Positions 1 through 64,000 of a stretch of DNA of 64,000 nucleotides are shown here, piece by piece (the stretch's first letter is position 1; every line of letters begins with the position of its first letter). Below the pieces are notes generated by a model. It saw nothing but the letters and a program-made list of their open reading frames with translations, had not been told where the DNA came from and did no database searches. Origin of the DNA: Planctomycetota bacterium (lineage in GTDB: Bacteria > Planctomycetota > UBA1135 > UBA2386). Location of the stretch: NCBI GenBank assembly GCA_965228735.1, contig OZ245838.1:6400001-6464000 (forward strand), in the 5' to 3' direction. The position numbers and the translations under genes were made by a program.

Positions 1-772
1 GCTGCACGAGAGGGCCGCGGATCCCGAGGTCACCGCTGCCTGTCTCCACGGGCTCCTCCGCGCGCGGCAGCGGGCGGCTGCGCTCGCGATGGCGCGCGAG
101 GCCGTCGCGGTCGCGCCGGACTTCGCCGCGGGCTGGCTCACGATCGCCACCGTGACGCTCGACACCGGCGAGCTGCGGGCGGCCCGCGAGGCCGTCGCGC
201 GCTGGCTCGAGCTCATGCCGGCGAACTCACCGGGGCGACCGCACGTCTTGCGGCTGCGCGCGTTCGCTTGGGGTGGTGAAGACCCTGCGCTCGCGTCCGA
301 GAGCGCGCTCGGAGCCTTGCTCGGCATGCGCGACGAGCGCGCGGCGCGCCACGCGGTCGGCACGCTCCGGCGCTATTTGCCGCCGGCGCGGCTCGCGGCC
401 GCGTTCGATTCTCTGGGGGTGGACGCCGCCGACCGCGCGCGGGTGCAGCGACTCCTCGGGCCGAGTGACGCCGCAGTGTCGGCCGGGGTGCAGGAGACGC
501 TGCGGCACCACCTGCGCCTCCTGGTCGAGCTCTGCCGCGAGGTCGGCGCCGAGCCGGTCTTCGGCAGCTACCCGAGGGGCGCGAGCGATGCGGTGCGGGC
601 CGTGGCGACCGAACTCGGGGTCACGTTGCTGCCCGTCCACGAACGCTTCGAGCGCGCCCGTCGTGAGCAACCCGCCGCTGCGTTCTTCGTCGCGGACGGC
701 CACTGCAACGACCGCGGCTACGCGTTGATGGCCGAGGTCTTCGCCGAGCACATCACGGCGCGGTCCCGCTGA
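1..772 (+). CDS. TPR-containing SGNH/GDSL hydrolase-like protein, 5'-truncated by window edge
   Basis: Frame is open from the window start. TPR-like helices (AVAVAPDFAAGW...) are followed by a C-terminal D-x-H motif (VADGHCNDRGY) typical of SGNH block V. Confidence 0.6.
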   Translation, partial: LHERAADPEVTAACLHGLLRARQRAAALAMAREAVAVAPDFAAGWLTIATVTLDTGELRAAREAVARWLELMPANSPGRPHVLRLRAFAWGGEDPALASESALGALLGMRDERAARHAVGTLRRYLPPARLAAAFDSLGVDAADRARVQRLLGPSDAAVSAGVQETLRHHLRLLVELCREVGAEPVFGSYPRGASDAVRAVATELGVTLLPVHERFERARREQPAAAFFVADGHCNDRGYALMAEVFAEHITARSR

Positions 773-793
773 CGGGGCGAGCCGGTTGCAGTA

Positions 794-831
794 GTGCCCG
801 CGCCCGCGCCCGCGCCAGCGCCAGCGCCGCG
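794..831. repeat. 6-bp microsatellite-like repeat (GCGCCC/GCGCCA)n between convergent genes
   Basis: gtgccc gcgccc gcgccc gcgcca gcgcca gcgccg. Confidence 0.6.
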
Positions 832-833
832 CC

Positions 834-1982
834 TCATCTGGGCAGGTCGGGGAACGGGATCCGCTCGACCTTCGGCCGGCCCCGGGTCAGGTCGGCGAGA
901 TACACCCCGGCGTGCTCGCGAGGGAGGCCCTGGACCAGCCCCGTCGAGAACGCCGCGACCGTGCGATCCGGCGCGAGCGCCATCGGCGCGAGGAACGCGG
1001 GCGCTTCGTCGTCCTTCTGGACGGGGATCGAGAAGAGCGGCGTCTCGCGCTTGAAGCTGCCGCTGAACGACAGCTCGAGCAGCGCGAACTCGTCGACCTG
1101 GTCCTCGCCGTTCCGGCGGCAGATGCCGGCGACGATCGTCACGCCGTCCTGCTTCCACCCGACGCTGCCGATGCCGAAGTTGCGGGTCTCCTCCACGCCT
1201 ACGCCGAGCGGCAGGCGGGTCTCGATCGCCCCGTCGCGCACGACGATGAGCCCGTGGGAAACCCGCTCGCCGGGACGGTGGGCGGGCAGCACGATGCGCT
1301 GCAGGTCCGGCGAGAAGCTCGGCAGCGCGTACGGGATCCACTCGCTGTCGTCAGGCGCCGCCACGATCGGAGTGCGCTCCAGCGTCTCGGGATCGAGCGT
1401 GCCGATCTCCCACGCGGTGGCCCGCCCCGCCTTCTGCTTCGGCAGCAGCAGGTAGCACAGGCCGTCGCCGCGCCGAGCCACGGCCAGGCTCATGCCCCGG
1501 GGTCCGTCTTCGCGTCGCACCTCGCCGGACTCGAGGTCGAGCCGGACCAGGCCATCGCTGCTGAAGAACAGGTACGGGCCGTGGGCGATCGGCGGCAGGG
1601 CGAGAAGCTCGAACGCGAGGCCGTCGGCGCGCACCTCGAAGCGGCGAGCTTCCGCCTCGGCCGCCTCGGGGTGCACGAGGACCTCGATCTTCGTGTTGCT
1701 GCCGTCCTGCTTGCGGATGACGAGCACCGCGTCGCCCGTCGCGGTCCAGCCGACGATCGGCAGCTGGTTCGTCGGCTCGAAGTCGCGCAACAGGCGGGTC
1801 GTGCGGGTCGCGCGGTCGAGGATCACGACCCCGAGCGTCTTGTTCGGCAGTGCGGTGGCCAAGGCCAGTCGGCGGCTGTCCGGGCTCCAGGCGGGGCGGC
1901 ACGCGAGCGTCACGAGCGCGGTGGCGAGCCCCGCGAGGACGAGGAGGCGGCAGGCAGCGCGCCCGGCGGGGCCGTTCATCAT
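834..1982 (-). CDS. TolB-like beta-propeller lipoprotein
   Basis: Lipobox-like TLAC followed by PD40-like motifs (PAWSPDSRRLA, PSFSPDLQRI, WKQDG, LAPDRTVAAF). Confidence 0.65.
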   Translation of the reverse strand: MMNGPAGRAACRLLVLAGLATALVTLACRPAWSPDSRRLALATALPNKTLGVVILDRATRTTRLLRDFEPTNQLPIVGWTATGDAVLVIRKQDGSNTKIEVLVHPEAAEAEARRFEVRADGLAFELLALPPIAHGPYLFFSSDGLVRLDLESGEVRREDGPRGMSLAVARRGDGLCYLLLPKQKAGRATAWEIGTLDPETLERTPIVAAPDDSEWIPYALPSFSPDLQRIVLPAHRPGERVSHGLIVVRDGAIETRLPLGVGVEETRNFGIGSVGWKQDGVTIVAGICRRNGEDQVDEFALLELSFSGSFKRETPLFSIPVQKDDEAPAFLAPMALAPDRTVAAFSTGLVQGLPREHAGVYLADLTRGRPKVERIPFPDLPR

Positions 1983-2021
1983 GCCCTTGCAGTGGCCGGG
2001 TCCGGACGCGGTCCTGTCGGC

Positions 2022-2678
2022 CTACCCCGTCTTCTTCTTGCCGCCAGCCATCGCGGCGCCGATCGCGGCCGCGATGCCGCCGGCGAGGGTGGTCCAGCCG
2101 AACGGCCAGCCGAGACACTGCAGCGACGTGAGCGCGAACAGCGCGACTTCTTCGGGGACCTCCGGCGTGAGCTTGGCGTAGTGCACGTCCCAGCCCTTCA
2201 CGATCGCGAAGTACTGGATCACCGCGACCGGCGCGCGCGACAGCACGCCGAAGAGCGCGAGGGCGAGCCAGGCGCGCGGCCAGGCGATGAGGGTGAGGAG
2301 GCCGGCGCCGGCCATCACGAGATTGCCGACGAGGAACCACTGCTCCCACTGATCCGGGGTCGAGGGTTCCATCATCATCCGTGACAAGGCCACCCCGCTG
2401 ATGCCGAGCACGAGACCGACGATCGGCAGGCCGAGCGCCAGCCCGATCGACCGCGGCGGGTGGCCGCCGCCGCTGAGCCGGACACCGAACCAGAACCCGA
2501 ACGGCAGCGCGAGCCACGTCACGCCGAGCGGCGAGAGTCCACCGCCCGGTTCGGTCGAGAACACGACGGCGGGCCACCCCTGCAGTTCGCCGACGAGGCG
2601 AACGATGCTGACGATCAGCGCCACGACGCCGGCAACGAGGACGGCAACGAACAGGCTCTTCTGCGGGCGGTCACCCAT
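2022..2678 (-). CDS. hypothetical integral membrane protein
   Basis: About 6 hydrophobic segments. Start set at ATG 2678 (MGDRPQKS), which has CACGAT 7 nt upstream. Confidence 0.7.
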   Translation of the reverse strand: MGDRPQKSLFVAVLVAGVVALIVSIVRLVGELQGWPAVVFSTEPGGGLSPLGVTWLALPFGFWFGVRLSGGGHPPRSIGLALGLPIVGLVLGISGVALSRMMMEPSTPDQWEQWFLVGNLVMAGAGLLTLIAWPRAWLALALFGVLSRAPVAVIQYFAIVKGWDVHYAKLTPEVPEEVALFALTSLQCLGWPFGWTTLAGGIAAAIGAAMAGGKKKTG

Positions 2679-2778
2679 GCCCCGGATCGTGCCGCGCCGG
2701 GCCCCGCGAAGTCCAGCGTGAACGCGGATGCCACGTCGCGTGCTCGCATGATGCGACGCGAGCCGGTACACGGGTGGC

Positions 2779-3744
2779 ATGCGATTCCTCGGGCTCGACG
2801 TCGGCGGGACCAACTGCCGCTACGAGTATTGGCCCGCGGGGTCGGGCGCGAGCGGGCGTGGCGCGGGCGTGCAGCCGGCCGTGCACGGGCTCGATGCGAC
2901 GATTACCGGGCTCACGACCGTGCTGCGTGAGGCCGAGGGCCGCGGCGAGGCGCCGACCGCGGCCGTGCTCGCGATGGCCGGTGCCGGTGACGCGGCGACG
3001 GCGCGGGCGATCGCCGATGGGCTGCGCGCTGCGGGTATCCGCTATCCGGTGCACGTCGTGGGTGACGTGCTGGCCGCGGCGGCCGCCGCGCTGCGGGACC
3101 GGCCGAGCGTGCTGCTATGGTCCGGGACGGGCTCGTTCGCGGTCGCGCGCGGCGGCGATGGTGGCGCTGGCGGCGCTGGCGGTGACGTGCCGGAGTTGCA
3201 TCGGGTCGGCGGGCGCGGCTACCTGCTCGGCGACCAGGGCAGCGGGTTCGACTTCGTGCGGCGCGCAGCCGCCGCGGCGATCCTGGCAGCCGACGACCTC
3301 GGCCCGGCGACGTCGTTGACGAACGAGCTCGTCGCCGCGTTCGACGCGCCGTCGATCGAACGCCTCGGCGCGGTTCTGCAGGGCCTCGATACCGCGACGG
3401 TTGCCGCGCGATTGCCGATCGTGCTGCAGGCCGCCGCCCGCGGCGATGTCGTCAGCAACGAAGTGCTCACTGCTGGCAGCGAGTCGCTGGCGCTGCTCGC
3501 GACCGCGGCGGCGCGGACCGCGGAGCTCGATCCGCGCGGCACGCCGGTGCGACTCGGCGGCGGCGTGTTGCTCAACGTTCCCGCGATCCGTGAGCTCGTC
3601 GCGGCGCGGCTCACGGCGCTCGACTTCACCGTCGGCGAACCCATCGCAGAGAACGCGGCGGCCGTCGGCGCGGCGTGGCTCGCCGCCGGCAGCCATGCGG
3701 GACGGCAACCCGAGTCGGCCTGGATGGAACGTGTCACGCTCTGA
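2779..3744 (+). CDS. BadF/BadG/BcrA/BcrD-type N-acetylglucosamine/MurNAc kinase
   Basis: Motifs LGLDVGGT, SGTGS, RVGGRGYLLGDQGSG and GGGV. Confidence 0.85.
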   Translation: MRFLGLDVGGTNCRYEYWPAGSGASGRGAGVQPAVHGLDATITGLTTVLREAEGRGEAPTAAVLAMAGAGDAATARAIADGLRAAGIRYPVHVVGDVLAAAAAALRDRPSVLLWSGTGSFAVARGGDGGAGGAGGDVPELHRVGGRGYLLGDQGSGFDFVRRAAAAAILAADDLGPATSLTNELVAAFDAPSIERLGAVLQGLDTATVAARLPIVLQAAARGDVVSNEVLTAGSESLALLATAAARTAELDPRGTPVRLGGGVLLNVPAIRELVAARLTALDFTVGEPIAENAAAVGAAWLAAGSHAGRQPESAWMERVTL

Positions 3745-4168
3745 TCTGCCGCTGCGCGACGGCCGCGTGCTGCCGGCCGACTGCTTCCACGTGAGCTTCG
3801 CCCGCGGCGGCGGGCCCGGCGGTCAGCACGTCAACAAGACCGAGACGAAGGTCATCCTGCGCCTCGACCTCGCCGCGGCCGAGGGCGTGCTCGGTCCGAC
3901 CGACGTCGCCCGCATCCGTGAACGCCACGCGGCCCGGCTCGACGCCGACGGTCGGGTGCAGGTGACCGTGAGCGAACATCGCAGCCAGTACATGAACTTC
4001 TCGACGGCGATGGAGCGCATGGCAGGCCTGATCGCGCAGGCGCTCGTCCGGCGGAAGCGTCGGATCGCGACCAAGCCGACGCGCGGCAGCAAGCGGCGTC
4101 GCGTCGAGGCGAAGCGTCAGCGCGGCGAGACGAAGCGTGCTCGCCGCAAGCCGCGGCCCGAGGACTGA
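3731..4168 (+). CDS. arfB: alternative ribosome-rescue peptidyl-tRNA hydrolase ArfB
   Basis: RGGGPGGQHVNKTETKV (GGQ motif), HRSQYMN and a basic tail TKPTRGSKRRRVEAKRQRGETK. The GTG start overlaps the end of the upstream gene. Confidence 0.92.
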   Translation: MSRSDLPLRDGRVLPADCFHVSFARGGGPGGQHVNKTETKVILRLDLAAAEGVLGPTDVARIRERHAARLDADGRVQVTVSEHRSQYMNFSTAMERMAGLIAQALVRRKRRIATKPTRGSKRRRVEAKRQRGETKRARRKPRPED

Positions 4169-4184
4169 GAGCCGCGGCCCGAGG
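4149..4184. repeat. 15-bp direct repeat flanking the arfB stop codon
   Basis: agccgcggcccgagg at 4149-4163 and 4170-4184. Confidence 0.7.
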
Positions 4185-4205
4185 GCCTGCGCTCGGGGTG
4201 TGGTC

Positions 4206-5468
4206 CTACGCGTAGATGCCGCGCATCCGCGTGATCTCCGCCACGCGGTCGACGCCGAGCATGTAGGCCGCGATGCGGTTGCTGACTTCCCACTTGCGGG
4301 CCATCTCGACGACCGCGGCGAACGCGTCGCACATGATGTGCTCCATGCGCTCCTCGATCTCCTTCTGGGGCCAGAACATGCCGATCCGGTCCTGCACCCA
4401 CTCGAAGTAGCTCACCGTGACGCCGCCCGCGTTCGCGAGGATGTCCGGGATGACGAAGATGCCGTTCTCGTCGAGGATCTTGTCGGCGTTGGCCGTACAC
4501 GGGCCGTTCGCGCCCTCGGTGATGATCTTGGCCTTGATGTTCGCCGCGTTGCGGCTCGTGATCACGTTCTCCGTTGCCGCCGGGACGAGGATGTCGACGG
4601 CCAACTCGAGAATCTCCGCGTTGCTGATGCGTTCGCCCTCGTTGAAGCCCTCGAGCTTGCGGTTCTTCGTGAGGTAGTCGCGGATGCCCTTGAGGTCGAG
4701 GCCGTTCTCGTTGTAGAGCCCGCCGTGCACGTCGCTGATCGCGACGACCTTCACGCCGAGCTTCTCGAGCTGGCGCGCGGACACGAGGCCGACGTTGCCG
4801 GCACCCTGCACCGCGGCGGTGCAGTTCTTCGGATCCATGTCCAGGTGCTTGAGCGCCTCGCGCGTGCACAGCATCACGCCGCGGCCCGTCGCCTCGACGC
4901 GGCCGAGCGAACCGCCGAGTCCGATCGGCTTGCCCGTCACGATCGCCGGCGTGAAGCCCTTGGCGTGCATGGAGTAGGTGTCCATGATCCACGACATCAC
5001 CTGGCCGTCGGTACCCATGTCGGGCGCGGGCACGTCGCGGTCGGGGCCGAGCACGTCCAGGATGCCGGCGATGTAGCGGCGGGTGAGGCGCTCGAGTTCG
5101 CCGCGCGACATCTTGAACGGGTCGCAGATGACGCCGCCCTTGCCGCCGCCGAACGGCACGTTGACCACCGCGCACTTCCAGGTCATCCACGCGGCGAGCG
5201 CGCGCACCTCGTCGCGGTTGACGTTGGTTGCGAACCGGATGCCGCCCTTGGCCGGCCCGCGCGCCGTCGAGTGCTGCACGCGGTAGCCCTCGAAGATGGA
5301 CACCGAGCCGTCGTCCATCACGACCGGGATGCTGATCGTGATCTCGCGCTCACAGCTGCGCAGGATGCCGAAGAGGTTCGGATCGAGGCCGAGCCGATCG
5401 GCGGCCTGATCGAAGCGGACCTGCATGGCCGCGAAGGGGTTCTCTTCGCCGGAGGCTTGTGGATTCAT
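4206..5468 (-). CDS. gdhA: Glu/Leu/Phe/Val dehydrogenase (glutamate dehydrogenase)
   Basis: Motifs GPAKGGIRF, PFGGGKGG, DVPAPDMGT, QGAGNVG, EGANGP and PDILANAGGVTVSYFEWVQ. Confidence 0.93.
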   Translation of the reverse strand: MNPQASGEENPFAAMQVRFDQAADRLGLDPNLFGILRSCEREITISIPVVMDDGSVSIFEGYRVQHSTARGPAKGGIRFATNVNRDEVRALAAWMTWKCAVVNVPFGGGKGGVICDPFKMSRGELERLTRRYIAGILDVLGPDRDVPAPDMGTDGQVMSWIMDTYSMHAKGFTPAIVTGKPIGLGGSLGRVEATGRGVMLCTREALKHLDMDPKNCTAAVQGAGNVGLVSARQLEKLGVKVVAISDVHGGLYNENGLDLKGIRDYLTKNRKLEGFNEGERISNAEILELAVDILVPAATENVITSRNAANIKAKIITEGANGPCTANADKILDENGIFVIPDILANAGGVTVSYFEWVQDRIGMFWPQKEIEERMEHIMCDAFAAVVEMARKWEVSNRIAAYMLGVDRVAEITRMRGIYA

Positions 5469-5511
5469 CGTTTGCGCGGCGCTGGGACCTGAGAGAACCT
5501 AACCACACTCC

Positions 5512-6267
5512 GTGTCCGCCAGCAACAAGCCACGTCCAGCTAACGACGACACATTGGCGCTTTTGGGCGTCGATGTCCGCCCCGTGGTCGAGCAGCTCGT
5601 TCACGGTGCCATCGGCAGGACCGTGCGTTGCACCCCGAACCGCCGGACCGTCTTCGTCGATGGCCCGGTCGCGTTGTTCGGGAAGTGGCGGGAGCACGGT
5701 CTCCCGGCGGGGTTCTGGCGCGTCGGCACCGCGGCCGACGCCGCGCGCGAGTGGCACTGGCTGCACGTGCTGCCGCTCATGGGACTGCGGGTTCCCGAAC
5801 CCGTGTGCTGGATCGGCAACCGGTCGCGCTCGTTGCTCGTGACGAACCGCGTGCCGGGTCGCGGCATGGATGCCTGGATGCGGGTCGCCGAACGGGAGGG
5901 CTGGCTGGAGCAGCTCTTCGACTACGTGCTCGAACACGTCGCACCCGCGATCCGGCGCTTGCACGCGGCCGGGGTCGCCTACCGTGACCTCTACTGGAAC
6001 CACGTCTTCGTGTCGGACCCGCGCGCCGGGGACGAGCCGGTGTTTCTGGATGTCGAGCGCGCCTTCCGACCGCTGTGGCGCTGGCGCCGCTGGGTCGTCA
6101 AGGACCTCGCCGGCCTGCTCGCGTCGGTGTCCGTCGAGCTGCCGCCGAGCTGGCCGCTGCGGTTCTTGCGGCAATACACCGGTGGGGCGCGGCTCGATCC
6201 TCGCTGGCTCGCAGCCATCGCGAGCAAGGCGCGGCGAATCCGGGGTCACCAGCCCAAGTTCGGCTGA
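5512..6267 (+). CDS. lipopolysaccharide kinase (Kdo/WaaP family)
   Basis: AAREW, LHAAGVAYRDLYWNHVF, FLDVERA and KDLAGL match the WaaP/InaA kinase pattern. Confidence 0.8.
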   Translation: MSASNKPRPANDDTLALLGVDVRPVVEQLVHGAIGRTVRCTPNRRTVFVDGPVALFGKWREHGLPAGFWRVGTAADAAREWHWLHVLPLMGLRVPEPVCWIGNRSRSLLVTNRVPGRGMDAWMRVAEREGWLEQLFDYVLEHVAPAIRRLHAAGVAYRDLYWNHVFVSDPRAGDEPVFLDVERAFRPLWRWRRWVVKDLAGLLASVSVELPPSWPLRFLRQYTGGARLDPRWLAAIASKARRIRGHQPKFG

Positions 6268-6352
6268 CGTTCGGTTGCGGTTCGGTCGCCGTTCGCGCCT
6301 CCCGAACGGGCTACGGCGTGGCCCAGTGATCTACGACGGGGCGGCTAACGTC

Positions 6353-6414
6353 GGGGCTACGACGCGGGGGGGCTACGACGCGGGGGGCTACGACGCGGGG
6401 GGGCTACGACGCGG
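6353..6414. repeat. tandem repeat CTACGACGCG(G)n, 4 copies, period 16/15/16
   Basis: CTACGACGCG at 6357, 6373, 6388 and 6404, with degenerate copies at about 6311, 6331 and 6345. The 6404 copy contains the stop codon of the PEP-CTERM gene. Confidence 0.85.
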
Positions 6415-6715
6415 TCGTTCCGGGGCGCTCGCGCCGCCGCAGTCGCGCTGTGATCGCGATGCCGAGCAGGCCGGAACCGACGAGGAACAGCGCGCTCGGC
6501 TCGGGCACGGGGGCCGCGCCGTCGCCGCCGGGCTCTCCGCCTGCCTGGTGGCGCGCATCGAGCGCCACGCCGTCCGTCGGCGAGGATGTGTTCTTGCTCG
6601 CCAAGCCTGGCTCCGACGGGATCGTGCTCCGATTCGCAATCGGGCGTGGGGGCGTCTGGGTCGTCGCGGTGGCGACGAGCAGGCAGCAGCAGGCGAGAGA
6701 GACGATGAGCCGCAT
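6404..6715 (-). CDS. small PEP-CTERM sorting-domain protein
   Basis: Signal peptide MRLIVSLACCCLLVATA and C-terminal VPEPSALFLVGSGLLGIAITARLRRR (PEP, TM helix, basic cluster). Confidence 0.85.
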   Translation of the reverse strand: MRLIVSLACCCLLVATATTQTPPRPIANRSTIPSEPGLASKNTSSPTDGVALDARHQAGGEPGGDGAAPVPEPSALFLVGSGLLGIAITARLRRRERPGTTAS

Positions 6716-6905
6716 GGGGCGACGGGAGAGCAGGCGAGCGAAGCTGGCGGAGGGCGAGAACCGCTTCCGGATGTATTGGAATACCGGAAGAATCAGAATG
6801 CGCAAACACGGTCGTGCCGAATTCACGAGATCCTGACCTGGGGGGCTCCCGGAGTGTAGGTCGACCACCGTCCTACAATGTCGTGAGCGGTTTTCGTGGG
6901 ACGTT

Positions 6906-6933
6906 TTGTCCGGGAATCCTCGGAGATTACCAT
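6906..6933 (+). promoter_or_regulatory. sigma70-like promoter of rnpB
   Basis: TTGTCC-16 nt-TACCAT, ending 6 nt before the first base of the RNase P RNA P1 helix. Confidence 0.55.
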
Positions 6934-6939
6934 TCTCGG

Positions 6940-7302
6940 GCCTGGTCTCCGGGCGATCGCCGGCGGCCTCGTGCCGCGGGAGGAAAGTCCGGGCTCCGCA
7001 GGGCGAGGTGGTGGGTAACGCCCACCGTTCGCAAGGACAGGGAAAGTGCCACAGAGAACAGACCGCCGGACGGCCCAACGGGCGACGGTAAGGGTGAAAC
7101 GGTGAGGTAAGAGCTCACCGCGGGCCGGATGACCGGCTCGGCACGGCAAACCCCACCTGGAGGAAGACCGAATAGGAGGATCGCGTCGCCCGCGCCGAGA
7201 TCCTCGGGTAGGTCGTTCAGGTCCGCCGCAAGGCGGGCCATAGAGAAATGATCGTCGCCGTCCCTCGGGGCGGTACCAGAACCCGGCTTACGGAGACCAG
7301 GC
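6940..7302 (+). ncRNA. rnpB: RNase P RNA (bacterial type A)
   Basis: Universal motifs GAGGAAAGTCCGGGCT, GAAAGTGCCACAGA, GGTGAAACGG, GGCAAACCCC and AGAACCCGGCTTA. Terminal P1 helix GCCTGGTCTCC (6940-6950) pairs with GGAGACCAGGC (7292-7302). Confidence 0.97.
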
Positions 7303-7398
7303 ACTTTCTTCTCCCGTTCCCCGGCCCGCCACCCCTTCAACCGTAAGCTTCGCGCGCGACCCGCTGGCGCATTGCGTGGGCCCGCCCGCGGCGGTCGG

Positions 7399-7815
7399 TC
7401 ACCCGCGGTAGCGCTCGAGGATGACGAGCGCGGCGATGCTGTCCGCGTGGTCCTTGCGGCGCTTGGCCTTCAGGCCGCCGGCCTTGAGCCGCGCGTGGGC
7501 TTCGTCCGTGCTGTGACTCTCGTCGACCGTGGTCAGCGGGCACGGCAGCGCCTTGCTGAGCACGTCGCGGAACGCGATCGTCCGCTGCGCCCGGTCGCCG
7601 ACACCGCCGTCGACCGTGAGCGGCATGCCGAGCACCACGAGTTCCGTCTCGCGCTCCTTCGCGAGCTCGGCGATGGCGCGAGCGAGTGCTGCGGGATCGC
7701 GTTCATCGATGCGCGGCAGCGGCAGGGCGATCGTGCCGGTCCAGTCGGTCGCGGCGAGGCCCGTGCGGCTGTCGCCGTAGTCCACGGCGAGGATGCGGCG
7801 CGGTCGGTCGGTCAC
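7399..7815 (-). CDS. ruvX: Holliday junction resolvase-like / pre-16S rRNA nuclease RuvX (YqgF)
   Basis: ILAVDYGDSRTGLA, VVLGMP, VDESHST and DSIAALVILE. The GTG start overlaps the manC stop (GTGA). Confidence 0.92.
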   Translation of the reverse strand: MTDRPRRILAVDYGDSRTGLAATDWTGTIALPLPRIDERDPAALARAIAELAKERETELVVLGMPLTVDGGVGDRAQRTIAFRDVLSKALPCPLTTVDESHSTDEAHARLKAGGLKAKRRKDHADSIAALVILERYRG

Positions 7816-8912
7816 AGCAGGTCGTCCCGGCCTTTGGCGCGGACGTGCTCGACGAACTTCTTGAGTTCGGCGGCGCGATCGCGCGGGCAGACGAGGACGG
7901 CGTCGCCAACGGCAACGACGACGAGGTCCCGGACGCCGAACAGGCAGACCGTGCGGTCGCCCTCGGCGAAGACGAGGTTGTCCTTGCTCTCGAGCGCGAG
8001 GTCCTGCGCGCCGTCGACGAGCAGCGCGTGATTGCCGTCGCCGCGATCGCTGCCGATGTCCGCGAGGGCAGCGAGGCCGCCGACATCGTTCCAGTCGATC
8101 GTCGCGCGCACGACCGCGATGGCCGGCGCGTTCTCCATCACCGCGTAGTCGATCGATGTCTTCGGTGCCGACCGGAATGCCGCGGCGAGCTCGTCGCCGG
8201 TTGCGCCGCCCCCCGAGAAGGCCGTCCGCATCGCTTCGGTTGCGGCGAGCAGCTCGGGGCTCGACTCCTGCATCGCGGCCATGATGCCCCGCGCGCTCCA
8301 GACGAAGATGCCGCTGTTCCACAGCATGCCCGCGGCGACGAACTGCTCCGCGGTCGCGCGGTCGGGCTTCTCGCGGAAACGTTCGGCGTGGAATGCGGCC
8401 GGCTCGCCGTCGTCGAGCTGCTGGCCGGGCTCGATGTAGCCGAACCCCGTCGCCGCGTGGGTGGGGGTGATGCCGAACGTGACGATCGTGCGGTCGTCGG
8501 CCGCGAGGTCGCGACCGCGGCGCACCATCGTGTGAAACGCGTCGGCCGGGCCGAGCACGTGGTCCGCCGGCATGACGACCATCGCGGCGTCGGGGTCCCG
8601 AGCCGCGACCGCGGCAGTCGCGAGCGCGATGCACGGCGCGGTGTCGCGCGCCTCGGGTTCGATGAGGATGCGTCCCTCCGGCAGGTCGGGCACCGCGCGG
8701 CGCACGGCGTCGAGCTGACCGGGGTTCGTCACGAGCCAGACGTTGTCGGGGTCGCAGAGTCCGTCGAGGCGGGCGAGCGTCGCGGCGAGCAGCGGCTGAC
8801 CGTGGGCGAGCGGCAGCACCTGCTTGGGGCGGGCTGCTCGACTCGCGGGCCAGAAGCGGGTGCCGGATCCTCCGGCCATGACGACGGCGTGCAGATTGCC
8901 GGTGGTTGGCAT
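7812..8912 (-). CDS. manC: mannose-1-phosphate guanylyltransferase (no PMI domain)
   Basis: VMAGGSGTRFWPASR..PKQ, EPEARDTAP, PADH, FREKP, WNSGIF, SIDYAVME and WNDVG. Confidence 0.93.
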   Translation of the reverse strand: MPTTGNLHAVVMAGGSGTRFWPASRAARPKQVLPLAHGQPLLAATLARLDGLCDPDNVWLVTNPGQLDAVRRAVPDLPEGRILIEPEARDTAPCIALATAAVAARDPDAAMVVMPADHVLGPADAFHTMVRRGRDLAADDRTIVTFGITPTHAATGFGYIEPGQQLDDGEPAAFHAERFREKPDRATAEQFVAAGMLWNSGIFVWSARGIMAAMQESSPELLAATEAMRTAFSGGGATGDELAAAFRSAPKTSIDYAVMENAPAIAVVRATIDWNDVGGLAALADIGSDRGDGNHALLVDGAQDLALESKDNLVFAEGDRTVCLFGVRDLVVVAVGDAVLVCPRDRAAELKKFVEHVRAKGRDDLL

Positions 8913-8916
8913 CCGG

Positions 8917-11900
8917 TTAGTAGTCGGGGGTCTCGGTACGGGGCATGATCGGCGGCAGCGGCGGTACTCGCGAACGGTCGGGTGCGCCCTGGCCGAAGAT
9001 GCGCTGCTCGGCCACCAGGTTGCGGAGGTGGCCGTAGAGGTGGAAGCTCACGAAGTTGCCCGCGAAGAACTCGACGAACGGCGTCACGAGCGGGTCCGCG
9101 CTGTTGCCGAGCAGGTTGGCCAGCTTGAGCTGGATGTCGACGTAGCCGTCGAGCCCGAGCGTGCCGTCGCCCTCCGCAGACAGCAGGTTGGATTTGACGA
9201 GCAGCCTCTCGAACGCGAGACGCTGTTCGCCGAGGCTCCAGGTCGCCTCGAGGTCGGTGAAGCGCGGGCGCTCCGGTGCGGGCATCTGCGCGTAGATCGC
9301 GGTGAAGAGCGGGACCGCGCCGAGGTCGCCGCGCTCGATCACGAGCGTGCCGTTGCCGACCGCATCTACGATGGCCTGGCCGTCGAGGCGGTCGATCCGC
9401 AGCGCGCCGCGCGCATCGCCGCGGTAGGGCGGTGACTCCCAGCCGGTCTTGCGCAAGAAGCTGTTCACATCGACGCCCTTGAAGTCCACGTCGACCTGCA
9501 ACCGCCCGTCCGGAGTCGCGGGGGCCGGCAGGGTGTAGACGAACGCCGGCGTCGCGGGGTTGCGCTGCCGGAACGTGCCCCCGTGCAACCTGGCGTCGAG
9601 GCCGTCGAGGACGAGCCGCTGGGAATCCGCCTGGAAGCGGCCCGAGAGCCCCTCGAACGGCTGGTCGACGAGTTGCAGCGAGGCGTTCGTCAACCGGCCG
9701 GCGAGGCCGCCGCCGCCGTCGCCGACCCGCGACTCGTCGAGCTTGACGTCGCCGTAGAGTCGGCGGACGCGCAGCCCGTCGCGGCCTTCGCCGAGCGTCA
9801 GCCCGACGTCCTGCAGGCGCAGTTCGCCGCTCAGCGTCGTCTCGAACGGCATCGAGCTCCCGGCGGGCGGCACGGCGAAGGCCAGCTTCAGCCGTTCGAT
9901 ACCGGCGCGGCCCGAGAGCCGACGGCCGGCGATCGACTGCCGCAACGGGCCGGCAAACAGTCGCGCGAGGTGCTCGTCGACGGGGAAGTCCGTCGCTTTG
10001 ACCGTGAACGCGACGAGCGTGCGGCCGTCGGGTTCGGGCGCTTCGGAGATCGTGCCGTCGAGCAGCTGCACGAGCTTGCCGCCGAGCTCGGCGCGGACCT
10101 CCTCGAACCCGATGCGCCCGTTGGCGACGTGCACCTCGCCCGTCATCTTGCGGGCCGGCCGCGGCAGGATGGCCGCGTCGGTGCCGACGTCGAGCAGGTG
10201 CACGACGATGTCGAGGTCCGCATCGTTCGCCGGCGTCACGCGATGCCGGCAGACGAGATCGACCGCGCCCGACGGCTGCAGGAAGTCCCAGGTCTCCTGC
10301 TCGAGCGCGCCGAGCGTCGCCAGCGCGTTGCCGAGTGCGTCGTCGAGCTCGAGGCCGCGCACGACGAGGGACAGGTCGCTGTCGGTCTGGTCGGTCGTGG
10401 CCGTGGCGTCCGCGGCCCGGCTCGCGCCCGGCTCGCGGTCCTTCTGGCTGTATTCGACGCGGCCGAGCATCGCGAGCTGTGCGGACGTCGCCGCGCCGTG
10501 GTCGAGCCGGCCGCGCAGCGCGTCGAAGTCGATGCGCATGGCCTCGCCCGAGCCGGTGATGAGGATGCGGCCGTTGAGGTCGCGGGCGAACCACGGGTCC
10601 ACCGCGAGCCGCAGTTCGACGTCCTCGACGTCGAGTCGGAGGTCGTAGTGAAAGCCGTCGAGGTCGGGCGCGATCGAAGATCCGGCCGCGGCGCTCGCGG
10701 GCTGCCACGCCCGCACGAAGCCGCTGCACCGGCCGCTCGGCGCCACGGCACCCCACGGCTTGTCGATGTCCGGCGCGAGTTTGCGCACGGCAACGCGCAG
10801 GTCCTCGTCGATCGCCAGGCCTTCGAGTTCGACCGCGACCTGGACGCCTTCGCGTTCGGTGCCCTCACTGTTGTTCGAGCCGGTCCCGTCGTTCTCGTAT
10901 TCGATCGGGAGCCGGCCGTGCAGCGTCACGCTGCCGTCGCCGTGGCGCCCGACGAGGTCGAACTCGGCCTTGCTGTAGTGCACGACGATGCTGCCGCGGA
11001 TGGCCGCGAGCTCGTACGGGAACTCCTGCCACAGCACCGCGGCGTCGCGCGGCGTGATCGTGACCGCGAACAGACCGTCGAGCTGCGACTCGGGCCGCAC
11101 GGCGACATCGACGTCCGCGTTCCCGCGCGGTCGCAGGCTGTCGTAGAGCGCACCGTCGTCGGTCAGCAGGTCGGCGAGCGCCGTGCGCAGCGCCGACGTG
11201 AAGCGTACGTTCTCGGCGCGGATGTCGAGGGTCGTGCTCTCCAGCGGCTCGACCACGGTGTTGATCCGGCCCGTCAGCGTGACATCGCCGCCGCCCGCGG
11301 ACTCCTTGATGCGCGCCGACATGTCGATGAGCTCGACGATGCCCTCGCGCAATCGCACCGTGCCCTGCGCGCCCTCGAGCGGCAGCGCGAATCCGATGCG
11401 GTGACCGCGCGTCTCGAACCCGCGGTAGGCGAGCTCGCCCTCGCGCACCTGCATGTCGAACTCGACCTTGCCGGTCGCGCGCTGCGGATCGCGGAGGAAG
11501 AACTCCATGTCGGCGCGGCCGGCGCGCGGCGCGAGCGCATCGACGATCTCGGCACCGAGGTCGAAGAGCCGCAGCGCGTCGAGCGTGTCGTCGTCGACCT
11601 GCAGGTTCTTGCCGGTCGCGCGCACCGTGTAGCTGAGTTCGTCCGCGCCGAGCGTCATGCCCGTCACGTCGACCGTGATGTCGATCGACCCGTCGGCCAG
11701 CGGCTGCTGGATCTGAGCGCGCAGCTCGCCGCCGTTCCTGCTGCTCCCCACGAAATCGATCGTCGCCGACTGCAGGTGGCGCGGCAGGCTCGCGGCCGCG
11801 AGGCGCGCCTGCTGGAGCTGGCCGCGGGCCTCGACCCTGGTCGTCATCGCGCCGCTCTCGTCCGGCGCGGTGCGGAACGTCAGCTCGAGTTGCCGCAGCG

Positions 11901-12615
11901 TGCCGGCGAGGTCGATCGGGTCCGAGAACGCGATGCCGAGTCGGCCCTCGAGCCACTGCAGGCACGCCGTCTCGAGCGGCCAGTTCGTGACCCGCGCCGT
12001 GAACTCGGTGGCGCCCGATTCCGAGTCGACGTGCCCCGCGATCTCGACCGTGGCGCCGAGGCCTTCGACGCGCGCGGAGCCCGTCACGACGAACGTCTGT
12101 TCGTCGCCGAGGCGCGGCGTCGCGGTCGCGTTCAACGCCGTGAGTTGGATCGGCTCGCGGCCGGGCGTGCAGCCGATGCGGACCCGTCCGTCGGTGATCG
12201 CCAGGGCCGGCAGGGCGCTCGCCGCGCGGTTCTCGTCCGGCGCCGTGGTCCGCAGCAACTGGGCCAGGGCGGGTGGGTTTTCCCCAATGTCGACCTCGAG
12301 GCCGCTCACGCCCACGCGCCGGAGGGCAACGATCTGACCGATGTCGAAGCTGGCATCGAGGTCGACCTGCGCCGCTCGCAAGAGCGGTTGTCCTGGGCGG
12401 TTCGGATCCGCGATGTGCAGTTCCCGCACGATGATGCGACCGGCGCCGAGGTCGAGCTCCGTGCCGCCGAGCGTCACGGGTGCGAGCAGGAGCGCGTCGA
12501 GCTGTCGCTGCACGATCCCACTCGCGGCATCGGAGCGATGCAGGACACTCCACGTCACGCCGCCGAGCGCGATCACGAGCACCAGGGAGTACAGCAGAAT
12601 GCGGCGCCAGCTCAT
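8917..12615 (-). CDS. AsmA-like (YhdP/TamB-type) envelope bridge protein
   Basis: 1232 aa with an N-terminal anchor, a long beta-rich repetitive body and an AsmA_2-like C-terminus (SAEGDGTLGLDGYVD, FHLYGHL). Confidence 0.75.
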   Translation of the reverse strand: MSWRRILLYSLVLVIALGGVTWSVLHRSDAASGIVQRQLDALLLAPVTLGGTELDLGAGRIIVRELHIADPNRPGQPLLRAAQVDLDASFDIGQIVALRRVGVSGLEVDIGENPPALAQLLRTTAPDENRAASALPALAITDGRVRIGCTPGREPIQLTALNATATPRLGDEQTFVVTGSARVEGLGATVEIAGHVDSESGATEFTARVTNWPLETACLQWLEGRLGIAFSDPIDLAGTLRQLELTFRTAPDESGAMTTRVEARGQLQQARLAAASLPRHLQSATIDFVGSSRNGGELRAQIQQPLADGSIDITVDVTGMTLGADELSYTVRATGKNLQVDDDTLDALRLFDLGAEIVDALAPRAGRADMEFFLRDPQRATGKVEFDMQVREGELAYRGFETRGHRIGFALPLEGAQGTVRLREGIVELIDMSARIKESAGGGDVTLTGRINTVVEPLESTTLDIRAENVRFTSALRTALADLLTDDGALYDSLRPRGNADVDVAVRPESQLDGLFAVTITPRDAAVLWQEFPYELAAIRGSIVVHYSKAEFDLVGRHGDGSVTLHGRLPIEYENDGTGSNNSEGTEREGVQVAVELEGLAIDEDLRVAVRKLAPDIDKPWGAVAPSGRCSGFVRAWQPASAAAGSSIAPDLDGFHYDLRLDVEDVELRLAVDPWFARDLNGRILITGSGEAMRIDFDALRGRLDHGAATSAQLAMLGRVEYSQKDREPGASRAADATATTDQTDSDLSLVVRGLELDDALGNALATLGALEQETWDFLQPSGAVDLVCRHRVTPANDADLDIVVHLLDVGTDAAILPRPARKMTGEVHVANGRIGFEEVRAELGGKLVQLLDGTISEAPEPDGRTLVAFTVKATDFPVDEHLARLFAGPLRQSIAGRRLSGRAGIERLKLAFAVPPAGSSMPFETTLSGELRLQDVGLTLGEGRDGLRVRRLYGDVKLDESRVGDGGGGLAGRLTNASLQLVDQPFEGLSGRFQADSQRLVLDGLDARLHGGTFRQRNPATPAFVYTLPAPATPDGRLQVDVDFKGVDVNSFLRKTGWESPPYRGDARGALRIDRLDGQAIVDAVGNGTLVIERGDLGAVPLFTAIYAQMPAPERPRFTDLEATWSLGEQRLAFERLLVKSNLLSAEGDGTLGLDGYVDIQLKLANLLGNSADPLVTPFVEFFAGNFVSFHLYGHLRNLVAEQRIFGQGAPDRSRVPPLPPIMPRTETPDY

Positions 12616-12752
12616 CGAGTGTCCCGATGGTAGCCGGCCGCGACAGTCAGGGCACGGTGGGTCGTCGTGATTCCGCGCATCATTCGCGCTGACACCCGCG
12701 ACACGAAGGCTCGGAATCGGGCGCCAAACGGGGTTTTCGAGGGGTTTTTGAT

Positions 12753-12781
12753 TTGATGTGTGCGCGGGATGTTGTCACACT
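12753..12781 (+). promoter_or_regulatory. possible sigma70-like promoter for the histone-fold gene
   Basis: TTGATG-17 nt-CACACT with TG just upstream of the -10, in a locally AT-richer divergent intergenic region. Confidence 0.3.
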
Positions 12782-12858
12782 TCGCGCGAGTTCGCCGGTT
12801 TCCAGGCACTTTGCCGGGTTCTAGCGCGGACCGACACCAATCGTTTCAGAGACATACG

Positions 12859-13065
12859 ATGGCTGCCAAAAAGAAGAAGAAGGCCTCGAAGGGCCCGGTC
12901 GATCTCATCATCTCCAAGGCGCGCACGAAGGCTTCGGTCCGGAAGTGCAACGTCTCCTCGGAGTTCTACGGTGCGCTCGACCAACACGTCCGTCAGTTGA
13001 TCCAGGGCGCTGAGAAGCGCGCTACGCTGAACGGTCGCAAGACCCTGCGTCCGCAGGATATCTAA
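12859..13065 (+). CDS. bacterial histone-fold protein (short alpha3, face-to-face/DUF1931-like) with Lys-rich N-terminal tail
   Basis: 68 aa: MAAKKKKKASKGPVDLIISKARTKASVRKCNVSSEFYGALDQHVRQLIQGAEKRATLNGRKTLRPQDI. It carries the histone signature RxTxxxxD (RKTLRPQD), an NVS loop and a long alpha2 helix ending A..RA..NG. Confidence 0.88.
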   Translation: MAAKKKKKASKGPVDLIISKARTKASVRKCNVSSEFYGALDQHVRQLIQGAEKRATLNGRKTLRPQDI

Positions 13066-13146
13066 GACGCACCGCGTCGCCCGCTCGCGGCCTGCACTAG
13101 GTGGTGGGTCGAGGGCTTCGACGACGGTCTGCACGTCGTCCACTGT

Positions 13147-13188
13147 CAGGGCCCGGTCGATGCTCGGTTAGGCATCGATCGGGCCTTG
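13147..13188. terminator. long hairpin downstream of the histone gene, possible bidirectional terminator or stability element
   Basis: 13147-13164 pairs with 13171-13188 (18 bp including 3 G-U, 6-nt loop). No long U-tract follows. Confidence 0.5.
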
Positions 13189-13314
13189 CTTCGTACCCGC
13201 GCGAACTGTCCGACCGGCGGTCGCAGTCTGGAGCGGAACGTGCGATATCGCGGTCGAATCGGCCGTTTGGGCCGCGCCTGCGATTTTCGTCGTGGCGCGG
13301 GCGAGAACGCGCGA

Positions 13315-14046
13315 TCAGTCGGCGTAGGTGCCCATGAGGTAGCGCGGCTCGAGCTCCGTCGTCGCGCACGGCGCGAGCACCTCGGCGAGTTCGCGCGTGA
13401 ACAGCGCGCTGGCGAACGCGGTCTCCGGCTGCGTCGCGATCACCGTCGCCCGCGCAGCCAGTCGTTCGCGCATCGCGGCGTCGAACCCTGGCGGCACGAT
13501 GAACGTGTCGTCGGCGCGCGCGCTCGCGAGCACGTCGTCGGTCACGAGGGCCGCGGACGGTTCGAGCTGTCGCAGCGCGCCGCCGTTGCCGGTCGTCGCG
13601 AACGCGCCGCAATGCCAGCGGCCGCGGCGGGCATCGAGGACGGGTCGGAGGCGGCCGCCGCCGGTGGGCGGTGGTGCGGCCGGCGCCGCGGCGGCGTGCG
13701 CGACGAGCGCGAGCGTGTCGCACGCGAGGACGCGAACCTCGCCGAAATGCTGCAGGAATCGCACGAACGTGAGCGCGATTCGCAGCCCCGTGTACGACCC
13801 CGGGCCGAAGTCCGTACGCAGCTCGACGAGCTGGTCCGGCGCGACGTCGTGGGTTGCGAGCAGGTCGGCCACGAGCCGTGCCAGATCGCCACGCTGGCCG
13901 GTCGGCGTCGACGCGCTGTGGAAATCATTCCCCAGGCGCAGGCACGCGCTGAACGCCGCTTCGCCCGTCGGGTTGCTGCCGCTGACGGCGAGGGCCGCGT
14001 CGTTCCCCGGTGCTCCTGTCGCGTTGCTGTCGCCGCGGCCGGTCAT
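13315..14046 (-). CDS. tsaB: tRNA t6A biosynthesis protein TsaB
   Basis: GPGSYTGLRIA, LDARRG and C-terminal LEPRY. Confidence 0.88.
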   Translation of the reverse strand: MTGRGDSNATGAPGNDAALAVSGSNPTGEAAFSACLRLGNDFHSASTPTGQRGDLARLVADLLATHDVAPDQLVELRTDFGPGSYTGLRIALTFVRFLQHFGEVRVLACDTLALVAHAAAAPAAPPPTGGGRLRPVLDARRGRWHCGAFATTGNGGALRQLEPSAALVTDDVLASARADDTFIVPPGFDAAMRERLAARATVIATQPETAFASALFTRELAEVLAPCATTELEPRYLMGTYAD

Positions 14047-14048
14047 CG

Positions 14049-15410
14049 TCAGGCGGATGGGCCGCCGAGCTCGGCCGCCACGACCGCTGCGAGCTCGTCG
14101 CACAGGCGGTTCGTGAGGGCCTCGTCCGCGGCCTCGATCATGACCCGGCACTTCGGTTCGGTGCCCGAATAGCGCAGCAGCAGGCGGCCATCGGAGCCGA
14201 GCTCGGCCTCGATCTCGCGGGCCTTCGCGGCGACTGCCGGCACCGTGTCGAGGTCGGGTTTGCGCAGCACGGGCACATTCACGAGCTTCTGGGGGAAGCG
14301 CTGGAACGCGGCGAAACAGCTCGCGAGTCCGTTCTGCTGGCCGGCCGGCAGGTCGAGGAGTCGGATCGCGGTGTAGAGCCCGTCGCCGACGAGCTCGTTG
14401 TCGGCGAACAGGATGTGTCCCGACTGCTCGCCGCCGATCGCCGCGCCGCGCTCCTTCATCGCGAGCCAGACGTTGCGGTCGCCGACGGGGGTGACGTCGA
14501 CCTGCACGCCAGCCTTCCCGAGCGCCTTGTGCAGGCCGAGGTTGCTCATGACCGTCGCGGTCACGAGGTTGCCCGGCAGCTCGCCGGCGGACTGCAGCTG
14601 CAGGCCGAACAGGCACATCACGTCGTCGCCGTCGCGCACCGTGCCCCGTTCGTCGACGAAGATGCCGCGGTCGCCGTCGCCGTCGAGGCAGATGCCGAGG
14701 TCGAGGCCGTGTTCCTGCACCGCGCGCGCCATCGTCTCCGGGTGCAGCGCGCCGACGCCGTCGTTGATGTTGAAGCCGTCGGGTTCACACGCGATCTCGA
14801 CCACGTCGGCGCCGAGCGCGCGCAGGATGCGCGGCGCGAGTTCCGCGCCGCCGCCGTTCGCGGCATCGACGCCGACCTTGCGACCGCTGAGGTCGAGATC
14901 GGCGAACTGCTCGGCGAAGCGTTCGTCGTAGCCGAGCAGCAGTTCCTTGCCCGGCTTGATGCGCGGCGTCCTGGCCTCGGCCGGGCGCAGCTGCAGCGCG
15001 AGTTCTTCGAGTTCGCGCTCGACGTCGTCGCCGAGCTTGCTGCCGTCCTTGGCGAAGATCTTGATGCCGTTGTCGTGCGACGGGTTGTGCGACGCGCTGA
15101 TCATGATGCCCGCGTCGAACTCGCTGCGCGTGCGCGTGAGGAACGCGAGCGCCGGCGTCGTGCACAGGCCGACGTCGGTGATCGCGACCTCGGCGGCTGC
15201 GAGGCCCTGGGCGAGGGCCTCGAGGATCCAGGGCGCGGAGTCGCGGCCGTCGTCGCCGACGATGACGCGCTTCTGCTCGTCGCCCGAGCGTTGCAGAACG
15301 ACGCCGAGGGCGGCGCCGACACGGCGCAGGCTCTCGGGGTCCATCGGCGGGTCGCCGGCACGGGAGCGCAGGCCGTCCGTGCCAAAGCGCAGGGGTTCGA
15401 TGTCGGTCAT
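14049..15410 (-). CDS. glmM: phosphoglucosamine mutase
   Basis: FGTDGLR, MISASHNP, DGDGDR, TVMSNLG, GGEQSGH and RYSGTEP. Confidence 0.95.
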   Translation of the reverse strand: MTDIEPLRFGTDGLRSRAGDPPMDPESLRRVGAALGVVLQRSGDEQKRVIVGDDGRDSAPWILEALAQGLAAAEVAITDVGLCTTPALAFLTRTRSEFDAGIMISASHNPSHDNGIKIFAKDGSKLGDDVERELEELALQLRPAEARTPRIKPGKELLLGYDERFAEQFADLDLSGRKVGVDAANGGGAELAPRILRALGADVVEIACEPDGFNINDGVGALHPETMARAVQEHGLDLGICLDGDGDRGIFVDERGTVRDGDDVMCLFGLQLQSAGELPGNLVTATVMSNLGLHKALGKAGVQVDVTPVGDRNVWLAMKERGAAIGGEQSGHILFADNELVGDGLYTAIRLLDLPAGQQNGLASCFAAFQRFPQKLVNVPVLRKPDLDTVPAVAAKAREIEAELGSDGRLLLRYSGTEPKCRVMIEAADEALTNRLCDELAAVVAAELGGPSA

Positions 15411-16564
15411 GGCTTGCGGGTCAACGTCACGAGGGCGCCGCTCGTCACGTTGTAATCCGACCGCTCGACGCGATCACCCAGCCCGGAGAAGAACACGAGG
15501 GTTGCCTCGCGCGTGATCTGGCCCTCCCCGATGTCCTCGGGGCGGAGGGCCACGATGAGCGCGATGTTGTCCTTGGCCCATTGATCGAGTGCTGCCTGGC
15601 GTTGTCCTTCGGGTCGCGACCCGATCGGCACGAGATCGAGGAGCACGGGTCCGCCGGCCTCCAGCGTGATCTGCCGCAGGGTCTCGCCGTCCTTGACCTG
15701 GTACTGGCCCTGATCCTCCTGCGGCAACGCCTGCTCGTAGATGTCGATCGGAACCTTCATCGTGTAGGAGTCGGTCTTCTGCGCGACCTTCATGGTGAGC
15801 GTCGAGCCACCGGCGCGAAGCTGCCGCCAAGGTGCGCGGAGCATCACCGCGACGGACAGGTTCTTGTCCGTCTGGCGGGGTGCGACCGTGACGCGGAACG
15901 GCTGTTCGCCGCTCTGGATCGCGGCCTGCAGTCGTTCCATCTCGCGGGTCGGACCCGTGACCTCGACCTTCTCCGGCGAGAACGTCGCGCTGTCCAGGCG
16001 CAGACGTCGGCGGACCTCCTCGTCGTCGACGTCGAGGTAGACGTGACGGGCGAGATCGAGCGTGATCTCGAGGTTGTCCAACCGGTCGATGTTCACCCGG
16101 ATCACCGCCGGCTCCATGACCATCGACAGGCCGGCGAACGCGCTGGGCAGGATGAGCTTGTCGACGTCGAAGTCGACGAAGCCGCTCGCGAGTCCGTCCG
16201 TGACGCGGTCCTCGAGGTCGACCCGCAACTCCGGCCTCTTCCGGCGCAGGGCTTCGATGTCGGCGCTCGGACCCGTGAAGTGGATCGCAACGGCGTTGTT
16301 CGGCAGCGGCTCACCACCGGCCAGGAAGCCGGTCGCGACGATGCGGTCGTTGCCGAAGTCGACGTGGATCTGGCCCGGGGCGCTGCCCTTCGTCTCGAGC
16401 TGGAACTCGAGCGTGTCCGTGCGCTCGAGCTGCAGGTTGAGGAAGTACCACAGCCCGGTGGCGAGGCCGATCGCGGCGAGCTTGCGGTACGGGTCCGCGA
16501 CGATCGCCGCGAGGATGCGGCGTTTGCGCCGGTTGGGGAGTGACCGCGTCGCGAGCGAGGTCAT
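15407..16564 (-). CDS. cdaR: CdaR/YbbR-like membrane-anchored regulator
   Basis: N-terminal KLAAIGLATGLWYF anchor and YbbR-like motifs (IHFTGPS, PEKVEVTGP, PAVIRV). Lies between cdaA and glmM with 4-bp overlaps. Confidence 0.7.
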   Translation of the reverse strand: MTSLATRSLPNRRKRRILAAIVADPYRKLAAIGLATGLWYFLNLQLERTDTLEFQLETKGSAPGQIHVDFGNDRIVATGFLAGGEPLPNNAVAIHFTGPSADIEALRRKRPELRVDLEDRVTDGLASGFVDFDVDKLILPSAFAGLSMVMEPAVIRVNIDRLDNLEITLDLARHVYLDVDDEEVRRRLRLDSATFSPEKVEVTGPTREMERLQAAIQSGEQPFRVTVAPRQTDKNLSVAVMLRAPWRQLRAGGSTLTMKVAQKTDSYTMKVPIDIYEQALPQEDQGQYQVKDGETLRQITLEAGGPVLLDLVPIGSRPEGQRQAALDQWAKDNIALIVALRPEDIGEGQITREATLVFFSGLGDRVERSDYNVTSGALVTLTRKP

Positions 16565-17370
16565 GCGGCCTGCTCCAGGTGCAGGAAGGCCGCGAGCTGG
16601 TTCTCGAGTTCTTCGATCGAGAGCCCGTGGTTGAGCTTGCCGCCGATCGCGGTCGAGATGTTGCCGGTCTCCTCGCTGACGACGAGCACGATCGCGTCGG
16701 TTTCCTCGGACAGGCCGAGCGCGGCGCGGTGCCGGGTGCCGAGGCGCTTGTCGATGTCCGACTGACTCAGCGGGAAGAGGCACGATGCCGCGACGATGCG
16801 GTCGTCGCGCACGACGATGCCGCCGTCGTGCAGCGCGCTCTTCGGGAAGAAGATCGACTCGATCAGATACGAGTTGAGCTCGGCGTCGATCGTGATGCCC
16901 TTGTCCGCGACTTCCGCGAGCGACGCTTCGCGCTCGATCGCGATCAGCGCGCCGACGTGCTCCTTGCTCATGCGGGCCATCGCGCGCACGAGGCGCGGCA
17001 CGATGCGGCTCTCGTGGCGGAAGAACCGGTTGAAGATCGGCGCGTCACCGAGGTGCAGGATTGCCTTGCGGATCTCGGGCTGGAACACCACGACGAGCCC
17101 GATGACGACCGACGGCGCCACCATCGTGAAGAGCTGGCCCAGGTTGCGCAGGTCGAACACGCGGATCAGCACCCACACGACGATCGTGCCGATGAGCAGC
17201 AGCGTCATGCCGTAGATGACGCCGGAGCCGCGGGTCTCGCGGATGAACCGCAGCCCGAAGTAGATGAGGACCGCGAAGACCGCGATCTCGAAGGCCATCT
17301 TGGCGAGCCCGCTGATCTGCTCCCAGCTCGTGTCGCCGTCGAGCAGCGACAGGGCGAACGTCGCCAGCAT
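16561..17370 (-). CDS. cdaA: diadenylate cyclase CdaA (DacA)
   Basis: Three TM helices, FQPEIR, GALIAIER, LHDGG, GTRHRAA and VVSEETG. Confidence 0.93.
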   Translation of the reverse strand: MLATFALSLLDGDTSWEQISGLAKMAFEIAVFAVLIYFGLRFIRETRGSGVIYGMTLLLIGTIVVWVLIRVFDLRNLGQLFTMVAPSVVIGLVVVFQPEIRKAILHLGDAPIFNRFFRHESRIVPRLVRAMARMSKEHVGALIAIEREASLAEVADKGITIDAELNSYLIESIFFPKSALHDGGIVVRDDRIVAASCLFPLSQSDIDKRLGTRHRAALGLSEETDAIVLVVSEETGNISTAIGGKLNHGLSIEELENQLAAFLHLEQAA

Positions 17371-17376
17371 GACGGA

Positions 17377-19716
<2,340 letters not shown>

Positions 19717-19820
19717 GTAGTTTCCTGGTGGGGCGCAGTCCCTTGGCGATCAAGCACCCCACTCTGAGCGCTCATTGGCGGTCCGCGGCACGAGAACGCC
19801 AACCAACGCGAGATCGGCCC

Positions 19821-19875
19821 CGGCAACCCGATTCTCGGCAACCCGGTGCATGGCATCGGGATCATCGGCAATCGG
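19821..19875. repeat. degenerate 15-bp-period tandem repeat upstream of ftsH
   Basis: cggcaacccg (19821), cggcaacccg (19836), tggcatcggg (19851), cggcaatcgg (19866). Confidence 0.6.
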
Positions 19876-20023
19876 GGGGCAGGGCCCGTAGTCGCGTTGC
19901 CAACTGGTGTTCAGCGCCGGCGCAGACCTGTCGCAACCACTCTAGGTCGCCGCGCGCGCAGTTGCCAGTCTGCGCGTCCAACGGGGCCCCCGCCTGGGCG
20001 TCCAAGGGGTCCCAGCCGGCGCG

Positions 20024-20554
20024 TCAGCGGGGCGTCCGCGCGGCGTCCGCGTCGATCGCGCGGCCGTCGAGCGCGAGCGCGATCTTGCGGGCCAGGTCGT
20101 TCACGAGTTCGGCCCGCGCCGAGGTCAGGTTCTCGCCGATCGGCGACCGGAACTCGGTTCGGTCGAGCAGCACGCGTTCGATCAGGACCCGGCCGTCGGG
20201 CGCGATCAGCCGCATCGTCACGGCCGCTGCCAGGGTGCCTTCGCGGACCGGATCGGCGGCGCTCCCGGGCACCAGGGTGCGCTCGCGGGCCTCGTCGATC
20301 TGCACCTCCAGCCGGGCGTCGGCGTTGCCCCAGGTCGCGAGCCGGAGGTCGGTCGAGACCGGCAATTCGCGCGCAAGCTTGGCCGCCAGTTCGACTTCGA
20401 GCCGCTGGCGGAACGACTGATTGGTCACGACCGCGAGCGCGACGGTGCGGATCCCGCGGGCCTGCATGCCGGAGCCGAACGTGTAGCCGCACCCCGCGGG
20501 GAGCAGCGCGAGGCCGGCGGCGAGCGCCGCGAGCGCCGGGCGGGGGCCGCTCAC
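20024..20554 (-). CDS. lptE: LPS-assembly lipoprotein LptE-like
   Basis: Lipobox PAGC-GY, then IRTVA...N.SF...LE and C-terminal LARKI. The GTG start overlaps the bamD stop. Confidence 0.8.
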   Translation of the reverse strand: MSGPRPALAALAAGLALLPAGCGYTFGSGMQARGIRTVALAVVTNQSFRQRLEVELAAKLARELPVSTDLRLATWGNADARLEVQIDEARERTLVPGSAADPVREGTLAAAVTMRLIAPDGRVLIERVLLDRTEFRSPIGENLTSARAELVNDLARKIALALDGRAIDADAARTPR

Positions 20555-21567
20555 GGGCCGTCCTCCTTGGCTGCCTCGGTCCCGGGTTCCGGCGTGGGCG
20601 AGCCGGTGGCCGTCGCCTCGTCCGCGGCTTTGGCGTCGGTCAGCGCCGCGAGGTCGCGGACCGCGCGCGCGTGGGCCTCGGTGCCGGCGAACTCGGCCGC
20701 GCTGGCGTAGCCGAGGTGCAGGCGCTGGCCCGCCGGGTTGTCGACCCGGCGGTAGAACTCGGCGATGTAGTAGTGCCGTTCGGCGCGCCACGCGAGGACC
20801 CGGGCGAGGGCCGCGCGGGCCTCGTCGACGAACCGCGGGTTCTCGCGGCCGGCCGCGAGGAACTGCGTCAGCTCCCGGCTCGCGAGCTCCATCTGATCGA
20901 GGTCGTACTCGGGCCCCTGCAGGCCCTCCACCATGCTCATCGCGAAGCGGAACGGCGCGTAGGACTTGCCCCACTCGCTGTCGGGGAAGCGCCGCATCAG
21001 GTCGCGATAGCGTTCTTGCGCGAGCAGGTAGTCCTGGTCGTCGAACGCCATGTCTCCGAGCACGCGCAGCGCGTCCGGAACCCGCGGGTTGTCGGGATGC
21101 CGGGTGATGAGGTGCTGCAGCGCCGAGCGCGCGCCGTCGGCCTCCGAGTAGAAGAACAGGAACGAGCGGTTGCTCTGGTGCAGGGTGTCGCCGATCCGCC
21201 ACACGAGCTCGCCGATCTGCATGCGGCGCTCGCTGTGCGGGAAGCGGTCCGGGAACTTCTCCGCGACCTCGAACGCGTCCCACACCTCGCCCGAGTTGAA
21301 CTCCGCGAACGCGAGGGCGAACTGGTGGCGCTCGGCGAGGCGGAACGCGAGCTCGCCGGGTTCGAGGCTCTCGAGGAGCTCCAGCGCGCCCGCGGGGTCG
21401 TTCTGCTGCAGCCGCTCTTCGGCCGCGGTGATCACGGCCTCGGGATCGGGCACCGTCGCGGGCGCGCCGGCGCACGCCGCCAGCAGCAGAGCCGTGAGCA
21501 CGTCGGCGCATCGACGGGCCGCGATCGGTCGGGTTCCGGCTCGAGATCGGGGCGCGGCGCGCTGCAT
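20551..21567 (-). CDS. bamD: outer-membrane protein assembly lipoprotein BamD-like (TPR)
   Basis: Lipobox LLAAC, TPR units (FPHS, HPDNP, FPDS), GPEYD and IAEFYRR. Located between recO and lptE. Start is uncertain. Confidence 0.8.
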   Translation of the reverse strand: MQRAAPRSRAGTRPIAARRCADVLTALLLAACAGAPATVPDPEAVITAAEERLQQNDPAGALELLESLEPGELAFRLAERHQFALAFAEFNSGEVWDAFEVAEKFPDRFPHSERRMQIGELVWRIGDTLHQSNRSFLFFYSEADGARSALQHLITRHPDNPRVPDALRVLGDMAFDDQDYLLAQERYRDLMRRFPDSEWGKSYAPFRFAMSMVEGLQGPEYDLDQMELASRELTQFLAAGRENPRFVDEARAALARVLAWRAERHYYIAEFYRRVDNPAGQRLHLGYASAAEFAGTEAHARAVRDLAALTDAKAADEATATGSPTPEPGTEAAKEDGP

Positions 21568-21600
21568 CGCGACCGATGTTCGGCCCGGCGGCGGCACCGG

Positions 21601-22341
21601 TCAAGCGAAGACCAGGCGGCGCCAGCGCGGGCGCAGCTCGGTCGCGGTGGCGAGCCATGCGCCGGGCAGGCTGCGGGCCAGGGGCATCGCCACGTCATCG
21701 AATCGGGAATCGGGTCGCGGCCAGTCGCGGCCCGGCGCGTCGCGCAGGAAACGCAGCAGCTGCAGCACGGCGGGTGCCATCACGTGGCGCGGCGGCCGAC
21801 CGTGGTCGCCGCAGAAGAACGCGAGCGAGTCCTCGACGCGGTAGGCGCGATCGCCGAGCGGCGCGCCGCACTCGGCGCAGTGGTCGAGGTCGGGCAGCGC
21901 GCCGAGGTGCGCGAGGAACCGCAGCTCGAGTCCGAGCACGACCCGCGGCAGTCGCGTCGGCGGACAGCGCTCGAGCAGCGTGAGGCCGCCGGCGAGCAGG
22001 TCGTAGGCCGCCGGTTCCGGGCGCTGGTCCGGCATCGTGAACTCGCTGAGCTGCGCCAGGTGACACGCGGCGACGAAGCGCTCCGGCGACCGCAGCGCGC
22101 GCCGTTCGCGCAGGAGCTCGGCGCGGACGAGCAGCCGCAGGCCGCCGCGATCGGCGGAGAACGTCGCGCGTACTTCGTTGAGGAAGTCGATGCGACCGAG
22201 GAACGGCGAGTCGGGCCGGTGGGCGCCCTTGGCGAGTCCGGCGATGCGCCCGTGCTCGCGCGTCACGACGGTCACGATGCGGCTCGACTCGCGGAAGTCG
22301 GAGCGCCGCAGGATCGTGGCGGTCGTCGTGAGCTGCGGCAT
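21601..22341 (-). CDS. recO: DNA repair protein RecO
   Basis: ILRRSDFRESSRIVTVVTREHGRIAGLAKGA and zinc-binding CAECG...C..H. Confidence 0.93.
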   Translation of the reverse strand: MPQLTTTATILRRSDFRESSRIVTVVTREHGRIAGLAKGAHRPDSPFLGRIDFLNEVRATFSADRGGLRLLVRAELLRERRALRSPERFVAACHLAQLSEFTMPDQRPEPAAYDLLAGGLTLLERCPPTRLPRVVLGLELRFLAHLGALPDLDHCAECGAPLGDRAYRVEDSLAFFCGDHGRPPRHVMAPAVLQLLRFLRDAPGRDWPRPDSRFDDVAMPLARSLPGAWLATATELRPRWRRLVFA

Positions 22342-22449
22342 TGGCCTGGCGGCGATCGGTTTCGGTCGTGGAGCGCCGACGTCCGCGCTACGCTACCCGC
22401 ACCCGGCCGGTGGTGGCACTGCATTCGTCGCCGCCGCCGCCCTGGTGAG

Positions 22450-24465
22450 ATGCGCATGTGGGAGTGGTTGTGGCTGTTGTTCTCCTCGGAAGGGTTCGTC
22501 GCCCGGTGGGACTGCGGGGTCTGGCCCGCCTGGCTCGGCTGGCTGCACATCGTCGCTGACCTGCTGACGTTCCTCGCCTACGTCGCGATCCCGGTGGTCC
22601 TCCTCCGGGTGTTCTTCGTGAACCGCGAGCTGCCCGTCCCGCGGCTCTTTGCGCTGTTCGCGGCGTTCATCTTCGCATGCGGCGCCGTGCACCTCGTCGA
22701 GGCCGTGATGTTCTGGGTGCCGGTGTATCGCCTCTCCGGCGCGCTGAAGGCGGTCATGGCCGTCGCCTCGGTCGCGACGGTGATCGTGGCTGCGCCGGCC
22801 GCTCGCTGGGCGTTGCGGAAGCCGGCCACGTTCGCGGCCACCTCGCGGCTCGCGGCGATCCTGTCGGCGACGACGGACGCGGTGATCGCCATGGATCTCA
22901 GTGGGCGGATCACGAGCTGGAATCGCGGGGCCGAGACCATGTACGGATACGGCGCGGACGAGATGATCGGCGAGTCGATCGAGCGCATCGTGCCGGCCGA
23001 TCGGCTGGCGCAGCTCGACGCGACGACCGAGCGCGTGCGGCGCGGCGAGCGCATCGAAGCGATCGAGACCGAACGGCTGACGAAGTCCGGCGAGCGGCGG
23101 CCCGTGTCGCTCAGCATCACGCCGATCTACGGCCGCCGGGACCGGATGATCGGGATGGCCGGCATCTCGCGCGACATCTCGGCGCAGCACGCCCACGAGC
23201 GCAAGCTCGAAGAGGCCGCGCGGCGGCTCGAACGCGCGAATCGCCGGCTCCGCAAGCTCGCCGACAGCGACGCGTTGACCGGGCTGCGCAATCGGCGCGG
23301 CATCGAGCGCGCGCTCGCGGTGGAGGTCGAACGCATGCGACGGCATGGCTCGCGCGCGGCCGCCGTCCTCGTCGACTGCGACGACTTCAAGTCCGTCAAC
23401 GAGCGCTTCGGCCACGACGGCGGCGACGAGGTCTTGCGCGAGATCGGCAACCGTATCGAAGATCAGGTGCGCGACTCGGACGTCGTCGGGCGGCTCGGCG
23501 GCGACGAGTTCCTGGTTCTCGCGACCGACCTGCGGCCGGGCGAGGCGACGCTGCTCGCGCACCGGATCCGGCAGGCGATCGCGGACCGGCCAGTCACGAC
23601 CTCGTACGGGCCGGTCGCCGTCGCCGTCAGCTGCGGGGTCGAGAGCATCGACCCGCAGAACCCGGACCTCGAGGGGCTCGTCGGGCGAACGAGCGCGGGG
23701 CTCAAGGTCGCCAAGCGGGCGGGCAAGGACACGGTGGCGACGGCCGACACCGCGGCGGTCGCGCTGCCGGGGCCGAGCGATCTGCGCGCCCTCGCGCAGG
23801 CCATCGTCAACGTCGCCAACGGCGAGGTGCGCGGCTACGAGTTCCTCGTTCGCGGACCGCGCGGGCCGCTCGAGTCGCCCGAGCGGCTGTTCCGCGCCCA
23901 CCGCGAGCGCGACTCGCTCACGGACATCGACCTCGCGTCCCTCGACCGTTGCCTCGCGACGGCCGCCGACGTGAAGGCGGGGATGCGGGTGCACGTCAAT
24001 CTGCTGCCGTCGACGCTCATCGAATCGGACGTCGACAAGCTCGGGGAGCAGATTGCCGCCGCCCGCGAGCCGCGCAACCTGTATCTCGAGATCAACGAGG
24101 CGATGCTCGTCGGCGATCCGGCCGCGCTCGCGCCGAGCAGCCGTGAACTGCGACGTCGAACGGGGTGTCGCCTCGCGATCGACGACGTCGGCTACGGCCG
24201 CAGTTCGCTCGAGGCGCTGCTCGTGCTCGAGCCCGACGTCGTGAAGATCGACCGCCGGTTCGTGCACGGGATCGCCACGGATGCCCGGTTGCGCCGGCAG
24301 TTCGCGCGACTCGTGCGCATCGGCCGGGCGATCGGCGCCGAGATCATCGCGGAAGGCGTCGAGCGCGAGGCCGATCGTCGCGTGCTCCTGGAACACGGCG
24401 TCGAACTGGCCCAGGGCTACCTCTGGGGGCGCCCGTCCGAACTCGCGCCGGCCGCACCGTCGTAG
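22450..24465 (+). CDS. ethylene-receptor-like membrane domain + PAS + GGDEF + EAL protein
   Basis: ADLLTFLAYVAIP / FIFACGAVH / KAVMAVAS (ETR1-type TM1-3), PAS (SWNRGAETMYGY), GGDEF (RDSD..RLGGDEF) and EAL (EFLVR, DDVGYG, KIDR, AEGVE, QGY). Confidence 0.88.
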   Translation: MRMWEWLWLLFSSEGFVARWDCGVWPAWLGWLHIVADLLTFLAYVAIPVVLLRVFFVNRELPVPRLFALFAAFIFACGAVHLVEAVMFWVPVYRLSGALKAVMAVASVATVIVAAPAARWALRKPATFAATSRLAAILSATTDAVIAMDLSGRITSWNRGAETMYGYGADEMIGESIERIVPADRLAQLDATTERVRRGERIEAIETERLTKSGERRPVSLSITPIYGRRDRMIGMAGISRDISAQHAHERKLEEAARRLERANRRLRKLADSDALTGLRNRRGIERALAVEVERMRRHGSRAAAVLVDCDDFKSVNERFGHDGGDEVLREIGNRIEDQVRDSDVVGRLGGDEFLVLATDLRPGEATLLAHRIRQAIADRPVTTSYGPVAVAVSCGVESIDPQNPDLEGLVGRTSAGLKVAKRAGKDTVATADTAAVALPGPSDLRALAQAIVNVANGEVRGYEFLVRGPRGPLESPERLFRAHRERDSLTDIDLASLDRCLATAADVKAGMRVHVNLLPSTLIESDVDKLGEQIAAAREPRNLYLEINEAMLVGDPAALAPSSRELRRRTGCRLAIDDVGYGRSSLEALLVLEPDVVKIDRRFVHGIATDARLRRQFARLVRIGRAIGAEIIAEGVEREADRRVLLEHGVELAQGYLWGRPSELAPAAPS

Positions 24466-24486
24466 GTTCGCGCTCCCCGGCGCCGT

Positions 24487-26067
24487 TCAGAATGCCTTGG
24501 GTTGGACCTCGACGCCCTGCGTCGCATGCGCGTCCTGCAGGGTCAGACGCAGGCGCCGCAGGCGCCGTTCGTCGGCCGCGAGCACGACGATCTCGAGGCC
24601 GCCGATCGTGATCACCTCGTCGGGCTGCGGGATGCGGTTGCTGTGCGCGATCACGAGACCGGCGATCGTCTCCCAGTCGCCTTCCTCGGGGAGCTGGCTG
24701 CCGAGCACCTCGTTGACCTCGCGGATCGTCGAACGCGCCGGGAGCTCGACGACGCGGCCCGATTCGACCACGGTCACCGGGCCCTGGTCGCTCTCCTCCT
24801 GGCCGGGCTCGTCGTCGTACTCGTCCGCGATGTCGCCGACGATCTGCTCGAGCACGTCCTCGACGCTCACGATGCCGGCCGTCGTGCCGTACTCGTCGAG
24901 CACGATCGCCATGTGCTGGTTGCCGGCCTGGAAGCGCCGCAGCAGCAGGGCCGCGCCCATCGATTCCGGCACGAAGAGGGTGTCCCGCAGCATCGTCGCG
25001 ACGCGCTGGTCACCAGCCGCATCGTCGTCCTCGACGAGCTTCAGGGCGTCCTTCACGTAGAAGATGCCGACGATGTCGTCGACGCGTTCGCGATAGACCG
25101 GGTAGCGCGAGAAGCCTTGTTCGAGCGCGGCGCGCACGACCTCGCGCACCGGCGTCGACTCCTCGAACGCGACGATGTCCGGGCGCTGCGTCATGATCGT
25201 CGAGATCTGCAGATCCTTGAGCGCGACGATGTTGCCGATCCAGGTGCGTTCTTCGCCTTCGAGCGTGTCCTCGGTCGAGTCCGCGACGGCCGCCATGACC
25301 TGCTTCTGGACCTCGGCCTTGTCGCTCGGCGCGCTCTGCCGGATACGCAGCGCGTGCAGGCAGAGCCTGGTCAGCAGCAGGAGCGGCAGCACGAGCGGCC
25401 AGCGCAGCACGAACCAGCCGGTGCGCACGGCCGGGTGCACGAGCAGCAGTGTGCGCTCGGCCCGGAACTTGGTGATCGCGACCGGCAGACTGCCGGCGAC
25501 GAGCAGCATCAGCGCGCCGAACGCGATGAGCGCGGTGAAGTAGAACTCCTCCGCGACCGCGAGCCGCAGCGCCCACAGGCCGATGATCCAGCCCGCGACC
25601 GTGTAGACGAACGCGACCGCGAGATACTCGGTGTCACGGCTGGCGATCTCGCGATGCAGTCGACTGGCGTCGTCGTCGCCGTCCTCTTCGAGTTCGGCCG
25701 CGAGCAGCGTGCGCGAGTAGCCGAGCAGGCTGGCGACGGCCATCGCGCCGAGCGCAGCGAGGAGCGTCGCCGCGAGCGTGACCGCGACGAACGCGAACGA
25801 CAGCGGCCCGTCTTCGGGTGGCGCAGCGAACTCGCGCACCGCGCCCGCGGTGCCGGCGAGGACGTCGGGGCTCAGCCCGGCGACGGTCACGGCCACGATT
25901 GCCGCGGCCGCGCACCTGTAGGGATCGAACCCGCGAGGATCGAACGCGAGGGTGTGGGGATCGGGGCCGCGAGGGTCGGGATCCGGTTCGTCGGATTCGG
26001 CGAGTGCCGGCTCCGGGGGGCTGTCCGATCGGTCGGGCGTGGGCAATGTGCGCTGGATCATAGCCAA
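24487..26067 (-). CDS. hemolysin/CorC family protein (CNNM + CBS pair + CorC_HlyC)
   Basis: TM region, IMTQRPDIV, FSRYPVY, HMAIVLDEYG, EDVLEQIVGDIADEYD and ETIAGLV. Start is uncertain. Confidence 0.88.
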   Translation of the reverse strand: MAMIQRTLPTPDRSDSPPEPALAESDEPDPDPRGPDPHTLAFDPRGFDPYRCAAAAIVAVTVAGLSPDVLAGTAGAVREFAAPPEDGPLSFAFVAVTLAATLLAALGAMAVASLLGYSRTLLAAELEEDGDDDASRLHREIASRDTEYLAVAFVYTVAGWIIGLWALRLAVAEEFYFTALIAFGALMLLVAGSLPVAITKFRAERTLLLVHPAVRTGWFVLRWPLVLPLLLLTRLCLHALRIRQSAPSDKAEVQKQVMAAVADSTEDTLEGEERTWIGNIVALKDLQISTIMTQRPDIVAFEESTPVREVVRAALEQGFSRYPVYRERVDDIVGIFYVKDALKLVEDDDAAGDQRVATMLRDTLFVPESMGAALLLRRFQAGNQHMAIVLDEYGTTAGIVSVEDVLEQIVGDIADEYDDEPGQEESDQGPVTVVESGRVVELPARSTIREVNEVLGSQLPEEGDWETIAGLVIAHSNRIPQPDEVITIGGLEIVVLAADERRLRRLRLTLQDAHATQGVEVQPKAF

Positions 26068-26116
26068 CGGGGTGGGGCCGGTGCAGCTTTCCTCGCGTTC
26101 GGTCCGCGGATCGGGC

Positions 26117-28090
26117 TCAGTCCTTTGCCGGCCCCGGCGTCGGTCCCTGGCTCGGGCCGGGATCCTCGCTCGGCGTCGCCGCGACGGGCTCGACGTCGTC
26201 CGCCTCGGTCGGGTCCGCCGAGAACCGGTTGCGGCCGCGGTCCTTGCTCGCGTACAGCGCCTGGTCGGCGCGGTGCAGGATCGTCTCCCAGGTGTCGCCG
26301 TAGCGGCTGGTGGCGAGCCCGATCGACACGGTCAATGGCAGGCCGATCTCCCGGCCGCGGTTCTCGATGGCGGTGTGCAGGCGGGCGGCGAGCACGCTGG
26401 CTTCTGCCGTCGACGTCTCGGGCAGCATCACGAGGAACTCCTCGCCGCCGTAGCGACTCACGGAATCCGATCGCCGGACCGTGTGGCGCAGCACATCGGC
26501 CGTGACGCGCAGCGCGTGGTCGCCCTGCAGGTGGCCGTAGGAGTCGTTGAGCTGCTTGAAGTAGTCGAGGTCGCAGAGCAGCAGCGTGAGAGCGGTGCCC
26601 GTGCGCGCCGACCGCGCCATCTCCTGATCGAGGTAGTGCAGCCCCATCGTGCGGTTGAGCAGGCGCGTCAGACCGTCGGTCGACGCGAACTTCTGCGCCC
26701 GTTCCGCGCGCTTGCGCAGCAGCAGGTTCTCGATCAGCAGCGTGCCGGTGAGGCCGATCGTCGTCGCCAGGCGCACATCGATGATCGGGCGGATCGGCTC
26801 GTGGGTGAGCGAGCGGTCCAGCACGAGAACGGCCGGCGACTCGAACTCGGAGTTGAGCGGCACGACGAGCGCCTCGTCGGTCCCGAGGCGATCGAGCAGG
26901 CCGGCGCGCGGACCGCTGTCGTCGCCTTCGGCGCCGTCGCCACTCGCGGCCTCGAGGCGTTGCGGGCGGGTGCTGTCGAGCGCGAGCCGGAGCAGCGCGG
27001 CCTCGGCTTCGGTCGGCGTCACGACGGTCGCGGCGAGCGGGCGCGCGGAGAGATCGAACTTGGCGCGCAGGATGAGCTTGCCGCGGCGGCGGCACCACTT
27101 CGCGAGCACCGCGCGATCGTAGCCGCCGTGGCGTACGGCAGCCGCTACCAGCGCCGTCACGATGCCGCGGTACGACCGCGAACCCGAGCAGCTCAGCAAC
27201 GTGAGGGTCAGCTCGTCGGCCGAGATGTGCGGCGCGCTCTGATCGTCGTCACCGAGGGTGCCGGTGTCGCGCACGAACATGCCGGCCGTGCCGAGGTCTG
27301 GCTGCGAGAAGTCCAGACCGACGGCTTCGAGGTGAGTGGTCACGGCGGTGCGCGTGGCCGCGATCCGCTCGCGTTCCTCGGCCGACGGTGGTGTGGCGTC
27401 GTCCGCGGGGGCGCCGAAGCCGGCGAGCAGTGCGATCCGTTCGGCGCGATGCAGCAGCTCGGCGGTGGCGCTGTCGGCCTGGTCCCGGGTGTCGGCCTGG
27501 GCGGCGGCCGGCGCGGCGGCCCGGGCGGCGTCCTGCACGGCGGCCGGCAGGTGCCAGGTCAGCAGTTCGGCGATCGCCGAATGCGCGTCGAGCGGGTTGC
27601 CGTCGTGCATGCGCGCCAACCGGTCGAGCCATTGCCCGCTGCGATAGAGCAGTCCGAGGAGGTAGAGCGCCTCGGGGTCGAACGCGCGATCGTCCTCGCC
27701 GCGTTCGGCCGCGAGCAGCTGTGCTGCGTGCGCAGTGCCGATCGACTGCATCCACAGCTGCCGGATCCCCGTCGTGCCGCTGAGGCCCCGCTCGGCGGTC
27801 GCGATCAGACGGGTGCCCGCGTGCTGCCCGAGTGCTCCGACGATCCGCGCGATGGTCCACGGCTCGGGGCTATCGCCGTAGACCGGCGCACTGACGGCGC
27901 GCAGGCCGCGCAGCACGGCCGGCGGGTCGAGCGCGAGCAGGTCGCGGATCTGCGTCTCCGCGAGCCGGTCCGCGCCGACGCGGCGCCGCACGCGGCGTCG
28001 CAGATCGCAGATCGCGAGGATCGACGGCATCGTCGCGAGCAGCGCGGCGCCACGGATCGGGCTGGCGGGAGTTGGCGTGGGAGAGGACAC
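26117..28090 (-). CDS. HDOD-like + GAF-like + GGDEF diguanylate cyclase
   Basis: HDOD-like segment (LDPPAVLRGL..., LWMQSIGTA, LLGLL..SG, WHLP), then DGLTRLLNR, DLDYFKQLNDSYGH and RRSD..RYGGEEF. Start lies between 28030 and 28132. Confidence 0.85.
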   Translation of the reverse strand: MSSPTPTPASPIRGAALLATMPSILAICDLRRRVRRRVGADRLAETQIRDLLALDPPAVLRGLRAVSAPVYGDSPEPWTIARIVGALGQHAGTRLIATAERGLSGTTGIRQLWMQSIGTAHAAQLLAAERGEDDRAFDPEALYLLGLLYRSGQWLDRLARMHDGNPLDAHSAIAELLTWHLPAAVQDAARAAAPAAAQADTRDQADSATAELLHRAERIALLAGFGAPADDATPPSAEERERIAATRTAVTTHLEAVGLDFSQPDLGTAGMFVRDTGTLGDDDQSAPHISADELTLTLLSCSGSRSYRGIVTALVAAAVRHGGYDRAVLAKWCRRRGKLILRAKFDLSARPLAATVVTPTEAEAALLRLALDSTRPQRLEAASGDGAEGDDSGPRAGLLDRLGTDEALVVPLNSEFESPAVLVLDRSLTHEPIRPIIDVRLATTIGLTGTLLIENLLLRKRAERAQKFASTDGLTRLLNRTMGLHYLDQEMARSARTGTALTLLLCDLDYFKQLNDSYGHLQGDHALRVTADVLRHTVRRSDSVSRYGGEEFLVMLPETSTAEASVLAARLHTAIENRGREIGLPLTVSIGLATSRYGDTWETILHRADQALYASKDRGRNRFSADPTEADDVEPVAATPSEDPGPSQGPTPGPAKD

Positions 28091-28303
28091 AGCGTGTATC
28101 CAATGTTCGGCTTCGCACGCTCCCTCGCTCAAGTCAGGCTCGGCAAGCCCGTGCCAAGGCCGGATCGGGGACCGTTCCGCGGTCCGCTGCCCAAATTTGA
28201 TGATCGTCTAAGTCTCCATCTGAAAGACCCTTGGGGCCTGTGTGGCGAAATCGCACGGGGTTTCTTGCCTGTTTGGCCCGGCGTTCGCTCCTGGTCGCGT
28301 GCC

Positions 28304-29104
28304 ATGACCTGCCCCCCCTCGCAGACGGCACCTTCGGCCCTCGCGTCCACGGAGTCGAACTTGTCCTCCCGCTCACCATCCGCGGTCGAGCGCGCTGCCG
28401 AAGTGCTCGCGCTCTACGACGACAGCACGGTGACCGCGCTCGCGCCGCCCACGGGCGAACGTGAGCAGGCCGCCGCGCACGCGACCGCGCTCATGGATCT
28501 CTATCGCCGTACCGGTTCGTCCGAGGCCTTCGAGTCGCTCGTGGCGGTCGCCGGTCCGGAGCTGTTCGCCCGCGTGCGTTCGCGCCTGCGCCGGCTCGGC
28601 GCCACGCTCGATCCGCATGAAGTCCTGCAGGATGCGATCGTCAACGTGTTCCGGTATCCGGATCGCTTCGTCGCATCGCGTTACAACGCGTTCGCGGCGT
28701 GGTCGGCGACGATCGTCGACAACGCGATCCGCCGGCAGTTGCGGCGCCGGCAGTCGGGACCGTCGATCGCGCTGAGTCCGACCGAGGTGCTCGCCCAGCA
28801 GGCCGACGCCCGCACGGCCGAGCCCGATCACGCCGCCGTCGAGCACGAAGAATCCAAGGCCACGGCCCGCGCGTTCAGCGTGCTGCTGGCGTGCTACCTC
28901 GCCGCGTTCGAGACGCTTTCCGATCGCGAGCGCTTCGTGCTGCAGATGGTCGAGGTCGAGCGCATGCGCTACGCGCAGCTCGGCGAGCTGATCGGCATCC
29001 GGGCCGAGACGATCAAGATGGTCGTGTTCCGCGCGCGCAAGCGCATCATGGAGCGCATGGCCGGGATGCTGGCGCCGCTCGCGCCGCTCTCCACCGCGGC
29101 GTAG
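28304..29104 (+). CDS. ECF-type RNA polymerase sigma factor
   Basis: Region 2 (EVLQDAIVNVF, FAAWSATIVDN) and region 4 (LSDRERFVL...RYAQLGELIGI...TIKMVVFRARKRI). Confidence 0.88.
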   Translation: MTCPPSQTAPSALASTESNLSSRSPSAVERAAEVLALYDDSTVTALAPPTGEREQAAAHATALMDLYRRTGSSEAFESLVAVAGPELFARVRSRLRRLGATLDPHEVLQDAIVNVFRYPDRFVASRYNAFAAWSATIVDNAIRRQLRRRQSGPSIALSPTEVLAQQADARTAEPDHAAVEHEESKATARAFSVLLACYLAAFETLSDRERFVLQMVEVERMRYAQLGELIGIRAETIKMVVFRARKRIMERMAGMLAPLAPLSTAA

Positions 29105-29191
29105 TCGCCGCGGTCCGGACCGAATCGCGGACTTCGGGCAAACGGTCGGCGCGGGCTTGCGTTCTCCACCGGTGCCCGCGACCGTGCTGGC

Positions 29192-30499
29192 ATGGAGCAG
29201 GTCGACCGACTGTTCGTCCACTGCAGCGAACTCGTGACCCTGACCGACGGCCCGGCGACCGGGCCACGGCGGGGCGATGCGATGCAGGCGCTCGGGGTCG
29301 TGCGCGACGCGGCGATCGCCGTGGCCGGCGGGCGGATCGTCGCCGTCGGGCCGACCGATCGGATCACGCAGGACTACGAAGCGCCCGAGGAGCTGGATCT
29401 CGGCGGTTTCGTCGTCATGCCGGGCTTCGTCGACTGCCACACGCACCCGGTGTTCGCGCGGACCCGCGAACGCGAGTTCCACATGCGCTGCGGCGGCGCG
29501 GACTACATGGCGATCGCGGCTGCGGGCGGCGGCATCCTGAGTTCGATGCAGGGCGTTCGCGAGGCCGACATCGACGCGCTCACCGAGCGCACGGCCGAGC
29601 ACCTCTGGGGTTTCCTCGCGCACGGTACGACGACCGTCGAGTGCAAGAGTGGCTACGGCCTGTCGCTCGATTCCGAACGCAAGAGCCTCGAAGCGCTCGC
29701 GGATGCGCTCGGCGACGTCCCGATCACCGCGCGGCGCACGTTCCTCGGGGCGCACGAGTTCCCACCCGAGTACCGCGAGAACCGCGACGAGTACGTGCGC
29801 ATCGTCTGCGAGGAGATGTTGCCGGCGCTCGCCGATCTCGCCGACTACTGCGACGTGTTCGCCGAGCCCGGGGTGTTCGATAGAGCGCAGACCGCGCGCG
29901 TGCTCCAGGCCGCGAAGCAGAACGGCCTGCAGCTGCGCGTGCACGCCGACGAGATCGAGCCGATGGGGGGCACCGAGATCGCGGTCGAACACGGCGCGGC
30001 GTCGGTGGACCACCTGGGCCGGATCTCCGACGCGGGGATCCGCGCGTTGGCAGCGAGCGACACGGTCGGCGTGTTGCTGCCCGGGACGATCTTCTTCCTC
30101 GGCAAGCCGCACTACGCGCCGGCTCGGCGGATGATCGAGGCCGGCTGTGCGGTCGCGCTCGCCACGGACTTCAATCCGGGCAGTTGCTACACGCAGTCGA
30201 TGACGCTGATTCACACGATCGCGTGCACGCAGATGCACATGAGCGCTGCCGAGGTGATCACCGCGTCGACGATCAACCCGGCGTTCTCGCTCGGGCTCGA
30301 CGGCGAGGTCGGGTCGCTGCACGCGGGCAAGCGCGCCGACTTCTGCGTGCTCGACCTGCCGAGCCATGAGGCCGTCGGGTATGCGTTCGGCGGCAATCCG
30401 GTCGTCATGACGGTCAAGGACGGCACGCCGGTGCACGCCAACATCGGCGAGCGTGGGCCGGATTGGTTCGCGGACGATCTCGACGAGATCGTCGACTGA
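29192..30499 (+). CDS. hutI: imidazolonepropionase
   Basis: PGFVDCHTH, GGGILS, GTTTVECKSGYGL, LGAH, HADE, SVDHL and ATDFNPGS. Confidence 0.95.
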   Translation: MEQVDRLFVHCSELVTLTDGPATGPRRGDAMQALGVVRDAAIAVAGGRIVAVGPTDRITQDYEAPEELDLGGFVVMPGFVDCHTHPVFARTREREFHMRCGGADYMAIAAAGGGILSSMQGVREADIDALTERTAEHLWGFLAHGTTTVECKSGYGLSLDSERKSLEALADALGDVPITARRTFLGAHEFPPEYRENRDEYVRIVCEEMLPALADLADYCDVFAEPGVFDRAQTARVLQAAKQNGLQLRVHADEIEPMGGTEIAVEHGAASVDHLGRISDAGIRALAASDTVGVLLPGTIFFLGKPHYAPARRMIEAGCAVALATDFNPGSCYTQSMTLIHTIACTQMHMSAAEVITASTINPAFSLGLDGEVGSLHAGKRADFCVLDLPSHEAVGYAFGGNPVVMTVKDGTPVHANIGERGPDWFADDLDEIVD

Positions 30500-30578
30500 A
30501 GCCGAGCGGGATCGGAATCGGTCGCGGCGCCAATGGCCGCGAGTGGCCCCGTCCGTGCCGTCGAGGTAGCGTGGCCGC

Positions 30579-32177
30579 ATGGCCGAGGACGCCAAGAACG
30601 TCGGCGACATGCGCGAGTGTCCGGAGTGCGGGGCGCTGAATCCGGCAGCAGCCGGGTACTGCGACGCGTGTGGGTGCATGTTTCCCAAGATCGCGCGGCC
30701 CGCACCGGCCGCAGTGCCGGACCCCGCAGCCGCGGCGTCCTCTGGCCCGCCACCGCTGCCGGGCGAATCGGCGAAGGAGGAGCCGCCGCCATTGCCGGGT
30801 GAGTCGGGTGGGACCGCGGCCGTCAGAACTCGGAGTACTGCCGCGGCCGACAGGCGCGGGCGGTCGGGGCGGCGCGGCAGGCGCTCGCCCGAGGACGTCG
30901 AGAAGATACGGGCGCGGCAGGAGTTCGCCCGCGTCAAGAGCACGGTCCAGACCGTGCGCATGGTCTACATCGTGAGCGCCGGTGGCGCGGCGGTGAACGT
31001 GTTCCTGTGGCACGTCCTGCTCCCGTACACGATGCAGCTCGTCCTCGGTGACAGCTACGGCACGTGGTTCCCGATCATGTCCGTCGCGCTGTACCTGCAG
31101 TTCGGCCTCATGACGGTCGGGGCCGTGCTCGTGTTGCGCGCCCCGCTGCTCTGGACCGTGATCGGCGCGGCTGTGTGGACGATGCAGAACCTCATGCAGT
31201 GGTGGCTCGTCATCGAGTGCCTCGCGATCAATCGGCGGATCGCGGAGTACGAGGCGTCGCCGCTGAGTGCGCTCTTCAGCTCGCGGCCTCCGGTCGAACC
31301 GATCGAGGTCGGCATGATCATCGTGATCGCCGCGTTCTGGTCGCTGATCGCGGCGGCGCTCTGGTTCGCGGCGTCGCAGGCCGCGCGGGTGCAGCGCCTC
31401 ATGCGCGAGAATCCGGAGCTGCAGATCGAGCGCAAGGGCCTCGACCCCTACAAGCGCGTCGACGGCGGCGTCGGCGACAAGCTCCGGAAGAAGCGCGAGG
31501 AAGAGAGCGGCAACGAAGCGAAGATGATCCTGAAGATCGGCGGCGGCGTCGTGATCGGTCTCGTCGTGTTGCTCGTGTTCCTGCTGCTCTCGTCGATGCC
31601 GCCGGCCGTCGATGGCGCGGTCGACCGCTTCACCGCAGCGTGGCGGAGCGCCGACCTCGAGGCGATCGACTCGCAACTGCAGCGCGGTTCTGTCGCGAAG
31701 GAGATCCGCCGCCACGGCTGGGGCGAGGCGACGCCGACGCTCGGCGAACCCGAGATGGAGGTCGGCGATGACCGGGTCGACGTCACCTGGCCATGCGCGG
31801 GCGACGAGATCCGCGCCCGCTTCGTGCTCGTGGAGGAGGCGTGGCAGCTGCAGGACGTCGTGATCCCCGAGCTCGATCCGCCGGCGATCGGGCCGGCGAT
31901 CGAACGCTACCGGGTGGCGTGGAGCAAGCCCGGGATGGATGCGCTCGTCGAGCAGTTCCGGCCCGACCTGCGACCGCGATTCGGCGCCGCGATGCGCCGC
32001 ATGTTCGAGAAGCGCGACTGGTCGCAGAAGCGGCCGGACCTCGGCGACGTCGATCCGGGCCGCGTGCGGAACGGCAACTGCAACGTGCTGTTCGCGATCG
32101 GCTTCGACGAGCTCAAGGTGCGGTTCGAGTACTGGCACCCCGAGTGGCAAGTGACGGGCATCATCCCGCCCCAGTGA
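30579..32177 (+). CDS. zinc-ribbon membrane protein with two tandem C-terminal alpha/beta repeats
   Basis: CPECG...CDACG, a Pro-rich linker, about 5 TM helices and two ~95-aa repeats (PPA...A(V/I).R(F/Y)..AW ... DE(I/L)..RF.....WQ). Confidence 0.75.
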   Translation: MAEDAKNVGDMRECPECGALNPAAAGYCDACGCMFPKIARPAPAAVPDPAAAASSGPPPLPGESAKEEPPPLPGESGGTAAVRTRSTAAADRRGRSGRRGRRSPEDVEKIRARQEFARVKSTVQTVRMVYIVSAGGAAVNVFLWHVLLPYTMQLVLGDSYGTWFPIMSVALYLQFGLMTVGAVLVLRAPLLWTVIGAAVWTMQNLMQWWLVIECLAINRRIAEYEASPLSALFSSRPPVEPIEVGMIIVIAAFWSLIAAALWFAASQAARVQRLMRENPELQIERKGLDPYKRVDGGVGDKLRKKREEESGNEAKMILKIGGGVVIGLVVLLVFLLLSSMPPAVDGAVDRFTAAWRSADLEAIDSQLQRGSVAKEIRRHGWGEATPTLGEPEMEVGDDRVDVTWPCAGDEIRARFVLVEEAWQLQDVVIPELDPPAIGPAIERYRVAWSKPGMDALVEQFRPDLRPRFGAAMRRMFEKRDWSQKRPDLGDVDPGRVRNGNCNVLFAIGFDELKVRFEYWHPEWQVTGIIPPQ

Positions 32178-33106
32178 GCGACGCTGCAGCGACGTCGGCG
32201 ACCATGCTCGAGTGCGTTCCCAACTTCTCCGAGGGCCGTGATCCGGCCGTCGTCGACGCGATCGCGGCTGCGATGACCGCGGTCGCCGGGGTCGGCTGTC
32301 TGCGATCCGAGCTCGATGCCGACCACCACCGCGCCGTCATCACGATCGCGGGCCCGGCCGACGCGGTGCAGGAGGCGGCGTTCCGCGGCGCGCGCACGGC
32401 CGTCGAACGGATCGACCTGCGGCGGCACACCGGCGTGCACAAGCGGATGGGGGCGCTCGACGTCTGCCCGTTCGTGCCGCTCGCCGGTGCGACGATGGCC
32501 GACGCGGTCGGCGCCGCGCGGGCGGTCGGCGCCCGCATCGCCGACGAGCTGGCGGTGCCGGTCTTCCTCTACGCCGAGGCCTGCACGCGCGAGCAGCGCC
32601 GCAAGCTCGGCAACGTGCGCAACCTGCAGTTCGAGGGCCTGCGCGACCTCGTCGGCCGCGATCCGGATTACGCGCCGGACTTCGGGCCGGCCCGCGTGCA
32701 CGAGAGCGCTGGTGCGACCGCGGTCGGTGCCCGGCGCTTCCTCGTGGCCTACAACATCAACCTGCGGAGCAACGATCTGCAGCTCGCGAAGGACATCAGC
32801 AAGGCGGTGCGCGAGCAGGGCGGCGGATTGCCCGGCGTGCAGGCCATGGGCTTCTTCCTCGACGGCAAGCAGCTGGCGCAGGTCTCGATGAACCTGCTCG
32901 ACTTCGAGCGCACGTCGATCCGCACCGTCTACGATCGCGTCGCTGAGCTCGCGGCCGCGCGCGGCGTCGAGGTCGCGGAGAGCGAACTCATCGGACTCGC
33001 GCCCGCTGCCGCGCTCGATGCCGACCTCGCCGCGCACATCAGACTGCCGGACTTCGATCCCGAGCGGCAGATCGTCGAGCGCCGGCTGGCGGCGCTCGCG
33101 AACTGA
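32174..33106 (+). CDS. ftcD: glutamate formimidoyltransferase
   Basis: LECVPNFSEGRD, DHHRAV, HTGVHKRMGALDVCPFVP, GATAVGAR, QVSMNL and ESELIGL. Start is GTG 32174 or ATG 32204. Confidence 0.93.
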   Translation: MSDAAATSATMLECVPNFSEGRDPAVVDAIAAAMTAVAGVGCLRSELDADHHRAVITIAGPADAVQEAAFRGARTAVERIDLRRHTGVHKRMGALDVCPFVPLAGATMADAVGAARAVGARIADELAVPVFLYAEACTREQRRKLGNVRNLQFEGLRDLVGRDPDYAPDFGPARVHESAGATAVGARRFLVAYNINLRSNDLQLAKDISKAVREQGGGLPGVQAMGFFLDGKQLAQVSMNLLDFERTSIRTVYDRVAELAAARGVEVAESELIGLAPAAALDADLAAHIRLPDFDPERQIVERRLAALAN

Positions 33107-33140
33107 GCGTCGCCCCGCGCGGTCTGCCGCCGCGGCGGCG

Positions 33141-34322
33141 CTACATGTCGCTGGAGCCGTCCGCGCCCGTCGGGTCGGTGAGCCGGATCCGGATCCGTTC
33201 TTCGCGCGGGGCGTCGGGCAGGCCCCGGATCAGCGTGACCGCGATCTCGTCGCCGGGCTTGCGGCTCGCGAGCACGCGTGGCAGCTCGCTGAAGCTGCGC
33301 ACCTGGCGGTCGTCGATCTTGACGATCACGTCGCCGTAGCGCTCGATGACGCCGCCGCGGCGACCGTCGCGGACGACGAACGGGCGGATGCCGGCGGCCG
33401 CGGCGCCGAGTCCCTCGACGACCTCGGTCACGATCGCGCCCGACGTATAACCGGTCTCGGGGTCGAGCCGCAGGTTGTCCCACTCGGTGCGGACGCCGAG
33501 CACCGCGGTCGTCGGCCGGTCCTGCAGCAGGCGCGGTACGATCTCGTTCACGGTGTCGACGGGCACGGCGAAGCCGATGCCGGAGTTGGTGCCGCTCGGC
33601 GAGTAGATCGCGGTGGTCACGCCGATGAGGCGGCCGGCCGAGTCGAGCAGCGGGCCGCCGGAGTTGCCCGGGTTGATCGCGGCGTCGACTTGGACGAGCC
33701 CGTGCATGAGCACCGTGCCGCGAGCCTGCTTGGCCTGGATCGTCCGATCGGTCGCGCTCACGATGCCGGTCGTCATCGTCTGGTCGAACCCGAACGGGTT
33801 GCCGATCGCGATCGCCGTCTGGCCGACGCGCAGGTCGCCCGAGCTGCCGAGTTCGATCGGCTGCAGTCCCGCGACGCGGCCGCGCAGCTGCAGCACCGCG
33901 AGGTCGTGGTTGGGGGAGCTGCGCAGCACGTCCGCGCGGTAGTTGCGCCCGGCGACCGTGACCTGCACCTCGCTCGCATTCTCGACGACGTGATGGTTGG
34001 TCACGATCGTGCCGGCGTCGTCCCAGACGAAGCCGCTGCCCGAACCCTGCTGCTCGGCGACCCGCCAGCCGTTGCGCACGACCGACGATGTGTTGATGTG
34101 CGCGACCGACGGCGAGCAGCGGTCGAACACTGCGATGAACGACTCCTCGAGCGGCGCGAGCTCCCCGCGCGGTGCGATCGTGCGTTTGGTGACGATCGGC
34201 GCGGGGTTGAACATCCCGGCGCGGTCGAGCACGAGGTAGGCCGCCAGCGCGAACGCGGCGCCGGCGACGAGCGTCGGCAGCAGACTGCTGCCGCGGCGGG
34301 GGTACTGTTGGTAGGTCGTCAC
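33141..34322 (-). CDS. HtrA/DegS-like serine protease with one PDZ domain
   Basis: GSGSGF, TNHHV, DLAVL, AIGNPFG, DAAINPGNSGGPL and C-terminal GDVIVKID. Confidence 0.93.
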   Translation of the reverse strand: MTTYQQYPRRGSSLLPTLVAGAAFALAAYLVLDRAGMFNPAPIVTKRTIAPRGELAPLEESFIAVFDRCSPSVAHINTSSVVRNGWRVAEQQGSGSGFVWDDAGTIVTNHHVVENASEVQVTVAGRNYRADVLRSSPNHDLAVLQLRGRVAGLQPIELGSSGDLRVGQTAIAIGNPFGFDQTMTTGIVSATDRTIQAKQARGTVLMHGLVQVDAAINPGNSGGPLLDSAGRLIGVTTAIYSPSGTNSGIGFAVPVDTVNEIVPRLLQDRPTTAVLGVRTEWDNLRLDPETGYTSGAIVTEVVEGLGAAAAGIRPFVVRDGRRGGVIERYGDVIVKIDDRQVRSFSELPRVLASRKPGDEIAVTLIRGLPDAPREERIRIRLTDPTGADGSSDM

Positions 34323-34388
34323 GGGTCCTCCCTACGATGAAAACGCAGAATACTCGAACAGGGCGTAGTAGGACGCGACGGCCACCGC

Positions 34389-34418
34389 GCCAAATCAGGC
34401 CGGGCCAGATCAGGCCGG
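34389..34418. repeat. 15-bp tandem duplication containing the aceE-like stop codon
   Basis: gccaaatcaggccgg followed by gccagatcaggccgg (1 mismatch). Confidence 0.7.
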
Positions 34419-37229
34419 ATCCGGCCAGAGCTGGCGCCATTCGCCGCGGTCGCCGGGTGCGTCGACGCGGCCCTGCAGCATGCGCGCTGCCGCGGGATGC
34501 AGCTTCACGTTCTCGAGCGCCGTCTTGCTGAGCGCCTCGCCGCATGCGTCGGCGATGCCGGCCGGGTCGAGCCCGTGATACGCGTAGACCTGCTTGGGCG
34601 TGCCGGACTTGCTGAACTTGACGACCGCCTTGCTGACCTGCTGCACGCCGACGACCGAACCGAGGTTGTCGAGCAGGCCGATCTCGCCGTCGTGCACGGA
34701 CACGATCGGGACCCGCCGGCCGGCGAGGTCCACGGCGTCGCCCGCGCCGAGCCCGCCGTCGCTCCCGCCCGCCGGTCGCAGGTGCAGGTCGCCGCTGACG
34801 CCGAGGCGCTCCAGCAGGTGGGCGTGCCCGTTCTGCCTGCCGAGTTCGCCGCACAAGAGGTCGGGCGAAGTGACGACGGTGACGTTGGCGTAGACGCCGC
34901 GGTCGAGCAGCTGCTCGGCGGCACCGACGGCCTCGGGCACGAGCGCGCCCATGACGAACAGCTCGACGACGTTCTCGCCGGGCTGATAGCCGCGGTAGCC
35001 GCGCCAGTCGATCAGGCGGTAGCCGCCCGCGAGCGCGTCCTGCTGCAGCTGCGCCATGATCGTCGCATCATCCCGATGGGTGACCTCGGCCTCGTGCATG
35101 CCGCCGTCCTCGGCCGTGAGCCCGAGCTCGACGCCGTCGGGCAGGTCCGTCTTGTTGGCGGCCTGCTTGCGCAGCCACGACAGCAGCATCTTCTGGTCGA
35201 GCGCGCGTGTCACGGCGCGGATGAGCACGCCGCTGCGGCCTTCGTTGTCGCGCTCGAAGTGGCGGCGGATCGCGTCGCACAGGATCCACTCCATCTCGAT
35301 CGCGAACGCCGGCTCCCAGGTGATCAGGTTGGGGATCTGGATGTCGCTCTTCCAGCTGTGCTGCGCACCCTCGGGCGCGAGCGTCACACCGCTCGGCGTG
35401 CCGACGAGGACGAACGAGCTGCGCCAGTAGAGGTTGTAGTAGAGCTGGTCGAGCGCGCGTTTGATGAAGAAGTCGTAGACCGTCATCATCGGCAGGAACG
35501 GGATCCCGGCGACGTGATCCATCTTGCCGAAGCTGCCGAGCGCCGTCATGCAGTTGGCCTCGGCGATCTCGAAGCGGATGTGGCGTGTCCAGGCCTCGTC
35601 CGTCGGCGCGAGCTCGGGGCGCAGGCGCTCGTGCAGATCGAGCTTGTCCTCCCAGTTCTCGTCGTGCTTCGGCCCGAAGATCTTCTCGTCCATCGCCGGG
35701 TTGATGTTGGTCGACGTGCCGACGTCCGGCGCCATCGTCATCATCAGGTCGGCGAGCGGGTTCCAGCGCGCTTCCTCGGCGGTCGGGTTCTTGCCCGCCT
35801 TGTTCTCCTTGCCGGCCTTCGCGAGCTCGTCGTAGACGCCGATGCGCACGAGCTTGGCCGCGAGCTGACCCCACATCCACTGCGTGTGGGTCGTCGGCGC
35901 GAGCTTGAGGTTGATGTCGAGGCTCTCGGGCATGCCGCCCTGCTCCTCGATCTGCGCGACGACGCGCTGCCGGTTGGCCTCGGCCTGCGTCTCGAGCGCC
36001 TCGATGCCGAGCCGCATCGCGAGGCCGCGCTGGGTCGCGTACTTGCCTTCTTCGCTCTCCTGGTCGAAGCGCTGGAACGGGCGCTCCAGCGACAGGCCGT
36101 GCTCTTCGAGGATCGCCTCGACCTCCTTCTCGTCAGGCAGCGCGGAGTGGTTGCCGTTGGCCGCGACACACTCGAGGCCGCGCCCCTTGATCGTGTGGGC
36201 GACGATCAGCGTCGGCGTCTGCTTGTCCTTCTTGCTCTCCTCGAAGGCGTCGACGATCGCCGCGAGGTCGTGACCGCCGGTGTCGAAGAACAGCTCGACG
36301 ATCTCGTCGTCGGACAGCGACTCGACGAGCGCCTTGCAACCCTTGTCGGCCGCCACGGCCGCCTGTCGCATCAGGTCGGCGTCACGCTTCCAGATCAGCG
36401 CCTGGTAGTGGTAGTCGGTGAGCCCGTCCTCGAGCACCCGCTTGAGGGCAGCGCCGCCCTTCTTCTTGAACACCTTCTCCCGGAACGTGCCGTGGCGCAG
36501 CTGGATCACCTGCCAGCCGTTCGCGACCGCCGTGCCTTCGATGCGATCCGCGTCCGTGCCCTTGAGGCCGCGGTTGTTGGGGATGCGCGTGCCGTCGAGG
36601 TTCTGACGGTTGTAGTCGACGATCCACGTGACGTTGCCGAGCTCGCGCTCCGCGACCTCGGGCAGCACCTCGAGCAGCGAGCCCTCGCGGAACTCGCTGT
36701 CGCCCATCATGCACCAGAAGTGCGGCTCGTCGACGTCCCAGCCGTGCTGCCGCGCGTAGCGGTAGGCGAGCGACAGGTAGGCCGCCACCACCGGGGGGAT
36801 GCCCACCGAGCCCGACGGCAGGAAGCGCCAGCCGTCCGGGTCGGCCTCGGCGTGGTAGCTCTGGAACACCGCCTTGCCGTCGTGCGAGAACGAGCGCAGC
36901 CGGTGCATCACGGCTTCGGCCGCTTCGTCGTCGAACCAGTTGCCGTCCGGATGCCGGAACAGGCCCATCGCGTGGTTGAGCGCGTGGTCCGCGGGCGAGG
37001 CGTGCGGCTTGCAGCAGACGAAGTCGCCGGGCTCGCGCACGTGCAGGTGCAGCGCCGCGAGGAAGTCGAGGCTGCTCGCGCACGCGGCGGGGTGGCCGCC
37101 GACCTTGGGGTCGGTCTTGTCGGCGTCCTCGCGGTTGTTCGCGATGTGGATCATCGCGACCATGTGGGCGAACGCGCGCTTCGTGATGCGCTCGATCAGC
37201 GGGAAGTCGGGCTGGCTCGGGGACTTCAT
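34410..37229 (-). CDS. aceE: pyruvate (2-oxoacid) dehydrogenase E1, homodimeric AceE-like
   Basis: KVGGH..ACASS, KPHASP, QSYH, SGSVG, TPP motif GDSE...YNRQNLD, HTIKGRG, EIAEAN and SGVTLAPEGAQH. Confidence 0.82.
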   Translation of the reverse strand: MKSPSQPDFPLIERITKRAFAHMVAMIHIANNREDADKTDPKVGGHPAACASSLDFLAALHLHVREPGDFVCCKPHASPADHALNHAMGLFRHPDGNWFDDEAAEAVMHRLRSFSHDGKAVFQSYHAEADPDGWRFLPSGSVGIPPVVAAYLSLAYRYARQHGWDVDEPHFWCMMGDSEFREGSLLEVLPEVAERELGNVTWIVDYNRQNLDGTRIPNNRGLKGTDADRIEGTAVANGWQVIQLRHGTFREKVFKKKGGAALKRVLEDGLTDYHYQALIWKRDADLMRQAAVAADKGCKALVESLSDDEIVELFFDTGGHDLAAIVDAFEESKKDKQTPTLIVAHTIKGRGLECVAANGNHSALPDEKEVEAILEEHGLSLERPFQRFDQESEEGKYATQRGLAMRLGIEALETQAEANRQRVVAQIEEQGGMPESLDINLKLAPTTHTQWMWGQLAAKLVRIGVYDELAKAGKENKAGKNPTAEEARWNPLADLMMTMAPDVGTSTNINPAMDEKIFGPKHDENWEDKLDLHERLRPELAPTDEAWTRHIRFEIAEANCMTALGSFGKMDHVAGIPFLPMMTVYDFFIKRALDQLYYNLYWRSSFVLVGTPSGVTLAPEGAQHSWKSDIQIPNLITWEPAFAIEMEWILCDAIRRHFERDNEGRSGVLIRAVTRALDQKMLLSWLRKQAANKTDLPDGVELGLTAEDGGMHEAEVTHRDDATIMAQLQQDALAGGYRLIDWRGYRGYQPGENVVELFVMGALVPEAVGAAEQLLDRGVYANVTVVTSPDLLCGELGRQNGHAHLLERLGVSGDLHLRPAGGSDGGLGAGDAVDLAGRRVPIVSVHDGEIGLLDNLGSVVGVQQVSKAVVKFSKSGTPKQVYAYHGLDPAGIADACGEALSKTALENVKLHPAAARMLQGRVDAPGDRGEWRQLWPDPA

Positions 37230-37336
37230 GGGGCGAAACACGGTACGGGGAACCGGCGCCGCTCGCCACTCTCGGGGGGCTCTTGGAACGTTTTCCGGGA
37301 CTCCGGCCCGCTCCGCGACCGGGCCCCGGGCCCGGC

Positions 37337-37945
37337 CTATTCGTCGTCGTCGAATCCGGCGTTCTGCAGCGAGCGCTCGAGGTCGCGCGCGAGCCGATTG
37401 CGCGCGGCGCGGGCCAGGCCGGCCAGGAGGAATGGCGGCCACAGGAAGTGTACTGCCTGGACCATCTGAATGACCTGGTAGCGCACCCCCATGTGGTCGT
37501 GGGCGAGCGCGAAACGGGCCAGGACGAAGTACAGCGCGATGATGGCCACGCCGCCCAGTGCCGTGAGCCAGTGCCCGGCAGTGACCAGGCCGCTGCTCGT
37601 CTCCAGCTGGTAGGCGACCACCGTGCGGTCGTCGGTCGGCCGCGATCCGGCGCGCAGCGAGCCCGCGTGCCGCAACCTGCCGCCGCCGCCCTCCCAAACG
37701 AGCGCGTCGGGGTGCGATTCGAGGAGTGCGATTCGGCTCAGCGGCGAGCCGACGACGCCGCGTTGCAGGAGTGCTTTCGCACTCCGAACGATCGTCGCCG
37801 GCGCGGCGTCGACGACGACCTCGCCGGTCGACGGAACGCTCAGCCGGCGCGCCGAGGTCCATACGAACACGGTGCCCGCGAGCCAGAACACGGCGGCGAT
37901 CGCGGCGATCAGGTCGAGCAGGATCGCGGCGGATTCGAAGTCCAT
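37337..37945 (-). CDS. hypothetical membrane protein
   Basis: Three hydrophobic segments, coding-like codon usage and TATGCT 8 nt before the ATG. Confidence 0.7.
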   Translation of the reverse strand: MDFESAAILLDLIAAIAAVFWLAGTVFVWTSARRLSVPSTGEVVVDAAPATIVRSAKALLQRGVVGSPLSRIALLESHPDALVWEGGGGRLRHAGSLRAGSRPTDDRTVVAYQLETSSGLVTAGHWLTALGGVAIIALYFVLARFALAHDHMGVRYQVIQMVQAVHFLWPPFLLAGLARAARNRLARDLERSLQNAGFDDDE

Positions 37946-38031
37946 GGCAGCGCAGCATACTCAGTGACCGCGATCATGGCAGTCTGCCCGGAGCGGTGAC
38001 CGTCGCGGCGCGGCTTCGTAGAAGCCCCCCG

Positions 38032-38961
38032 ATGCCGACTCCGCTCATTCCCCGGGTCGCGGCCGCCGCGACGCTCTCGCTCCTCGCCGTCGACCTCGTC
38101 GCCCAGCGCGCGACCCCGACCGCGAAGTTCGGCGACTTCTCGACGACGATCTCGCACGGCGTGGTGAAGGTCGGCCAGCACTCGCTCGCGGCGTTGCCGG
38201 TCGGCGGCACGTGGCGCCTCGGCAAGGATCACGCGAGCACGTGGTCGACCGACGTGCCGCTCGTCACGGATGGCGCCGTGATGCCGCCGGGCGAGTATCG
38301 CGTGAGCCTCGAACGGGTCGCCAAGGACCGCTGCGTGCTCGTGGCGAACGGCTCGGGGCACGCGCTCGGTCGCAAGGAGGCCAGCGGCGACTTCCGGCTC
38401 GCGGGCAAGCTCGCGACGCTGCCGCGGCCGAGCAAGAAGCTCGCGATCGACTGGGACCTCCCGAAGCCGCTGCCCAAGGACGCGACGACCGTGAACGCGA
38501 TGCTCTCGGTGCAGTTCGGCGAGGACCAGTGGACGGGTCAGGTCACGCTTCCGGCCGGTTCGACGCAGAAGGTCGGACGGTTCCGCGTGTCGACGTTCGC
38601 GCTCGAGAAGTCGGTGTTCGCGGCGGCCGACAAACCGATTCCGGTGGCCGTCGTCGAGGCCGGCCGCGGCCGCAAGAAGACGTCCTACAACCTCGTGCTG
38701 CAGGGCGATGAGGCCAGGCTCGTGCCGTGGATGGTCGCCCCGACGACGCACTTCGGCTTCGGCGAGATCGTGCCGCCCGACGCCGCGGCCATCACGCGCG
38801 GCACGGTCGAACGCCAGGATCTCGGCGAGGAGCTGCCGGCGGCGACCCTTGGTTTGCGCGACTCGGCGTACGAGAAGGGCAAGCCCGGCGACCTGCGGTT
38901 CACGTTCGCGGTCGGCAAGGAGTTGCTGACCGTGCGCGTGCCGGCGCCCCGCAAGCAGTGA
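38032..38961 (+). CDS. secreted DUF2911-like protein
   Basis: Signal peptide ending AQ, then WRLGKDHASTW.TD......G..MPPGEY resembling the DUF2911 core. Confidence 0.6.
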   Translation: MPTPLIPRVAAAATLSLLAVDLVAQRATPTAKFGDFSTTISHGVVKVGQHSLAALPVGGTWRLGKDHASTWSTDVPLVTDGAVMPPGEYRVSLERVAKDRCVLVANGSGHALGRKEASGDFRLAGKLATLPRPSKKLAIDWDLPKPLPKDATTVNAMLSVQFGEDQWTGQVTLPAGSTQKVGRFRVSTFALEKSVFAAADKPIPVAVVEAGRGRKKTSYNLVLQGDEARLVPWMVAPTTHFGFGEIVPPDAAAITRGTVERQDLGEELPAATLGLRDSAYEKGKPGDLRFTFAVGKELLTVRVPAPRKQ

Positions 38962-38962
38962 A

Positions 38963-40177
38963 CTACGCCATGCGCTCGACGTAGGCCTCGATGCGCGCGA
39001 GGAAGTCCTGCGCCAGCGTCGGCCCCTCGAGCGTGCACACGTGCTCGCCGTCCTCGAAGACGGGCGACCGCGGCGCTTCGCCCGTGCCGGGCAGTGAGAT
39101 GCCGATGTGCGCGGCCTTGCTCTCGCCCGGGCCGTTGACGACGCAGCCCATCACGGCAACCTGCAGCCCGGCGGCCTGCGGCTTGGTCTTCTGCCACTCG
39201 GGCATCCGCGCGACGAGGAACTTCTCGACCTCCTGCGACAGCTCCTGGAAGTAGCTCGACGTCGTGCGGCCGCAGCCGGGACACGCGGTGACCTGCGGCA
39301 GGAACGGGCGGATGTCCATCGCCTGCAGGATCTGCTGCGCGGCGCGCACCTCCTGCGTGCGCGGCCCACCGGGTTCCGGCGTGAGCGACACGCGGATCGT
39401 GTCGCCGATGCCCTGTTGCAACAGGATCGCCAGTCCCGCGGCCGAACTCACGAGACCCTTCATGCCCATGCCGGCCTCGGTGAGTCCGAGGTGCAGTGCG
39501 TGGTCCGTGCGATCGGCGAGCGCGCGGTAGACCCGCACGAGCTCCTGCACCTTGCTGATCTTGCAGCTCAGGATGATCTGCTCGCGCGCGAGGCCGAGCT
39601 CCTCGGCCGCGGCCGCCGAGCGCAGCGCGCTCTGCACCATCGCCTCGAGGAATACGGACGTCGCGTCGAGCGGCACCGAGGCCTTGGCGTTCTGCTCCAT
39701 CAGCGAGTCGAGCAGCTCCTGGTCGAGCGAACCGGCGTTCACGCCGATGCGAACGGGCCGATCGTGATCGATCGCGCACTGCACCATCGTCGCGAAGTTC
39801 TTGTCGTGGTTGGCTCCCTTGCCGACGTTGCCCGGGTTGATGCGGTACTTGGCGAGCGCGTCCGCGCACTCCGGGTACTTCCGCAGCAGCACGTGGCCGT
39901 TGTAGTGGAAGTCGCCGATGAGCGGCACGGCACCCGCGCCGAGGTCCGTGAGCCGCTGGCGGATCTCGGGGACGGCCGCGGCGGCTTCCTGCGTGTTGAC
40001 CGTGATCCGGACGATCTCGCTGCCCGCGTGGTAGAGCTCGGCCACCTGCGCGGCGGTCGCCGCCGGATCGGCCGTGTCCGTGTTGGTCATCGACTGGACG
40101 ACGACGGGCGCACAGCCGCCGACCGTGACGTCGCCGACCGCGACCGGGGTCGTCCGTTTGCGTTCTGGCAGGAACAT
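38963..40177 (-). CDS. ispG: (E)-4-hydroxy-3-methylbut-2-enyl-diphosphate synthase
   Basis: [50 protein letters not shown] and [11 protein letters not shown]. Confidence 0.96.
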
Positions 40178-40269
40178 GGGGGCGAACAGGATAGCGGCCC
40201 GGCGCCGCGAGTCAGGCCCGGACTTCCCGGTGGCGCGTCTTCCGGGGGCCGCGGATCCCCCGCGGCGCG

Positions 40270-40779
40270 TCAGCCCTGCAACAGCTGCAGGATCCGGCCG
40301 CAGTGGTGGGCGTCGTGCTCGGCGACGAACACGCAGAGATCGAAGAGCCGCATCGGCTGGTCGAGCCGCGGGTGCCGGGCGCTCCTGGCGAACGCCGCCG
40401 CGTCGCAGCCGGCCAGTCGGTCGACCCACGCGCCGCGGGTGCGGGCGAACTCGCCGACCAGATTCGCGAGCGTTCCCGCGTTGTGATCGGCCGCGTGGCT
40501 CTTCGTGTTCTGCAGGTCGGCGGCGGTCAGGGTCTCGGCGCCGCCGAGGATCTCCTCGGTGCGCGTGCTCCACAGCTCCTCGAGATCGAGCAGGTGGCCG
40601 ACGTTCTCCTGGATCGACCAGCGCTCGCCGTCGCGCGCCGTCGCCGTGCCCGGCGCGAGGTCCTGGCAGAACGCGTGGATCTGCAGCGGCGTCGCCATGA
40701 GCCGGGCGAGCACGTCGTGGAAGTTCTCCGGCGCGAGTCCGAACTCGAACCGGCGCTCGAACCAGGGTTGGCGGGTCAT
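40270..40779 (-). CDS. DinB/YfiT family metalloprotein
   Basis: [15 protein letters not shown] and EHDAHH. Confidence 0.88.
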
Positions 40780-40910
40780 GGGGTCAGTGTAGGACCGGAC
40801 GCGACGGCGTCGTTCCCGGTTCTCGGCGCGGGTGGCTGGATCTTCGCCCGGGACGGAAGGGCCCGCGAAATCCATGGTGGCCGTTGGCATGCGGCACTAG
40901 TTTCGCGCCG

Positions 40911-42311
40911 ATGAACTCTGATCGGTTGAAGATTGATCGGGTGAAGGGGGCCGGCCGATCGGCGGTTGTTCAGGTGAGTCTGATCACCGCCTTACTGGCG
41001 CAGGGTAGCGCGCCGGTCGAGCGCTCGGGCGATGTGTTTCGGCTCGTGTTCCACGCGGCCGACCTGCCAGAAGACGTGGCCGCGTCGCTCGCCGACGCCG
41101 CGAGCGCGCGACTGGAGGCGTTCTCCGAGCACGTCCGCAAGTTCTGTGGCGTGCGCGGTCGGGGGGCGCAGACGATCCACCTCTACCGTGACCTCGGAGA
41201 ATACGGAAAGGCGGCGAACGAGGTGCGGGCGCGTCGGTTCCCCGGGTCGGGCTACGTCGATGACGGCGTCGGTCACGTGGTCCTGTTCCCGACTCTGTCG
41301 CCCGAGGTCATTCGCGGCCTCGGTCGGCTCGGCATCGACTTGCCTCAGACGACTCGCAACGCCCTGCTGCGGGTCGCGGCGGAGCTGCAGATCGCGCCCG
41401 CGGTTCCGAAGGCCGACGCCGGCCACTGGATGCTCAACGCGCTCGTGATGGGCGCCGTCGACTCGGCGGTCAATCCGAAACGCGAGCTGGGCGTCGACTT
41501 CGAGTTCGATCTACGGCGGATGGCGATGACGCAGATGCTGGCAGACGGGCATTCGTTGAGCATTGCCGATCTGAAGCGACCGCCGACGGGGCAGCGCGAG
41601 GAGAACGACTGGATCTGGCGGAATCACTACGCCGCGCTCGTAGCGGCGGTGTGCGAGGACAAGTCCTCGCGCTGGGCGCGGCGCTTCCTGCGATACAAGT
41701 TCAAGCCGCCGCGCGGTGGTCACGATCTGACTCAGCACTTTCGCCATGGCGCTCTCGAGGCCGTGCTCGGTCGCGACATGGCGAAGGCGGAGTTGCGACT
41801 CGGTGAGGTGCTGGCGCGGCCGGGCCCCACGTGGCAGGCGTCCATGCCGTTCGCTGAGCAGCACGGTAGCAAGTGGATCCTGGCGGGGGGCGGCGAGAAC
41901 GGGCTGGCGTTCGTCCGGAGTGTCGCGGAGTTGCCCGAACTCGACTACTTCATCGCGGGGCGCTTCGAGCTCGGTGCCGGCGTGAAGAATCAGGTCCAGG
42001 TCACGTTCGGCTACGACGGCAAGACCACGATGGCGGTTCTGATGTCGGCAGGTGGCGTCCGGGTCAGCGAGTTCGGGCACGAGAGCGGGAAGTGGCGCCG
42101 GCTCGCCGCCGGCGTCGCGCCGATCGAAGACGGGGAGCCGTTCGATCTCCGGATCGAGCTCGATCGTCGCGAGCTCCGGGTCCTGGTCGGCGGCGACATC
42201 GTGTGCCGGTGGCGGCGCACGGCGCGGGCGATGCACGGCCTCGTGTCGATCGGAGCGCAGGAACGCATCGTCATCGTCGAGGATCTGCAGTTCGGCAAGC
42301 TCGGCCAGTGA
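40911..42311 (+). CDS. hypothetical exported protein; degenerate peptidase-MA-like region plus C-terminal beta-sandwich
   Basis: Hydrophobic N-terminal segment, a gluzincin-like scaffold without HExxH and a lectin-like C-terminus (FDLRIELD..ELRVLVGG...GLVSIG). Confidence 0.55.
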   Translation: MNSDRLKIDRVKGAGRSAVVQVSLITALLAQGSAPVERSGDVFRLVFHAADLPEDVAASLADAASARLEAFSEHVRKFCGVRGRGAQTIHLYRDLGEYGKAANEVRARRFPGSGYVDDGVGHVVLFPTLSPEVIRGLGRLGIDLPQTTRNALLRVAAELQIAPAVPKADAGHWMLNALVMGAVDSAVNPKRELGVDFEFDLRRMAMTQMLADGHSLSIADLKRPPTGQREENDWIWRNHYAALVAAVCEDKSSRWARRFLRYKFKPPRGGHDLTQHFRHGALEAVLGRDMAKAELRLGEVLARPGPTWQASMPFAEQHGSKWILAGGGENGLAFVRSVAELPELDYFIAGRFELGAGVKNQVQVTFGYDGKTTMAVLMSAGGVRVSEFGHESGKWRRLAAGVAPIEDGEPFDLRIELDRRELRVLVGGDIVCRWRRTARAMHGLVSIGAQERIVIVEDLQFGKLGQ

Positions 42312-42355
42312 GACAAGCGTGAACCGCGGCTGGCGGGTTCGGTATGGTCGCGGCG

Positions 42356-43558
42356 ATGGCCGCGGTTCCGTCTCACCTGCTCGCATCCGGTCGCTGGCGC
42401 GTGCTGCTGTTCTGCTGGCTCGGTTGGGTCTTCGACTTCTATGACCTGATCCTGTTCGCGTTCACCAAGCGCACGATCGGAGCCGAGCTCGGTCTCGATG
42501 CGATGGCGGTCGGCTGGGTCGAGGGTTGGTCGCTGCTCGCGACGGCGATCGGCGCGCTCTGCGCGGGGCGGATCGCGGATCGGGTCGGACGGCGGCAGGG
42601 CATGGTGTTCTCGATCGTGCTGTTCTCGCTCGGGGCGCTGCTGACCGGCGCGGCGAGCGGGTTCTGGTCGCTGTTCGTCGCGCGCTTCGTCACGGGGCTC
42701 GGTGTCGGCGGCGAATGGGGGATCGGGCACGCGGTCGTCGCGGAGCACTGGGCGGGCAGGGACCGGGATCGCGTGCACGGCATCTTGCAGGCCGGCAGCC
42801 CGGTCGCGATGGCGGGCGCGGCGGCCGTCGGTTGCTTCCTCGCGCCGTTGCCCGAGGTCGGCTGGCGCGCCGTGTTCTACGGCTCGGCCGGGTTGGCCGT
42901 GCTCGCGTTCGCCGCGCGGTGGGCGATGCCCGGGCCGGACCGCGCCGTCGAACGCGCTGCACCGATGCCGGTCATGGCGTTGTTCCGGGCGCCGCACCTG
43001 CGCGTCAGTCTCGCTCTGCTCGCGGTGCTGTCGCTGCACATGGCCGGGTTCTGGTGCGTCTACGCCGAGATCCCCGCCGCGCTCATGCAGCAGCACCGCG
43101 TGCCCGTGCAGGAGGTCGGCTGGTATCAGATCAAGGTCAACGCGGTGCACGTCTTGGCCGACGTCGCGTTCGGGTTCCTCGCGGCGCGCCTCGGTCGCAT
43201 CCGCGTGTTCGTCGCGTTCTGCCTCGTGTTCGCGGCAGGCCACTGGCTCGTGCTGCAGTCGCTCGGCGCGATCGCTGCCGACTTCTCGACGTTCACCGTC
43301 GTCATCGCCGCGATGGGGCTCGGTGCCGGCACGTGGTCGTGCTTCGGCGCGCTGTTCGGTGAACACTACCCCGTGGCGCTGCGCGCGACGGCCGCGGCGC
43401 TGTTCTACGCCCTCGCGCGCTCCGTGCAGTTGCCGCTCAAGCCGGCGATCGGCACGGCGATCGAATCGCACGGGCTCGCGCCCGCTTTGTGGGTGGGCAT
43501 CGCCTGCGCGCTGTTGTCTGCAGTTGCGGTGCTGCTACTGCCCCGGCGCGGGGTCTGA
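42356..43558 (+). CDS. MFS transporter (sialate/carboxylate:H+ symporter-like)
   Basis: WLGWVFDFYD, GRIADRVGRR, RFVTGLGVGGEW and EHYPVALRATA. Start at 42356 (alternative 42344). Confidence 0.9.
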   Translation: MAAVPSHLLASGRWRVLLFCWLGWVFDFYDLILFAFTKRTIGAELGLDAMAVGWVEGWSLLATAIGALCAGRIADRVGRRQGMVFSIVLFSLGALLTGAASGFWSLFVARFVTGLGVGGEWGIGHAVVAEHWAGRDRDRVHGILQAGSPVAMAGAAAVGCFLAPLPEVGWRAVFYGSAGLAVLAFAARWAMPGPDRAVERAAPMPVMALFRAPHLRVSLALLAVLSLHMAGFWCVYAEIPAALMQQHRVPVQEVGWYQIKVNAVHVLADVAFGFLAARLGRIRVFVAFCLVFAAGHWLVLQSLGAIAADFSTFTVVIAAMGLGAGTWSCFGALFGEHYPVALRATAAALFYALARSVQLPLKPAIGTAIESHGLAPALWVGIACALLSAVAVLLLPRRGV

Positions 43559-44752
43559 GGCTTCCTCGGCCTCTCGGTCGCGGAAGAGCAGCACGAACAA
43601 CACGAGAATCGCGAGGGCGCCGATGCACGGCCAAAACCAGATCGTCGCCCAGTCGGTCGCCGCCTCGGTCTTGTTGTTCTCGACGAGGCGGAACATGATC
43701 TGCGCGCCGAGGAACATGCCGAGTCCCTGCGTGATCCACACGAGCAGACTCTGCGCCTGACCGCGGATCTGCGCCCGCGCCTTGCGGTCGACGTAGATCT
43801 GACCCGTCACGAAGAAGAAGTCGTAGCAGATGCCGTGGAGCAGGATGCCAGAGAGCACCATCCACGCGATCGGTGTCTCGCCCGCACCGCCCGACCACAG
43901 GCCGTAGCGCAGCACCCACGCCGCCATGCCGACGGCGAGCATCCACTTCACGCCGAGCCGCGCGAAGAACAAGGGCATCACGAGCATGAAGCCGACCTCG
44001 GCCCATTGGCCGAACGTCATGTAGAAGCCGGGTTCTTCCCAGACGGTGCCCGCGAACTGGTTGCCGTAGCTGTAGTAGCCCGCGAGCGGGATGCAGATCA
44101 GGAACGAACACAGGAGGAAGACGACGAACGCCGGTTGCTTGAAGAGCTCGAGTGCACCCAGACCGAGGGTCTCACTCAGCGAGACCTGTTTGCCGGCCGC
44201 TGGCGGCGGGGTATGGGGAAGCAGGAAGCACAGGACGCCCATCGCGATCGAGCTGTAGCCGGCGACGGAGAACATCACGGCGTCCGTGTCGGCGCCGAGT
44301 CCCTTGCTGACCAACGTGACCGCGGCGATCCAACCGAGCGTGCCGAAGACTCGCGCGAGCGGGAACTGCTTCTCGGGGTTGTCGATGTGCGCGAACGCGA
44401 CCGTATTCGTCAGGCCGAGCGTCGGCATGTAGCACAGCATGTAGGCGAAGATCAGCCACTCGAACTGCGCTGCGTCGCCGGCAGCCGTGACGCTGGGTAC
44501 GTAGAACATGATGCCGCCGCCGATGAGATGCATCGCGGCCAGCACGATCTGCGACGGGAAGTAGCGGTCCGCGATCAGTCCGAGGAAGAGCGGCGAGATC
44601 ATCGCGGCGATCGGGCCGGCGGAGTAGACCCAGCCGGTCGTCGCGTCGGTCCACCCGAGCTCCGGAACCAAAGTCCCGGCCGTCACGTACCAGCTCCCCC
44701 AGACGAAGAACTGCAGGAACATCATCGCGCAGAGCAGCGGGAACTTCGGCAT
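43535..44752 (-). CDS. nucleoside:H+ symporter (NupG/XapB family MFS)
   Basis: MMFLQFFVWGSW, GLIADRYF, YMPTLGLTN, RVFGTLGWI and LHGICYDFFFVTGQIYVD. Confidence 0.92.
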   Translation of the reverse strand: MPKFPLLCAMMFLQFFVWGSWYVTAGTLVPELGWTDATTGWVYSAGPIAAMISPLFLGLIADRYFPSQIVLAAMHLIGGGIMFYVPSVTAAGDAAQFEWLIFAYMLCYMPTLGLTNTVAFAHIDNPEKQFPLARVFGTLGWIAAVTLVSKGLGADTDAVMFSVAGYSSIAMGVLCFLLPHTPPPAAGKQVSLSETLGLGALELFKQPAFVVFLLCSFLICIPLAGYYSYGNQFAGTVWEEPGFYMTFGQWAEVGFMLVMPLFFARLGVKWMLAVGMAAWVLRYGLWSGGAGETPIAWMVLSGILLHGICYDFFFVTGQIYVDRKARAQIRGQAQSLLVWITQGLGMFLGAQIMFRLVENNKTEAATDWATIWFWPCIGALAILVLFVLLFRDREAEEASDPAPGQ

Positions 44753-44795
44753 GGGCGGGGATTCTGGCCCCGACAGCACTTCGACTCCAGCGCGC

Positions 44796-46613
44796 TTACG
44801 CGTTCGCCGTCGAATCCGCCGGCTCGACGCGGGTGTCGATCGGGCGGTCGCGGCGCGAGAGGCGCAGGGTGAAACGCGCGCCGCCGCCGTCGCGATCCTG
44901 GTAGTCGATCGTGCCGCCGTGCGCGAGGGCGACCTCCATGGCGATGCGCAGACCGATGCCGATGCCCTGCGGCTTGTCGACGAGCACGTCGCCGCCCTGG
45001 GTGAACTCCTCGAAGATGCGGCTCTGGTCGGCCTCCGGGATGCCCGGGCCGCGATCGAGGATCTCGATCGCGACATCGTCCTCGGCCGGTGTGACACGGA
45101 TCTCGACGACGCCGTCCTTCGGGCTCCATTGCCACGCGTTGTGCAACACGTGGTAGATGGCGTCGGTCACGCGCTCCCGGTCGGCGCTCAGGTGGACGGC
45201 GGCGGCCTCGAGCCGCCACTCGATCGGTTTGAGCTGCAACACTCCGGCGAGGCGCGACCGCGCGTTGCGGCAGAGCTCGACGACGTCGACGTTGCTCACC
45301 GTCCACTCCGTGCGGTCGCTCGCGAGGCTCGCATACTCGAGCGCGTCGCTGATGCGCGTGCCGAGCCGTGCGGCCTGTTCGAGGATCGTGCCGAGGAACT
45401 CGGTGCGGTCTTCCGACGAGGCGCTGTCGCCGAACTCCTGCAGCATCTCGGCGGACGTCTGGATGCCCGTGAGCGGGGTGCGTAGCTCGTGGCTGATCGA
45501 CATCAGGAAGCCGTCCTTGGCGCGGTTGGCCGCTTCCGCGCGCACTGCCTTGTCCGCGGCCTCATCGAACAGTCTCTGCATCGTCGTCGCCATCGTGTTG
45601 AACGACTCGCCGAGACGGCCGACCTCGTCCTGGCTGTCGATCTTCACGCGGGCGCCGAGGTCACCCATCGCCAGCTGCTTGTTCGCCAGCACGAGTCGCC
45701 GCAGCGGCTGGCTCAACCGCCGCGCCGTGCGCGACGCGAACCACAGGCCGAAGAGCGTGACGATCGCACCGAGCGCGAGCAGGTAGAGGATCGCTTCGTC
45801 GCGCAGTTGCACGATCGCATCGACGTCGTGCGGCAAGAACGTGATGATGCCTTCGTTCGTGAGCCGGATCGCGAGTCCGGGCCGCGATTGGCCGTCCACC
45901 TCGATGCTCGCCGTCCGCCCGGCCGGCGGCAGATCGCCGTGCCGGAGCGTCGCGAGCTCGTCGATCAGAAGATCCGTTGGGCTGTGTCTGAGCCAGACCT
46001 GACCCGCGAGCCGGCCCTCGTGCATGAGCACGAGGTCGTTGCCGATGCCGCTGCCGAGCGTGCCGGCGAACGCGTCGTCGACCGGGATGCCGCGAACGAG
46101 CACCGCGGCGACCGCGTCGTCGGCAACGATCGGCGCGAGGCCGGCAAACATCAACGTGGCGCCGTCGTGCCATAGGTGAACACTCGGGGTCCCCGTCAGC
46201 GCGGCTTCGACGCCCGGCCAGTTCGACATGTCCGCTGCGATCGCGAACGACGCGTTGCGACGGCCACGGACCTGCCCCTTGTCGTCGAGCACGACGAGCG
46301 CCTGGTCGGGTCCGCCATCACTCTGGATCGCGTCGAAGCCGTCCTCGAGCGTTGCCTGGTCGACCCCTTCGATGCTGGCGAGGGCCGTGAGCAGCGGTGT
46401 CTGCGCGAGGAAGTCGGTCTCTTCGCGCAGGTCGACGCGGAGGCGTTCGATCGCGCGGCCGAGGTTGCGGTGCCCTTCGGCGACGCTGTTGTCGACCTCG
46501 CGGGCGGCGAAGTCGTTGATGCGGCCCACGAACACGGCAGCCGCGACCGCGACGAAGCCCGCGATGAGCGTCGTCGTTCCGAGGACCAGGCGGCCGCGCA
46601 GATCGAGCTGCAT
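44796..46613 (-). CDS. membrane sensor histidine kinase (Cache-like periplasmic domain, HAMP, HisKA, HATPase)
   Basis: Two TM helices, HAMP (DEVGRLGESFNTM), SHELRTPL, DRGPGI and GIGIGL. Confidence 0.92.
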   Translation of the reverse strand: MQLDLRGRLVLGTTTLIAGFVAVAAAVFVGRINDFAAREVDNSVAEGHRNLGRAIERLRVDLREETDFLAQTPLLTALASIEGVDQATLEDGFDAIQSDGGPDQALVVLDDKGQVRGRRNASFAIAADMSNWPGVEAALTGTPSVHLWHDGATLMFAGLAPIVADDAVAAVLVRGIPVDDAFAGTLGSGIGNDLVLMHEGRLAGQVWLRHSPTDLLIDELATLRHGDLPPAGRTASIEVDGQSRPGLAIRLTNEGIITFLPHDVDAIVQLRDEAILYLLALGAIVTLFGLWFASRTARRLSQPLRRLVLANKQLAMGDLGARVKIDSQDEVGRLGESFNTMATTMQRLFDEAADKAVRAEAANRAKDGFLMSISHELRTPLTGIQTSAEMLQEFGDSASSEDRTEFLGTILEQAARLGTRISDALEYASLASDRTEWTVSNVDVVELCRNARSRLAGVLQLKPIEWRLEAAAVHLSADRERVTDAIYHVLHNAWQWSPKDGVVEIRVTPAEDDVAIEILDRGPGIPEADQSRIFEEFTQGGDVLVDKPQGIGIGLRIAMEVALAHGGTIDYQDRDGGGARFTLRLSRRDRPIDTRVEPADSTANA

Positions 46614-46614
46614 C

Positions 46615-47595
46615 TCAGTACTTCTTGCGGTAGCGCTTGCCGTGCTTGTTGGTGTGCTGCACGCGCGCTCGGGTCTCCCGGACGGTGAGCGGCACTACCT
46701 GCGCGATCCCGTCATGGACTTCGATCGTCGTCGGCGGTGGCATGCCGAGCGCATGCCAGACGCGGAGCCGATAGCGCCCGTCCGGGACGTCCGGAATGGC
46801 CCAGTAGCCGCGCTCGTCGGTCACCGTGGCGCGGTCGTTCTCGAGAACGAGCACGCTGGCCGACATCTGCGGGTGGATGTTGCAGTGCACCTTGACGAGA
46901 CCGGCCCGGTCCATCGCGACCTCCTTCGACCTGCCCTTGCCGTAGGTGCCGAGGTCGAACGCCTTGGTCTTGGACTTGCTGAAGACGTTGTGGAACACCA
47001 CGTCGTCGTTGGGGAAGCGCACGACGGTGCCGCGCGTCACCGTGAGCACGCGCGGCGCGAACTGGCGGCCCTGCTGGGAGATAACCGGCTTGCGGGCGGC
47101 GGGGGGCGACGGCGGCAGCGCGTCACCTTCGAGGAACACCACGACGCCGCCGCGATCCTCGTGGGCAGCGCCGTCGCGCGCGAGCAACTCGATGCGACCG
47201 TGCAGCGCGTTGCCCCGGTTGGGGAACAGGCCGCGGGCGGCGTTGTCGTCGCGGACCTCGAGATGACAGCTCGTGCAGGCCCGCCGCAGCAGCGCGAAGT
47301 CGTGCCGCCGCAGCGCGGCATCGGGCGCGCTCCCGAGCGCGCGAGCGCGGTCCCTCACAGCCGTGAGCCAGCGCGTCCCGCCCGGGCCGAACCGAGCCGC
47401 GCCGGCCAGCCCGCTCGCCGTGTCCACGATCTTCGCCGTCGCCGCGGGGTTCGTCGTGTCGCGGTCGAGCGCGCGCTCGAGCTCCTGCACGGCCGTCGCG
47501 AACGCCTGCATCGCCGCCGTGGTCGACGGCGCCTCCTGCGCGCTCGCGGCGCCGGCCACGCCGAGCAGCGCCATTGCGCGCGCGAACGCCCGCAT
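46615..47595 (-). CDS. periplasmic fusion of a class II cytochrome c-like domain and a cupredoxin (MauL-like) domain
   Basis: Signal peptide, a helical ~95-aa domain ending in CTSCH (47263-47277), then FPNDDVVFHNVFS...CNIHPQM (46864-46884) and GRYRLRVWH. Confidence 0.82.
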   Translation of the reverse strand: MRAFARAMALLGVAGAASAQEAPSTTAAMQAFATAVQELERALDRDTTNPAATAKIVDTASGLAGAARFGPGGTRWLTAVRDRARALGSAPDAALRRHDFALLRRACTSCHLEVRDDNAARGLFPNRGNALHGRIELLARDGAAHEDRGGVVVFLEGDALPPSPPAARKPVISQQGRQFAPRVLTVTRGTVVRFPNDDVVFHNVFSKSKTKAFDLGTYGKGRSKEVAMDRAGLVKVHCNIHPQMSASVLVLENDRATVTDERGYWAIPDVPDGRYRLRVWHALGMPPPTTIEVHDGIAQVVPLTVRETRARVQHTNKHGKRYRKKY

Positions 47596-47597
47596 CG

Positions 47598-48860
47598 TCA
47601 GAACGCCAGGACCAGTTCGGCGGCAACGAACTTCCGCGTGTCGTCCGCGAGGCCGCTGAGGTCGGTCGCGCGCGCGTGGTCGAAGCCGACCTCGAACTTG
47701 CCGAGCAGGCCGGGCGCGAACGTCCGGACGACGCCCGCGGATACGCGTTCGGCCTGCATGAGATCGAACCCGTAGCTCGCCATGCCGTTGAAGTAGGGCT
47801 GGCCCTCGAACTGGTAGCCCTCCTGCGAATCGAACGTGCTCACGCCGCTGTAGCGCAGCGCCACCGTCCAGTCCTCGTTGAGCACGACGGACGGCTCGAC
47901 GATCCAGAACCCGAACTCGCGGTCGAACTGGTCACCGATGTCGTTGATCTGGCAGCCGCCGAGCTGCCACTGCAGCTGGAAGCTCTCCGATGGTTGCCAG
48001 ATGCCGTCGAACGCGCCGACGAGCGCATCGATGTCGGTGCTCGGGCTGGCGCCGCCCGCGCCGCCGCCGACCGGCGTCAGCACATTGCCGCCGAAGCACA
48101 GGGCCGTCGCCGGAGTGTTCTGCACCCAGTGGCAGCTCGCGCTGAGGTACAGCGACTCGCAGGGCTCGGCCCAGAGCTTGCCGGTCAGCGCCGGTGAGAT
48201 GCCCGTGCTCGACTGCCGGTCGTAGGTGCCTTCGGTGAACGAGAACACCCAGCCGCAGTCCCCGAGGTCCTCGAAGAGCTGGATGCCTTCGTCCCAACGA
48301 TAGGTCGTGGGCAACGGGATGCTGACGAGCCGGTTCCGCGGCGCGTCCTCGAGGAAGTAGTACTCCCCGAACGGCAGGTTGAAGCGTCCGGCCTTGAGGC
48401 CGACAGCGCCGTCGCCGTTCTCGTCGCCGAAGCCGAACGGATCGTGGAGCTGCAGATAGACCTCGTTCACGCCGACGCCGTTGGCGTCGTTGTCACGGAA
48501 CCAGTCCCACTCGACCTCGACGACGACCGTGCCGGTGTCGCGCAGTTCGGCCTGGAAGAACATCAGCGCCTGCTGCACACCGAGCGCACCATCGGGGTAG
48601 TTGCCGGTGTCGTCCGTCTGCATGTAGCGCGACGCGAGGAAGCCGTAGACCTCGAAGCGCTCGAACCAGCGGTCGAGGCCCTGCTGGACCTGACCCGCGG
48701 CTTCGCCCATGTCCGCGAACGACTCGTCGGAGAGGTCGATGCCGCCGTCGGTCGGCGGGTCCTGCGCCAGCGCCGGCGCGGCGAGAAGCAGGACGGGAAC
48801 GAGCGCTCGCAGCGCACCGAAGCGGCTCGCGCATCCGCGGAAGGGAGTAGGGGGAACCAT
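47598..48860 (-). CDS. outer-membrane beta-barrel (porin-like)
   Basis: Signal peptide ending ALAQ, alternating aromatic strands, NEVYLQ..LKAGRFNLPFGE and C-terminal ELVLAF with terminal Phe. Confidence 0.8.
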   Translation of the reverse strand: MVPPTPFRGCASRFGALRALVPVLLLAAPALAQDPPTDGGIDLSDESFADMGEAAGQVQQGLDRWFERFEVYGFLASRYMQTDDTGNYPDGALGVQQALMFFQAELRDTGTVVVEVEWDWFRDNDANGVGVNEVYLQLHDPFGFGDENGDGAVGLKAGRFNLPFGEYYFLEDAPRNRLVSIPLPTTYRWDEGIQLFEDLGDCGWVFSFTEGTYDRQSSTGISPALTGKLWAEPCESLYLSASCHWVQNTPATALCFGGNVLTPVGGGAGGASPSTDIDALVGAFDGIWQPSESFQLQWQLGGCQINDIGDQFDREFGFWIVEPSVVLNEDWTVALRYSGVSTFDSQEGYQFEGQPYFNGMASYGFDLMQAERVSAGVVRTFAPGLLGKFEVGFDHARATDLSGLADDTRKFVAAELVLAF

Positions 48861-48992
48861 GGAACGGTGTCCGGCTCATCGGCCGCGAGCCGCCGCGGGC
48901 TTGAAGCCCATGCGAACGAACGTTCGCGCTCGGCCGTCCGGGTCGTCGGTGCCGCCGGGCCCCGGAGGTTCCCCTGCGCTAGACGGGGACCA

Positions 48993-50072
48993 CTAGCCGC
49001 CGTAGTAGCGACCGAAGCGGTTCTTGAGGAACGCCTCGTAGTCGACGCTCTCCATCCGCAGGAAGCCGCTCTCCGGCAGCTTGCCGTCGCGCAGCAGGTC
49101 GACGATGCCCGTGACGCCGGCCGCGGTCGTGATCTGGATGCCGCTCCAGTTCTCGCCGTCGATCTCCTGGTGGTAGATCGTCTTGGCGTAGGTCCGTTCG
49201 GTGAGCCGCCCCTTGTACTGCCCGGTCGCGCTCACGTAGATCACGATCTGATCCTGGAACGTGGCCGGCAGCGCGCGCTCGAAGATCGCGCGCAGTTCGT
49301 CCTGGTGGTCCTGCATCTGCAGGTCGAGCAGCAGCAGCTTGAGCAGCTCGCAGTGGCCGGGGTAGCGGATCGTCTTGTAGTTGACGTTCTTCACCCGGTC
49401 CTTGAGCGTGATCGCGAGCGTGCCGAGGCCGCCCGACGTGTTGAACGCCTCGTACTCGACGCCGTCGATCGTCAGCCTTTCGAGCTGCTCGAGCGGTGGC
49501 ACGGTCGTCAGCTCACCGTTCTCGACGGATTCGCACGGATTGCAGTACTCGTTGATCAACCCCTCCGTGCTCCACGTGAGGTTGTACTTCAGGCGGTTGC
49601 TCGGGAACCGCGGCAGCGCACCGACGCGCAGGTTGAGGTCCGTGACCTCGGTCATCGACTTCATCAGGTGGTTGGCCACGATCGTGATGAAGCCCGGCGC
49701 GAGGCCGCACTGCGGGGCGAACAGCGTGTTGGCGCCGTCGGCGAGGTCCTTGACCTGCTGCGTGACCGCGACGTCTTCCGTGAGGTCGAAGTAGTGGACA
49801 CCGTTTTCTTTCGCGCGCTGCGCGATCAGCGGGTTGCAGTGGTACGGCGCGCAGCTGATCACGGCCCAGGCGCCGTCGAGGATCGCGTCGAGGCTCTCGG
49901 CACTCTCGAAGTCGACCACCTGACCCGTGACGTTGTCGTACTTGTCGTTGAGGAACGACACGGCCGGCTCGGCCACGTCGCCGACGCGGACGCGGTAGTC
50001 GCCCGACTTGGCCATGAGGTGACAGACCATGCGGCCGATCTTGCCGGCGCCGAGGATGACGAGTTCGTGCAT
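48993..50072 (-). CDS. saccharopine dehydrogenase family / lysine 6-dehydrogenase
   Basis: LGAGKIG, HYFDLTEDV, PQCGLAPGF, YNLTWSTEGLINEY, AFNTSGG and YKTIRYPGH. Confidence 0.9.
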   Translation of the reverse strand: MHELVILGAGKIGRMVCHLMAKSGDYRVRVGDVAEPAVSFLNDKYDNVTGQVVDFESAESLDAILDGAWAVISCAPYHCNPLIAQRAKENGVHYFDLTEDVAVTQQVKDLADGANTLFAPQCGLAPGFITIVANHLMKSMTEVTDLNLRVGALPRFPSNRLKYNLTWSTEGLINEYCNPCESVENGELTTVPPLEQLERLTIDGVEYEAFNTSGGLGTLAITLKDRVKNVNYKTIRYPGHCELLKLLLLDLQMQDHQDELRAIFERALPATFQDQIVIYVSATGQYKGRLTERTYAKTIYHQEIDGENWSGIQITTAAGVTGIVDLLRDGKLPESGFLRMESVDYEAFLKNRFGRYYGG

Positions 50073-50274
50073 TGCAGTTCTGCGTTCGGGCCTGCGCGCC
50101 GGCGCGAACGACCGTTCGCGCGAGGGCCAGGCCGGGGTTCTGGGCGAAGCATTGTTCGGATCGCAACCCGCGGGCGCAAGGCCGGTACGGGGATTCGCGC
50201 GCGGGCTTGCCGACTGCCGTCGAACGGCCGGTGGCAGGGTCGCTACGCGTCTGCCGCGGCGCTGCCGTGCCGCT

Positions 50275-51744
50275 TCAGGGCCGGTCGAGCGCGGCTTCGA
50301 GGCGGTCGCAGAGGGTCTTCAGCACCTCGATGCGGGCGAAGCGCTTGTCGTTGCCCGGCACGAGGTGCCAGGGCGCTGCGCCGGTGCTCGTGTGCTGGAC
50401 CATGTCGTGCACGGCGGCAGCGTAGTCCGGCCAGCGCTCGCGATTGCGCCAGTCCTCCGGTGTGATCTTGTGCTGCTTCCACGGCAGTCGTTGCCGGTCT
50501 TCGAACCGCCGCAGCTGTTCGTCCTGGTCGATGTGCAACCAGAACTTGGCGAGCACGTCGCCGTTCTCGACGAGCTGGGACTCGAACTCGTTGATCTCCT
50601 GGTAGGCGCGCTGCCACTCGTCGGCGCGGGCGAAGCCCTCGACCCGTTCGACGAGCACGCGGCCGTACCACGAGCGGTCGAAGACGATCATCCGGCCAGC
50701 CCGCGGCACATGGCGCCAGAAGCGCCAGAGGTAGTGGTGGGCGCGTTCTTCGTCGGTCGGCGCGGCGATGGCGACGACGCGAAGCAACCGCGCATCGACC
50801 GCGCTCGCGAGCCGGCGGATCGCGCCGCCCTTGCCCGCGGCATCGGGCCCCTCGAACACCAGGACCGTGCGGCGCTGCTGCTCGCGGGCGCGCCACGCGA
50901 GCGCGTTGAGGCGTACGCGGTGTTCGTCGAGGGCGATGTCGTAGGTCGCCTCGTCCAGTCGTTGCGACAGGTCGACGCTGTCGAGCACGTTCGCCGGCGT
51001 GGCCGCAGTGGCGGACGCCGGCGGGGCGGTCGCCGTCTCGTCCGCGCGCGCCAGCCGTTCCTGCATCGCGCGCAGCAGGAGCTGTCCCGTCGTCAGGTCG
51101 CGGTGGCGTTTGTCGCTGGCCTCGACGAGATGCCACGGGTTCGCGTCGGTGTCCGTCTGCGCGATGGCCAGTTCGGCGGCGGCGCGCACGTCGCGATACC
51201 GCTGCACGCTCTGCTCGAGCAGCGGCGATGTCGTGAAGCCGCTCTCGACGTCCTTCTCGAGTCGCTTGCGTTGGGCTTGGGCCGTGAGGTGAAACCACAG
51301 CTTGATCAGCAGGGTGCCGTCGTCGGTCAGCATGCGCTCGAACTGCGCGGCACGGTGCAGGGCGCCTTCTAGGCCGGGACGGTCGAGGTCGCCGCGAACG
51401 CGCTCGACGATCGGCTGCGTGTACCAGCTGCCGAACAGGATCGCGGTCCGCCCCGCTCGCGGCAGCCGGCGCCAGAAGCGCCAATAGCGCGGCCGTTCGT
51501 CCTCTTCGGAGCTCGGATCCCAGAACGAATGCGTCGTGACGCGGCGGGTGTCGAGCCACTTGTACAGGCGGTTGACGACCGCGCCCTTGCCGGCGCCTTC
51601 GATGCCGGCGACGACGACGATGACCGGGATCGCGCGCGCCGCGATCTCGCGCTGCGCTGTCAGCAGACCGGTGCGCAGCTCGGGTTCGGCCGCGGCGAAC
51701 GTGGCCTTGTCGACCTTCTGGCCGACTTCGACGGCTTCGAACAT
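50275..51744 (-). CDS. pap: polyphosphate:AMP phosphotransferase (two-domain PPK2, class II)
   Basis: Two PPK2 domains: AGIEGAGKG/FGSWY and FEGPDAAGKGG/FDRSWYGRVLVERVEG. Confidence 0.92.
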   Translation of the reverse strand: MFEAVEVGQKVDKATFAAAEPELRTGLLTAQREIAARAIPVIVVVAGIEGAGKGAVVNRLYKWLDTRRVTTHSFWDPSSEEDERPRYWRFWRRLPRAGRTAILFGSWYTQPIVERVRGDLDRPGLEGALHRAAQFERMLTDDGTLLIKLWFHLTAQAQRKRLEKDVESGFTTSPLLEQSVQRYRDVRAAAELAIAQTDTDANPWHLVEASDKRHRDLTTGQLLLRAMQERLARADETATAPPASATAATPANVLDSVDLSQRLDEATYDIALDEHRVRLNALAWRAREQQRRTVLVFEGPDAAGKGGAIRRLASAVDARLLRVVAIAAPTDEERAHHYLWRFWRHVPRAGRMIVFDRSWYGRVLVERVEGFARADEWQRAYQEINEFESQLVENGDVLAKFWLHIDQDEQLRRFEDRQRLPWKQHKITPEDWRNRERWPDYAAAVHDMVQHTSTGAAPWHLVPGNDKRFARIEVLKTLCDRLEAALDRP

Positions 51745-51910
51745 GACGGTGGGGACAGGGGACGGATCGGCCCGGCGTGGGGCGTCGCTCGCCGACGGCC
51801 TGGTTGTAGTCGATCGTGCGCGCGGCGCCCAGGTCCACGGCGCGCCGAGGGTTGCTTCCACTTCGGGGGCCGTCGAGCATGCTCGCGTGGAACACTCGCT
51901 GCCGGACCGA

Positions 51911-52891
51911 ATGCGCGCGATCGTGACGCGGCGCTATGGACCGGCGGAGCGGCTGCGGATCGGCGAGGTCGCGCGCCCACGCGTGCGGCGCGGTGCGGCG
52001 CTCGTCCGCGTTCGCGGCGCGACGGTGACCGCCGGCGACTGTGAGATGCGGGCGTTCGAGATTCCGCTGATGTTCTGGCTGCCGGCGCGGCTCGCGCTCG
52101 GAATCACCGGGCCGCGGTCGGGAATCATCGGCCAGGAGTTCGCGGGGGACGTCGTCGCCGTCGGCGCCGACGTGACGCGCGTCAGTGTTGGCGATGCCGT
52201 GTTCGGCCCGACGGGGCCGGCTGGTGGCGCCTACGGCGAGTTCGTCGCCGCGCCGGTCAAGCGGCTCGCGAAGATGCCGCGCGGGTGGAGTTTCTCCGAC
52301 GCCGCGACGCTGCCGGTGGGCGGCCTCAACGCGCTGCACTTCCTCCGCATGGCGAAGCTCGCAGCCGGCGAATCGATGCTGATCCACGGCGCGGCCGGCG
52401 CGATCGGCACCGCGGCGCTGATGATCGGCAAGGCGCGCGGTGCCGTGGTGACGGGCGTCGATCGCGGCGACAAGCTCGACGTGCTGCGTGAGCTCGGGGC
52501 CGATCACGTCGTCGACTGCACGCGTGAGGACTACGCCGCGGACGGAGCGACGTTCGACGTCGTGTTCGACGTGGCGGGCAAGATCACGGTGAACGACGCG
52601 CTGCGCGTGCTGCGGCCGCGCGGCCGCCTGGTGATCGCGAACCCGCGGTTCTGGAAGCTGATGCGCGGCCTGCTCGCGAGCTTGACGAGCAGCCGCAAGG
52701 TGATGTCGGGGATCGCGGGCGAATCGGCTGCCGACCTCGACGAGCTCGCCCGACTCGCGACCGACGGCACGCTGCGGCCCGTCGTGCGGCGGCGGTTCGA
52801 CATCCGTGACATCGTCGCCGCGCACCGTTTCGTCGAGAGCGGGGACAAGGTCGGCAACGTGGCCATCGACGGCTGGGGGGAGGCCAGATGA
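51911..52891 (+). CDS. NAD(P)-dependent medium-chain dehydrogenase / quinone oxidoreductase (zinc-free)
   Basis: MRAIV..RYG, GQEFAGDV, IHGAAGAIGT, LGADHVVD and AHRFVESG. Confidence 0.9.
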   Translation: MRAIVTRRYGPAERLRIGEVARPRVRRGAALVRVRGATVTAGDCEMRAFEIPLMFWLPARLALGITGPRSGIIGQEFAGDVVAVGADVTRVSVGDAVFGPTGPAGGAYGEFVAAPVKRLAKMPRGWSFSDAATLPVGGLNALHFLRMAKLAAGESMLIHGAAGAIGTAALMIGKARGAVVTGVDRGDKLDVLRELGADHVVDCTREDYAADGATFDVVFDVAGKITVNDALRVLRPRGRLVIANPRFWKLMRGLLASLTSSRKVMSGIAGESAADLDELARLATDGTLRPVVRRRFDIRDIVAAHRFVESGDKVGNVAIDGWGEAR

Positions 52892-53163
52892 GGTGGAGGT
52901 CGTGACGGGCGCGATCGATACCTACGCGAAGGGCAAGCTCGACGCGGAAGTCCTGTACGGCGCTCCCCTGCTGCGGCTCTGCGAGTCGTCGACGTTGCAG
53001 AACGGCGGCCAGGAACCGCCGACCCGAGCGTCGTGCGTTCGATCCTCGAGCGTTGTCGCGACCACACGTCGGTTTATCTGCGGATCTGGACGAACCGTCA
53101 GCTCGCGCGACTCGAGTGACTCGCGGGGTTCGCAAGCGGGGCGAACCGTCCTACTCTCCACTC

Positions 53164-54594
53164 ATGGGAACGAAGCCCGTCAGCCCGGTCCGGGTGCTGC
53201 TCGTGGTGGCCGCCATCGGGCTCGCCGGTTGGTCCGGCTACCGGATCCTGACCGCGGAACCGCCGCCGCCCGACTTCGATGCGATGTCGACGCCGGAGCT
53301 CGTGCGGTGGATCGCGGAGTGTGGCGATCCGGTGCCACGGAACTCGTCGGAGCCGTACCTCACCGCCTCGATGTCGCTTCATGATCGCGATCGGCTCGCC
53401 ACCTGTCGCGAGCTCGTCGATCTCGTTTGGATGCCGGAGTCCGACCTGCGCGCGCCTGCGGTTCGCCATCTCGGGAGTTTGCTCTACGGGCCTCCTGGAG
53501 CCGCAAGCTCGGAGCTCGCCGCGAGCGAGCGGGCGACGTTCGAGCGGGTCCTCGACGACGCGCTCGACGACGCCGACTTCGCGGTTCGGCTCGAGGCTTG
53601 GGCGGCCCTCGCGGAGACGTGGTGGTCCGAGGTTCCGCCAAGCGTCCCCGCGGCTGTCGGCCCGATCTTGTCGGAGGCTCTCGCCAGCGCGGACGCACGG
53701 GTGCGTGCCAAGGCGTACTGGGCGGCGCGCGGGACCGGCCCCGCGATCGTGGGCCAGTTGCCCGACCTCATCGCCGCGCTCGACCGCGAGACGCCGGAGG
53801 GGCCGCTGGACATGCTGCTCATCGCCGTCGGCAGTGTCGGCCGGAACAGTTCGGAGGCGGTGCCCGCCATCATCGACTTCGTCGACCCTGACCTCGACGG
53901 CGAGCGCGACGGTGACGAACCCAATGTGCGGTTCTTCGCGATGACCGCGCTCGGGACCGTCCGCGATGTGCCTCCGGAGCAGCTGCAATCGCTGTTCCCG
54001 TTCCTCGACCTGTCGCCCGACGATCCGTTGCACGCAGCCGCGCTCGGTGTGCTGGCGAAGCACGCAACCGAACCGGCCGACGTCGAACGCGCGTTGCATA
54101 CGCACCTCGGCAACGCCCGGCTGTTCCCCGAGTACGAGGCTCAGCCGTGGCTGGCCGCGGTCGGTCGACTCGGTGCGCGAACCGTCGGAGAATCGAAGGC
54201 TGCGGCCCTCGCGGTGCAGGCCCTCGAGGATGCGCTGACGAACGTGGAGGACGACGTGCGGCCGTTGGTCCGCTCCGCGCTGCTGCAGCTCGCCGCCGGG
54301 CGCGGCGATGCCGCGCTCGTCGCGCGCTACCGCGAGCCCGTCGCGCTCTGGCTCGACGGGCGTCTCCGGTCGATCCATGAGTCGGGCTCGCGATGGGGCC
54401 GGGCGCCGGACACGGAGAACGTGGTTCCCGCGATCGAGGCGTTCGTCGCGCTGATCGAGGCCGGCGAGCGCGACCCGGGGATCGACGCCCGAATCGATGC
54501 GGATCGGTTGCGCCGAACGCTCGAGCAGTGGCAGTCACACACGTTCTGGTGGCAGCGCGAATGGGCCACCGAACAGCTCGCGCGTCTGCCCTGA
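53164..54594 (+). CDS. membrane-anchored HEAT-repeat protein
   Basis: N-terminal TM and HEAT-like units (LRAPAVRHLG, VRLEAWAAL, VRAKAYWA, VRFFAMTALG, VRPLVRSAL). Confidence 0.7.
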   Translation: MGTKPVSPVRVLLVVAAIGLAGWSGYRILTAEPPPPDFDAMSTPELVRWIAECGDPVPRNSSEPYLTASMSLHDRDRLATCRELVDLVWMPESDLRAPAVRHLGSLLYGPPGAASSELAASERATFERVLDDALDDADFAVRLEAWAALAETWWSEVPPSVPAAVGPILSEALASADARVRAKAYWAARGTGPAIVGQLPDLIAALDRETPEGPLDMLLIAVGSVGRNSSEAVPAIIDFVDPDLDGERDGDEPNVRFFAMTALGTVRDVPPEQLQSLFPFLDLSPDDPLHAAALGVLAKHATEPADVERALHTHLGNARLFPEYEAQPWLAAVGRLGARTVGESKAAALAVQALEDALTNVEDDVRPLVRSALLQLAAGRGDAALVARYREPVALWLDGRLRSIHESGSRWGRAPDTENVVPAIEAFVALIEAGERDPGIDARIDADRLRRTLEQWQSHTFWWQREWATEQLARLP

Positions 54595-54671
54595 GTTCCG
54601 CCCGGGAACGCGGCGGAGTTCCCGAGCCCGCGAGCGATCGCCCGGGCAATGCGCTACCCTCGTCATCCGCG

Positions 54672-56948
54672 ATGACCGACGTCAACGACTCCGCAGAGCA
54701 AGCCGCCGGCGAACGTCCCGGTGACGTGATCGGGCGCTACAAACTGCTGCAGGAGATCGGCGAGGGCGGCATGGGGTCGGTGTGGGAGGCCGTCCAGTCC
54801 GAGCCGATGAAGCGCAAGGTCGCGCTCAAGATCATCAAGCTGGGCATGGACACCAAGGAGGTCGTTGCCCGCTTCGAGGCCGAGCGCCAGGCGCTCGCGC
54901 TCATGGACCACCCGCACATCGCGAAGGTGCTCGACGGCGGCGCGACCGCGAGCGGCCGCCCGTTCTTCGCAATGGAGCTCGTGCGCGGCGTGCCGATCAC
55001 GGACTACTGCGAGCGGCACAAGCTCGCCGTCGCCGATCGCCTGCGGCTGTTCGCCAAGGTGTGCGACGCGATCCAGCACGCGCATCACAAGGGCATCATC
55101 CATCGTGACATCAAGCCGACCAACGTGCTCGTCGCGCTGCACGACGGCAAGCCCGAGCCGACGGTCATCGACTTCGGCATCGCGAAGGCGACCAACGCGG
55201 AGCTCACGCAGAAGACGCTGTTCACGCGCTATCAGCAGATGGTCGGCACGCCCGACTACATGGCGCCCGAGCAGGCCGAGAAGTCCGGGCTCGACGTCGA
55301 CACGCGCGCCGACGTCTACTCGCTCGGCGTGCTGCTCTACGAGCTGTTGACGGGGACCAAGCCGTTCGACGTCGACGGCGCGCTGCAGAAGGGCTACTCC
55401 GAGCTGCTCCGCACGATCCGCGAGGACGTGCCGGCGCGGCCGTCGACGCGGATCCCGGCGGTGGGCGGTCGCGTCTTGCGCGGCGAACTCGATTGGGTCG
55501 TGATGCGCGCGCTCGAGAAGGACCGCGCGCGGCGCTACGACACGGCGGCGGCATTCGGCGCCGACGTCCGGCGCTATCTCGCAGGTGAGCCGGTGCACGC
55601 CGTGCCGCCGAGCGCCGGGTATCGGTTGCGCAAGTTCGCGCGCCGCAACGTGGCGGTGCTCGTCGGGACGACGCTCGTTGCCACCACCGCTGGCACGATT
55701 GCGTACTCGATCTGGGCCAAGATCCAGTCCGACCACCGCTATGTCCAAGAGCACTCGCAGCAGACCCGCACGGCGCTCGAGGTCGCGAACTTCGCGCTCG
55801 ATGCCGCGATCGAGGCGCCGATCTCGAGCACGACGGAGTGGCTCGAGGCCGAGCTCGCACGCGAGCAGGTCCTGAACGCGCGCGGTACGCACAAGGTGCG
55901 GCATACGGTGCACGCCGACTACGAGGCGTTCATGGCGCGCTACGCCACCGCGCGCGCCGAACGCGACCTCGCGCTGCGCCTCGAGGACGTGTTGATCGCG
56001 CGGGCCGCGCACGAGGATCTCGCGAGCTGGCAGCAGATGGAGCGCGAGCTCGCGGGGTTCTTGCGGGAGCACGGTGCCGACGTGGACGAGACGGATTCGA
56101 TGGTGGTCGCGGCTGCGATCCGCGAGCACCCGCTGCGCGAACGGCTCGTCGACGTGCTCGAACTGTGGATCGCGACGCGGGCGCAGATGTCGGCGATGGG
56201 CGGGCCGCGCGCGACGGCCGCGACGATGCAGCCGTGGGCCGACGCGATCTACGCGGCCGACGACGATCCGCTGCGCACCGGCATCCGCAAGTTGATCTAC
56301 TCGGGCCGCATGCCCCCGCCGCCGGACGCCGTGAGCGCGCTCGTCGACGGCGTCGACTACGACACGCTGCCGCCGCGCACCGCGTCGTGGCTCGCGATGC
56401 TGCTCGCGATGTCGGGGCAGCAGGATCGCTCGGATCAGCTGATCCGCGACCAGCTGCGGCGGCACCCGCAGAACGTGATGCTCAACTTCGACTACGGCCT
56501 CGGGCTGTCGAAGTTCAGCCGGCACCAGGAAGCGATCCGGATGTACGCGCGCGCCGTCACCGTGCGGCCCGAGGCGGCCGGCATCTGGCGGATGATGGGG
56601 GCGTCGCTGCTCGCCGTCGACGAGGTCGAGAACGCGATCGAGGCCTACGCCGAGGCCTGCCGGCACGCGCCCGACCATGCGCCCGTGTGGCTCGATCACG
56701 CGCAGGCGCTGCTGCGGGCCGAGCGGCTCGACGACGCGGCCGCCGCGGTCGAGCGCGTCGTCCGGCTCGCGCCATCGCACCCGGGCGGGCCCGCGACCAA
56801 GGGACGCATCGCGCTGCTGCGCGGCCAGCCCGCGGCGGCGCTCGTTCAGCTCGAGAATGCCGAACAGCTCGCGCCGGCCGGATCGCCGTGGGCGGCCCGC
56901 GTCGCCGAGTGGCTCACGGAGTGCCGCAAGCAGCTCGGCAACGACTGA
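54672..56948 (+). CDS. Hanks-type Ser/Thr protein kinase with C-terminal TPRs
   Basis: IGEGGMG, VALK, HRDIKPTN, DFG, GTPDYMAPEQ, DVYSLG, one TM-like segment and TPR repeats. Confidence 0.93.
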   Translation: MTDVNDSAEQAAGERPGDVIGRYKLLQEIGEGGMGSVWEAVQSEPMKRKVALKIIKLGMDTKEVVARFEAERQALALMDHPHIAKVLDGGATASGRPFFAMELVRGVPITDYCERHKLAVADRLRLFAKVCDAIQHAHHKGIIHRDIKPTNVLVALHDGKPEPTVIDFGIAKATNAELTQKTLFTRYQQMVGTPDYMAPEQAEKSGLDVDTRADVYSLGVLLYELLTGTKPFDVDGALQKGYSELLRTIREDVPARPSTRIPAVGGRVLRGELDWVVMRALEKDRARRYDTAAAFGADVRRYLAGEPVHAVPPSAGYRLRKFARRNVAVLVGTTLVATTAGTIAYSIWAKIQSDHRYVQEHSQQTRTALEVANFALDAAIEAPISSTTEWLEAELAREQVLNARGTHKVRHTVHADYEAFMARYATARAERDLALRLEDVLIARAAHEDLASWQQMERELAGFLREHGADVDETDSMVVAAAIREHPLRERLVDVLELWIATRAQMSAMGGPRATAATMQPWADAIYAADDDPLRTGIRKLIYSGRMPPPPDAVSALVDGVDYDTLPPRTASWLAMLLAMSGQQDRSDQLIRDQLRRHPQNVMLNFDYGLGLSKFSRHQEAIRMYARAVTVRPEAAGIWRMMGASLLAVDEVENAIEAYAEACRHAPDHAPVWLDHAQALLRAERLDDAAAAVERVVRLAPSHPGGPATKGRIALLRGQPAAALVQLENAEQLAPAGSPWAARVAEWLTECRKQLGND

Positions 56949-56958
56949 CGGCGCCCGG

Positions 56959-57669
56959 ATGACGTCGACGCACCTGTTCGTCCTGTGCCCGCCGTTCTCG
57001 GGTTCGACGCTGTTGTGGCGGCTCATCGGCACGTCGGGCGCGGTGTCCGTATTGCCAAAGGAGGGCCAGTTCCTGCCGGAGGTCGAGGCGGTGATGCGGC
57101 AGGACCCCTGGAACCGCGAACGCGAGCTGCCGTGGCCGCGCATCAAGCGCGCCTGGGACGGCTACTGGGATCACGACAAGCCGGTGTTGCTCGAGAAGAG
57201 CCCGCCGAACCTCGTGCACGCAGCGGCGATCGCGCAGCATTTCGACCCGGTCCGGTTCGTCGTGATGGTGCGTGAGCCGTTCGCCCATTGCGAGGGACTC
57301 ATGCGCCGCAACGGTTGGAGCGTCGAGCTTGCCGCCGCGTTCAGCGGGCAGTGCCTGCGCCAGCAGCAGCACAACGTCGAGCGGCTCGACGGCGTGTTGC
57401 GCCTGACCTACGAAGAGTTGGCGCGCGATCCGCGGGCCGCCGCGCACCGCATCGAACGGTTCCTGCCGGCGCTCGGGCGACTCGACGCGGAGCGCGAGTT
57501 CAAGGTTCATCGCGGCGATGCCGCAGGGGACCGCGTCGTCGAGGCGGCCGTCGAGGACCTCAATGCGGAGAAGATCGCGCGGCTGTCGGCGGCGCAGGTC
57601 GCGGCGATCTCGGCCGGACTCGCGTCCTACGAGGACGCGTTGCGGTATTGGGGCTACGCGCTCCGCTGA
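56959..57669 (+). CDS. sulfotransferase family protein
   Basis: PFSGSTLL, EKSPPN, VREP and LTYEELARDP. Confidence 0.8.
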   Translation: MTSTHLFVLCPPFSGSTLLWRLIGTSGAVSVLPKEGQFLPEVEAVMRQDPWNRERELPWPRIKRAWDGYWDHDKPVLLEKSPPNLVHAAAIAQHFDPVRFVVMVREPFAHCEGLMRRNGWSVELAAAFSGQCLRQQQHNVERLDGVLRLTYEELARDPRAAAHRIERFLPALGRLDAEREFKVHRGDAAGDRVVEAAVEDLNAEKIARLSAAQVAAISAGLASYEDALRYWGYALR

Positions 57670-57849
57670 ACGGCTCGGCCTCGGTGGTCGTGGTGCGGGG
57701 CGCGCGTTCGCGAGACTTGGCGCTACCGAACCCGCTTCAAGTCCGCCACCCCGCTCCCGCTGTAAGCTGGGTATTGCGGTGGGGTCGTGCGCGGTGACCG
57801 GTGGCGGAAACGAAGCGGGTTCGGTACCGCCTCCCTCACGGATTGACCG

Positions 57850-58866
57850 TTACTGGGGCTTTCGGCCGACGACGATGCTGATCCAGGCTTCGTCCATGTC
57901 GCCCTTCGCGCGGCGGCGGAACACGCCGTTGCCGGTGCCCGAGTCGTGGTCGGTGCCCTCCCACAGCACGTGCGTGTCCTCGAAGCCGGCCTCTTCGAAC
58001 AGCTCGATGATCTCGGCGAGGGTCCAGAGGCGCCAGTCGTAGACGAACGCGTTGTGCATCCTGGTGCCGTCCTTGAACTCGAAGTGGATCGCGCACGTGA
58101 TCTCGTGGCTGATCGGATCGTAGACCCGCTGCTCCCACTCGTAGACGAAGCCCTTGTGCTGGATGCGGTCGGTCTTCTGCTGCATCACGTCCGGACCGCC
58201 CCAGGCGTCCATGAACATGACGCCGCCGGGCTTCAGCGCACGGAAGCAGCTCTTGAGATACGCGCCGAGCTCCTTGCGCTTCTTGAACACCGAGTAGCTG
58301 AAGTTGAGGGCGTTGATCGCGTCCGCCTTGGGTGAGCGCACGTCGAGCACGTTCTTGTTGAAGAGCTTGAGGCGCTTCTTCTGCTCGTCGTTCAGCAGCG
58401 GGTTGACGTTGTGCTCGATGCCCCAGTCGAGCGTCGGTTGGTCGAGGTCGACGCCGATCGCGATGTTGTCGGGGTGCAGCAGCACGTGGTGGCACGACAG
58501 CACGGCCGTGCCGCAGAAATCCTCGCGGAACACGCGCAGGTCACGGCCCGTGTACTTCTTGAATCGCCGGGAGTAGAACTGGGCGTCGTCGGCCGGCGCC
58601 TGCACGGAGCGCTGGTAGAGCACGTGCCGGTCCGCGGTGCGGGCCGTGAGCTTCGGCTGTTGCTTGCGGGCCTTCTTGCCGGCGCGCGCTTTCGCCGGAG
58701 CCTTCTTGCCCGCCGCGCCCTTCTTCGCCGTCGCGCTCGCGCCGGTTCGGGTCTTGTCGGCCCCGGTCTTGTTGCGCCCGGTCTTGTTGGCCCGGGTCTT
58801 CTTGTCGGCCCGGGTCTCGGGAGACTCGTCGCTGACCATTGCACTTGCCGTTCCGCTTGCCGCCAT
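57850..58866 (-). CDS. class I SAM-dependent methyltransferase with Lys/Ala-rich N-terminal extension
   Basis: LYQRSVQ, REDFCGT, GVDLD, ALNFSY, LKPGG and FVYDWRLWT. Start is 58866 or 58839. Confidence 0.85.
   Translation of the reverse strand: MAASGTASAMVSDESPETRADKKTRANKTGRNKTGADKTRTGASATAKKGAAGKKAPAKARAGKKARKQQPKLTARTADRHVLYQRSVQAPADDAQFYSRRFKKYTGRDLRVFREDFCGTAVLSCHHVLLHPDNIAIGVDLDQPTLDWGIEHNVNPLLNDEQKKRLKLFNKNVLDVRSPKADAINALNFSYSVFKKRKELGAYLKSCFRALKPGGVMFMDAWGGPDVMQQKTDRIQHKGFVYEWEQRVYDPISHEITCAIHFEFKDGTRMHNAFVYDWRLWTLAEIIELFEEAGFEDTHVLWEGTDHDSGTGNGVFRRRAKGDMDEAWISIVVGRKPQ
58750..58818. repeat. in-frame 15/18-bp tandem repeat encoding T(R/G)xxK pentapeptides
   Basis: Units beginning GGTCT at 58750, 58765, 58780, 58795 and 58813. 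Confidence 0.75.
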
Positions 58867-58921
58867 GCGCTGTTCGTAACGCAATGGCGGCCGAGACTCC
58901 ACAGCGGAGCTGCCGCCCCCG

Positions 58922-60907
58922 CTACCGGTCGGACGTCACGCAGCGCGCGTCGCCGCGGCGGCGCGCGTGCGTCTTGCGGAACGAGGCGTCCGCCGTCCAC
59001 GGCCCGAAATCGACGTCCAGCGGCAGCAGCAGCACGGTGTCGCGATCGGCCTCGTGCCGGCGGCCGGGCTCGAAGTCAGCCGTGTAGCGCGCGACCCTGC
59101 TGATGCGCACGTCGTCGACCTTGCCGCGGAAGAACGACACGGGCCGGCCGCGGCGGTCCGGGTCCGCCCCGATGTAGAGCGGGTGACCGTTGCGCGTGCG
59201 CTTGCCGCTGCCCGCGCTCTTGCTGACGAGTTGGCCGTCGAGGTAGAGCCGCACCTCCTTGCCGTCGAACACGCCCGCGAGGTGGTGCCAGCGTCCTGGC
59301 TGCAGCGCGCCCTTGTCGCCGCGCGCCGACACGTACTTGCCGTTGAGGTGGACGGAGAAGTCCGGTTGGCCGTCGCTGCAGAACAACGCGAACTCGCTGC
59401 TCTCCGTCTTCGCGAGCACGGCGCGCCGCCCCTGGAACTCGTCGCCGTTGAGCCAGAGCTCGACCGTCAGCGGCCCATCCGCGAGCTCGAACCGGTCGGA
59501 CGCGATCGCGAGACAGTCGCTCCGGCCGTCGAGGGTGAGCACGCCGTCACGATCGGTGCGCGCCGCGTCCGCGATGTCGGCCGGCGGCGGCAGGTCGAGT
59601 TCGTTCGTGCGGCTCGGGATGCTCATCCGCCGCCCGGTCGCGAGGTAGTCGCAGCGCGTCTCGAGCGCGGGCATGGCGAACTGCAGGCGCTCGGCGAGCG
59701 GCGCCTCGTCGTCGATGAAGCGCCGGATCCCGAACTCGGTGTTCGCCGACTCACCCGGCGCGATCACGAGGTGCTGGTGGTCGGGGCTGAACTGCCAGTC
59801 CGGCGTCCCCGTCGGCACGATCTCGAGTTCGATCGGGCGCGTCGTCGGGTTGTGATACGCGAGGGTCACGAGCGCGTTGACGCTGCCGTCGCCGTTCATC
59901 GCCTGCTTCGCGGTGCCGCCGGCCGCGACCTTCTGGATGCGCGGCTGCAGCGCGCGGTTGAGCTTGCCGATGTCGTCGCTGACCTGGCCCGTGATCTCCT
60001 GCGGATCCATCACCGTGCCGACCGGGAGCGTCGCGACCTTGATGCCCTCGGGGCGAACCGTCACGACGTTGAAGTGGTGCAGGTAGCCGCCGTCCGGCAC
60101 GTCCATCGACAGATGGCCACCGACGGTCGCGAGCGTGTAGTACTGGATGCCGTCGACGACGCCGTCGAACCGCATGCGGTGGATGTGGCCCGCGAACACG
60201 GCCGCCACGTTGCCGTTCTTCTTCAGCAACTCGTGGCAGCGCTCCCAGTCGTTGCCGTACTGCGGCAGCCAGCGCGGGTGATGCATGAAGACGAACACGT
60301 GCCGCGCGTCCTTCGCCCGCTTCAGCGTCTGGCCGAACCACTCGAACTGCGCTTCGCTCATGCGCTGGCACGACGGCTTGCCGAAGTTCTTCTCACCCGT
60401 GTCCGGGTTGCCCTCGTCGGTGTAGAGCGCGATGAACCAGCACTGCTTGTGCTCGACGGCATACCACAGCGGGCCGAAGTGCTGCTCGTAGTTGTCCTCG
60501 TGCTCGTTCCGCGGCCGATTCGGCCCGCGCCAGTAGACGTCGTGGTTGCCAGCGACCGGGAACCACGGCATCGAGAGCTCGGCCATCGTCTCGTTGTATT
60601 CCTTCGCCTGCGCGAGCCACTCCTTCGGCTGGTTGTAGCCGTTGATCAGGTCGCCGACCGTGAACACCAGGTCGGGATCGAGCAGGTTGGTGTCGTAGAC
60701 GGCCTGCTCGAGCACCTTGATGCCCTCGGCCGGACCGCCGGTTCGATCGCCGTAGACGATGAAGCCGAACGCGTCGTCTTCCTTCGGCAGCGTCAGCAGC
60801 TGCCGGCCCGCCTTGCGGTCGGTGTGGAGGCGGGGGGACTGCGCGGGCGCGACCGCAGCACCGGTGAGCAGCGCGGTCAGGGTGACGAGAATCGTGTGGC
60901 GACGCAT
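58922..60907 (-). CDS. secreted calcineurin-like metallophosphoesterase with LamG-like domain
   Basis: YGDRTG, VGDLING, AGNHD, MHHP and AGHIH, then LamG-like WHHLAGVFDG..VRLYLDG and FRGKVDDVRIS. Confidence 0.88.
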   Translation of the reverse strand: MRRHTILVTLTALLTGAAVAPAQSPRLHTDRKAGRQLLTLPKEDDAFGFIVYGDRTGGPAEGIKVLEQAVYDTNLLDPDLVFTVGDLINGYNQPKEWLAQAKEYNETMAELSMPWFPVAGNHDVYWRGPNRPRNEHEDNYEQHFGPLWYAVEHKQCWFIALYTDEGNPDTGEKNFGKPSCQRMSEAQFEWFGQTLKRAKDARHVFVFMHHPRWLPQYGNDWERCHELLKKNGNVAAVFAGHIHRMRFDGVVDGIQYYTLATVGGHLSMDVPDGGYLHHFNVVTVRPEGIKVATLPVGTVMDPQEITGQVSDDIGKLNRALQPRIQKVAAGGTAKQAMNGDGSVNALVTLAYHNPTTRPIELEIVPTGTPDWQFSPDHQHLVIAPGESANTEFGIRRFIDDEAPLAERLQFAMPALETRCDYLATGRRMSIPSRTNELDLPPPADIADAARTDRDGVLTLDGRSDCLAIASDRFELADGPLTVELWLNGDEFQGRRAVLAKTESSEFALFCSDGQPDFSVHLNGKYVSARGDKGALQPGRWHHLAGVFDGKEVRLYLDGQLVSKSAGSGKRTRNGHPLYIGADPDRRGRPVSFFRGKVDDVRISRVARYTADFEPGRRHEADRDTVLLLPLDVDFGPWTADASFRKTHARRRGDARCVTSDR

Positions 60908-60977
60908 GGTGACGAGTATCCGCGAGTCAGGCCAAGATCCGGTGAGGATGCGCGAAAAGGTGCATGTGCTGGAGCGC

Positions 60978-62624
60978 CTACGGGATGACGAGGCGCATCG
61001 CGTCCGACGAGATCACCAGGTTGGCGGCCGTCGGATCGAGGGCGACCCACTGGATCCAGTACGTGCCCGGGGCGGCTTGTGACGGCGGCACATGAAAGAT
61101 GTGACTGTTGTATCCGCTGCCGTCGGGCGAAGTCTTCGTCGCGCCCAGCGGCAACGCGAGCAACGCGGGGCTGACGCCGAGGTGGACCTGCATCCCGAGG
61201 TAGAGGCTCGGCGCCGGCGACCCGACGAGGTCGACCATCAGTGCCGTGAACAGGCCCGGCGCGATCCGGTCGACGCCGACGCCGAACGTGTCGTTGCCGT
61301 GATACACGGTGCCGAGCGCCGAGATCCTCGGAGGGCGCGGGGTGTGCGGTGCCGTGCCGACGCCGAACGCCGTCGGCACGCGGACACTCTCGATCCAGAG
61401 TCGGGGGCGGTCGAACGGCGGCAGCTCGCTGGCCACGCGCGGGTCGGTCAGGCTGTGAAGCAGCGCCAGCAGCGCCGCGCGGCGGCGCGGGGTCAGCTGG
61501 CCGCGGATCGCGTCGACGAGGGGGTCCCGGTTGTCGGCGTGATCGCCACCCCGATCGTAGAACGCGAGCACGTCCGCCAGGGAGCTGCCGCTGCCGTCAT
61601 GGAACCACGTGCTGCGCAGCGCCACGTTCCGCAGGTCCGGCACCCGGAACTTGCCGCGATCCGCTGTGGCGCCCGTCACCTGCGCGCGCCCGAGATCCGT
61701 AGCCGGTGGTCGCACGCCGGTGTTGCGGAAGTCCTCGTGCACGGGGCCCGTAGCGAGAACCGCCGCGCTCAGGCCCGTGTGGCAATCGGCGCAGAACCGC
61801 TCGAAGACGGTCAGGCCGTGGCGCGCGAGCGGCGAAAGCGTGCCCTGTCCGGCGAGGTAGCGATCGAACGGCGATCCGTCGCTCACGAGCGTGCGTTGAT
61901 ACGCGGCGAGCGCGAACGCGATCCGGGTCGGCGTGATCTCGGGTGTGCCGAACGCGCGGGCGAACAATGCCGGGTACCGTCGGCCGCCGATCCAGCTCTG
62001 CATCGCGGGCGGCACGCGTTCCGCGACCGCGAGGGGGACGAGGCGCTCGATCAGCGTGGTGACGTCGCGCCAGTCGCGATCGACGTGCGCCATCTCCGCC
62101 GTGCTGAGCAGCGGCTCGAGGGCTTGATGTTCGAGAGCCGCATTCGCGGTCAGCACGATGTCGCCCGTCCTCGGGTCGCGGAACACACCGTCGGCGCGCC
62201 CGTCGACGAAGACAGACGGTTGGTAGGCGGAGTTCACGAGCGGTGGCGCGCGACGGTGCGAGACCTGCCACTGCACGCCGAACGTGGCGTTCGCGATCAT
62301 CAAGCCGCTGCTGTCATGCAGCGGGACGCCGGGTGAGCCGCGGCCGTCGTCGGCCGTCCCGAATACACCGTCGGCCCCCGGATGCACGCTGCTCGGTGCC
62401 CGAGGATCCGTGCCGTCCCGGCCCGGCACGTGGCACGTGCCGCACGCGATCGCGTTCGAGGACGCGAGCTGTTCGTCGTAGAACAGCGCCTTGCCGAGCA
62501 GGACCTTGTCGGGCGTGGTGGGGTTTCCCGCGGGCGTCGGCGGAGTCGGCCAGATCGACTGGGCTCGCACAGCGGCGAGCGCGACCAGGAGCACTGCCAG
62601 GAATACGTATGCGAACTGACGCAT
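60978..62624 (-). CDS. diheme cytochrome c peroxidase / MauG superfamily protein with C-terminal beta domain
   Basis: LGKALFYD, CGTCH, FVDGRA, CADCH, FRVPDLRNV, FHDG and VLAFY. Confidence 0.88.
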   Translation of the reverse strand: MRQFAYVFLAVLLVALAAVRAQSIWPTPPTPAGNPTTPDKVLLGKALFYDEQLASSNAIACGTCHVPGRDGTDPRAPSSVHPGADGVFGTADDGRGSPGVPLHDSSGLMIANATFGVQWQVSHRRAPPLVNSAYQPSVFVDGRADGVFRDPRTGDIVLTANAALEHQALEPLLSTAEMAHVDRDWRDVTTLIERLVPLAVAERVPPAMQSWIGGRRYPALFARAFGTPEITPTRIAFALAAYQRTLVSDGSPFDRYLAGQGTLSPLARHGLTVFERFCADCHTGLSAAVLATGPVHEDFRNTGVRPPATDLGRAQVTGATADRGKFRVPDLRNVALRSTWFHDGSGSSLADVLAFYDRGGDHADNRDPLVDAIRGQLTPRRRAALLALLHSLTDPRVASELPPFDRPRLWIESVRVPTAFGVGTAPHTPRPPRISALGTVYHGNDTFGVGVDRIAPGLFTALMVDLVGSPAPSLYLGMQVHLGVSPALLALPLGATKTSPDGSGYNSHIFHVPPSQAAPGTYWIQWVALDPTAANLVISSDAMRLVIP

Positions 62625-62631
62625 GGTCGGA

Positions 62632-63504
62632 TCACTCGCCGCCCGCGAGATGCCGCGTGATGTTGCGCCAGAGCGGCTGCGTGTAGCGATTGCCGTGCGG
62701 GTTCCGCCACTGGAAGAACTCGTCGCTGCCGATCCACGCGGTGCGGCCCTTGCCCGCGGTGCCGACGGCGACGACGAGCGCGGGCTTGCGCGCGACGGGG
62801 TTCTGCTCGTCGACGAGCAGCGCGCGGCCGGTGGGGGCGAGGCCGAGCGCGAGCGGCACGTAGCCGATCGGGGCGAGCTTCGCGAACGTGTCGCGGACCG
62901 ACGCGCCGTTCGTGCCGGGCTCGAGCACGAGGGCCGGGTCCGCGTTCGCGCCCGCGGCGGGCGTCACGCGACCGCGCTGGCGTTCGTAGCGCACGTCGCC
63001 CTGCGCCGGGGGACGCAGCAGCACGGGCAGGCGCCGTTCGAGCGCGTTGCCGCGGAAGTACTCCGGCACGGTCGGGCCGCAGACGAACGCGACGCCGCCG
63101 CCGTTGTCGAGGAACGTCGCGAGCGCCGCGCACCAACGGTCCTGCTCGGCGGGCTTCCCGAGGTCCTTCTCCAGGAGGTCGCGCGTGACATCGTGCAGAT
63201 ACACGACGTCGAACGCGGCGAGCTCCCTGGCCGTCCGCGGCAGCGCGACGGAGTTGAACGGTGAGTCGGCGTCGCCGACGAAGCAGGTGTCGAGCCGGAC
63301 GCTCGCGACCCGGGACAGGTCGTTGCGCAGGTAGCGCCACGCCCAGTTCGGCGCGCCGCTCACGAGCAGCACGCGCACGCGCCGATCGGGGGCTTCGCGG
63401 TTCGGCTCACCGGTCTGCGCGACGGTCGCCGCCGGCACCGCGAGCGTCGCGATGAGTGCGACGAGGAACGGCAGCGTGATGCGATGCGTGGTCGCCGAGG
63501 TCAT
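62632..63504 (-). CDS. secreted class I glutamine-amidotransferase-like (DUF1355-type) domain protein
   Basis: Signal peptide, VRVLLVSGAPNWAWRYLRN, FDVVYLHDV, FLDNGGGV, GKGRT and WR...Y...W. Confidence 0.65.
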   Translation of the reverse strand: MTSATTHRITLPFLVALIATLAVPAATVAQTGEPNREAPDRRVRVLLVSGAPNWAWRYLRNDLSRVASVRLDTCFVGDADSPFNSVALPRTARELAAFDVVYLHDVTRDLLEKDLGKPAEQDRWCAALATFLDNGGGVAFVCGPTVPEYFRGNALERRLPVLLRPPAQGDVRYERQRGRVTPAAGANADPALVLEPGTNGASVRDTFAKLAPIGYVPLALGLAPTGRALLVDEQNPVARKPALVVAVGTAGKGRTAWIGSDEFFQWRNPHGNRYTQPLWRNITRHLAGGE

Positions 63505-63543
63505 GCCGCCGATCGTATCGTGAGCGGCTGCCGCGTGGGCAGG

Positions 63544-64000
63544 TCAGCGGTCGTTGTCGCGCTGCCGTTGCCGCGGCGCGAGCAACGGACCGAGCAACTC
63601 GGCCGCCTTGCCGCTGGCCGCCCGCGCGCGGCCGAAGTCGATCGTGAACGACAGGTCGGTGCCGTCCCGTTCGAGCTCGACGTTCTGCAGCAGCGGCGCG
63701 ACGGCGCGGAACTTCGGCGACTTCGCACCGCGTTCGAGCAGCGTCGTGATCGCGGCCGCCGTGACATCGAGACCCGCGTCCGCCTGCGGATGCCGGAGCA
63801 CCGCCTCGATCTGCAGGTGCGGGTCGTCCGGATCGCCGGTCGCGAGCAGCCGCACGAACAGGTAGCGCGGGCGTTCGCCGGGTTCCCATTCGACGCCCGG
63901 GAACAGCATCGGGAACAGGTCGCCCGCGAGCTGGTCGTCGCCGAGGTGTGCCGCGCTGTAGGCGAGCAGCCCCGGTTGCCGTTCGGACAACAGCGACAGG
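63544..64000 (-). CDS. hypothetical protein, 5'-truncated by window edge
   Basis: Open frame with coding-like composition running off the window. Confidence 0.55.
   Translation of the reverse strand, partial: LSLLSERQPGLLAYSAAHLGDDQLAGDLFPMLFPGVEWEPGERPRYLFVRLLATGDPDDPHLQIEAVLRHPQADAGLDVTAAAITTLLERGAKSPKFRAVAPLLQNVELERDGTDLSFTIDFGRARAASGKAAELLGPLLAPRQRQRDNDR

Follow-up and report, generated by a model that had tools for sequence, protein, structure and literature searches.

A haem-c/blue-copper protein encoded between a porin and a sensor kinase in a planctomycete: a candidate redox co-sensor

Three adjoining genes of a Planctomycetota bacterium encode a porin (P0001), a secreted metalloprotein (P0002) and a sensor histidine kinase (P0003), raising the question of whether the state of the metalloprotein is read by the kinase. 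They lie in a window (i.e., the whole stretch of DNA analysed, 64,000 nt; contig OZ245838.1, positions 6,400,001 to 6,464,000) with the following features, numbered from its first letter:

47598..48860, minus strand: outer-membrane porin P0001, 420 aa (AF2 model and Foldseek)
46615..47595, minus strand: secreted haem-c/blue-copper protein P0002, 326 aa, stop codon included (AF2 and 20-homologue alignment)
47221..47532, minus strand: cytochrome b562-type four-helix bundle of P0002, residues 22-125, with invariant M29 in helix 1 (structure and profile)
47263..47277, minus strand: CxxCH haem-c attachment motif of P0002 (CTSCH, residues 107-111; C107, C110, H111) (alignment)
46843..47097, minus strand: type-1 cupredoxin of P0002, residues 167-251, ligands H202, C238, H241 and M244 (structure and alignment)
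46669..46833, minus strand: transthyretin-like CarboxypepD_reg sandwich of P0002, main part, residues 255-309 (Pfam and structure)
46618..46662, minus strand: basic C-terminal tail of P0002, residues 312-326 (H314, K317, G319, Y322, Y326) (alignment)
44796..46613, minus strand: sensor histidine kinase P0003, 605 aa, stop codon included (Pfam)
45792..46523, minus strand: extracytoplasmic sensor domain of P0003, residues 31-274, between two transmembrane segments (dCache_3-like at family level)
45576..45728, minus strand: HAMP domain of P0003, residues 296-346 (Pfam)
44853..45518, minus strand: HisKA (residues 366-430) and HATPase_c (residues 478-587) catalytic core of P0003 (Pfam)

Gene layout, porin and kinase

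The three ORFs are real genes. They show a GC3 of 0.90-0.93 (window GC ~69%), and full-length homologues at 45-55% identity were found for each protein. As the initial annotation had described, the minus-strand genes are 2 and 1 bp apart, with junctions TGA-cg-ATG (P0001/P0002) and TGA-g-ATG (P0002/P0003). The porin, copper-protein and sensor-domain families are each present as a single copy in the 7.19-Mb genome, all at this locus. That annotation had also reported no response regulator in the window; consistently, 0 of the 60 genome matches to the PF00072 receiver domain fall in 6400001-6464000 (the whole window), and no Response_reg match was found in the 39 flanking ORFs scanned at the close loci L002-L013 and L018. 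A CCP_MauG gene lies ~12 kb from the trio, inside the window.

The outer-membrane beta-barrel proposed for P0001 was borne out as a predicted 16-stranded porin. Its AF2 model (pLDDT 78.8) has 16 strands, the barrel follows a signal peptide and a conserved acidic N-terminal extension of ~40 residues, and the sequence ends in ...LVLAF, i.e., with the C-terminal aromatic residue (Phe) seen in 16-stranded porins. By Foldseek, the modelled fold resembles general and specific porins (chitoporin 5mdq, E 1.3e-12; Omp32), with the top TMq of 0.61 obtained against OprP 2o4v and OprO 4rjw. P0001 matched no Pfam family at E <= 0.1 and no NCBIfam model, and a Pfam search with 15 of its relatives returned only single weak matches to BBP2 and Porin_4. 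Assignment to the DUF3034 porins is thus not supported.

P0003 carries two transmembrane segments around an outer domain of ~245 residues, followed by HAMP (50.3 bits), HisKA (58.7 bits) and HATPase_c (76.6 bits) domains, all of which exceed their Pfam cut-offs, and the H-box SHELRTPL is present in the translation. The earlier description as a Cache-like/HAMP kinase thus stands for HAMP and the catalytic core, whereas "Cache-like" applies at the level of the family: among 29 aligned relatives of the outer domain, 16 matched dCache_3 (PF14827) and 15 matched CHASE4, and the P0003 copy matched none at E <= 0.01. We therefore describe this domain as dCache_3-like at the family level only.

Predicted metal centres of the copper protein

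P0002 is modelled (pLDDT 88.8, pTM 0.85) as three domains, namely, a cytochrome b562-type four-helix bundle, a cupredoxin and a transthyretin-like sandwich. The CxxCH/cupredoxin fusion noticed at the outset in a periplasmic protein is upheld by the CTSCH motif and the complete cupredoxin ligand set of this secreted protein.

The cupredoxin superimposes on plastocyanin 7zqe_M (Z 12.4, rmsd 1.5, 83 residues) and amicyanin 1aac (Z 11.6), and Foldseek recovered amicyanin and NirK at E ~4e-7 with probability 1.00. All four ligands are invariant in 20/20 aligned sequences and 81/81 family members; C238, H241 and M244 lie outside the patterns used to retrieve the family, whereas H202 is present by construction because it falls within one of them. 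Copper-bind (Pfam) scored 18.5 bits on P0002, below its gathering cut-off of 21.2, and 29.6 and 26.1 bits on relatives L026 and L027, respectively; neither MauL nor any other NCBIfam model matched P0002. The sandwich, which also takes in strands 129-150, matched CarboxypepD_reg at 25.8 bits over residues 244-299 (cut-off 32.3) and carboxypeptidase D domains 1qmu and 5aq0 at Z 8.2. The residues listed for the basic tail are invariant or nearly so in the 20-homologue alignment.

Could the trio instead monitor copper itself? The cupredoxin might report apo versus holo loading or handle porin-borne copper, with the kinase copper-responsive as in Cop/Pco or Cus. The copABCD-copRS layout comprises an outer-membrane barrel, a periplasmic copper protein and a kinase, which the trio resembles, and the P0002 cupredoxin matches the fold of chaperone and iron-uptake proteins (CupA 4f2e, Z 8.9; FtrB 8vuk, Z 9.6; EfeO 7wgu, Z 10.1). 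However, its ligands form the classic buried His2-Cys-Met electron-transfer site rather than a chaperone site, the best NCBIfam kinase matches of P0003 are generic (heavy-metal sensor model 94.2 bits, far under the cut-off of 292.55), and the cytochrome and globin fusions of the family point to redox chemistry. No multicopper oxidase, CopB/PcoB, CopC/CopD, P-type ATPase or CopRS pair occurs in the trio or its neighbours, so we regard a copper-status or homeostasis module as quite unlikely. A Cop/Pco copper-resistance system as such was rejected, its defining families not being found there.

The haem domain forms four helices in the AF2 model (25-44, 50-65, 67-88 and 93-114). Its profile aligned end-to-end with cytochrome b562 3tol_A (E 3.8e-4), with their Met and His residues in register, and it is on this match to the PDB, together with the fold, that the link to b562 rests; no Cytochrom_C_2 or b562 Pfam model matched P0002 at E <= 0.1. 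By VIA-align, the domain is closest to the small cytochrome c 6r6n_A of Kusta0087/0088 (Z 10.7, rmsd 1.6, 101 aligned), followed by b562 fusions (Z 7.5-8.0) and cytochromes c' (Z 7.4-7.9), although for helical bundles Z values below ~13, as all of these are, may reflect merely a common arrangement. The CxxCH motif is invariant in 20/20 sequences, aligns with that of c-type b562 variants and keeps a constant spacing to the C-terminus across 17 related loci, and the genome contains a Cytochrom_C_asm gene. M29, invariant in 16/16 sequences, aligns with the b562 Met at position 7, the axial haem ligand of that protein. Because the invariant helix-1 Met sits on this position, the sequence points to a six-coordinate, Met/His electron-transfer haem with no open gas-binding site.

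This bears on a third reading, according to which NO, O2 or CO would enter via the porin and bind the P0002 haem, with the kinase reading the ligand state. The initial annotation had left the choice between redox and gas sensing open; the Met/His-type haem favours the former and, being predicted to lack a free site, counts against the latter. Small gases also cross membranes without a porin. On the other side, cytochromes c' are among the matches of the haem domain, and the best structural match belongs to the Kuenenia Kusta0087/0088 complex, which is described as a nitric-oxide-binding cytochrome c complex (PMC11897245).

The sensor input is constant and its output variable

We retrieved 80 related loci with two peptide patterns; both patterns came from the trio's clade, and the set is therefore a sub-family sample. 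Porin, copper protein and sensor occur in the same order and on the same strand in 17 of the 19 best loci (L002-L020), which span Planctomycetota, Latescibacterota and one Gammaproteobacterium (L020), so that the neighbourhood check suggested earlier finds the trio recurring across several phyla. As for the two exceptions, L015 stops at a contig edge after the copper-protein gene, and L017 pairs the porin with the copper protein and has kinases close by. The same-order trio was also found in an Omnitrophota MAG. The close Planctomycetota loci share flanking saccharopine dehydrogenase and nucleoside symporter genes, and their synteny is thus partly inherited; L014, L016, L019 and L020 have flanks unrelated to those in the window. 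The basic tail of the copper protein was found in 20 related loci, all 20 of which have a strong porin match: the porin travels with the tail.

A P0003-type outer domain directly follows the copper-protein gene (receptor gene start -100 to 600 nt past it) in 47/80 loci with a first profile and 55/80 with an iterated one, and its output differs between loci by Pfam. Besides kinases, including hybrid kinases (L014, L020), these receptors carry GGDEF+HD_5 (GGDEF/HD-GYP; 27 loci), GGDEF+EAL (L044), HD_5 alone or with PilZ (5 loci) and Guanylate_cyc (L026, L030, L081). Ser/Thr kinases adjoin 11 Myxococcota copper-protein copies, a link made by adjacency and the iterated profile only, as the first profile gave no match. 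Beside the copper-protein gene, the input domain is thus constant and the cytoplasmic output variable. The haem module varies likewise: a CxxCH bundle is present in 17 loci, a Bac_globin (truncated globin) fusion replaces it in Myxococcota, and no haem domain was found in the sensor-linked relatives L019-L021, L026 and Armatimonadota.

The proposal of a modular system is therefore supported in that one sensor outer domain is paired with varied outputs and with a cytochrome, a truncated globin or no haem module. Of the family context offered with it, truncated globin fusions and GGDEF sensors do accompany relatives of the cupredoxin, while the DUF3034 and MauL models went unmatched. For gas sensing, the globins of Myxococcota are a point in favour; however, many sensor-linked relatives do without a haem domain, so that haem cannot be central to the signal, and we consider this reading highly improbable.

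In the reverse direction, 201 sampled Planctomycetota genomes were examined and the sensor domain was detected in 11. In 7 of these, a copper-protein gene adjoins the sensor gene or lies close by; in the other 4, none is nearby. Eighteen further Planctomycetota loci, sampled independently through a protein search, gave a different picture of more distant paralogues: a sensor gene adjoins only two (L086, L094), four adjoin molybdopterin oxidoreductases (L089-L092), two are fused to Urate_ox_N (L096, L099) and one neighbours CCP_MauG (L098). As these paralogues mostly lack an adjacent sensor, the wider family looks like ordinary electron carriers.

P0002 might, by extension, be an ordinary periplasmic electron carrier for some oxidoreductase, and P0003 a neighbouring regulator, perhaps of the operon, that is blind to its state. 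The oxidoreductase associations of the paralogues fit this account, as do the Met/His-type haem, the type-1 copper ligands, which are an electron-carrier set, and the CCP_MauG gene in the window. Yet the trio has no adjoining oxidoreductase gene here or at those close loci that were scanned, and the same sensor outer domain is kept with outputs whose action is not on the transcription of neighbouring genes (GGDEF/HD-GYP, cyclases), which is hard to explain for a mere local transcription regulator. We judge this account unlikely on balance.

Proposed redox co-sensing and its relation to known systems

Our favoured reading, to which we give an even chance, is that P0002 serves as a redox co-sensor in the periplasm and that kinase P0003 reads its state. 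The Met/His haem and blue copper would pass electrons to or from an oxidant or reductant that is periplasmic or let in by the porin; that a ligand or electron would enter through the porin is conjecture. Oxidised and reduced P0002 would then bind the kinase outer domain differently and so set autophosphorylation, in a read-out comparable to those of LuxP-LuxQ and HbpS-SenS. Docking of P0002, perhaps on the acidic N-terminal extension of the porin, may involve its sandwich domain or its basic tail, and P0003 would signal to a response regulator whose gene lies at another place in the genome. Contact between P0002 and the kinase outer domain is a prediction from gene neighbourhood.

Co-sensing is supported by the co-conservation of the trio, the constant input with variable output, the reverse test (7/11), the one genome copy of each family at the trio locus, the interchangeable haem module, the retention of C238, H241 and M244 in 81/81 members, and the lack of an adjoining oxidoreductase. 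Against it count the mostly sensor-less distant paralogues and the 4/11 sensor genomes without a nearby copper-protein gene. Furthermore, type-1 copper proteins change shape very little upon redox change, and it is accordingly harder to envisage how a partner would read their state.

If correct, redox co-sensing would be a new form of the already known accessory-protein-coupled sensing. More tentatively, the family as a whole may be a modular redox receptor that is widespread and spans the envelope. Its blue-copper co-receptor, tethered by the basic tail to a dedicated porin and bearing exchangeable haem antennae (b562-type or truncated globin), would plug into one dCache-like input, which across at least seven phyla has come to drive kinases, c-di-GMP enzymes, nucleotide cyclases or Ser/Thr kinases. 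Were this broader and less probable idea true, it would give diderm bacteria a general means of informing the cytoplasm of redox conditions in the periplasm or outside the cell.

The domains of P0002 match b562/class II cytochromes c and amicyanin/plastocyanin cupredoxins in fold and metal ligands. In contrast to those single-domain carriers, P0002 fuses both with a sandwich and a basic tail, and it is encoded beside a porin and a sensor. In LuxP-LuxQ and TorT-TorS, a kinase with a double PAS/Cache-like domain reads a periplasmic partner encoded next door rather than the signal itself. P0003 would similarly read the state of the product of an adjoining gene, although the partners in those systems are small-molecule solute-binding proteins and P0002 is a two-centre redox protein.

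In the HbpS-SenS-SenR system of Streptomyces, a secreted haem-related accessory protein is described as the sensory part of a redox pathway with a membrane kinase (PMC4991794, PMC3754957), the same logic that we propose for the trio. HbpS differs in being octameric and unrelated to cupredoxin or b562, and it is not known to have covalent haem or a copper site; nor is an outer-membrane partner known for the system, and its cognate response regulator is encoded alongside, whereas none is encoded near the trio. Similarly, YfiBNR of Pseudomonas aeruginosa is presented as a tripartite system in which a periplasmic protein controls an inner-membrane receptor (PMC4655355, PMC4887326). It shares with the trio one part per envelope layer and an inner-membrane receptor with HAMP and a cytoplasmic output; however, YfiB is a lipoprotein rather than a porin and YfiR is not known to have a metal cofactor. 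The output of YfiBNR is a diguanylate cyclase and that of the trio a kinase, though relatives of the trio also use GGDEF.

The trio locus and its three proteins

The three genes lie in a genome of 7.19 Mb on one contig, and close homologues of their products carry the label Planctomycetota. The trio and its flanks are arranged as follows (window positions).

43535-44740: nucleoside:H+ symporter gene, downstream of the trio
44796-46613, minus strand: sensor histidine kinase P0003, open reading frame of 605 aa
46615-47595, minus strand: haem-c/blue-copper protein P0002 (the copper protein), open reading frame of 326 aa
47598-48860, minus strand: porin P0001, open reading frame of 420 aa
48993-50072, same strand as the trio: saccharopine dehydrogenase gene, upstream, 132-nt gap

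Coding bias of the trio frames is strong (GC3 0.90-0.93), and their junctions read TGA-cg-ATG (gap of 2 nt) and TGA-g-ATG (gap of 1 nt). Scans for promoters and terminators were uninformative: they returned no promoter-like site, and 3 terminator-like sites versus 1.8 expected. The initial annotation had reported no response regulator in the window; consistently, none of the 60 receiver-domain matches of the genome falls there. Elsewhere in the window we observed, about 12 kb from the trio, a gene of the CCP_MauG dihaem cytochrome c peroxidase family (60978-62624, minus strand), a family that also adjoins the globin-fused relatives in Myxococcota, and a 1182-aa open reading frame (34410-37958, minus strand) that Pfam assigns over 70 residues only, to Transketolase_N.

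The copper protein carries a Sec-type signal peptide and was modelled as three domains (pLDDT 88.8, pTM 0.85). Residues 22 to 125 are predicted to form a four-helix bundle in which CTSCH ends helix 4. In structure, this bundle is closest to a small cytochrome c, that of the Kuenenia Kusta0087/0088 complex (6r6n_A; Z 10.7, rmsd 1.6, 101 residues), with cytochromes c' (Z 7.4-7.9) and b562 fusion proteins ranking next. Moreover, a haem-domain profile from 16 loci aligned over its full length to cytochrome b562 (3tol_A, E 3.8e-4); Met29, which is invariant, coincides with Met at position 7 of b562, and the His of CxxCH coincides with His102. As these two residues are the axial haem ligands of b562, we infer that the haem of P0002 would be six-coordinate, with Met/His ligation. 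A cytochrome c assembly gene is present in the genome.

Residues 167 to 251 have a cupredoxin fold (plastocyanin, Z 12.4; amicyanin, Z 11.6), with ligands H202, C238, H241, and M244 invariant in the P0002 alignment; the last three, which lie outside the patterns used for locus retrieval, are kept in 81/81 family members. A sandwich of the transthyretin-like CarboxypepD_reg type (Z 8.2, with a Pfam score under the cut-off) is built from strands 129-150 and 255-309, and the final 15 residues, H314, K317, G319, and Y326 among them, form a basic tail that is conserved. In the ESM Atlas, the nearest cluster is a Planctomycetota cluster without a name (0.94), the others being Copper-bind/fn3_3 clusters (0.79). 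A search for fused forms, using residues 150-326 against longer proteins (572-2000 aa), found none, which is weak evidence.

P0001 had no match in Pfam or NCBIfam. Its model (15 homologues used) is a 16-stranded barrel (pLDDT 78.8) with a C-terminal Phe; a signal peptide and an acidic extension modelled at low confidence come before the barrel. Foldseek matched it to the porins chitoporin (E 1.3e-12), Omp32, and OprP/OprO (TMq 0.61). In this N-terminal region, the acidic extension (residues 24-62) is opposite in charge to the basic tail of the copper protein, and the conserved positions are L43 (invariant) and W65 (nearly invariant). An MtrCAB-like porin-cytochrome conduit was set aside, because a barrel modelled with 16 strands would be too narrow for a 300-residue protein.

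In P0003, two transmembrane segments surround a domain of ~245 residues, and HAMP, HisKA, and HATPase_c all score over the Pfam cut-offs. The outer domain of P0003 itself had no match in Pfam; once the outer domains of 29 relatives were aligned, dCache_3 was matched in 16/29 and CHASE4 in 15/29. Against PDB sequences, the sensor-domain profile gave only weak CodY/GAF matches. Conserved positions on the face of this domain include L75, A77, I81, V84, D85, and T88.

Recurrence of the trio, its porin, and the wider family

Two peptide patterns drawn from the P0002 alignment, DD[VT]VFHNVF and FDL, were searched in one genome per species and retrieved 80 related loci. Porin, copper protein, and sensor share order and strand, with near-zero gaps, in 17 loci of the best 19 (L002-L020); of the other two, L015 ends at a contig edge and L017 is a porin-copper pair flanked by kinases on both sides. 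The saccharopine dehydrogenase and symporter flanks are also kept in eight loci of the close Planctomycetota clade (L003, L006, L007, L010-L013, and L018), which indicates that synteny within this clade is partly inherited. These flanks are missing from the distant trio loci, and the trio is kept despite unrelated flanks in L014 (38% identity), in L016 and L019 (Latescibacterota), and in L020 (a Gammaproteobacterium, 43% GC). Both L014 and L020 have a hybrid kinase as sensor, with receiver domains in L014 and with receiver plus Hpt in L020, where a REC-PAS-GGDEF-EAL protein follows. An Omnitrophota locus (L021:3972-10746) holds two successive porin and copper-protein pairs and then a single dCache-like kinase; its second porin is weakly BBP2-like. 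In one Latescibacterota locus (L016:5618-6951), the porin gene appears as two overlapping open reading frames (5618-6394 and 6283-6951), reflecting either a frameshift or an assembly error.

The genome carrying the window has a single copy each of the copper protein, the outer domain of the sensor, and the porin family, all at the trio locus. Among 201 sampled Planctomycetota genomes, the sensor domain was detected at E <= 1e-8 in 11, with a copper-protein gene beside or near it in 7 (G000, G157, G030, G067, G119, G020, and G116). Three of the 4 genomes without a nearby copper-protein gene (G144 contig 13, G013, G072, and G179) rank among the four weakest of the eleven sensor-domain matches.

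Strong porin-profile matches were obtained in L002-L021, L026, L027, and L042, and weak ones 3' of an HD-GYP gene in 4 Acidobacteriota loci. All 20 loci whose copper protein bears the basic tail have a strong porin match, a count that is not a statistical test because the loci are kin; the porin is also present in L027 and L042, whose copper proteins lack the tail. Myxococcota copper proteins carry a C-terminal PDKFG motif related to the basic tail, and the porin profile found no porin in their loci. We also observed that this PDKFG ending resembles NK[FH]G in the tail of the porin-linked forms.

The cupredoxin/sandwich family extends further, matching at E <= 1e-10 in 75/201 Planctomycetota genomes, often in several copies. 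A second sample, drawn by protein search, comprised 20 places, two of which (L082 and L083) duplicate L012 and L017, leaving 18 others. Among these 18, a sensor stands 3' of the copper-protein gene in only 2 (L086, a cyclase; L094, a hybrid kinase). Elsewhere in the sample, a porin-like gene is 3' of the copper-protein gene in L084, molybdopterin oxidoreductase genes adjoin it in 4/18 (L089-L092), the protein is fused to Urate_ox_N in 2/18 (L096 and L099), and a CCP_MauG gene is its neighbor in 1/18 (L098).

Several of these loci have further features. In L086:6476-9508, a single 1010-aa frame contains the sensor domain, HAMP, and Guanylate_cyc, and its residues 671-991 match the porin profile; the frame represents either a true fusion or read-through of two genes. 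In two Planctomycetota genomes (L096:3388-6495 and L099:5923-7887), a membrane protein of the Urate_ox_N family (PF06181) has cupredoxin/CarboxypepD_reg fused at its C-terminal end. Five loci (L089-L093, in genomes G132, G151, G062, G087, and G032, of 3-4.4 Mb with 3-5 family copies) carry short paralogues of ~240-260 aa ending in KRRR, directly 3' of open reading frames of 900-1150 aa. The large frame matches Molybdopterin oxidoreductase in 4/4 scanned (L089-L092), the L093 neighbor being of the same size, and a GcpE gene lies near the paralogue in the three loci scanned for it (L090-L092). These paralogues resemble blue-copper carriers belonging to a cluster of the nitrite/nitrate-oxidoreductase type.

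The wider family, too, looks like one of periplasmic electron carriers, and P0002 might be a plain carrier with an unrelated kinase as its neighbor; we consider this unlikely. Given the few sensors among the 18 loci, the sensor link is a trait of one sub-family, that bearing the DD[VT]VFHNVF and FDL motifs.

Input domain, outputs, and haem modules

The sensor profile was built on the outer domains of 14 trio sensors and later iterated for three rounds; a gene was scored as following if its start fell between -100 and 600 nt past the copper-protein gene. The outer domain was found in the following gene of 47/80 loci with the first profile and of 55/80 after iteration, and several more loci have it within 1-3 kb or on the opposite strand. 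The outputs attached to it vary.

Output domains of the sensors (Pfam)
Plain kinase: Planctomycetota clade, L016, L021, L027, L047, L058, L062
Hybrid kinase: L014, L020
GGDEF + HD_5 (HD-GYP): 27 loci, mostly Armatimonadota
GGDEF + EAL: L044
HD_5 alone: L025, L037, L059, L060
HD_5 + PilZ: L028
Guanylate_cyc: L026, L030, L081

In addition, a Ser/Thr kinase neighbors the copper-protein gene in 11 Myxococcota loci. Homology of the C-terminal domains of these kinases to the sensor outer domain is tentative, because the iterated profile alone, and not the first one, matches them. An N-terminal truncated globin (Bac_globin) is present on the copper protein in 4/4 Myxococcota copies scanned (L035, L054, L066, and L067), and a CCP_MauG-like gene is also present in four Myxococcota loci. 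Ser/Thr kinase, truncated-globin/cupredoxin fusion, and CCP_MauG-like dihaem protein form a recurrent set in L035, L054, L066, and L067.

The CxxCH bundle occurs in 17 loci and the globin in Myxococcota, and neither is present in L019-L021, L026, L027, L030, L042, L081, or Armatimonadota; therefore, the haem module varies among relatives.

An input module typically shows itself by a constant extracytoplasmic domain with swappable outputs and a faithful secreted neighbor. The same combination here argues that the copper protein would belong to the sensing side rather than being a regulated target. Both of its metal centers belong to the electron-transfer class, so redox state rather than a bound gas is the most probable signal, and gas sensing by the trio appears very improbable. 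Sensing of copper status is a further alternative, which we hold to be quite unlikely. We give an even chance to the copper protein acting as a redox co-sensor read by the kinase, with the haem domains as optional antennae that would widen the range of partners.

Comparison with known systems

Known sensors include some that respond to the state of a separate periplasmic protein; few of these are understood, and we found none whose reporter is a blue-copper or haem-c protein. The trio was not described in the titles and abstracts surveyed on cupredoxins with kinases or c-di-GMP enzymes, globin fusions, MauL, and dCache_3 accessory proteins. If our redox co-sensor reading is right, it would provide a testable route by which many uncultured diderm lineages (Planctomycetota, Latescibacterota, Armatimonadota, Acidobacteriota, and Myxococcota among them) link redox state, whether of the periplasm or of the environment, to phosphorelays, c-di-GMP, and cyclic-nucleotide signaling. 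A function would likewise follow for a large group of proteins currently called "hypothetical" or "plastocyanin", for a porin family that lacks a model, and for a dCache_3-like sub-family without a known ligand.

In LuxPQ and TorTS, a partner protein is read by a double PAS/Cache domain, and the proposed working of the trio resembles theirs. It also resembles that of HbpS-SenS-SenR, in which a secreted redox-sensing accessory protein acts with a kinase (PMC4991794 and PMC3754957). The layout of the trio, with one part for each envelope layer, is like that of YfiBNR (PMC4655355 and PMC4887326). Every component of the trio is unrelated to those of HbpS-SenS-SenR, YfiBNR, and LuxPQ/TorTS, and the trio therefore belongs to none of them.
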